NCBI GenBank assembly: GCA_034660555.1
Contig: JAYEJL010000178.1
Location: 1 to 34,329 of the forward strand
Source: Thermotogota bacterium
Lineage (GTDB): Bacteria; Thermotogota; Thermotogae; Petrotogales; Kosmotogaceae
Length of the DNA: 34,329 bases
Direction of reading: 5' to 3'
A program made the position numbers and the translations under genes. Below the pieces are notes generated by a model. That model did no database searches and was not told the origin of the DNA. It saw only the letters and a list, made by a program, of their open reading frames with translations. Positions 1 through 34,329 of this stretch are shown here, in pieces. The first letter of the stretch is position 1. Every line of letters begins with the position of its first letter.

Positions 1-157
1 AAAAACTGAAAGGATTGTTTGGAATCTTCATGAAACCGATTCTACTAAGCAACGCAACAAGTACAGGAAAAAGAACAAAGTTAGTTATATTCTTTACTGT
101 AAAGAATTTGAAAACACTTTTTTTGGTGGCACCGTTATTACTTTTTTCTGCCACCAT
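1..157 (-). CDS. 5' part of a membrane protein running off the window edge; possibly the HD/HDIG-type membrane phosphohydrolase often found after phoH
   Basis: ATG at 157 with GAGGA upstream, overlapping the phoH end. The frame is open to position 1: MVAEKSNNGATKKSVFKFFTVKNITNFVLFPVLVALLSRIGFMKIPNNPFSF, with a hydrophobic segment. Product inferred from synteny only. Confidence 0.5.
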   Translation of the reverse strand, partial: MVAEKSNNGATKKSVFKFFTVKNITNFVLFPVLVALLSRIGFMKIPNNPFSF

Positions 158-1127
158 TAATATTTTCCTCGCTTTCAAATTCGTCGTAGGCTCTGATTAT
201 TCTCTTTACTATTCGATTTCTTACGACATCATGTTCGTTAAGATATACGAAGGAAATTTCATCGATATCTTTTAGTATTTTCTGGATTATTACAAGTCCC
301 GAACTTTCATTTTTTTCCAGATCTATTTGTGTAATATCACCTGTTACGATTGCTTTTGAGCCAAATCCGATTCTTGTTAAAAACATCTTCATTTGTTGAT
401 AGGTTGTGTTTTGGGCCTCATCCAGGATTATAAAGGAATTGTTAAGTGTTCTTCCCCTCATGTAAGCGAGTGGGATTACCTCGATAATTCCCTGTTCGCG
501 AAAGTAACTCAATTTTTCTATTGGTAACATATCGATTAAAGAATCATAGAGCGGTCTCAAGTAAGGATCTACCTTTTCTGTCAAGGTTCCCGGAAGAAAG
601 CCAAGCTTTTCACCAGCTTCTACGGCAGGTCTTGTTAGGATAATCCGTTGTACATTGCCTGATTTTAAACTATCTACAGCCATTGCAACGGCAAGATATG
701 TCTTACCTGTACCTGCAGGACCAATAGAAAACACTATATCTTTTTCCCTGATAGTGTCAAGATATTGTTTTTGGCCCCTGGTTTTTGGTTTTATTCTATT
801 CAAAATTGCTACAGAATTTTTCACTGTATTGTAATATCCTTCAAATTTCTCATTGTTCTCTGTGGACAATTGATGTTGATCAACCATGTATTCAAATTCT
901 CTCCAATCCAGTAAGTGGCCGTTTTTGTTAACGCTTATTAGGTCTCCTAGAATTCTTTCTACTGTTTCAATACTCTCCTTTGTTTCTCCTTTTATCCAAA
1001 TCTCATTACCAATTATTGATAGTTTTACTCCAAATTTATTCTGAAGATATCTTGCTTTCTTGTCGTAATTTCCGAAAATATCTATTGCTTCAGCATTTTC
1101 AGGAAGTTTTATCTTCCTTATAGACAA
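138..1127 (-). CDS. phoH: PhoH-family ATPase (PhoH/YbeZ-like)
   Basis: GPAGTGKTYLA Walker A, LTRPAVEAGEKLGFLPG, PLAYMRGRTL, DEAQN, VTGDITQIDL; TTG start with GGAGG RBS. Confidence 0.95.
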   Translation of the reverse strand: MSIRKIKLPENAEAIDIFGNYDKKARYLQNKFGVKLSIIGNEIWIKGETKESIETVERILGDLISVNKNGHLLDWREFEYMVDQHQLSTENNEKFEGYYNTVKNSVAILNRIKPKTRGQKQYLDTIREKDIVFSIGPAGTGKTYLAVAMAVDSLKSGNVQRIILTRPAVEAGEKLGFLPGTLTEKVDPYLRPLYDSLIDMLPIEKLSYFREQGIIEVIPLAYMRGRTLNNSFIILDEAQNTTYQQMKMFLTRIGFGSKAIVTGDITQIDLEKNESSGLVIIQKILKDIDEISFVYLNEHDVVRNRIVKRIIRAYDEFESEENINGGRKK

Positions 1128-1147
1128 ATAATCGCCTCCTCGATGAA

Positions 1148-1175
1148 ATTATACAACATTATAAGATAGTGTCCA
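1148..1175 (-). promoter_or_regulatory. Putative sigma70-type promoter of phoH
   Basis: TGGACA-16 nt-TATAAT on the minus strand, about 20 nt upstream of the start codon. Confidence 0.4.
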
Positions 1176-1340
1176 GTGTACGGTAATTTAGTTGTTAATT
1201 TTGACTAACATATAGTTTTCCGTTCGTTTTTACTTTACAACAAATTACCAGTATTTAATTTGAGAGACCTTCAACGATGTGTATGATTTTTAAGGTATAG
1301 TCTATATAATGAAACAATAAGAGGTCATGGGGGTGATTGG

Positions 1341-2174
1341 ATGAATATAGGTATTGTTACTGATAGCACAAGTGCATTTAATAATGAGGAGCAAGAAAAG
1401 CTAGGTATTGATGTAGTCTCATTATATGTAAATAAGGATGACACGTTTTTCAAAGCAACCGAACTGTCACGAGAAGAATATTACAGAGAACTTGAAACTG
1501 CAAAGGAGATACCAAAAACTTCACAACCTAATCCTCAGGATTTTCAGGTTGTATACGAAAAAAGAGCAGGGGAATTCGATGCATTGATTGTCCCTGTAAT
1601 TTCACAGGCTTTTAGCGGAACATTTGATTCAGCCGTCCTTGCAGCTGATGTGGTAGATATTGATGTTAAAGTAATTGATAGTAAATTAATCAACTTCGGA
1701 CTTGAATTTCTTGTGAGAAACCTTTGTGAAAAAATTAATAAAGGCGAGGAGCTCGATACACTTATTACATACGCTTCTGATTTTTATAAACAGATCAAGG
1801 TAATGTTTTCTGTAGATTCTCTAAATTATCTTTATAAGGGCGGTCGTATTGGAAGAGCAAAGGCTTTAATGGGTGGATTACTAAATATGAAACCGATAAT
1901 AAGTCTTGTAGAGGGAGAATTACATCCTATTGCCAGTGTTAGAGGTAATAAAAAACTTATTGAAAGGATTATTGAACTTTCACTTCAATCGGAAAATCGG
2001 AAATTAAAAAGGGCTGGAATAATTCATGTAAACCGTGAAGAAGACGCAAAAAATATTAAAAATCAGTTGAATGAAGAATTTCCTAATATAGATATATACA
2101 TTAAGACAGCTGAATCAGTCGTTGTTACCCATCTGGGTCCTTCGGCGATAGGATTATTTACCGAATGGCTTTAA
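1341..2174 (+). CDS. DegV (FakB-like) fatty-acid-binding protein
   Basis: IVTDST, PKTSQP, SGTFDSA, LYKGGRIG, THLGP motifs; GGGGTG RBS. Confidence 0.93.
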   Translation: MNIGIVTDSTSAFNNEEQEKLGIDVVSLYVNKDDTFFKATELSREEYYRELETAKEIPKTSQPNPQDFQVVYEKRAGEFDALIVPVISQAFSGTFDSAVLAADVVDIDVKVIDSKLINFGLEFLVRNLCEKINKGEELDTLITYASDFYKQIKVMFSVDSLNYLYKGGRIGRAKALMGGLLNMKPIISLVEGELHPIASVRGNKKLIERIIELSLQSENRKLKRAGIIHVNREEDAKNIKNQLNEEFPNIDIYIKTAESVVVTHLGPSAIGLFTEWL

Positions 2175-2180
2175 TAGAAT

Positions 2181-3479
2181 TCATTCTTTTTCTGGTTTTT
2201 TGAGTTTATGTTTGTTTAGTAAATCACGGATTCTTCTTGGAGTTAAACCGAATTCCTCTGAAAGCATCTTAATATTATATTCGAGTTCAGGGAATCTGAT
2301 TTCCAGAAGTTCCTTTGTTATACGATCATGAATACTTTCGAGAAAATTTCGGTAGGTTTTTTTATCCGTAACATAGGAGGTTATTGCTTCATTTACGAGG
2401 GCTTTGATTTGTTGATCTGTACCTTTAATGTCTTTAAAATACATGATGTTGTTCACTGCCAGATATTCCTCTATCATATTAATTAACTCTCTTACATTTC
2501 CTGGATAGGAATAATCGAGCAGTAGTTTTCTGATATTTTCTGGAAGGCTTTCAAAACGAAGCAAATATCCTTTGTTTTTGAGTATGTTATCAACGATTAC
2601 CGGAATATCTGACTTCCGTTCTCTTAATGGAGGGATAGTTATTTGGATTGCTGATAAACGAAATCTTAGATCGTTTCTCAAGACAGTATCTTCAGTTCTG
2701 TTTGTTGCGGTCAAAAACCGTACATTTACCTTTTTGGATTTAGTAGAGCCAATTTTGAAGAACTCTCTATTTTCAGTAACGCTGAGTATTTTTGCTTGAA
2801 GATTTTGGGGCATATCGCCAATTTCGTCAAGAAAAAGGGTGCCTTCGTGGGACTGTTCAATTAACCCAGCTTTGTCTGTATTGGCACCAGTAAATGCTCC
2901 TTTTTTATAACCGAACAATTCGCTCTCGATTAAGTTATCTGGAATTGCTGCACAGTTCAGTGAATAGAAAGGTTTATACCAGCGTGGAGAAAGTTTAACC
3001 ATTATCTCAGAAACAAGATTCTTACCTGTACCGGTTTCGCCCAAAAACAGAACGCTGCCTTCGTAAAACATGGAAAGTATTAACATCTTTTTCAGTTCGA
3101 TAATAGAACGACTTTTACCGGAGAGTCTTGAAAGCTCTTTCTCAATCATGGTCAATAATTTACGGGCTATCATTTCAGGAGATTTGTTGTCTCCAATTAT
3201 TCTGTAATAGTTTTTGAAAGTATTTTCTTTTTCTGAATTTCCCTTTAATAAAAAAGCTCTTATCGGGCTGTTATTGATTAGAATTATATTGGTGAAAGCG
3301 TAAAGCCAATCTTCCATAGTGTTTTTTTCGCTTTGAGTACTATCAATAAATAGAAGAGTAGGTTCGTCTCTCGCAAGATTTACAAGATAATCGAAATTTA
3401 CTTCATTTAATTTTGAAAAATGTTTATGTGATTCAAGTTTTTTTAAGGTATCCCCTACAGTTATCGTTTTGTATAACAT
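2181..3479 (-). CDS. Sigma54-interacting AAA+ transcriptional activator (NtrC/bEBP family) with atypical N-terminal domain and C-terminal HTH
   Basis: GETGTGK, NCAAIP, ESELFG..KGAFTGA, TLFLDEIGDM, ATNR, YPGNVREL. Confidence 0.9.
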   Translation of the reverse strand: MLYKTITVGDTLKKLESHKHFSKLNEVNFDYLVNLARDEPTLLFIDSTQSEKNTMEDWLYAFTNIILINNSPIRAFLLKGNSEKENTFKNYYRIIGDNKSPEMIARKLLTMIEKELSRLSGKSRSIIELKKMLILSMFYEGSVLFLGETGTGKNLVSEIMVKLSPRWYKPFYSLNCAAIPDNLIESELFGYKKGAFTGANTDKAGLIEQSHEGTLFLDEIGDMPQNLQAKILSVTENREFFKIGSTKSKKVNVRFLTATNRTEDTVLRNDLRFRLSAIQITIPPLRERKSDIPVIVDNILKNKGYLLRFESLPENIRKLLLDYSYPGNVRELINMIEEYLAVNNIMYFKDIKGTDQQIKALVNEAITSYVTDKKTYRNFLESIHDRITKELLEIRFPELEYNIKMLSEEFGLTPRRIRDLLNKHKLKKPEKE

Positions 3480-3567
3480 ATATTACCTCCCAGATAAATT
3501 ATACACTCGTTGTTTTTACTGTCTTATCTAATTCCTGATATCATTTAAGTAGCAGGAGGGATTACTG

Positions 3568-4410
3568 ATGAACAACAAAATTATATCTAAAAATAAATTA
3601 GCTTCAAAAATTTATGAGTTTCATATAGAACATGATACTATACCAAAATTCTATCAGGCGGGACAGTTTGCAATCATTAGAATTTCAGAAAACGGAGAAA
3701 GAATTCCTTTGACAATTGTGGATGCAAAGATAGATTATTCAAGATTCATAGTCAAATGCATTGGAAAAACCACGTACAAACTCGCAATGATGAAAGAAGG
3801 GGCTGAGCTGCTTGAAGTAGTAGGTCCACTAGGTAATCCAGCAGAAGTCGATAATTTTGGTAACGTTGTTGTTATAGGTGGGGGAATAGGGATAGCGCCC
3901 ATATTGCCAATAGCAAGAGCACTCAAAGATAAAGGGAACAGCCTTACCGTTATAATCGGTGCAGTGACTTCAGAACAAATTATTTTAAAAGATGAGCTCA
4001 GAAAAACAGCAGATAATTTAATTATCACAACAGATGATGGCACAACAGGGGAAAAGGGTTTGGTAACGGAACGTCTTGAAGAACTCATCACAAACAACGA
4101 GAAAATAGATAGAATTTGGGCTGTTGGCCCTACTGTGATGATGAAATTCGTTTCTGCCATTGCAAAAAGGGAAGTAATACCCTGTATGGTTTCACTAAAT
4201 TCTATTATGGTTGATGGAACTGGGATGTGTGGAGCATGCAGAGTAGAGGTTAATGGAGAAATGAAATTTACCTGCGTTGATGGTCCAGAATTTGATGGCA
4301 GATTTGTTAATTGGGACGAACTGATAAAACGACAGCATCAATACACAGAAGAGGAAGAAAAAGCTCTTGAGCATTTCAAAAAAGAAGTTGGTGATCTTTC
4401 ATGGCTTTAA
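3568..4410 (+). CDS. nfnA: NfnA/SudB-type FAD/[2Fe-2S] subunit of electron-bifurcating transhydrogenase
   Basis: GQFAIIR..GERIPLTI, GPLGNP, GGGIG, MVDGTGMCGACRV, CVDGPEF; overlaps the next gene. Confidence 0.88.
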   Translation: MNNKIISKNKLASKIYEFHIEHDTIPKFYQAGQFAIIRISENGERIPLTIVDAKIDYSRFIVKCIGKTTYKLAMMKEGAELLEVVGPLGNPAEVDNFGNVVVIGGGIGIAPILPIARALKDKGNSLTVIIGAVTSEQIILKDELRKTADNLIITTDDGTTGEKGLVTERLEELITNNEKIDRIWAVGPTVMMKFVSAIAKREVIPCMVSLNSIMVDGTGMCGACRVEVNGEMKFTCVDGPEFDGRFVNWDELIKRQHQYTEEEEKALEHFKKEVGDLSWL

Positions 4411-5786
4411 ATCATGATGATAGAACCAAGATGCGTGAACAGGACCCTCAAGAGCGAATAAAGAATTTTGATGAAGTTGCCCTGGGTTACACAGAAGAAG
4501 AAGCAATCCGCGAAGCAAAACGTTGTATGCAATGCAAAACGCGTAATTGTATGAGTGGGTGTCCTGTTGGAATAGACATCCCCGGTATGATCAGAGAAAT
4601 AAGTAAGGGGAATTTCAAAGAAGCATTGATGATTCTGAAAAGTCAGAATAATCTACCCGCTATAAGTGGAAGGGTTTGTCCTCAGGAGACACAATGTGAA
4701 AAAACCTGTTTATTAAACAATGTTAAAGGAAAAAAGCCTATAGCAATTGGTAGGCTGGAACGTTTTCTTGGAGACCTCAATATTGAACTGGCTGAACCTG
4801 CAATAGAAGAGAAGAAAGATAAAAAAGTTGCAGTTATTGGTGCAGGACCTGCAGGATTGACTGTTTCTGGCGATCTTGCGAAAATGGGATATGATGTAAC
4901 GGTTTATGAAGCGTTTAATAAAGCGGGAGGAGTTCTAGTATATGGAATTCCTAATTTCAGGTTGCCTAAAGATGTCGTAGAGAGAGAAGTAAATTACGTT
5001 GAAAGCCTTGGGGTAAAGTTTGTATATAATCAAGTAGTTGGAAGAACAATTCCTTTTGACTACTTAAGAGAAAAGTATGATGCTATTTTTATTGGTATAG
5101 GAGCAGGAGCACCCCGGTTTTTGGGAATCGAAGGATCAAATTGTAACAACATTTATTCAGCCAGCGAATTTCTTACCAGAGTTAACTTGCTAGGAGCTAA
5201 TGAATTTCCCGAGTATGACACACCTATAAAAATATTGGACAAAGTCGCAGTTATTGGCGCAGGCAATGTTTCAATGGATTCTGCACGTGTTGCAAAAAGG
5301 CTTGGAGCCAGGAAGGTAATGATAGTTTATAGAAGAAGCGAAGAGCAAATGCCTGCTCGTTATGAGGAATATCAGCACGCAATAGAGGAGGGCATAGAGT
5401 TCCACTGGTTAACTCAACCACTAAAATATGTTGGGGATATAAACAACAATGTAAAATCAATGGAGTGTATAAAAATGAAATTGGGAGAACCTGACGATTC
5501 GGGAAGAAGAAGGCCATTACCCATTGAAGGTTCGGAATTTACACTCAACGTAGGAATGGTTATAGAGGCTATAGGTCAAAAGGCGAATTCAGTACTTGAA
5601 ACAGGTTTTAAAGGATTAAAACTCAATCATTGGTCATGTATTGAGTCCGATAAAGATACCGGTAAAACAAACATCGAAGGTGTTTACGCCGGGGGTGATA
5701 TTGTTACTGGTTCTGCAACTGTTATAGAAGCGATGGGAGCTGGAAAAAGAGCAGCAAAAGCCATTCATGAATACTTAGATAAGTGA
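4401..5786 (+). CDS. nfnB: NfnB/SudA-type (GltD-like) FAD/[4Fe-4S] large subunit
   Basis: RCMQC..C..GCPV, GRVCPQETQCE, GAGPAG, YGIPNFRLPK, AGGDIVTG; paired with nfnA and no gltB in the window. Confidence 0.88.
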   Translation: MALNHDDRTKMREQDPQERIKNFDEVALGYTEEEAIREAKRCMQCKTRNCMSGCPVGIDIPGMIREISKGNFKEALMILKSQNNLPAISGRVCPQETQCEKTCLLNNVKGKKPIAIGRLERFLGDLNIELAEPAIEEKKDKKVAVIGAGPAGLTVSGDLAKMGYDVTVYEAFNKAGGVLVYGIPNFRLPKDVVEREVNYVESLGVKFVYNQVVGRTIPFDYLREKYDAIFIGIGAGAPRFLGIEGSNCNNIYSASEFLTRVNLLGANEFPEYDTPIKILDKVAVIGAGNVSMDSARVAKRLGARKVMIVYRRSEEQMPARYEEYQHAIEEGIEFHWLTQPLKYVGDINNNVKSMECIKMKLGEPDDSGRRRPLPIEGSEFTLNVGMVIEAIGQKANSVLETGFKGLKLNHWSCIESDKDTGKTNIEGVYAGGDIVTGSATVIEAMGAGKRAAKAIHEYLDK

Positions 5787-5823
5787 TTTTTTCGTCTTCC
5801 ACTAAAAAATGTTAGATAGACAA

Positions 5824-6696
5824 TCACTCTTTCCAGTAAAGAGCGAATCCTGCAGTTCCAGGTCCAACATGTGTGGATATAACTTTACCCATAAAAGTTT
5901 CATCAATATAACTGACATTATAATTATCCATCAGAAGTTTTTTAAGTTTTTCTATGCCGTCTTTATTATCTGCATGCACCAGCAAAATATCTACATTTGA
6001 ACCCTCGGGAACGGATTCCAGTGTTTTGTTTATAATTGATTTTTGAGCTTTCTTTTCTCCACGTACTTTCTTAAAAGGGACCATTTCTCCTGTTTTTTCG
6101 TTGATGTATAGTCCTACATTTATGTTAAGGAGATTTCCTACAAAACCTTGAAATTTGGAAACCCTCCCGCCTTTTATTAAGAAATCGAAATTGGACACAT
6201 AGAACATTGCTTTGTATTTTCCTGTGTCAATTTCCTTTTCTATTTGTTTTATTGCTTTTTCTGTGTTTTTTCCTTCATTAATTAATTCTTTGAATCTTTT
6301 TGCGATTAGGGGAATTACTGCACTTGCCATTCTTGTGTTTACAACATGTACGGGAATATCAACGTCCTGTTTGACCATGAATGCACTGTTGTATGTTCCT
6401 GACATGGCTGTAGAAAGACAGAAAACCACTATCTCATCATAACCTTCATCAACTGCTTTTTTGTATTTTTCCAGGAACATTGCTGGTGATGGCTGAGAAG
6501 ATTTTGGTAATTCTTCTGAGGAGACAAGTTTTTGCCAGTATTTCTTTAGACTTTCTTCGTTTCTTTCATCGTCATCCTCGTTAACACCACTAGCCCAGTT
6601 TATATGCAATGGAACTAATCCCAAATCTCTTTCTTTTAACCAATTAGAGGGAACATCACTTGTGCTATCAATCAAAATTTTTACTCTTCTATCCAT
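5824..6696 (-). CDS. DegV (FakB-like) fatty-acid-binding protein, second paralogue
   Basis: IDSTSD, PKSSQPSP, SGTYNSA, LIKGGRVS, THVGPG. Confidence 0.92.
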   Translation of the reverse strand: MDRRVKILIDSTSDVPSNWLKERDLGLVPLHINWASGVNEDDDERNEESLKKYWQKLVSSEELPKSSQPSPAMFLEKYKKAVDEGYDEIVVFCLSTAMSGTYNSAFMVKQDVDIPVHVVNTRMASAVIPLIAKRFKELINEGKNTEKAIKQIEKEIDTGKYKAMFYVSNFDFLIKGGRVSKFQGFVGNLLNINVGLYINEKTGEMVPFKKVRGEKKAQKSIINKTLESVPEGSNVDILLVHADNKDGIEKLKKLLMDNYNVSYIDETFMGKVISTHVGPGTAGFALYWKE

Positions 6697-6862
6697 AGAA
6701 AAAACCCCTATCTCTAAAAAGTGTTCTGCGATTTTTTTTGAACTGGAATGGCTGAAATTATATTTTATGTTTTTTTCATTTTACTATAAAACACGAAAAA
6801 CAAAAAATAGCAGTATTTCTTTGATGATTTCTTAATTTACGTGCACAGATTCCCACAGACTT

Positions 6863-7819
6863 TTATTTCAACATGCCTCTTACTATTAGCTGGGTGGCTT
6901 CTTCTTCCGTTAAGCCCTTTGCCATTAGGGTTTCCAGTTGTTTAATATTTACCCGTCCAATAGATGCTTCGTGCGTCAGTTCAGCTTTTTCATTTTTTAC
7001 GTAAAGTTCCGGAACGGTACCAACCTTAACACCGTTGCCTTTGACAATTTCATTACATTCTATATGTCCTCTTGAATATGGTGCATTTCCAAAGGCTCTA
7101 TTGACAATATTTACTTCACTATTTTCAGTAGCGAACACAGTTGTTTTGGCAATTCCTGATGAGCCTTCTCCGTTTAGGTTAAGTTCTTCAAGTACGTTAA
7201 GGGAATCATCAGATTTTTCATACACTTTTGTCTCAATATTGGCGGAAGCTCGTTCACCAAGATCCACTTTCATCTCAACCTTCATTTTTCCAACACGGGT
7301 TTTAGTTAAATGAAAACTGTTATCATAACGTGCGTTTTTTTCTAGTTTGGCATTATATATGGCTTCAACGGTGACACCGCCATCCTCGCTATGATAGTGA
7401 ACATCTTCGTACCTTATTTCTGCTCCTTCTTCCAGAACGGAATCAGATATCATTCTGTGAGTAAATTTTTTCCCATTGGGAAAGACACAATGTGAAAGGA
7501 AACTAACCTTTGATTGCTTACCAGCTTTTACATGAATTAATACTTCCTGTGTTCCCTCAGGTTTCAAATAGCCTGTACATAAATGCACCGGATTTTCAAC
7601 AACAACGTTATCAGCTATGTCAAGCCACATTTCTATGCCATTTTTTATTTTTTCTACCTTTAGATCAACTCCATCAACTGTGTTCCTTCCTATAACTTCA
7701 TTACCACTAATTATTACGGAAACAATATCTTTTCTCAGAAATTTGGAAGCGTCACCACCGCTTTTATTGTAATATTCGGCTATCTTTTTATATTCTTCAT
7801 CATATCTACGTTCAATCAT
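6863..7819 (-). CDS. SufB/SufD-family Fe-S scaffold (short SmsB-like form)
   Basis: PVHLC, SHCVFP, RGHIECNEI, ELTHEASIGRV..QLETLMAKGLTEEEA; 318 aa; 4-bp overlap with the SufC-like gene. Confidence 0.88.
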   Translation of the reverse strand: MIERRYDEEYKKIAEYYNKSGGDASKFLRKDIVSVIISGNEVIGRNTVDGVDLKVEKIKNGIEMWLDIADNVVVENPVHLCTGYLKPEGTQEVLIHVKAGKQSKVSFLSHCVFPNGKKFTHRMISDSVLEEGAEIRYEDVHYHSEDGGVTVEAIYNAKLEKNARYDNSFHLTKTRVGKMKVEMKVDLGERASANIETKVYEKSDDSLNVLEELNLNGEGSSGIAKTTVFATENSEVNIVNRAFGNAPYSRGHIECNEIVKGNGVKVGTVPELYVKNEKAELTHEASIGRVNIKQLETLMAKGLTEEEATQLIVRGMLK

Positions 7820-8550
7820 TTATTTAGTTCACCGCCTTTATTAGGCTCGTTAATATGGGAACAACTATCGCACATATCCCTGTAAAAAGAGACAATTTCG
7901 TCTACCTGTCCCTCTGCAATAATTTTTCCGCCACACATAAGATAAGCTTCATCAGCCATATATGAAATTTCCTCTCTATGAGTGATTAAAATAACAGTTG
8001 TACCTGAGTTTTTTAAATGGTTTAGCACTCTTTCTATCATATCTGTTGACATGAGGTCAATTCCAGAATCAGGTTCATCCAGAATTACAACTTTTGGTTT
8101 CAAGAGAATCGCTGAAGCAAGTTCTATTCTTTTTCTTTCTCCTCCGCTGAGAGATCCATCAACCGGTCTGTCCAGATAGTGTTCAGATAATCCAACTATT
8201 TCAAGAGTTTTCTTTAATTTCTTCTGTGATGCATTTATTTTTCCACCGAGGTTAAGGTATTCTCTGGTAGTAAGACCATCGTATCTCGCAGGTTCCTGCC
8301 AACCGAGAGTAATTCCTAGTTTAGCCCTTTCATAGGTGTCTTTATTATCAATGGATTTTCCGTTAAATTTTATTGTGCCCTTATAATTACGGTAATCCTC
8401 GAGCCCCATAATAATGTAAGCTAGAGACGATTTTCCCACACCGTTGTTACCAAGAACCGCATATACTTTGTCTTTATCGAATTCAGCTGATAGCTCTTCT
8501 AAAATAACGTTTTTGTCGCGAATTAGTGTGATGTTTTCTAATTCAATCAT
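7816..8550 (-). CDS. SufC-family ABC ATPase (SmsC-like, C-terminal CxxC)
   Basis: GNNGVGKS, LSGGERKRIELA, ILDEPDSGID, C-terminal MCDSCSH. Confidence 0.88.
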   Translation of the reverse strand: MIELENITLIRDKNVILEELSAEFDKDKVYAVLGNNGVGKSSLAYIIMGLEDYRNYKGTIKFNGKSIDNKDTYERAKLGITLGWQEPARYDGLTTREYLNLGGKINASQKKLKKTLEIVGLSEHYLDRPVDGSLSGGERKRIELASAILLKPKVVILDEPDSGIDLMSTDMIERVLNHLKNSGTTVILITHREEISYMADEAYLMCGGKIIAEGQVDEIVSFYRDMCDSCSHINEPNKGGELNK

Positions 8551-8849
8551 TCATACAACCTCCAAAAAGATTATAAGTCATTTATATGATACTCTTTTTT
8601 AACGTGACTTTCATTAAAATCCCGATAAAATATGTGATTGAAAGGGAATATTTATTCAGAAACAACGTTGATAGTCTCCTGCAGTAAATTTTTTTGAGAT
8701 GTCTATGAAATTTATTTTTCAATCAGGACTTTTCTATGAGTATAATATAAGCGACAGAAATACAAAATAATAGGGAAATGGTTTATATTTTATTATAAGA
8801 GAATAGTAGAAAATTGCATAATAAATGCTGTATGCTAAGGGGTGAAAGA

Positions 8850-10031
8850 GTGAATATTGGTATTTTTACAGATACATATATTCCCCAGGTCAATGGAGTA
8901 GTTACAGTTGTAAGAAACCTCAAAGAAAATCTTTCGTATATGGGAAATAATGTTTATGTTTTTACTGTTAATCATCCAGATGCTGAACCGCTTGAAAATG
9001 TAGTGAGAGTACCATCGATAAAATTCATTAAAGAACCACAACATAGAATTGGTACCCCATTCTCTGCCAAGATAAATAAAGTTGTAAAATCGAAGAGACT
9101 TGATATTATTCATACTCATACAGAGTTCTCAATGTGGTTTCAAGCAATGATGGTTTCTAGAAAATTCAGCTTACCTATGGTTCACACTATGCATACTATG
9201 TATGAAGAATACATTCATTACATTCCTTTTCTCGAATATTTTGCTTCGAAAACCATCAAGAACTGGATAAAACTTATTTGCAAAAATTGTGAGATATTAG
9301 TTGCGCCTTCTCAAAAAATGAAAAATTTTTTGTTAAATTATAATGCATATAAACCCATAAAGATAATACCTAATGGTATTGATTTATCTAAATTTTATAG
9401 AATCGAAAATAGAAATAATAAAGATATCGAAAAGTTTAGAAGTCGATTCAATTTAAACCAAAATGACAAAGTATTAATTTTTGTTGGAAGACTTGGTAAA
9501 GAAAAAGGAATAGATATTTTGCTGTATATTTTGAAAAAATTAGTTAAAAGCAATCCTAAAATAAAACTTTTACTAGTAGGTGATGGACCCGAAAAAAGAA
9601 ATCTTAAGATTTTAAGTGAAGAACTAAACATAACAGATAACACAATTTTCACTGGTTATTTGAATTGGCCAGATGAAATAAGACTTGCTTATAATTCAAG
9701 TGATGCAGCAATAGTTGCATCTCATACTGAGAGTTTCGGTCTTGTGGTTTTAGAAGCTTTAGCTTGTGGTTTACCGGTGGTTGCACTGGAAGATTCAAGT
9801 TTTCACAATCTTATTATTGATGGTGAAAGCGGGTTTCTCTGTAAAAATAGAGAAGAAATGGTGGAAAAAACAAAAGATTTAATCTCAAAACCTGAAAAAT
9901 ATAAAGAAATGAAACAGAAAGCCAGAAAAACTGCTGAGAAATTTAGCGTACAACAAAATGCTATAAGAACGTTCAACTTATATAAAGAAATTGTGAATCT
10001 AAATACTTCTTTTGGTTTCAATAGAAGTTAG
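8850..10031 (+). CDS. GT4 glycosyltransferase, monoglucosyl-diacylglycerol synthase-like
   Basis: IGIFTDTYIPQVNGVV, DIIHTHTEF, HTMHTMYEEY, GRLGKEK, ESFGLVVLEALACG. Probable GTG start at 8850 after a GGGGTG RBS (ORF track starts at 8814). Confidence 0.85.
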   Translation: MNIGIFTDTYIPQVNGVVTVVRNLKENLSYMGNNVYVFTVNHPDAEPLENVVRVPSIKFIKEPQHRIGTPFSAKINKVVKSKRLDIIHTHTEFSMWFQAMMVSRKFSLPMVHTMHTMYEEYIHYIPFLEYFASKTIKNWIKLICKNCEILVAPSQKMKNFLLNYNAYKPIKIIPNGIDLSKFYRIENRNNKDIEKFRSRFNLNQNDKVLIFVGRLGKEKGIDILLYILKKLVKSNPKIKLLLVGDGPEKRNLKILSEELNITDNTIFTGYLNWPDEIRLAYNSSDAAIVASHTESFGLVVLEALACGLPVVALEDSSFHNLIIDGESGFLCKNREEMVEKTKDLISKPEKYKEMKQKARKTAEKFSVQQNAIRTFNLYKEIVNLNTSFGFNRS

Positions 10032-10998
10032 GATACCGCCGATAATTAAATTCACATAAAAAGTTAAAAATCTCCAAATAAGTAATCCTGCAGTAATTTT
10101 GTTTCCAAAATAATTTGAGAAAAAAATCATATATCCTGCTTCAGAAGCGCCACTTGCTCCAGGCGTTGGGGCCATTGAGAATATGATAAATAATACTAAC
10201 TGAGTTGCTACAATTTCAAAAAATCCATAATTTAAACCAAGAGAAAGAATTACGGAATAAGGGACAGATATAAAAGCAAGTAACCTTAATGAAGAAGAAA
10301 TAAAAGCTAAAATAAAACTTAGTGGATGTGAAAGCATTTTTTTATGTGAATATTAAAATAATGAGCTTCTTCGAGTATTTTGTGTTCTGTTTTTTGGGGT
10401 TTTTAATTATTCTTAGCCAGCTAAGAGGTATAATTAAAGCTTTCACAAGAAATTCAGCCATCTTTTTTTTCAATGAAAGTAATAAAGCTAGAATTAAAAC
10501 ACCGCTATTTATTGTAAATCCAATAAAAACAAGAAATGCCCAATTAGATACATTTTTAGAAACGAACGGATACGCCATTAATACTCCCAGCAATCCAAAA
10601 AAGGTCAGTGCAATCTGATAGGCAATAAATCTAGAAACAACTATGGCAGTTGCCTTACCACCTTCAAGGTCGTTTTTACTCATAAACGCTATTTGAGCCG
10701 GTTGTCCTCCGGTTGAAAAAGGTGTGATAGCCGAAAAAAATGAACCAATAAGCGTAATCTTGAGAAGATACAAATAACTTATTTTTTTTGCAGAAACCAC
10801 TGCAAATACTTTCATTGTTAGTGCTTCGAACATCCAGACAGCGAAAGCTGCCAAAGCTGCTAAACAGAACCATAAGAAAGATACATCTTTAATTGCCTGT
10901 ATAGTTACCTTTATATCCGAAAAACCAAAAATTACAAACAAAAAAATTAAACTCAGTATTACGCTCAGTAGAAGATTACGCAATGTTTTTGTTTTCAT
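9999..10998 (-). pseudogene. Lysylphosphatidylglycerol-synthase-TM / flippase-like membrane protein (about 333 aa) broken by two apparent 1-nt deletions
   Basis: AITPFSTGGQP and PTPGASGASE..LIWRFLTFY motifs lie in two ORFs. Adding one base at the T6 run (10390-10395) and one at the T7 run (10337-10343) gives NPKKTEHKILEEAHYFNIHIKKMLSHP. May be an assembly error. Confidence 0.75.
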
Positions 10999-12006
10999 AG
11001 TTTTTTTCCAAAACTCCTAAATAAATATTCTTCAGTTGTTTTCCTATTAGTGATAAATCTCTTTCCAGTGCTGTTTTTCTGGCATTTTTTGATAATTCCG
11101 CTGCCAGTAATTTATTTTCACATATTCTTTTAAGCGCAAGTCTAAAAGAATCAACACTATTACATTTTAAACAATTGTATTCGTGTTTCAGCCAATCTTT
11201 GAATACTGGGATATCTCTGACAATAACTGGATTACTTGTGGACAGAGCTTCTAAAACAGCTATTCCTTCATTCTCTTCATAACTTGGAAACAAAAAGGCA
11301 TTAGCTGTAGAATAAGCACCAATAAGCTTTTCAAATTCAACATAACCTGGAAAAAAACATTATTAGGTGAATGCTTAATAATTTTTGAAATCTCCCGTGG
11401 GAGTATTGAAGTTAACCTAGTGCCAAACCAGAAGAAGAGGGCATCTGGTATTTTTTTCGCTATTTCTACAAAGTCTTTTATACCTTTTCTTTTGAAGGGA
11501 AGACCTACAGATATAAATAACTTGCGATTTTTTTCAATATTAAAGTATTTTCTAAATTGCTTAGCTTTCTCAATATCTTTTGAAAAAATAGTTGTGTCTA
11601 CCCCATTGGATATCACTTTTCCAGGTTTGTTGATATTATAGGATTTAATAATTTTTTTGGTATATTTACTTGGAAAAAGTAGATAATCTGCTTTTGAATA
11701 AAGTTTTATTATATGCTTTTTCAAAAAAGGAGCAAATAAATTGCTAAAAATAAAACTATTCCTAAAGTCTTCTTCGGTTGTATGACAATGATAAATAACA
11801 GGCACACCGATTTTTTTTGATTTTCTTAGTACTCTTATTGCTCCAGGGCCTACTGTATTTATATGTGCTAAATCGTAACTATCATCAGGTTTTAAAGTAT
11901 AGGATACTCCATTCTTTTTAAGCGCCTGGATTTGATGCGACAAAGCAACACCTACGCCTGATTTTCTAAATAGCTTTTTACTATCTGAAAAGAGCAGTAT
12001 TTTCAA
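10976..12006 (-). pseudogene. GT4 glycosyltransferase (CpoA/diglycosyl-diacylglycerol synthase-like, about 343 aa) with one frameshift
   Basis: SGVGVAL..Q, HCHTTEEDFRNSF, RKG in the first ORF and FPSYEENEGIAVLEAL in the second. One extra base in the A7 run at 11351-11357 gives NVFFPGYVEFEKLIGAY. TTG start with GGAGG RBS. Confidence 0.8.
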
Positions 12007-12086
12007 AAAAAGACCTCCCAGGTGATTAATCCAGTTTATTTTTACGCTTATTAAAGTTTAATAAATGTACCTAAAAATGAGAATAA

Positions 12087-12214
12087 TTATTCATGTAGTT
12101 TCATTGGTTCACCACAACAAACCAGTTCTCCACCTCCAACTTTCTTAACTTCAACCACATTTCCACAAATCTCACAAACATAAACCTCTCTCCAACTTCT
12201 TTTACATTTGGCAT
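12087..12214 (-). pseudogene. Free-standing desulforedoxin (Fe-S4 domain, about 41 aa) with a frameshift; absent from the ORF track
   Basis: ATG 12214 (AGAGG RBS) reads MPNVKEVGE. Removing 2 nt in the GAGAGAG repeat (12186-12192) continues [36 protein letters not shown], the CxxC...CC desulforedoxin signature. Confidence 0.85.
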
Positions 12215-12215
12215 G

Positions 12216-12853
12216 TCAATGCCTCTTTTTTAATAGTCTTGAAAACAATATGAAACAACCAAAAACAATTAATGCCAATCCAAGGGTAACACTAAATTGG
12301 AAGATCTTTATACTGGAAAATAAAAAAACGAATCCAAAAAACGTTAATATCAGTACAGGAATTAACAGCGATGTGTTCTTTGGTTTCTGAAATAGATACA
12401 GTAAGAACAAACCAGCAGCTGGAGCAAAAATGAACATTGTCCAGCCTCCTGAAGGTAAAAATCCTGGATATACTGACTGGATCACAAAAGCAAAAAAACT
12501 ATAAATAGAATGCCAATGGGTACTAACAATCCTCTTAATTTATTTTTACTGGTCAACAAAAGTTGTAGAAGTCCGAAAGGAGTGGCAAAAATGAATAATG
12601 TCCAGCCTCCGTTTGCCAAAAAGCCCGGGATTAAAACTTCCATAGTCAGTGCAAGGGCAACAATAAGTAATATTCCACCAGGGACAAGTAATCCCCTTGT
12701 TTCCTTTAAACCATAATACTCCATTACAATACCGGGCAACCAAACAAGAAATACCCACATATTATTTTCAAAGCCTGGAAGGAAAAGCAGAAAAATTCCT
12801 ATCAGAATAAGGACTATTCCAAAAATGAGGCTGATAACTGTATTTTTGCTCAT
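12216..12853 (-). pseudogene. Multi-pass membrane protein with internal tandem repeat (about 212 aa) split by one frameshift
   Basis: ATG 12853 after AGGGGTG. One extra base in the A7 run at 12492-12498 joins the two ORFs and puts repeat 2 (IVFFAFVIQSVYPGFLPSGGWTMFIFA) in exact register with repeat 1 (IVALALTMEVLIPGFLANGGWTLFIFA). Confidence 0.75.
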
Positions 12854-12879
12854 TTTATCACCCCTTTGTTCAACCAAAC

Positions 12880-13983
12880 TCAAGGTTTTCTTGAATCACT
12901 TATAATTTTACTCAAAAAACTAGATTCATCGATGGTACCAGAGTCACCACCCGTACTAATATAATAATCTGGTGTTACCAGTAAATCGTATATTTTTGAG
13001 TTTTTGGCTACTTTTGTGTAATCCATAATAAAGGCATTTTTCAACGAACATTTCTGTGAGATCATACAGCCGGTGCCAATAGCAACCGGACCTTCAATAT
13101 AGGCATCATCACCAATTATACTTGATGGACCTACATAAACAGGTGGTTTTAGCACAGCCTTCTCTGAAACTACCGCGCCTGCTCCCTTAAAAACCCCTGG
13201 TTGCTCGTTTTTTCCCCATAAATGGAAGTTTTTTATCTTCCCATTCATGGCATCTGCCAGAATTTTCAGATAGTCTTCCCTTCTGCCTATGTCGTGCCAG
13301 TTGAAATCCATATTAGTTGCAAAAACTCTTTCTCCTGTTTCTACAAGTTTCGGAAAAAGCTGACTGCCAATGTCAAAAAATCCTTCATCCGGTATGTAAT
13401 TGATAATGCCAGGTTCAAACAAATATATTCCGGTATTGGCCATTCTAGATTTCGCTTCTTCAATAGCAGGTTTTTCCTGAAAGCTTATTACTTTATCATT
13501 TTCATCTGTTACTACTATTCCATAATTTGAAACCTTTTCTTTTGGGACATTTTTTGTAATTATTGTGGCTAGAGCATTGTTTTTTTTATGAAAGGTTAAT
13601 GCTTCTGAGATGTTCAGATCCACAATAGCGTCGCCGCATAGTACAATAAATGTATCATCAAAGAATTTCCATTTTTTTTGTATATTTTTAATACCACCGG
13701 CAGAGCCCAATGGAATCGTCTTTAGAGATTCGTTTTCGTAATAACCTTCAAATGAATATCCAACATTCAATCCGTATTTGTACCCGTCTTTAACATAATC
13801 CTGTATTTTCCATCCAAGATGAGAAAGGTTTATCATTACTTCATCAACATGATGTTTTTTTAGTAACTCCAGCAGAAATTCAATAACGGGCTTGTTGATA
13901 ATTGGAAGCATTGGTTTGGGTAGTTCATTGGTTAAAGGTCTCACTCTTGTGCCCTTTCCAGCTGCAAGTATCATTGCTTTCAA
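12880..13983 (-). CDS. Sugar-1-phosphate nucleotidyltransferase with LbH C-terminus, resembling CugP-type UDP-glucose pyrophosphorylase
   Basis: MKAMILAAGKGTRVRP, PKPMLPI, YSFEG, LGSAGG, FFDDTFIVLCGDA, FQEKP, WHDIG; hexapeptide-repeat region. Confidence 0.85.
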   Translation of the reverse strand: MKAMILAAGKGTRVRPLTNELPKPMLPIINKPVIEFLLELLKKHHVDEVMINLSHLGWKIQDYVKDGYKYGLNVGYSFEGYYENESLKTIPLGSAGGIKNIQKKWKFFDDTFIVLCGDAIVDLNISEALTFHKKNNALATIITKNVPKEKVSNYGIVVTDENDKVISFQEKPAIEEAKSRMANTGIYLFEPGIINYIPDEGFFDIGSQLFPKLVETGERVFATNMDFNWHDIGRREDYLKILADAMNGKIKNFHLWGKNEQPGVFKGAGAVVSEKAVLKPPVYVGPSSIIGDDAYIEGPVAIGTGCMISQKCSLKNAFIMDYTKVAKNSKIYDLLVTPDYYISTGGDSGTIDESSFLSKIISDSRKP

Positions 13984-14055
13984 GACAATCCCCCCCTTAA
14001 TGATTTTTGCGAAGTGAAATTTACTGTAGTAAGATTATATAGGGAGAGATGTTTT

Positions 14056-14502
14056 ATGGAAAACAGTGTGAGTTCCGATTTACTGGCAAAAGAGTTCATT
14101 TTACTTGCAAGACTTATGGAGGTTTCTCGAGACAATCCTTTCAAGATAAGGACATATAGATTTGCCTCCCATGTTATTGCTAATAAAAAAAGTGATCTTA
14201 CCGAAAATGATATAAAAGATTTGAGTAACATTAAAGGAATAGGTAGTGCTGTGGTTGAAAAATCTTTGGAATATCTTGAGACTGGTTCTATCAAAAAAAT
14301 CGAAGAGATCAAAGAAGGCATTCCTTCAACCATTCTCAAGATTGTAACTGAAACCAATATACCTTCATCGATCATTGCTGCAATGTGGAAAGATTACATG
14401 ATCGACACCTGTGATGAAATAATAGAGTTTTTGACTGAACGCAGAGGACAATTAAAACTTTCTCAGAAACAAATCACAGATGTTGAAAAAGCGTTGGGTT
14501 AG
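14056..14502 (+). CDS. Stand-alone PolX N-terminal (8-kDa/HhH plus fingers-like) protein, about 148 aa
   Basis: DNPFKIRTYRFA and IKGIGSAVVEK..EYLETG; ends before any palm or PHP domain. ATG 14056 after AGGGAG. Confidence 0.75.
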   Translation: MENSVSSDLLAKEFILLARLMEVSRDNPFKIRTYRFASHVIANKKSDLTENDIKDLSNIKGIGSAVVEKSLEYLETGSIKKIEEIKEGIPSTILKIVTETNIPSSIIAAMWKDYMIDTCDEIIEFLTERRGQLKLSQKQITDVEKALG

Positions 14503-14505
14503 ACC

Positions 14506-14739
14506 TCATTTTATATGATTACTTAAATAATTGATTAGCCATAGAATAACTGTTATTAGCCCGCTTATTATAAGGCATGTTGTTATGGGTATCCACATTT
14601 CGAATCCATCTCTAGAAATGTGAATATCTCCGGGTAATTTTCCAAAAGGCATTCCAATCTTTCTGAACAAAAAGAAAATGAAACCTACTACAATCAGCAA
14701 AATTCCTATTTTTATTAATAGGCGTTCAATAATCTGCAT
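14506..14739 (-). CDS. Small membrane protein, DUF2905-like
   Basis: GKLPGDIHI..PITTCLIIS signature between two hydrophobic helices; start could be 14739 or 14751. Confidence 0.8.
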   Translation of the reverse strand: MQIIERLLIKIGILLIVVGFIFFLFRKIGMPFGKLPGDIHISRDGFEMWIPITTCLIISGLITVILWLINYLSNHIK

Positions 14740-14743
14740 GAAA

Positions 14744-15706
14744 TTAAACAACTCTGCTAAAGGGTTTTTGTCTGTTGAGCACCGATTTTATATTTTGTGC
14801 TGCCTTAAGCAACATATTTTCTCTTGTTTCTATTGTTGCTGATCCTATATGAGGCAACAAGACGACATTTTGAAGCTGTTTTAGCCTTTCAGGAACATCG
14901 GGTTCATTTTCATAAACGTCAAGACCCGCTCCAGCAATTTCATTGTTTTCCAGTATTTTTATTAAAGCGTCTTCATCTATTACAGGACCACGAGAGGTAT
15001 TAATTAAATATGCAGTTTTCTTTATCATTTTTAGTCGTTTCTTATTCAACAGGTGATGAGTTTCTTCAGTAAGTGGCACATGTAGCGAAATAATATCAGA
15101 TTCCTTCAGGAGTTTTTCCAGACGTACATAACGTGCAGTCAACTCATGTTCTATATCTTCAGAAAGGGGTTTTCGATTATGATATAAAATGTTCATACCA
15201 AAAGCAAGTGCTCTTTTGGCAACTGCTCTTCCTATCCTTCCCATACCAACTATTCCCAGGGTTTTGTCCTGTAATTCCATACCCTGAAGCAGATCGTATC
15301 TCCAGCCTACAAAATGTCCTTCTCTTGTGAACTTATCTGCTTCTACAATACGTCTACATGTAGCTAACAGAAGACCGAAAGCCAGGTCAGCGGTTGCATT
15401 TGTTAGCACTCCGGGAACGTTGGTCACCGCAATGTTTTTCTTTCTGGCATAATCAATGTCTATATTATCGTAGCCAGCAGCACAATTAGAAATCACCTTT
15501 AAACTGGGGCAACCATCCATTACTTCCCTGTCAATTTTATCTGTCAACATTGAAAGTATTGCTAACGAATCACTTGCGTTCTTTATTATTTCCTTTTTCG
15601 ATAACTGTCTGTTTTCATCGTTCATTTTTATTTCATAACCATTGAGAATTTTCTTCACATAATCAGGTAACTTATATGTACAGAATACTTTTTGCGTTGT
15701 CAACAC
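14744..15706 (-). CDS. D-isomer-specific 2-hydroxyacid dehydrogenase (glyoxylate reductase/D-glycerate dehydrogenase-like)
   Basis: GYDNID, GIVGMGRIG, LINTSRGPVIDE, GLDVYENEP, LPHIGSAT. Confidence 0.92.
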   Translation of the reverse strand: MLTTQKVFCTYKLPDYVKKILNGYEIKMNDENRQLSKKEIIKNASDSLAILSMLTDKIDREVMDGCPSLKVISNCAAGYDNIDIDYARKKNIAVTNVPGVLTNATADLAFGLLLATCRRIVEADKFTREGHFVGWRYDLLQGMELQDKTLGIVGMGRIGRAVAKRALAFGMNILYHNRKPLSEDIEHELTARYVRLEKLLKESDIISLHVPLTEETHHLLNKKRLKMIKKTAYLINTSRGPVIDEDALIKILENNEIAGAGLDVYENEPDVPERLKQLQNVVLLPHIGSATIETRENMLLKAAQNIKSVLNRQKPFSRVV

Positions 15707-15710
15707 CTCT

Positions 15711-16991
15711 TTAGAAAACTATTGTTACATAGATACTCGAAATAAATAAACTAACGGCAAGTACGAAAATCCCGTATCCCATGAATTTTATAAAGCTAAT
15801 CTGCCTATGATAATACTTTTTAAGAACTGCGAGACCAATCACATTGGCTGAAGCTCCGACAGCTGTGCCGTTTCCACCAAGACATGCCCCTAGAGAAAGA
15901 GACCACCATAATGGTTTTAAATTGCCGAATATTTCTGGATTTATTTTTTTCATTGATTTTACAACGGGTATGAGCGTAGCTGTGTAGGGTATGTTATCTA
16001 CAAAGGCAGAGGCAAATCCTGAGATATTCAAAAATAATAATTTCGCAGTTTGCATGGACCCTTTTGAAATACGCATCATGAAATCAGCTATGCTTTCCAG
16101 AACGCCTGTTTCTTCTATACCGCCAACCATAATGAACAAACCCACAAAAAACAAGATCGATGCCCATTCAACCTCTGAAAGATTTTCTTCCACACCTTTG
16201 GGAAACAGAATTAAAAGTGAAATGGTGGCCATGGTCAGGGCGATAAAAGCACTACTCAGATAGATGTATTCCTGGAGAACAAAAAGAGTTACTGTAATCA
16301 ATAATAGTATTATTGAAATCTTGAAACGTCTTGGTGATTCAACAGGATTTCTATCAAAGGTTATCTTATCCAGATCGATCTTTTGAGAAAGGCTTTTCCT
16401 GAATAACAGAAGTAACAAACCATTGATAACAAAGAAAATTATCAGTATCGCGGGGCCGAGATTAATCACAAATTGCATAAAGGAAAGTGATGCTGCAGTC
16501 CCGATCATAATGTTTGGTGGATCACCGATCAATGTTGCTGCACCACCAATATTTGAGGAAAATATTTCACCCAGTACAAAGGGTATGGGATCGATTTTTG
16601 CTGTATCGGCAACGGCAAGTGTTATGGGTACAATAACAAGTATCGTTGTGACATTATCTAGTATTGCTGAGGTAATTGCAGTAAAGGATACCAGATACAT
16701 GTAGAGCTTTACCAAATTGCCTTTCGACATGGTTAATGCTTTCATTCCGAAGTATTCAAATAATCCACACTTTTTAATAACTACTACGAAAGCCATCATT
16801 CCCAACAGAAGGAAAATGGTATTAAAATCCACATGTTCCGCAAATATCGTTCTGGGGTCTTTAAACACTCCAAACAACACCATTAAAATAGCACCTGATA
16901 GAACAATTAATGTTCTGTGAATTTTTTCAGCTATCAGGAATGCATACGTTACGATAAAGATGATAATGGCTATACACATGTGTAGTTCCAT
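15711..16991 (-). CDS. ArsB/NhaD-family (IT superfamily) anion permease
   Basis: SAILDNVTT, NIGGAATLIGDPPNIMI, AFVDNIP, LGGNGT..GASAN; many TM helices. Confidence 0.88.
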   Translation of the reverse strand: MELHMCIAIIIFIVTYAFLIAEKIHRTLIVLSGAILMVLFGVFKDPRTIFAEHVDFNTIFLLLGMMAFVVVIKKCGLFEYFGMKALTMSKGNLVKLYMYLVSFTAITSAILDNVTTILVIVPITLAVADTAKIDPIPFVLGEIFSSNIGGAATLIGDPPNIMIGTAASLSFMQFVINLGPAILIIFFVINGLLLLLFRKSLSQKIDLDKITFDRNPVESPRRFKISIILLLITVTLFVLQEYIYLSSAFIALTMATISLLILFPKGVEENLSEVEWASILFFVGLFIMVGGIEETGVLESIADFMMRISKGSMQTAKLLFLNISGFASAFVDNIPYTATLIPVVKSMKKINPEIFGNLKPLWWSLSLGACLGGNGTAVGASANVIGLAVLKKYYHRQISFIKFMGYGIFVLAVSLFISSIYVTIVF

Positions 16992-17045
16992 AATAATAAC
17001 AACTCCTGCTGGTTCTTCACCAAGATACAGATATTATTATATATC

Positions 17046-17077
17046 AAAAGACCGGCAAGAAAAACCTGCCGGTCTTT
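17046..17077 (-). terminator. Intrinsic terminator after the clp gene
   Basis: AAAGACCGGCA / TGCCGGTCTTT inverted repeat with a T-run on the minus strand, about 25 nt after the stop codon. Confidence 0.8.
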
Positions 17078-17101
17078 AAACAAAATAAGTGTTACGATTT
17101 A

Positions 17102-19486
17102 TTATTCTTTTTTCTGAAGTCTTATTGAGTATTCATCAGCATCAACTTCCACAGTATCTCCTGGTTTGACTTCTCCTTCTATAATCATGTCTGCGAGTGG
17201 ACCTTCAACCTCTCTCTCCACAAATCTTCTTAAAGGACGAGCACCAAAGGTCGGATCATAGCCCCTACTTGCAATGAAGTCAACTGCCTTTTCTGTGAAA
17301 TCGAGTTTCATCTTCTGTTCACCTAACCTTCTTAATGTATCTTCAAGTTCAAGCTTAACGATCTTCTTAACATCTTCTTCAGAAAGTGTTTTGAATAGTA
17401 CAATAGAATCTAGTCTGTTAATAAATTCAGGATTGAAATTTGTCTTCAAGCGCTTTTCGAGACTATTCATTATTTCTTCTGTTAGCTCACTATTTTCTGA
17501 AAGTTCTGCCGATGCTATGTTGCTGGTCATGATTATAATTGTATTGGTAAAGCTCACAGTTTTACCATGTCCATCGGTTAATCTTCCATCATCCATCACC
17601 TGGAGTAGTATGTTATGTACTTCTGAATGGGCTTTTTCTATTTCATCGAGTAAAATAACTGAATAGGGCCTTCTTCTAACCTTTTCTGTGAGCTGTCCCC
17701 CTTCTTCATAACCTACATATCCCGGAGGGGCACCTATTAATCTAGATACAGTATGTTTCTCCATGTATTCGGACATATCAATTTGTATGAGTGCGTTTTC
17801 GCTTCCAAAAAGGGTGCTGGCCAGGCGTTTTGCCAATTCAGTTTTTCCAACACCTGTGGGACCCATAAACAAGAATGTTCCCCATGGTCTATTGGGAGAC
17901 TTTAATCCTGCTCTGGCTCTTTTTATGGTTTGCGTTACCGTTTCCACCGCTTCTTCCTGATTTACAAAACGCTGATGAATGAGTTCCTTCAATTTTTTTA
18001 GTTTTTCTCTTTCCGTTTCCAGAAGTTTTCCCGCAGGAATTCCTGTCCATTGTTCTACTATAGATGCAATCAGTTCTGGGGTAACAGTTTTGGCACCACC
18101 CTGATTTGATTTTTTCCATTCATCTCGCTTATTATCGTATTCTTTTTTCAGTCTTTCATATTCGGTTTTTATCTCTGCAGCTTCTTTATATTTTCCTTCC
18201 TGTACGTGTTCGGTGATTTTGTCGTCTAGCTCTTTTAATTTTTTCTCCATAGATCTCAAATCATCAGGCATGTAACCTGATTTTAAACGTACATATGAGG
18301 CTGATTCGTCTATCAGGTCTATTGCCTTGTCTGGCAGGAAACGATCAGTTATGTACTTAACACTTAAATCAACAGCAGTTTTTAGGGCATCTTCTGTTAT
18401 TTCCACATTGTGATGGTCTTCATAAGTTTCTTTGAGTCCATTTAAAATTTCATAAGTTTCTTCAATTGATGGCTCTTCAACGATTATTGGCTGGAAACGT
18501 CTTTCTAGGGCTCTATCCTTTTCAATATATTTCCTGTATTCGTCAAGAGTAGTGGCACCAACGCATTGCAACTCACCACGAGATAAAGCAGGTTTCATAA
18601 GATTTGCGGCATCCATGGAACCTTCAGCTGAACCCGCGCCAACCACAGTATGAATTTCGTCAATAAAGAGGATAATTTCACCTGCCAGTTTCTTTACAGC
18701 GTCTATGATGCCCTTCATTCTCTCTTCGAATTCACCGCGAAATTTTGAACCGGCAATGACACGTCCCATATCAAGGACAAGCACTTTTTTCTCTTTAAGA
18801 TATTCCGGTACAGCTCCTTCAGAAATCCTTTGAGCAAGACCTTCTACAATTGCTGTTTTTCCAACTCCCGGTTCTCCAACCAGAGCAGGGTTATTTTTTG
18901 TTTTTCTTCCAAGTATCTGTATGACACGTCTTATTTCATTTTCGCGACCTATGACAGGTGTTAATTTGTTTTGTTTTGCCAGTTCTGTAAGGTCTATGGT
19001 GAACCGTTTTATAATATTCACATTTTCATTTTCGGTGACATCTGCTTTGTCTCTTTTCTTGAGTATTTCTCCGTAAACCTTATCCACGCTCAAATCGTGT
19101 TTGATCAATATTCTTCCTGCAACGGAAGATAGTTCTTTAACCATTGCAAGTAGCATGTGTTCGGTACCAATACGTGAATCTTTCATTCTTTCAGCTTCAT
19201 TTTTCGCTGTTTCGAGTACATGTCTCGCATCAGGGGTCATGTAGATCTGATTTTTAGGGCCAGAACTGGAACCATATCTACCAATTACATCCTCTACATC
19301 CCTTTTCAATGTATCTATATCCACGTTAAAGGATCTAAGAATATCTATTGCAAAGTTATCTCCATCTTCAAGAATGGCAAGCAAGATATGTTCGCTTCCA
19401 AATTGATTCTGCTTGTATCTCATCAATATATCCTGAACGTCACCTAGAATTTTTTGAGCTTTTTGGGTGTATTGTTCCTGATTCAT
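17102..19486 (-). CDS. Hsp100/Clp ATPase with two AAA+ modules (ClpC-like architecture)
   Basis: Double Clp-N repeat, [14 protein letters not shown], short coiled-coil M domain, [27 protein letters not shown] at 19486 or 19489 after GGAGG. Confidence 0.93.
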
Positions 19487-19499
19487 CATGTACACCTCC

Positions 19500-19530
19500 A
19501 AAAAAAGGGCGCCCTTCTATCGGGCGCCCT
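19500..19530 (-). terminator. Terminator-like hairpin between hsp20 and clp
   Basis: Minus strand AGGGCGCCC-GATAGAA-GGGCGCCC-T7, immediately followed by GGAGG. Confidence 0.75.
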
Positions 19531-19545
19531 CTATCTTCTGCTGTT

Positions 19546-19998
19546 TTACTCTATCTCCAGTTTCTTTGCTTCTCGTTTCGCTTCTTCTTTCTTGGGGAGC
19601 TCGATCTTCAGTATCCCGTTTTCATATTTTGCCTTAGCTTTGTCCTGATCAACATTATCTGGAATTGTGAAAGATCTGCTAAAGTTACCGAATGTTCTTT
19701 CTACTAAATGATAGTTTCTTGATTTGTCTTCTCTTTCGTCTTTCTTTTCACCTTTTACTGTTAGGACGCCATCGGAAAGATCGATATCAAATGCATCTTT
19801 CTCAATGCCTGATATTTCCATTTCAATATTTACAGCATCCTCTGTTTCATAAACGTTTACAGTTGGAATAAAACCATTTCCTATACTTCTTCTGATTCCA
19901 AAGTCTTCAAATGCTTCATCAAACATCCTGTCAATTTCTCTTTGCAAGTCCACAAAAGGTGTAAAGACACTTCCTTCTCTTCTTCTTTCAATAGCCAT
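19546..19998 (-). CDS. Small heat-shock protein (Hsp20/alpha-crystallin)
   Basis: PTVNVYE, VLTVKGEK, ERTFGNFSRSF, AKYENGILKIELPK. Confidence 0.95.
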   Translation of the reverse strand: MAIERRREGSVFTPFVDLQREIDRMFDEAFEDFGIRRSIGNGFIPTVNVYETEDAVNIEMEISGIEKDAFDIDLSDGVLTVKGEKKDEREDKSRNYHLVERTFGNFSRSFTIPDNVDQDKAKAKYENGILKIELPKKEEAKREAKKLEIE

Positions 19999-20036
19999 AT
20001 AGGCTCACCTCCTGTAAATGTTTTTTATTTTATTGA

Positions 20037-21899
20037 TTATTCATTTCCTTTGGGTGGAATGTATTCAGAACCACTTTCAGAATCGCTTGTATCTTCATCT
20101 GATTCGCTAGTTTCTTCTGCATTGGTTTCCTGGGCTGCCTGCTGTTGTTGCTGATCCTGGTAGATTTTCTGACCTATCTTCATGCTTTCTTCCTGTAACT
20201 GGTCAAATAACAGTTTTACTCTTTGCATATTGTTATTGTTTATTGCTTCTCTGAGATCTTTGACCTTTGTTTCAAGATTTGATCGTTCATCATCTGATAA
20301 TTTGTCTCCACTTTCTTTTAGAATTTTCTCAACTCTGTAAGCAAGCTCGTCTGCTTTATTTTTGAGTTCAACTTCCTGTCTGTGTTTCTTATCCTGTTCT
20401 TCGTATTCTTCTGCATCTTTGATAATCTTCTGGATTTCATCATCTGAAAGTTTCTGTCTACCACTGACCACCATTGACTGTTCCTTGTTTGTTCCAAGAT
20501 CTTTTGCATGTACATGCACTATTCCGTCACTGTCTATGTCAAAGGTTACTTCGATCTGTGGAACACCTCTTGGTGCAGGTGGTATTCCTGTTAATTTAAA
20601 ACTACCCAGTGGAATATTGTCGTTTGCCATTGTCCTTTCACCCTGATATACCTTTATCTCAACCTCGGTTTGTCCGTCGTCAGCGGTTGTAAAGACCTTT
20701 GATTTTTTTACCGGGATAGTAGAATTTCTATCAATTATAGGTTCCATTAGACCACCTTTTACTTCTACACCGAGTGTAAGTGGTGTTACATCAACAAGGA
20801 CAAGGTCCTGATCAATATCTCCACCAAGGATACCAGCCTGAGTTGCTGCGCCTATTGCTACTGCTTCGTCGGGGTTAATACCCTTATTTGGGTCTTTACT
20901 AAATATATCCTTGATAAACTTTTGTACGTAAGGAATTCTTGTTGATCCGCCAACCAGAATTATGTCATCAACATCTGATGGAGATATTTCTTTGTCGTTT
21001 AGGACCCTTTCAACCTGTTTTCGTGTTGATTCAATAAGGTCTTTTATCAGTGATTCGAAAGTTGAACGGGTTATTGTCATCTCAAGATGCAATGGTCCAT
21101 CTGATGTCGCTGTTATGAAAGGCAAACTAATTTCTGTTTCAATTTTGGTTGAAAGCTCAATTTTCGCTCTTTCGGCTGCATCCTTCATTCTCTGGAAAGC
21201 CTGTTTGTCTTTTTTCAAATCTATTCCATGCTGTTTTTTGAATTCTCCAGCAATATGATCAATCAATTTCTCGTCAAAGTCATCTCCACCGAGTGTGTTG
21301 TTACCTGCGGTTGCAAGAACTTCTACAACTCCATCACCAATATCAAGCAACGATACGTCAAAAGTACCTCCACCGAGGTCATAAACGATTATTTTCTTAT
21401 CACCTTTTGTTTTATCAAGTCCATAGGCAACTGCCGCTGCAGTGGGTTCGTTTATTATTCTCAACACATCAAGGCCTGCAATTATTCCTGCTTCTTTTGT
21501 AGCCTGTCTTTGTGAATCGTTGAAGTATGCAGGACAGGTTATAACTGCCTTTGATATATTTCCGTCAAGATAATCTTCTGCATCCTTCTTTAGCTTTTTT
21601 AGAATAAATGCACTGATCTCCTGTGGAGTGTATTCTTTGTCATCGATCTTTGCTTTGTAGTCTGAACCCATTTTACGCTTTATTGAACGTACTGTTCTAT
21701 CTGAATTCAGAATAACCTGTCTTTTTGCAGGTTCACCAACCATAATTTCTCCTGTTTTGCTAAATGAAACAATAGATGGTGTAGTACGTGAACCTTCAGC
21801 GTTTGGAATTACCTCTGCATTTCCATCAGGTTTTACCCAGGATATTACTGAGTTTGTAGTTCCCAGGTCAATTCCCACAACATATTCTTTCTTAGCCAC
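20037..21899 (-). CDS. dnaK: Chaperone DnaK (Hsp70), short subdomain-IB type
   Basis: [51 protein letters not shown] start, GGAGGGAG RBS. Confidence 0.97.
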
Positions 21900-21976
21900 G
21901 AAAACTCCCTCCTTAATTCCAATTCTTTGTATTATAAGACAATTATTATTTCATTATCTTCAAAATCTCTATTCTT

Positions 21977-22005
21977 ATTATAAAAATCTAATCAGTGGTT
22001 GTCAA
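21977..22005 (-). promoter_or_regulatory. Perfect-consensus sigma70/sigmaA promoter of the dnaK operon
   Basis: TTGACA (22005-22000), 17-nt spacer, TATAAT (21982-21977). Confidence 0.85.
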
Positions 22006-22179
22006 TACTAAGTAAATTTATATTGTTTAGGTTATAACGCCTATTATATAATAATTATAAATATCATAATTTTATTGTAAAAATATTGTATAGCGTTCGT
22101 AGCCATAGACTGATAATAATATCATCATGATTTTCGTTTATAATATAAATGGTATCTTTTAGATAGGGGGTGAAGTTGT

Positions 22180-22860
22180 ATGGTAAAGTTCATTGATAAC
22201 CTGTTGCCCAGAGAAGGTCCTCTTTATTACTTAAATCAGCATGCTAACAAAGTATCCGAGGCAATAAAATACTTAAACAAAGCAGTATCCGACTATTTTG
22301 AAGATAAGCCTTTAAAAGAATATCAGGTTGTCATTGAGAAACTTGAACGTGAAGCTGACATAATAAAGGCAAAGCTTGGTTCCAGTTATACCAAACTTAA
22401 ATTTGTTTACTTTGAGCGTCAGGATCTTATGGCATTACTCCATAAACAGGATTCAGTAATTGATGGTATCGATGACGTTATGAAAATACTTAATATGAAT
22501 AAAGTGGAAAGCATAAAAGGAACCGAAATTGAATCAATGTTGAAAGGATTAGCAGATTCTGTAACTGAATCCGTTGAAGTGATGATAAAAACAGTAAAAT
22601 TGCTTTTAACACTTGTGGAGAGTTCATTCTCCCCATATGAAGTAAAAAAAGAAACTGATGAAATAGAGGCCATAGAGAACTTTGAATTTGCAACGGACAA
22701 TGAATCAATAGCACTAGGGAAAAAATTGTACAGCATGAAAGAAACACTGCACCCTGTGGATATATACTTTTTGGAAAAACTAACCATGACCATCTCGGAT
22801 ATTTCAGATGATGCCGAAAATGTAGCTGAAGCAATACTACTTTTACTTAAAACAGACTAG
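22180..22860 (+). CDS. DUF47/PhoU-like Pit accessory protein
   Basis: LEREAD, FERQDL..L..QD.VID, ISDDAENVA; directly upstream of the Pit transporter. Confidence 0.85.
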   Translation: MVKFIDNLLPREGPLYYLNQHANKVSEAIKYLNKAVSDYFEDKPLKEYQVVIEKLEREADIIKAKLGSSYTKLKFVYFERQDLMALLHKQDSVIDGIDDVMKILNMNKVESIKGTEIESMLKGLADSVTESVEVMIKTVKLLLTLVESSFSPYEVKKETDEIEAIENFEFATDNESIALGKKLYSMKETLHPVDIYFLEKLTMTISDISDDAENVAEAILLLLKTD

Positions 22861-22871
22861 GGGGGCTGTTT

Positions 22872-24068
22872 GTGGTTTTACTGTTTTCATTATCGCTTGG
22901 CTTTGCACTGGCTATGGTTATTGGAGGTAATGATGTTGCCAATTCTATGGCCACTGCTATTGGAGCAAAAGCAATCACAGTGAAACAGGCTGTAATCATC
23001 GCTGCAATTTTAGAGTTTACAGGTGCTTTTTTCTTTGGATCACACGTAACATCTACGATAACAAAGGGAATTTTGAATACAAGTTTTTTATCTGGAAATG
23101 AAATGGTAAACGGCGCTATTTCAGCACTCATTGGAGCTTTTATCTGGCTGGGCATTGCCACGATATTTGGTTTACCCGTTTCAACAACGCACTCAATAAT
23201 CGGCGGAATGGTAGGCTTTGGAATTGTTGCGGGTGGATTTGAAGCTGTAGATTGGATAAAAATGATTTTAATTGTTTCGAGCTGGTTGATTTCACCTTTT
23301 TTGGGAGGTTTGCTGGCGTTCCTGGTTTTTAAACTGATTGCAGCTCTAATACTAAAAAAAGATGCTCCTATAAATGCAGCAAAAAAATATGCGCCATTCT
23401 TCATTTCATTTACTTTCTTTATCATAATATTTCTTTTTGCCCTGAAAACACTGAACATTGAATTTATTTTTTCATTAATAATTGCAGCATCAACTTTCGT
23501 AATAACGCTTTTTAGTTCAAAATTACTTATAGGTAGATACATAGTAAAAAAAGAAAACGAGGACCGGTATGATGTAGTTGAAAGAATTTTCAGGAGAATG
23601 CAGGTTATAACATCATGCTATGTTTCCCTTTCGCATGGTGCCAATGATGTTGCTAACGCTGTTGGTCCCCTTGCAGTTGTTTATATAGCACTTACAGCAG
23701 GGTCTGTGAGTACAACAGTAGAAATCCCAGGGTGGATACTCGCAGTTGGAGGATTTGGGATTGCACTTGGTGTAGGTTTATGGGGAAAACGTGTCATGCA
23801 TACTGTTGGTAACAGGATTACAACACTGAATAACACCAGAGGTTTCAGTATAGATTTTTCCGCAGCTACTTCGGTACTACTTGCTTCAGTTTTTGGAATG
23901 CCTGTCTCTACAACTCACACGGTTGTGGGCGCAGTAACTGGCGTGGGAATGGCAAGAGGCTTTGAAGGTGTCAATGCAGGTGTTCTGAAACATATTATGT
24001 GGGCATGGCTGGTAACTGTTCCAACAGCTGGTTTGATTTCAATGCTTATGTTTATAGTAATTTCTTAA
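22872..24068 (+). CDS. PiT-family inorganic phosphate transporter
   Basis: GGNDVANSMAT, GLPVSTTHSIIG, HGANDVANAVGP, GMPVSTTHTVVG. Confidence 0.95.
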   Translation: MVLLFSLSLGFALAMVIGGNDVANSMATAIGAKAITVKQAVIIAAILEFTGAFFFGSHVTSTITKGILNTSFLSGNEMVNGAISALIGAFIWLGIATIFGLPVSTTHSIIGGMVGFGIVAGGFEAVDWIKMILIVSSWLISPFLGGLLAFLVFKLIAALILKKDAPINAAKKYAPFFISFTFFIIIFLFALKTLNIEFIFSLIIAASTFVITLFSSKLLIGRYIVKKENEDRYDVVERIFRRMQVITSCYVSLSHGANDVANAVGPLAVVYIALTAGSVSTTVEIPGWILAVGGFGIALGVGLWGKRVMHTVGNRITTLNNTRGFSIDFSAATSVLLASVFGMPVSTTHTVVGAVTGVGMARGFEGVNAGVLKHIMWAWLVTVPTAGLISMLMFIVIS

Positions 24069-24120
24069 CCTACATGAATTTGGATTAATCTAAGAATTAA
24101 TTAGATAGAATTCCATTAAA

Positions 24121-25179
24121 TTAAATGATAGGAAAAAGAGCGAAGTATTTTTTTGCATTATCGTGAATAACCATCTGTTTGTTAAAGGTAGTTATATTTA
24201 TACTCTCCCCGCCCATTCTACTTATAGCCGACCTAAGTCTGTGAGGTTCAACTTTAGCAATGATCTGTTCTTTGTAAGGTGTATTATCGATTTTAATCTC
24301 ATATTTTGTATTACCCGCTTTAGATAAAAATTGGGTTCCTTTTTCATTCTGTATTAACAATACGCTAAACCCTCTACCTACTACCCGGCACATTTTTCTC
24401 AGGGCGTACTGGAAGTGTTTTTTGCTGAAGGTCGAAGATCTTTCAACAGCTTCAGGTAGATTTAGGATATGCCTGTTTACCTGCGCTTCGGTGTCTCTAC
24501 ATATTGAAAATAGCAACTTACCTATTTTTAAACCCAGATCCCGTATACCTTCCCCCACTATTACTCTTTCAGCTTTTATGTGTTCAAGTGTTTTCACCAG
24601 ATGTCTTGCTGTTACGTAAGGGAATGCAACGGCAAATTCTCTATCCATATCAGTACTGAGAAACGAAATGGTTGTCAGGTTTGATGATTGAGCGATTACT
24701 GCTGTCTTATTCGAAGTGCTTACTAGGCCAAGTGTATCTCCTTCGTCTCCTGGAGATGAAGCGAAGTTTATTGCTTTCTTAAAAACAGTCAGCTTTTGGT
24801 CGAACAATCCTTCAAATTTCCTTTCCATTTTGGGTCTTTCAGGACTGAAGGCATTTTTTAGTTCAAGGGTTTCTTCCGGTGTAGTTATGAGAAGATCTTT
24901 ACCCTTAGTTTTTATCCATATATCAACATTATCATTTCTCTGTTCTTTCAATACTTTGGCCCTATCAATGGGGAAAGCATAGGAACCATCAAAGGTTTTT
25001 ATTTTTTTGTTTAGAGGTATCTCCAGTTTTCCACAACCATCTGTTACGAAAATTTTCAAGCCTTTCCAATAGTAGAAATGAATGTAACGATATCCTGGTT
25101 CTACAGAACCAGCAAACTTTTCACAGATCTCTAGTAATTTAGCATGCTCTTTTACACTTAGTTTGAAGTCCATCTCCAT
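24121..25179 (-). CDS. Hypothetical protein; putative divergent DNA polymerase III beta-clamp (DnaN-fold) paralogue
   Basis: 352 aa, 6 bp downstream of polC, start 25179 or 25173. By-eye end-to-end colinearity with DnaN (see findings). Confidence 0.65.
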   Translation of the reverse strand: MEMDFKLSVKEHAKLLEICEKFAGSVEPGYRYIHFYYWKGLKIFVTDGCGKLEIPLNKKIKTFDGSYAFPIDRAKVLKEQRNDNVDIWIKTKGKDLLITTPEETLELKNAFSPERPKMERKFEGLFDQKLTVFKKAINFASSPGDEGDTLGLVSTSNKTAVIAQSSNLTTISFLSTDMDREFAVAFPYVTARHLVKTLEHIKAERVIVGEGIRDLGLKIGKLLFSICRDTEAQVNRHILNLPEAVERSSTFSKKHFQYALRKMCRVVGRGFSVLLIQNEKGTQFLSKAGNTKYEIKIDNTPYKEQIIAKVEPHRLRSAISRMGGESINITTFNKQMVIHDNAKKYFALFPII

Positions 25180-25185
25180 ACCTGC

Positions 25186-28100
25186 TTAGAAGAGAGTAAT
25201 TTGTTCTTTTTCCGGAAGATCTTTTAATGTTCCGTACTTTCGTAAAACCTCTACAGTGGTTTTGTTGACAGCTGTCCTACTGACAAGATTTTCTATAGAT
25301 GTGAAGGGTTTCTTCCTTCTTTCTTTTGCAACCGATAATGCAGCTTTAATACCGAAATTCTTTATTCTGCAGAAAGGTATTCTCAGTTTGTCCCCTTCTA
25401 TGAGGAATTTGACAGGGTCGGACTTTTCCAGATCAACAGGCAAGAAATCAAATCCTCTTAACTTCATTTCAAGCACGGCCTTGAGCAGCGTTTCTCTATT
25501 CTTGTCTTTAACATTTTTGTCCTGCATGATGGCAAGATTGGTAAGTTCTTTCTTAATTTCATCCGGTTCACAAAGGGCGTAATCAACGTCGAAATCTGCC
25601 CCCTTTATTGTGAAATATGTAGCGTAAAAGGCCATTGGATGGTGAACCTTAAAATAAGCCACTCTGAAGGCCATGCTAACATAGGCGGCAGCGTGAGCCT
25701 TTGGGAAAAGGTACTTTATTCTTTGACATGATTCAACAAACCACTCGGGAATATTGTTTTTTTTCATTATGTCAATATCTTCCTCAGTTAAACCTTTTCC
25801 TTTTCTGACTTTTTCCATAATCTTGAATGCCTTAAGTGGTTTGATACCCTTTGAAATGAGATAATTCATAATATCGTCTCTACATGCTATGACTTCTGAT
25901 AAACTTACTTTTTTTGAACTAATCCAGTTTCTTGCATTGTTAAGCCAGACATCTGTTCCATGAGACAATCCTGATATTCTTACTAGATCGGCGAAGGTAC
26001 CGGGTCTTGTTTCCTGAAGCATGCTTTGAACAAATTGAGTGCCAAATTCAGGGATGCCAATGGTACCAACATCAATCCCAAGTTCTCTCTTATTAAGGCC
26101 AAGGGATTCTGGTGATGAGAAAATTGAAAGTGTTTTTGGATCGTTCATAGGTATTTCCATGGGATCTATGCCGGAAATGTCTTTTAACATCCTTATGAAT
26201 GTTGGATCGTCATGTCCTAAAGCGTCTATTTTAACCAGGTCGTCGTGAATAACTTCATAAGCAAAATGGGTAGTTTTAATCGATGCTCTCGTATCGTTTG
26301 CTGGATACTGGACAGGGGTAAAATCATGTACATCTTTATCTTTGGGGACAATCATCAAACCTCCGGGATGTTGTCCGGTAGTCCTTCTTACACCCAACAA
26401 AGAGAGTACAACCCTGTCTATTTCCGCTCTTCTTAATCGGCGGTTTGTTTTTTCCATATAAGCTCTTGAAAAGCCATAGGCAGTTCTGGCTGCCAGCGTG
26501 CTGATAGTTCCAGCTCTGAACACATGGTCCTTTCCAAAGAGGTTTTCAAGAAATTCGTGCGCTTTCTCCTGGTATTCTCCTGAAAAGTTCAAATCAATAT
26601 CGGGAACTTTATCTCCCTCAAAACCCAAAAAGATTTCAAAAGGTATATTTTGTCCATCTTTTTTCAATTTGTCTCCACACTTTGGGCATTCTTTATCGGG
26701 TAAATCATAACCTGAATCGTAGTCTTTTGGTGTTTCGAAGTAGTGGCAAGAAGGACATGCATAATGAGGAATCAACGGATTAACTTCAGTAATTCCCATT
26801 AGATTAGCTACCAAAGAGCTTCCCACAGAACCCCTTGAACCCACAACATATCCATCTTCATTTGATTTCTTTACCATTTTATGGGCAATTAGATAAAGGA
26901 CGGAATAACCGTGATTGATAATTGCTTCTAATTCCCTTTCGATTCTTTCTTTTATCATTGTTGGCAGAGGATCCCCATATATTCCAAATGCGTTTTCGTA
27001 GGTAATATTTTTAACCTGTTTATCTGCACCTTCGATAATCGGGGGATGTAGTATTCCTTCGATGGGGGTAATTTTTTCTATTCTTTCTGCGATTTTTCTT
27101 GTATTGTCAACAACTATTTCTTTGATTATATCTTCATTTTCAAATATTTTTCTTGCTGCTTCGTACATTTCTTTTGTGGTTCTCAAATATACTGCTGGTT
27201 GTTTGTCAAAGGAAGGATAATCCTGAGCAGCCTGAACCACAGATCTGAAAAATTCATCATGGGGTTCCAAAAAGTGAACATCTCCTGTCATCACAACAGG
27301 AATATTCAGTTCTTTCCCAATTTTATAGAGTGTACGATACATCCTTTTTAGATTTTCTTCACTGGTTCTTGCATCGTTGTTACCCTTTGCTGTTACATCC
27401 AAAGGCATGATCTCAATGTAATCGAAAAACTTGGCGATTTCCTTAAGTTCTGCTTCATTGGCACCGTCTATATACGCTTTTGCCAGCTCCCCTGAGACAC
27501 ATGCGGAACCGATCAATAAATTATCGCGATACTGATTCAACACACTTTTCGGTATGCGGGGTTTTCCATGAAAGTATTCTGTATGGGATAATGTTACAAG
27601 CCTGTAGAGGTTCTTCAGACCATCTTTGTTCTTAGCAAGGATAGAAACATGGTTGGGTCTGACACTTCTGATGTTCATATTTTCTCTCAGTTTATCCAAT
27701 TCCCGGATTTCCATTATTCCCCGTTTCTTTGCCATTGACATTAGTTTTTTGAAAACCTCCGCAGTTACCCTTGCATCTTCTTGAGCTCTATGGTGATTGA
27801 ACTGCCCTACTTTCAATCTTTTTACGACATTATCAAGGGAATAACTCTTTGATTTTAATAATGTTTTTGAAAGGGATAGGGTATCAATATATGGAGGGTT
27901 CCATTCTCTTGAATATATATCCTTTACCGCATTTCTTACGAATCTGTAGTCAAAAGAGGCGTTATGGGCGACAAGTACCGAGCCCTCACAAAAATCAAGA
28001 AACTGTTGAAGTACTTCATGAATTGAAGGTGACTCTTTTAGATCCTTTTCTGTGATTCCTGTTATCTTTTGTACGATTTCATTAATTGGTTGTTTAGGTT

Positions 28101-29433
28101 TTACCAGTGTATTGAATTTGTCAATGATCTTTTTTTCTTTCATTTTCACTGCACCTATTTCAATGATCTCATCACTTGTAGGATCTAGCCCTGTTGTCTC
28201 AAGGTCAAAAACGACATAGGTAGTATCTTCAAGTTTTCTATTTTTATCATCGAGATATCGTATTATCGGTTCTGAATCATTTACCATATAGCCTTCCATG
28301 CCGTATATAGGTTTAATATTTGCCTTTGTAGCTTCACGAAAGAACTCTGGTATTGCCTGGACAACGCCATGATCTGTAAGTGCTACTGAATCATGCCCCC
28401 AGCGTTTAAGCGTTTCAATTAATTCCTTGACATTGAGTACAGAATCAAGCGCACTCATTTTTGTGTGAAGGTGTAGTTCAACCCTTTTAGGTGATTCGTT
28501 GTCCATACGCTTTGGTAATTCTATTTCGTTTATATCCCTTGGTAATATCGTTTCTTCGTTTGTTCTGTTGTCAAGATTCAATTTACCTTTTACCAGAAGC
28601 TCATCGCCTTCTCTGAGCTTTTCATAGAGCTTTTCTGCGTTTTTCCCAATGACTTTACAGGTTATTGAGTCTGTAAAATCAGTTATGTTGAAGGTTAGTA
28701 CGGTGCCACGGCCTTTCCAGAGATCAATTTTGAATAGTTTTCCCTGGACAGTGGCATCCTTCATTTCGCCATATACATCATTTATTCTTATTGGTGCAGT
28801 TTTTATTTTATTTCCGAAAATCACGCTTTTTCTTTTGTTTGTATTATTTGATTGAGTGTCTGCGGTTTGTTTTTCGTAATTTTCCTCTTTTACGGGAATT
28901 TCTTTTTCTGGTTCTTCGCCATCATTATCATCGATCACGATACTGAAAGGAACGGGTTTTCCATAACTTTTTCGTATAGCTTCTCCAAGTTCCTTCTTTT
29001 TGGCATTTATGCGCTGCCTTGTAAAACCGTTTTTAACCGTTATTGTTAAATGATTTCCATCATAATGGATTTTTGATTTATCGAGATATGTTGCAAGTCC
29101 ATTGGTGCACTTTAATAACCGCTGTGAATCACTTGAAAAAGATTGGTTTTCTGTACTGTTTTTATTTTCTTCTTTGCCACCATTTGATTTGCTCATGATG
29201 GTTATTTTCGAATCAATTTGTTGCTCAATGAGCCTTAAACACTGGTTATCCAGCACTTTATTTTGAGCTGCTGTAAGCTCTTGCTCAAAAACCATTGTTA
29301 ATTCCTTTTTCACCGGGTCAATGATTAGATCTGAAAGATTACATTCTTCCAGACACCTGTCAGGATAAAATCCAAGCATTTTCTTGACAATCTTTGTAAC
29401 GGATATGTTCATGTTCTTAAGTCTATATCTCAT
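25186..29433 (-). CDS. polC: DNA polymerase III PolC-type alpha subunit
   Basis: RVELHLHT, TDHG PHP motifs, inserted DEDDh exonuclease (FDLETTG, HRAQEDA), GSRGSVG, Zn finger, KVPDIDLNF, YLFPKAHA; C-terminal QITLF. Confidence 0.97.
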   Translation of the reverse strand: MRYRLKNMNISVTKIVKKMLGFYPDRCLEECNLSDLIIDPVKKELTMVFEQELTAAQNKVLDNQCLRLIEQQIDSKITIMSKSNGGKEENKNSTENQSFSSDSQRLLKCTNGLATYLDKSKIHYDGNHLTITVKNGFTRQRINAKKKELGEAIRKSYGKPVPFSIVIDDNDGEEPEKEIPVKEENYEKQTADTQSNNTNKRKSVIFGNKIKTAPIRINDVYGEMKDATVQGKLFKIDLWKGRGTVLTFNITDFTDSITCKVIGKNAEKLYEKLREGDELLVKGKLNLDNRTNEETILPRDINEIELPKRMDNESPKRVELHLHTKMSALDSVLNVKELIETLKRWGHDSVALTDHGVVQAIPEFFREATKANIKPIYGMEGYMVNDSEPIIRYLDDKNRKLEDTTYVVFDLETTGLDPTSDEIIEIGAVKMKEKKIIDKFNTLVKPKQPINEIVQKITGITEKDLKESPSIHEVLQQFLDFCEGSVLVAHNASFDYRFVRNAVKDIYSREWNPPYIDTLSLSKTLLKSKSYSLDNVVKRLKVGQFNHHRAQEDARVTAEVFKKLMSMAKKRGIMEIRELDKLRENMNIRSVRPNHVSILAKNKDGLKNLYRLVTLSHTEYFHGKPRIPKSVLNQYRDNLLIGSACVSGELAKAYIDGANEAELKEIAKFFDYIEIMPLDVTAKGNNDARTSEENLKRMYRTLYKIGKELNIPVVMTGDVHFLEPHDEFFRSVVQAAQDYPSFDKQPAVYLRTTKEMYEAARKIFENEDIIKEIVVDNTRKIAERIEKITPIEGILHPPIIEGADKQVKNITYENAFGIYGDPLPTMIKERIERELEAIINHGYSVLYLIAHKMVKKSNEDGYVVGSRGSVGSSLVANLMGITEVNPLIPHYACPSCHYFETPKDYDSGYDLPDKECPKCGDKLKKDGQNIPFEIFLGFEGDKVPDIDLNFSGEYQEKAHEFLENLFGKDHVFRAGTISTLAARTAYGFSRAYMEKTNRRLRRAEIDRVVLSLLGVRRTTGQHPGGLMIVPKDKDVHDFTPVQYPANDTRASIKTTHFAYEVIHDDLVKIDALGHDDPTFIRMLKDISGIDPMEIPMNDPKTLSIFSSPESLGLNKRELGIDVGTIGIPEFGTQFVQSMLQETRPGTFADLVRISGLSHGTDVWLNNARNWISSKKVSLSEVIACRDDIMNYLISKGIKPLKAFKIMEKVRKGKGLTEEDIDIMKKNNIPEWFVESCQRIKYLFPKAHAAAYVSMAFRVAYFKVHHPMAFYATYFTIKGADFDVDYALCEPDEIKKELTNLAIMQDKNVKDKNRETLLKAVLEMKLRGFDFLPVDLEKSDPVKFLIEGDKLRIPFCRIKNFGIKAALSVAKERRKKPFTSIENLVSRTAVNKTTVEVLRKYGTLKDLPEKEQITLF

Positions 29434-29939
29434 AGTTGTCTAGCACCTCCAGGGTAAGAACGAAAGGAAAAATGACACCACGCAACAGCCAGTGCATCAG
29501 CAGCGTCATTTGGTTTGGGTGTTTTCTTTAAATGCAAGAATGTTTTCATTACTCTCTGTATCTGTCCCTTTTCAGCTTTTCCGTAACCCGTAACTGCCTG
29601 CTTTACTTGGTGGGGTGTATATTCGTATATGGGAATTTCCGATTGTCTTAAAACGAGTAATACAACACCTCTTGCTTCACCTACCTGAATAGCGGTTGTT
29701 ACATTTCTGAAGAAAAAGAGTTCTTCAACTGCAGCTTCATCGGGTTTGTATTGATTTATCAATGCTTCTAGTTCATCATAGATTTGTATTAGCCTTTCGG
29801 GTATAGGATCTCCGGGTTTTGTTTGAACCACGCCGTATGTAACTGGTGAAATCTTAGCCCCATTTACATCGATTAACCCGTAACCAAGTATTCCAAAGCC
29901 AGGATCTATACCAAGTATTCGTGTGCATTTTTTTGACAA
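29430..29939 (-). CDS. ruvC: Holliday junction resolvase RuvC
   Basis: ILGIDPG, AVEELFF, YTPHQVKQAVTGYGKAEK, DAADALAVA. Probable TTG start at 29939 after GGGGG; 4-bp overlap with polC. Confidence 0.95.
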   Translation of the reverse strand: MSKKCTRILGIDPGFGILGYGLIDVNGAKISPVTYGVVQTKPGDPIPERLIQIYDELEALINQYKPDEAAVEELFFFRNVTTAIQVGEARGVVLLVLRQSEIPIYEYTPHQVKQAVTGYGKAEKGQIQRVMKTFLHLKKTPKPNDAADALAVAWCHFSFRSYPGGARQL

Positions 29940-30136
29940 GCTAATTACCCCCGTTAGTATTTTAATACCTATAAATTGAAGTATTTTTAAGACGATTACT
30001 ATGTGAAGCGTCAACCAGTTTGGCAATTAAAAATGAGCTCATAATGGATCTTTTAGAGTTTGTAAGCAAACGTGTTCATTTAAAAAAGATTACATTTTGA
30101 GCCCGTTGTTAATCTTTATGCACAATTTCTTTCTGG

Positions 30137-30874
30137 TTAATTTTCATTTCCTTTTTTTTCTTCAAGTGCTATTTTCATTTTTCTATATGCTTTTCTTGCT
30201 GCATCCTGTTCTGCACCTTTTTTCGTTTCCCCTTTTCCACAGGCTGCTTCTTCATCATTTATATTTACCGATACAATAAAAAAATTATCCGGTGGAATAC
30301 CTTCTTCCTTTTTTAAAACATAGTCAGGTCTTACACCATAAAGACCCTGTGTTAGTTCCTGGAGTGCGGTTTTGTAATCAAGCAGCAGTTGGCCTTTTAT
30401 AGCTCTTTCAATATATTCTTCCAAAATGTTATATACAAATTTTTTTGATTCAGTTAAACCATTGCTCAAATATATAGCGCCCAAGACAGCTTCCAGTGCA
30501 TCAGCCAGAATTGAGTCTCTTTCTCGACCACCACTCTTTTCTTCTCCTTTTCCCAAAAGCAGATAAGTGCCAATTTTCCGTTCTTTAGACACTCTGGCTA
30601 ATATCTCTTCACTTGCTACTATGGCTCTAACTTTAGACATTATTCCTTCACTCACTGAGTATCTATTGAAGAGAATATCAGCCACACAAAGATCAAGAAC
30701 GGCATCACCAAGAAATTCCAGCCTTTCATTGGATTCAAGACTCTCTCTGTCTTCTCTCTCAATTTCATTGGTGAAAGAAGAATGGCAAAGGGCTTTAAAA
30801 AGTAATTCTGAATCGATTTCTACTCCAATATCTCGTCTAAACCTCTGGATTGTTTTTTTGTACTGCTCGATCAT
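30137..30874 (-). CDS. rnc: Ribonuclease III
   Basis: NERLEFLGDAVL, ADALEAVLGAIYL, C-terminal dsRBD (DYKTALQE..KKGAEQDAA). Confidence 0.97.
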   Translation of the reverse strand: MIEQYKKTIQRFRRDIGVEIDSELLFKALCHSSFTNEIEREDRESLESNERLEFLGDAVLDLCVADILFNRYSVSEGIMSKVRAIVASEEILARVSKERKIGTYLLLGKGEEKSGGRERDSILADALEAVLGAIYLSNGLTESKKFVYNILEEYIERAIKGQLLLDYKTALQELTQGLYGVRPDYVLKKEEGIPPDNFFIVSVNINDEEAACGKGETKKGAEQDAARKAYRKMKIALEEKKGNEN

Positions 30875-32754
30875 TTTAAAATATTCTCCACCGTTTTTGA
30901 GATGGATTTCGAATCTATTCCAGCAAGTTCGTACAGTTTATCTCTTGAACCTGAATAGAAGTACCTATCGAGGCCAAGCTTTTTGAATGTTACTGGTTTT
31001 GTTCCGGTAGTTAGAAGGTAATCAGACGCTATTACACCCAGTCCACTGTTCACATTGTGATCTTCAATTGTTATCAAATTTCCTTTAAGATAATCCTTAA
31101 ATTTATCGAAATTTGCATGTAGAGGACAGCTTACGTTTAAAACCGTAACTTCTATGCCAATTTCCTTCAATAACTCATGTGCTTTTACTGCTTCATTTGT
31201 TGCCTGACCTGTGGAAATAAGTGTTGCGTCTTTTCCCTTGCGAATAAGGTCGATCTCACCGTATTCGAAACTGTAATCGCTGCCAAAGAAAGGTTCACCG
31301 TTTTCTTTTGTGATTGGGTTCAGTTTGGATCTTCCTACAGCAATGACAAAATTTCCGTGTTCTTTAGCACAATATCGGACAGCGCTATCGGTTTGATTTG
31401 GATCAGCGGGAACAATTAATTTGAAACCATAAAAGTTCCTGAGTGCACCGATGTAGTCAACACAATGGTGCGTTTTTCCGTCTTCTCCGACGTCTATTCC
31501 CACGTGCGTAACACCAACTTTTAGATTGCATTTATTAATATCATTCAACCGTTGTTGATTGTAGGTTTCATCAATGCCAAACACTCCAAAATCACCGAAA
31601 AATGTTAATAAACCAGAAATGGACATTGCACCGGCAACAGTTGCTGCATTATGTTCCTGCACACCGATCTGAATAAAACTCTCAGGGAAATCCTTTTTAA
31701 AATAATTGGTTTTTGTTGAAGGCTTCAAATCACAGTCGATAACAGCCATTTTATTTTTGTTCAATCTACCTAAATCAGCAACAGCTTTACCAAATGCGGT
31801 TCGATTGTCAAGTTTCTCATCAGGTTTATATATTGTAGGTTTGCCTGTTTCTACTTCGTAGGTATCTTTTGGTATATCTACGTCTTCATGGATATCAGGT
31901 AGTTCTTTTCGTTTTTTCTTATATTTTTCAATATCATTTTCTTCATTCAGTTCCTTCAGAGCTTTTTTGCATTGTTCTTCATCAAGAGATTTTCCATGGT
32001 AAGTAACGTCGTTTTCCATGAAAGATACACCTTTTCCCATAACGGTTTTTGCTAATATGGCTATGGGACCCTCTTTATAGTTTATGGCTTCTTCTATAGC
32101 ATTATCAAGCTCTTCGTAGTTGTGTCCATCAATTTCAATAGTTTTCCATCCATCTGCTTCATAGGTTTCCTTTATATTGACCTTCATTACATCACTGGCT
32201 TTACCTGTTATCTGAGCATCATTATAATCAACAATTGCAACAATATTATTGAGTCTGTACTTTATTGCAGTTCTCCTGGCTTCAGCGACCTGTCCTTTAG
32301 CCTGTTCAGCATCTCCCATTGCCACAAATACGTTATAATCTGATTTTTTTAGCTTGGCAGCCAGAGCCATTCCTGCACCAGCGGAAAGTCCCTGCCCAAG
32401 ATTACCGGTGCTCCATTCTATTCCTGGTATTCCTCTCGTTATATGTCCTTCAAATATGGTTCCCGGATGTCTGAAACCCGTTATAGCTTCTTCAATATCA
32501 AAAAAGCCCAATCTTCCAAGAACAGAGTAAACTCCAGGTGATGTATGCCCGTGACTCACTACGATTCTATCTCTTTCTGGATTAAAGGGGTTCTCAGGAG
32601 AAATATTTGCATGATTGTAAATCGAAAGATAAATATCTACCGATGACATTGAACCCCCAGGATGTCCTGAAGAAGCCACTGTTGTCATTTTTAAAATATC
32701 ACTTCTACATGTATTACCAAGTCGCTTTAACTCTTCGAGTGAATACTTTCTCAT
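30871..32754 (-). CDS. tkt: Transketolase (single chain)
   Basis: SGHPGGSMS, SHGH, STGNLGQG, GDAE..N TPP motif, GEDGKTH, IEDH. Confidence 0.9.
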   Translation of the reverse strand: MRKYSLEELKRLGNTCRSDILKMTTVASSGHPGGSMSSVDIYLSIYNHANISPENPFNPERDRIVVSHGHTSPGVYSVLGRLGFFDIEEAITGFRHPGTIFEGHITRGIPGIEWSTGNLGQGLSAGAGMALAAKLKKSDYNVFVAMGDAEQAKGQVAEARRTAIKYRLNNIVAIVDYNDAQITGKASDVMKVNIKETYEADGWKTIEIDGHNYEELDNAIEEAINYKEGPIAILAKTVMGKGVSFMENDVTYHGKSLDEEQCKKALKELNEENDIEKYKKKRKELPDIHEDVDIPKDTYEVETGKPTIYKPDEKLDNRTAFGKAVADLGRLNKNKMAVIDCDLKPSTKTNYFKKDFPESFIQIGVQEHNAATVAGAMSISGLLTFFGDFGVFGIDETYNQQRLNDINKCNLKVGVTHVGIDVGEDGKTHHCVDYIGALRNFYGFKLIVPADPNQTDSAVRYCAKEHGNFVIAVGRSKLNPITKENGEPFFGSDYSFEYGEIDLIRKGKDATLISTGQATNEAVKAHELLKEIGIEVTVLNVSCPLHANFDKFKDYLKGNLITIEDHNVNSGLGVIASDYLLTTGTKPVTFKKLGLDRYFYSGSRDKLYELAGIDSKSISKTVENILK

Positions 32755-32769
32755 CGTTATACCTCCTCA

Positions 32770-33615
32770 TCAATACTGTTCTTCATCGTTTTCTTTTTCC
32801 CAGCTCTTGTTTTGATTTTTCCTGAATTCTTCAAAGGGCAGTTTTAAGGTTTGACCTTCATCCGTGACCAGGTTTATCATTTTCAGAAAAATATTAACTG
32901 TAAGCACCTTACATGTTTTCCCATTGTATTCGATTACTGATCCTTCATCAGGAATATTTTCAAGCTCCTCGTTATATAAATCCTGTTCATAAGCCAGACA
33001 GCATAGCAACCTACCACATCTTCCTGAAATCTTTGCTGGGTTAATCAGTAGCTGCTGTTTTTTAGCGTGTTTAAGTGTTATACTTTGAAATCCTCTTAGA
33101 AATCGTGTACAACAAGCCACCTGGCCGCATAAACCAAGATTGCCTTTCATCTTGACTTCGTCACGTATACCAACCTGACGAAGCTCTATTCGTGTTTTGA
33201 AGATACGTGCAAGATCCTTAACCAGATCACGGAAATCCACTCTGCTGTCTGCTCCAAAGTAAAAAACGATACGTGAACGATCAAACATGTATCTTGCTTC
33301 CAGCAGGCGCATGGGTAAATTATGTTCCTTAATTCTTTCTTCGCAGGTTTTGAAAGCTTCTTTTGAATCTTCGATATTTTTTTCGTGGTTTTTCCAGTCT
33401 TCCTGTGTCATTTTTCGGACTATGGGCTGAATATCTATGTTATCAATGCGTTGTTTCTCAGGTCCTTTCTGAACCTTGCCTACATCGAGGCCGAATTCAT
33501 TGTAGGCAAGTACATAATCCCCTCTGTCGATGGGAAATTCTCCAGTGGAATACTTATGTAGTTCTCCCCCTGGACGAAATTCTATATAACAAACGTTACC
33601 ATATATTTCAGGCAT
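32770..33615 (-). CDS. PSP1-domain protein (RicT/YaaT family)
   Basis: RVDFRDLVKDLA..FKTRIELRQVG.RDE, GLCGQVACC, KISGRCGRLLCCL. Confidence 0.92.
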   Translation of the reverse strand: MPEIYGNVCYIEFRPGGELHKYSTGEFPIDRGDYVLAYNEFGLDVGKVQKGPEKQRIDNIDIQPIVRKMTQEDWKNHEKNIEDSKEAFKTCEERIKEHNLPMRLLEARYMFDRSRIVFYFGADSRVDFRDLVKDLARIFKTRIELRQVGIRDEVKMKGNLGLCGQVACCTRFLRGFQSITLKHAKKQQLLINPAKISGRCGRLLCCLAYEQDLYNEELENIPDEGSVIEYNGKTCKVLTVNIFLKMINLVTDEGQTLKLPFEEFRKNQNKSWEKENDEEQY

Positions 33616-34329
33616 AATTTCCCTCCTTAAACGATTTATTTTTTGAAATCAGATTACTATGTGCAATGTACAAAATCTTGAAAAGTACCAGATCACTATT
33701 CAATGATCTTACCTTTAACCGACTTATCTTATCGCACCAATTAAAATCTTCAGGCCTTATTTGTTTTGTATCTCTAGAGATAAACCATTCGATGAGATCG
33801 AGATTAAAAACTCTGTGCCATTGCTTACTGTTGTTTATTATCAAAGCATCGCGTAACATACTTTTTATAACCTTTGAGAAAATGCCATACAAATAGAATG
33901 GATTTTCAGAACTGGTTATTTTACCCTTTAGTTCATTATATTTTTCAAAAAAAGTTGGCTCAATATTGTCTGCAACAGTTCTAATTATAAAGGCAATAAT
34001 TTTTCTTTTTTTAAGTTTTGATAATGGTTCATATTCATTCGTATTGACCAACTCATCCAACAAATAACTCCAGCGAAGATTTTCAATTTCCTGCAGTGAC
34101 TCTATCTCGCTTGATAGATCGTTTTCGAGTGAATACTTAAGTAATGAATAATCTTCATTGCAAGCGGCGTATATATGTTTCACATTATTTCTGTATTGCT
34201 TTTTTAATTCTTCTAGCAAGTATAAAGGATAAGGCACTTCAAATATCATGGTGCGACTTCTTATAGTTGTAATCACACTGTTCCATGATGTTGAAGTCAT
34301 TATAATTGATGTATTATATTGTGTTTCTT
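33608..34329 (-). CDS. holB: 3' part of a probable DNA polymerase III delta' subunit (gene begins beyond the window)
   Basis: Frame stays open to the window edge: ETQYNTSIIMTSTSWNSVITTIRSRT resembles the delta' EEP...LLPTIRSR segment. Position upstream of PSP1/yaaT matches the known holB-yaaT order. Confidence 0.65.
   Translation of the reverse strand, partial: ETQYNTSIIMTSTSWNSVITTIRSRTMIFEVPYPLYLLEELKKQYRNNVKHIYAACNEDYSLLKYSLENDLSSEIESLQEIENLRWSYLLDELVNTNEYEPLSKLKKRKIIAFIIRTVADNIEPTFFEKYNELKGKITSSENPFYLYGIFSKVIKSMLRDALIINNSKQWHRVFNLDLIEWFISRDTKQIRPEDFNWCDKISRLKVRSLNSDLVLFKILYIAHSNLISKNKSFKEGNYA

Follow-up and report, generated by a model that had tools for sequence, protein, structure and literature searches.

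A divergent, basic beta-clamp paralogue of Thermotogota encoded next to polC in Petrotogales

The locus downstream of polC

The window analysed here is a stretch of 34,329 nucleotides (contig JAYEJL010000178.1 of the Thermotogota bacterium assembly GCA_034660555.1). On its minus strand, a polC gene is directly followed by an open reading frame that we call ORF X. The features are, in the direction of transcription:

25186..29433, minus strand: polC, PolC-type DNA polymerase III, 1415 aa, with the tail ...PEKEQITLF (QxxLF clamp-binding type)
25180..25185, minus strand: spacer GCAGGT, 6 nt, from the polC stop (TAA) to the first ATG of ORF X
24121..25179, minus strand: ORF X, divergent basic beta-clamp paralogue, 352 aa (ORF list and translation)
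25173, minus strand: second ATG, likely the true start of ORF X; the product then has 350 aa
24820..25179, minus strand: clamp domain I, about aa 1–120 (secondary structure, conservation, predicted interface)
24439..24819, minus strand: clamp domain II, about aa 121–247 (secondary structure, conservation, DnaN alignment)
24124..24438, minus strand: clamp domain III, about aa 248–352 (secondary structure, conservation, DnaN alignment, predicted interface)
24121–24123, minus strand: stop codon of ORF X

The identity of PolC, the product of the ORF upstream of ORF X on the same strand, was evident from NCBIfam NF001688 (1747 bits, cut-off 873) and from the Pfam domains PHP, RNase_T, DNA_pol3_alpha, finger and HHH_6. 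An initial annotation had described a 352-aa ORF 6 bp past the polC stop on the same strand, and this arrangement was confirmed, both genes lying on the minus strand. The second ATG of ORF X, two codons past the first, is better spaced from the AGG, and database homologues have 350 aa with a start matching it; it is therefore likely to be the true start. The ORF X peptide quoted in the initial annotation also begins there. The 6-nt spacer leaves no space for a promoter or terminator, so polC and ORF X are probably translationally coupled in Petrotogales, including the source genome, and we propose that ORF X would be transcribed together with PolC in the same genomes. A terminator scan of the interval between polC and ORF X found none; the promoter and terminator scans scored no higher than expected from shuffled sequence and were uninformative.

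Clamp fold, predicted ring and lost pocket

Searches of Pfam and NCBIfam with the ORF X protein gave no match, BLASTP against the DnaN of its own genome yielded nothing significant (best E 1.1) and phmmer against PDB sequences returned 0 matches at E values up to 10. Among 38 family members, only two touched Pfam PF00712/PF02768 (E 0.02–0.065). These direct sequence tests failed; the relation to DnaN became visible only via profiles and a structure model. The alignment used for this (A1) consisted of ORF X and 37 of the 44 matches of a representative search, that is, 38 members; P0036 and the short fragments P0040, P0041, P0044, P0048, P0050 and P0051 were left out. P0036 (1470 aa, six stretches) was rejected as a spurious family member, being a WD40-repeat protein. 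The ten best matches of the A1 profile in the PDB were all beta clamps, led by 1vpk, the DnaN of Thermotoga maritima (E 3.9e-6), with colinearity of 32–331 versus 46–353. Alignment of the ORF X family with 28 Thermotogota DnaN sequences by hhalign gave a probability of 99.2% in global and 98.1% in local mode (E 7.4e-14). It spanned 348 columns at 12% identity and paired residues 3–352 with DnaN 1–365, in line with the end-to-end colinearity previously recognised by eye. A control with reversed DnaN reached a probability of 0.5% (E 0.12), compared with 98.1%, and the similarity is thus far above chance.

The AlphaFold2 model of ORF X (pLDDT 95.2, pTM 0.91) showed a strand–helix pattern repeated three-fold, and its top Foldseek matches were bacterial beta clamps (TM 0.77–0.82). 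Together with the profile search of the PDB, these results bear out the three-domain clamp fold proposed in the initial annotation: ORF X is a remote DnaN homologue with a three-domain beta-clamp fold. By features, its nearest ESM Atlas clusters were divergent phage clamps (score 0.95). Phage DnaN-type clamps (phrog_947, “DNA polymerase processivity factor”) were weakly matched by 11 of the 38 family members (E 3.5e-11 to 0.01), while the ORF X protein of the source genome itself had no match to phrog_947. The ordinary DnaN of the same genome matches phrog_947 far better, at 6.6e-67, which indicates that the PHROG matches reflect general clamp homology. A phage origin of ORF X is thus unsupported, phrog_947 being a general DnaN-type family.

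The domain limits are approximate, as they were taken from the repeating strand–helix pattern. Each domain carries conserved features of its own. Domain I contains G24, E27-P28, R31 and T46-D47-G48-C49 as well as the predicted ring-interface strand 102–110 (E103, L105). The motifs of domain II are D138-F139-x-S141, E146, C227 and P187-Y188-x3-R192-H193-x2-K196 on helix 188–198; G24, R192 and K196 are invariant in the family. Domain III provides the predicted interface strand 289–296 (Y293) and helix 255–266 (K262), followed by a basic helix at 312–320 (R314, R316, S317, R321) and a C-terminus that reads FALFPII where DnaN has IIMPIRL.

Prediction of the homodimer, a check suggested by the initial annotation, passed with a score of 0.73 versus 0.00 for the best of three controls, although likeness to solved DnaN dimers may by itself yield a pass according to the tool's own warning. 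In calibration, the mark was reached by 20 of 30 proteins whose solved structure pairs two copies of one chain and by 1 of 23 whose solved structure is a single chain. Three runs shared at least 97% of contacts with a partner pLDDT of at least 89, and the contacts were reciprocal, pairing strand 102–110 with strand 289–296. The family has 28 positions with a conservation of at least 70%, and five of them (P70, K75, E103, L105 and Y293) belong to the 30 residues of the interface. On average, the interface hardly differs in conservation from the remainder of the protein (mean top-residue fraction 0.36 vs 0.34). Going by the predicted complex, ORF X most likely closes into a head-to-tail homodimeric ring.

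The DnaN motifs SDGFRLA, FPDYxxVLP, FNPxF and MPIR line a hydrophobic peptide pocket in domains II/III, which is also used by the delta subunit of the clamp loader. Among the 28 DnaN sequences, the pocket motifs D173-G174-x-R176-x-A178, F241-P242-D243-Y244, F319-N320-P321 and P363-x-R365 were 100% conserved, and the canonical DnaN of the source genome keeps them. In the ORF X family, all four align to unconserved columns with a top residue of only 11–50%. For instance, the pocket strand SDGFRLA falls on the unconserved residues 164–171 of domain II, where DnaN ADGFRLAL is aligned to QSSNLTTI, and EFPDYKKVLP is aligned to QVNRHILNLP at 233–242. This agrees with the initial annotation, in which neither TDGHRL nor FPDY could be recognised. 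More generally, 66 DnaN positions are at least 90% conserved, and only 4 of the 66 are kept as the majority residue in ORF X. DnaN is placed on primed DNA by the DnaX clamp loader and gives Pol III its processivity. A search of the source genome with the delta-subunit Pfam model PF06144 gave no match; a full-length delta-like candidate was detected by TIGR01128 with 56.8 bits, under the cut-off of 80.

The charge of ORF X is basic. Median values were pI 9.06 and net charge +8 for the 38 family members versus pI 4.75 and −18 for the 28 DnaN, and in the source genome the two proteins have pI 9.4 and charge +14 (ORF X) versus pI 4.7 and −22 (DnaN). Eleven positions carry K/R in at least 70% of the family, eight of them on predicted helices. 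C49 and C227 occur both together in 29 of the 38 members, singly in three and not at all in six, counts that are not independent owing to kinship. ORF X thus resembles DnaN (PF00712/PF02767/PF02768; 1vpk, TM0262) in its three tandem clamp domains, its length (352 vs 368 aa), its colinearity and its predicted head-to-tail ring via strands of domains I and III. It differs in the 12% identity, the missing Pfam and NCBIfam matches, the 4 of 66 conserved positions, the lost pocket motifs, a pI of about 9 instead of about 4.7, its own conserved motifs and its coexistence with a normal DnaN. Judged by its sequence, ORF X is not an ordinary clamp.

The shared fold and head-to-tail interface geometry would also suit a protein that acts on DnaN, as a heterodimer partner of its protomer or as a regulator or decoy competing for DNA or the loader, and so tunes clamp availability; all genomes searched for both proteins contained the two together. 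We regard such a role as very unlikely, because the interface residues of ORF X are unlike the aligned ones of DnaN (E103/L105/Y293 vs S104/F106/V302), the ORF X homodimer alone scores well, and competition for the loader is doubtful for a protein that lacks the pocket used by delta.

Distribution, selection and gene neighbourhood

The canonical dnaN of the source genome sits on a separate contig (C85), so ORF X is a true paralogue and this claim of the initial annotation stands. DnaN was present in 61 of 61 Thermotogota genomes sampled, and the ORF X family in 144 of 151 Thermotogota genomes, representing 47 of 48 genera. A word-indexed search with the family profile returned nine matches and no member outside Thermotogota. 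One cluster includes a partial protein labelled as a Thermofilaceae archaeon MAG, a label that is probably a binning error.

Among the full-length family matches listed, the reading frames were intact, and stops occurred only in a few partial or split copies. With dN/dS ratios of 0.08–0.12 in four within-genus pairs, the ORF X family is under purifying selection. The low identity to DnaN (12%) and the faster divergence of ORF X (79% identity compared with 90% for DnaN in the same genome pair) might have been signs of a decaying or functionless dnaN duplicate. We consider this hardly credible: it is contradicted by the intact frames across 144 of 151 genomes and by the dN/dS values, and the very confident fold prediction and the invariant residues of the family speak against it as well.

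Gene neighbourhoods were compared for 140 full-length ORF X loci, with G081, G083, G042 and G068 left out as partial, split or unlisted. In Petrotogales, ORF X lies directly downstream of polC at 40 of 48 loci (23 of 24 in the family of the source genome and 17 of 24 in its sister family), compared with 0 of 92 in the other nine families. Within Petrotogales, genus g7 has the two genes apart. Of the 92 loci outside the order, 24 share a contig with polC, but at a distance of at least 31.9 kb. The ORF X fragment of G081, which is outside the count, abuts polC.

The conserved polC linkage expected in relatives thus holds in Petrotogales and fails elsewhere. This bears on the idea that ORF X is a processivity clamp dedicated to PolC, with DnaN serving DnaE and the repair enzymes. 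The 6-nt distance between the genes in the window, the adjacency at most loci of the two families and the predicted closed ring are all in keeping with it; moreover, Thermotogota have both PolC and a DnaE-type polymerase, and two clamps for two polymerases would be economical. However, the adjacency is confined to Petrotogales, with none at the 92 loci of the other families and separated genes in g7, which weakens the case for a PolC-dedicated role. PolC carries a QxxLF-type tail in eight of nine genomes checked, whether or not ORF X is adjacent, and the pocket motifs that receive such tails are invariant in DnaN and missing from ORF X. This role for ORF X, first raised in the initial annotation, therefore appears improbable to us.

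In the other families, ORF X follows alaS, ddl, tsaD or an NFACT gene, with ychF as a further neighbour, and the neighbours outside Petrotogales are mostly non-replication genes. Replication and repair genes occur as well: radA and a gene for an AP-endonuclease-2 family protein lie nearby in two genera, and dnaE is found two genes upstream of ORF X in one genus (G049, G050). The latter was rejected as a second replicase linkage, as it is limited to this single genus; in five other genomes of the family, the upstream position is taken by clpC-radA-osmC or a TPR gene.

Such surroundings raise the question whether ORF X could be a nucleic-acid-binding ring or arc outside the replisome, bound by charge and free of a loader, with a part in chromosome architecture, heat protection or RNA/ribosome function. 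In its favour, ORF X is strongly basic, with only 7 positions of at least 70% D/E compared with 42 in DnaN, has lost the polymerase pocket and ends operons with alaS, tsaD, an NFACT/RqcH-type gene or ychF. However, these operon partners vary by family, so that none amounts to a conserved functional link, and translation genes are common in housekeeping operons anyway. Replication and repair neighbours are found as well (polC; dnaE in one genus; radA and the AP-endonuclease-2 family protein), and no RNA-binding motif was found in ORF X. On balance, a role outside the replisome seems unlikely.

Proposed role and comparison with known systems

The explanation that we favour, by a modest degree over its being wrong, is that ORF X, a DnaN paralogue of ancient origin and vertical descent, forms a DNA-embracing ring with rebuilt surfaces beside the normal clamp. 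An ancestral copy of DnaN would have been kept vertically in Thermotogota, the only phylum in which the family was found here. The three-domain fold has been retained, as most likely has the head-to-tail ring, and the surfaces have been rebuilt. Specifically, the pocket between domains II and III, with which DnaN holds QL(S/D)LF-type polymerase tails and the delta wrench, is no longer conserved, and the acidic outer surface is gone, which leaves ORF X basic. The conserved K/R residues are placed on predicted helices that line the channel in clamps. Solely from the charge and these helix positions, we infer that ORF X may bind DNA, and its ring might grip nucleic acid more tightly than DnaN does.

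A conserved loop patch in domains I–II (G24, E27, P28, R31, D47-G48-C49, D138, F139, S141, E146 and C227) could provide an alternative docking surface for a partner. The site may be where domains I and II meet, a position that corresponds by pseudo-symmetry to the canonical pocket. The pseudo-symmetry and the co-occurrence of C49 and C227 would be consistent with such a shifted docking site. ORF X may then act alongside DnaN in replication or repair, not as its replacement. Without the canonical pocket, a clamp loader would lack an obvious way to open the ORF X ring. A more specific version, to which we give little credence, is a two-clamp system in which a charge-held, loader-free ORF X ring has a client docking at the domain I/II junction (TDGC hairpin, C227), maybe one of the two Pol III-type polymerases.

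Second clamp genes are known from other bacteria. In actinomycetes, extra DnaN copies give self-resistance to griselimycin. Bacillus DnaN-2 reportedly shares about 40% with DnaN-1 and is able to take part in replication (PMC3290774). Like ORF X, these are encoded besides a housekeeping dnaN, but they are ordinary clamps of single genera, while ORF X is far more divergent, phylum-wide and has a rebuilt surface. A recent duplicate would have about 40% similarity to its own DnaN and would keep the clamp motifs; ORF X has neither.

The herpesvirus proteins UL42 and UL44 have a clamp fold and bind DNA directly via basic surfaces, without a loader. They are viral PCNA-type two-domain proteins that are monomeric or form C-shaped dimers. 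Their likeness to ORF X is functional only, consisting in the clamp fold, the basic, DNA-gripping character and the lack of an obvious loader route; ORF X differs as a three-domain DnaN-type protein with a predicted closed ring. If the two-clamp system were true, ORF X would represent a cellular counterpart of such loader-independent processivity factors, with a pocket that migrated around the ring.

The beta clamp is seen as the single, near-invariant hub of replication in bacteria, with a peptide pocket that serves as a drug target. A whole phylum nevertheless retains a second clamp-fold protein in which the pocket is lost, the charge is reversed and residues of its own are invariant. In our reading, this is a novel, phylum-wide form of the beta clamp. 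Should it prove to be a functional ring that uses another docking site or loading route, it would broaden the range of bacterial clamps and would offer an example of a pseudo-symmetric ring that changes its interaction sites. It would also add a replication or repair component in thermophiles of a deep-branching lineage, with proteins that lend themselves to structural work.

A search of the openly accessible literature found no account of a second clamp in Thermotogota. TM1395, a tentative locus tag for the T. maritima gene, matched only unrelated C. elegans strain names in the literature. The ORF X family is absent from curated family libraries and merits a model and a name in protein family databases. 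Reference genomes including that of T. maritima label the family member “hypothetical protein”. Some databases automatically name members “DNA polymerase III subunit beta(-like)”, so the fold has not gone entirely unnoticed.

Locus and clamp fold of X

ORF X closes a single seven-gene run on the minus strand (window 24121-34327) that comprises a delta'-like fragment, RicT/YaaT, transketolase, RNase III, RuvC, PolC and X, with intervals, in this order, of -8, +15, -4, +110, -4 and +6 nt.

Located features of the X region
24121-25179, minus strand: X, an ORF of 352 codons (ORF list, translation)
25186-29433, minus strand, upstream of X: polC, 1415 aa (NCBIfam NF001688, 1747 bits, cut-off 873)
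32770-33615, minus strand: RicT/YaaT (266 bits)
33608-34327, minus strand: delta'-like fragment, weak (NF005515, 23 bits; cut-off 204)
20037-21899, minus strand: DnaK, heat-shock cluster
19546-19998, minus strand: Hsp20-family small heat-shock protein, heat-shock cluster
17102-19501, minus strand: ClpB-type AAA+ chaperone, heat-shock cluster

The 1415-aa ORF is PolC beyond doubt, displaying the Pfam domains OB, PHP, RNase_T, DNA_pol3_alpha, finger and HHH_6. Its TAA stop is followed by GCAGGT and the ATG of X; ORF list and sequence thus confirmed the initial annotation, which had placed a 352-aa ORF 6 bp past the polC stop on the same strand. A second ATG two codons into X (25173) corresponds to the start in database homologues of 350 aa and is better spaced from the AGG than the first. 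The delta'-RicT pairing resembles the holB-yaaT pair known in Bacillus subtilis. From the opposite side a PhoU_div/PHO4 pair converges on X, and the heat-shock cluster (17102-21899, minus strand) lies just past this phosphate transporter pair.

Taken singly, X matched no Pfam or NCBIfam model, found no PDB sequence by phmmer and yielded nothing significant against the DnaN of its own genome in BLASTP (best E 1.1). An exhaustive representative search returned 44 proteins with E values of 0.001 or less, 37 of which were combined with the query into a profile of 38 members (A1), leaving out six fragments and one spurious WD40 protein. The best 10 PDB matches of A1 were all beta sliding clamps, headed by Thermotoga maritima DnaN (1vpk, E 3.9e-6; colinear, 32-331 against 46-353). 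Comparison of A1 with 28 non-identical Thermotogota DnaN by hhalign (one locus with a wrong ORF left out) gave 99.2% in global and 98.1% in local mode (E 7.4e-14), with 348 aligned columns (X 3-352, DnaN 1-365) and 12% identity; a reversed-column DnaN alignment as control gave 0.5%. AlphaFold2 with A1 produced a model (pLDDT 95.2, pTM 0.91) in which the clamp domain pattern was repeated three times, and Foldseek retrieved at least 500 PDB matches, the top ones listed being all bacterial beta clamps, 1vpk included (TM 0.77-0.82, 11-15% identity). Fold and homology are settled: X is a member of the DNA-clamp fold superfamily, homologous to DnaN. The fold and end-to-end colinearity with DnaN that had been proposed earlier are thus borne out by profile matches, hhalign span and the three domains of the model.

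A DnaN paralogue throughout the phylum

Contig C85 of the same genome encodes a canonical DnaN of 368 aa (PF00712 84 bits, PF02768 113 bits) that ends ...YIIMPIRLI, so the paralogue inference of the initial annotation was right as well: X is a paralogue of canonical DnaN. DnaN was found in 61/61 sampled genomes of the phylum, and the A1 profile detected X in 144/151 Thermotogota genomes (47/48 genera; 113/117 high-quality genomes). Completeness of the seven genomes in which X was not matched ranges from 68 to 98%. In G002, one of the seven, polC was not matched either, suggesting an assembly gap; both genomes of family f5 (G044 and G045, 71% and 90% complete) contain polC and no X-profile match, and X may have been lost or strongly diverged in this lineage. 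Identity to the window's X drops with taxonomic distance, from 94, 91 and 79% among members of the genus to 34-44% for the rest of the family and 24-29% for its sister family, which fits vertical descent from the phylum ancestor. All names returned for X members were Thermotogota, except one partial MAG protein labelled Thermofilaceae. Those of the close homologues assign the window's genome to Kosmotogaceae (Thermotogota, Petrotogales).

With dN/dS values of 0.08-0.12 (four within-genus pairs; DnaN 0.02, one pair with saturated dS), X is under purifying selection. There is thus hardly any chance that X is a dead duplicate, and it is very probably a clamp-fold DnaN paralogue with a function. 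Partial second copies of the last domain of X (residues 253-352) are present at G003:C20:78242-78541 and G023:C236:7226-7522; the former lies ~1.5 kb downstream of the full X gene, is 84% identical, contains stop codons and looks like a pseudogene fragment from local duplication. Besides intact DnaN and X, genome G026 carries a third DnaN-like stretch (G026:C1:1818015-1819064; 32% identical to DnaN across residues 20-366, two in-frame stops). At G094:C1:11552-13097, X is split into two adjoining frames (profile positions 1-335 and 168-349), which may reflect a frameshift in the gene or a tandem duplication of part of it.

Of 66 positions that align with X and are at least 90% conserved in the 28 DnaN, only four have the same majority residue in the X family. 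SDGFRLA, FPDYxxVLP, FNPxF and MPIR, which we take to be the motifs lining the peptide pocket, are essentially invariant in these DnaN, whereas the commonest residue in the aligned X columns reaches only 11-50%. IAQSSNL and EAQVNRH, noted initially as standing where pocket motifs were unrecognisable, are indeed such aligned and unconserved sites. The charge is reversed, mainly because acidic positions were lost: X has a median pI of 9.06 and net charge of +8 (38 members, pI range 6.1-10.0) versus 4.75 and -18 for DnaN, and the window's own pair shows pI 9.4 and +14 versus 4.7 and -22. Columns with at least 70% D/E number seven in X and 42 in DnaN, counts that are only indicative because the DnaN set is less diverse. 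Across the phylum, X thus stands beside DnaN as a selected, basic protein of DnaN-derived clamp fold without the canonical pocket motifs. Since it lacks two testable defining features, a match to curated sequence models and a conserved pocket, it was not filed as DnaN. NCBI lists its members as 'hypothetical protein'; UniRef auto-names for some read 'DNA polymerase III subunit beta(-like)' or 'beta sliding clamp central domain-containing protein'.

Known second clamps, among them the actinomycete resistance copies, are much closer to the housekeeping clamp than X is. In Bacillus, DnaN-2 and DnaN-1 have about 40% in common (PMC3290774). A description of the X family was not found in the literature covered, which excludes most subscription journals and hence is not proof of absence. 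X is a phylum-wide, basic, pocket-less variant of the beta clamp.

Linkage to polC

Scripted comparison of X positions (140 full-length matches) with polC positions located X directly downstream of polC at 23/24 loci of the window's family, the remaining one lying at a contig end, and at 17/24 of the sister family; the exceptions there are a fragmented genome and genus g7, whose two genes lie on separate contigs or 52-659 kb from each other. The order ruvC-polC-X recurred in 9/12 Petrotogales loci examined. In the other nine families, 0/92 loci were adjacent (24 on the same contig at a distance of at least 31.9 kb, 64 on other contigs, four without listed polC). The linkage reported initially therefore extends to relatives within Petrotogales and stops there. 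It suggests co-expression with the replicase there, but a feature restricted to a single order is too narrow a basis for a PolC-dedicated clamp. Of nine genomes sampled from across the phylum, eight have a PolC with a Q-x-x-L-F terminus and one has QITLI, regardless of X linkage, and DnaN retains the pocket motifs that serve such tails. The PolC-specific reading is thus weak, and we consider it unlikely.

In other families X is found at the end of different operons, following alaS in f10 and ddl in f8 (topA-ddl-X in one genome). It also occurs as clpX-tsaD-X in some f9 genomes, as NFACT-X-aminotransferase (f6) and as ychF-orf-X (f7), and it stands alone in two f9 genomes. No single partner is conserved outside Petrotogales. 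A dnaE two genes upstream of X in G050, considered as a wider replicase link, recurred only in the same genus. At loci outside Petrotogales (L053, L055, L061, L062, L075, L076, L079), X often occupies the operon 3' end with translation-linked genes (alaS, tsaD, an NFACT/RqcH-type gene, ychF); upstream of X in two f6 genera are radA and a gene of the AP-endonuclease-2 family. The only full-length delta (holA)-like candidate of the window's genome, G000:C85:18180-19091, reached 56.8 bits with TIGR01128 (cut-off 80), and a Pfam PF06144 search for delta in this genome gave no match. Only 2/25 Petrotogales genomes searched passed the TIGR01128 cut-off, which marks delta in Petrotogales as unusually divergent.

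Predicted ring and conserved surface

Complex prediction with two X copies, A1 and three controls returned the verdict 'supports binding' (score 0.73; runs 0.74, 0.73, 0.73; best control 0.00), with contact agreement of at least 97% and partner pLDDT of at least 89. In calibration the mark was reached by 20/30 proteins whose solved structure is a one-chain pair versus 1/23 solved as single chains, counts that are only a rough guide for a supplied alignment such as A1, and likeness to solved complexes can yield such a pass. Strand 102-110 and helix 70-81 reciprocally contacted strand 289-296 and helix 255-266 in both directions, a predicted pattern that is that of the DnaN head-to-tail closed ring. 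Of the 28 family positions that are at least 70% conserved, five (P70, K75, E103, L105, Y293) are among the 30 predicted interface residues, giving partial support; the interface overall is not better conserved than the rest (0.36 vs 0.34), which counts against a ring. On these models X probably forms a ring. As it occurs beside DnaN, X might instead regulate DnaN or be its heterodimer partner, a reading that we regard, next to the predicted homodimer, as highly improbable.

G24, R192 and K196 are invariant in the X family and D47, G48, P187, Y188, H193 and R321 at least 90% conserved; family motifs are DKxxGxxEPxxR, TDGC, LDFxSxxLxEG, PYxSxRHLVKxL and PxKLRSxLSR. Clamp helices line the central channel. 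Eight of the 11 X columns with at least 70% K/R fall on predicted helices (K14, K21, K75, R192, K196, K262, R314, R316) and three in loops (R31, R269, R321), and the conserved features include helical K/R and a loop patch in domains I-II. We thus propose that X would close into a homodimeric ring, embrace DNA more tightly than DnaN and offer a different docking surface to a client in replication or repair, and that in Petrotogales it would be made together with PolC. We lean slightly towards DNA as the ligand and would name any particular client with far less confidence. The same basic surface could serve a nucleic-acid ring outside the replisome, which seems doubtful to us. Herpesvirus clamp-fold factors are basic and loader-independent; X may behave alike, their architecture being unrelated.

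C49 and C227 co-occur, both being present in 29/38 X members, one in 3/38 and neither in 6/38. In the model, domain I has C49 in its beta3-beta4 hairpin, and the last strand of domain II ends with C227. The pocket of DnaN is built from the hairpin of domain II together with the C-terminal strand of domain III, and by pseudo-symmetry of the fold the two cysteine sites would be the domain I/II counterparts of these elements.
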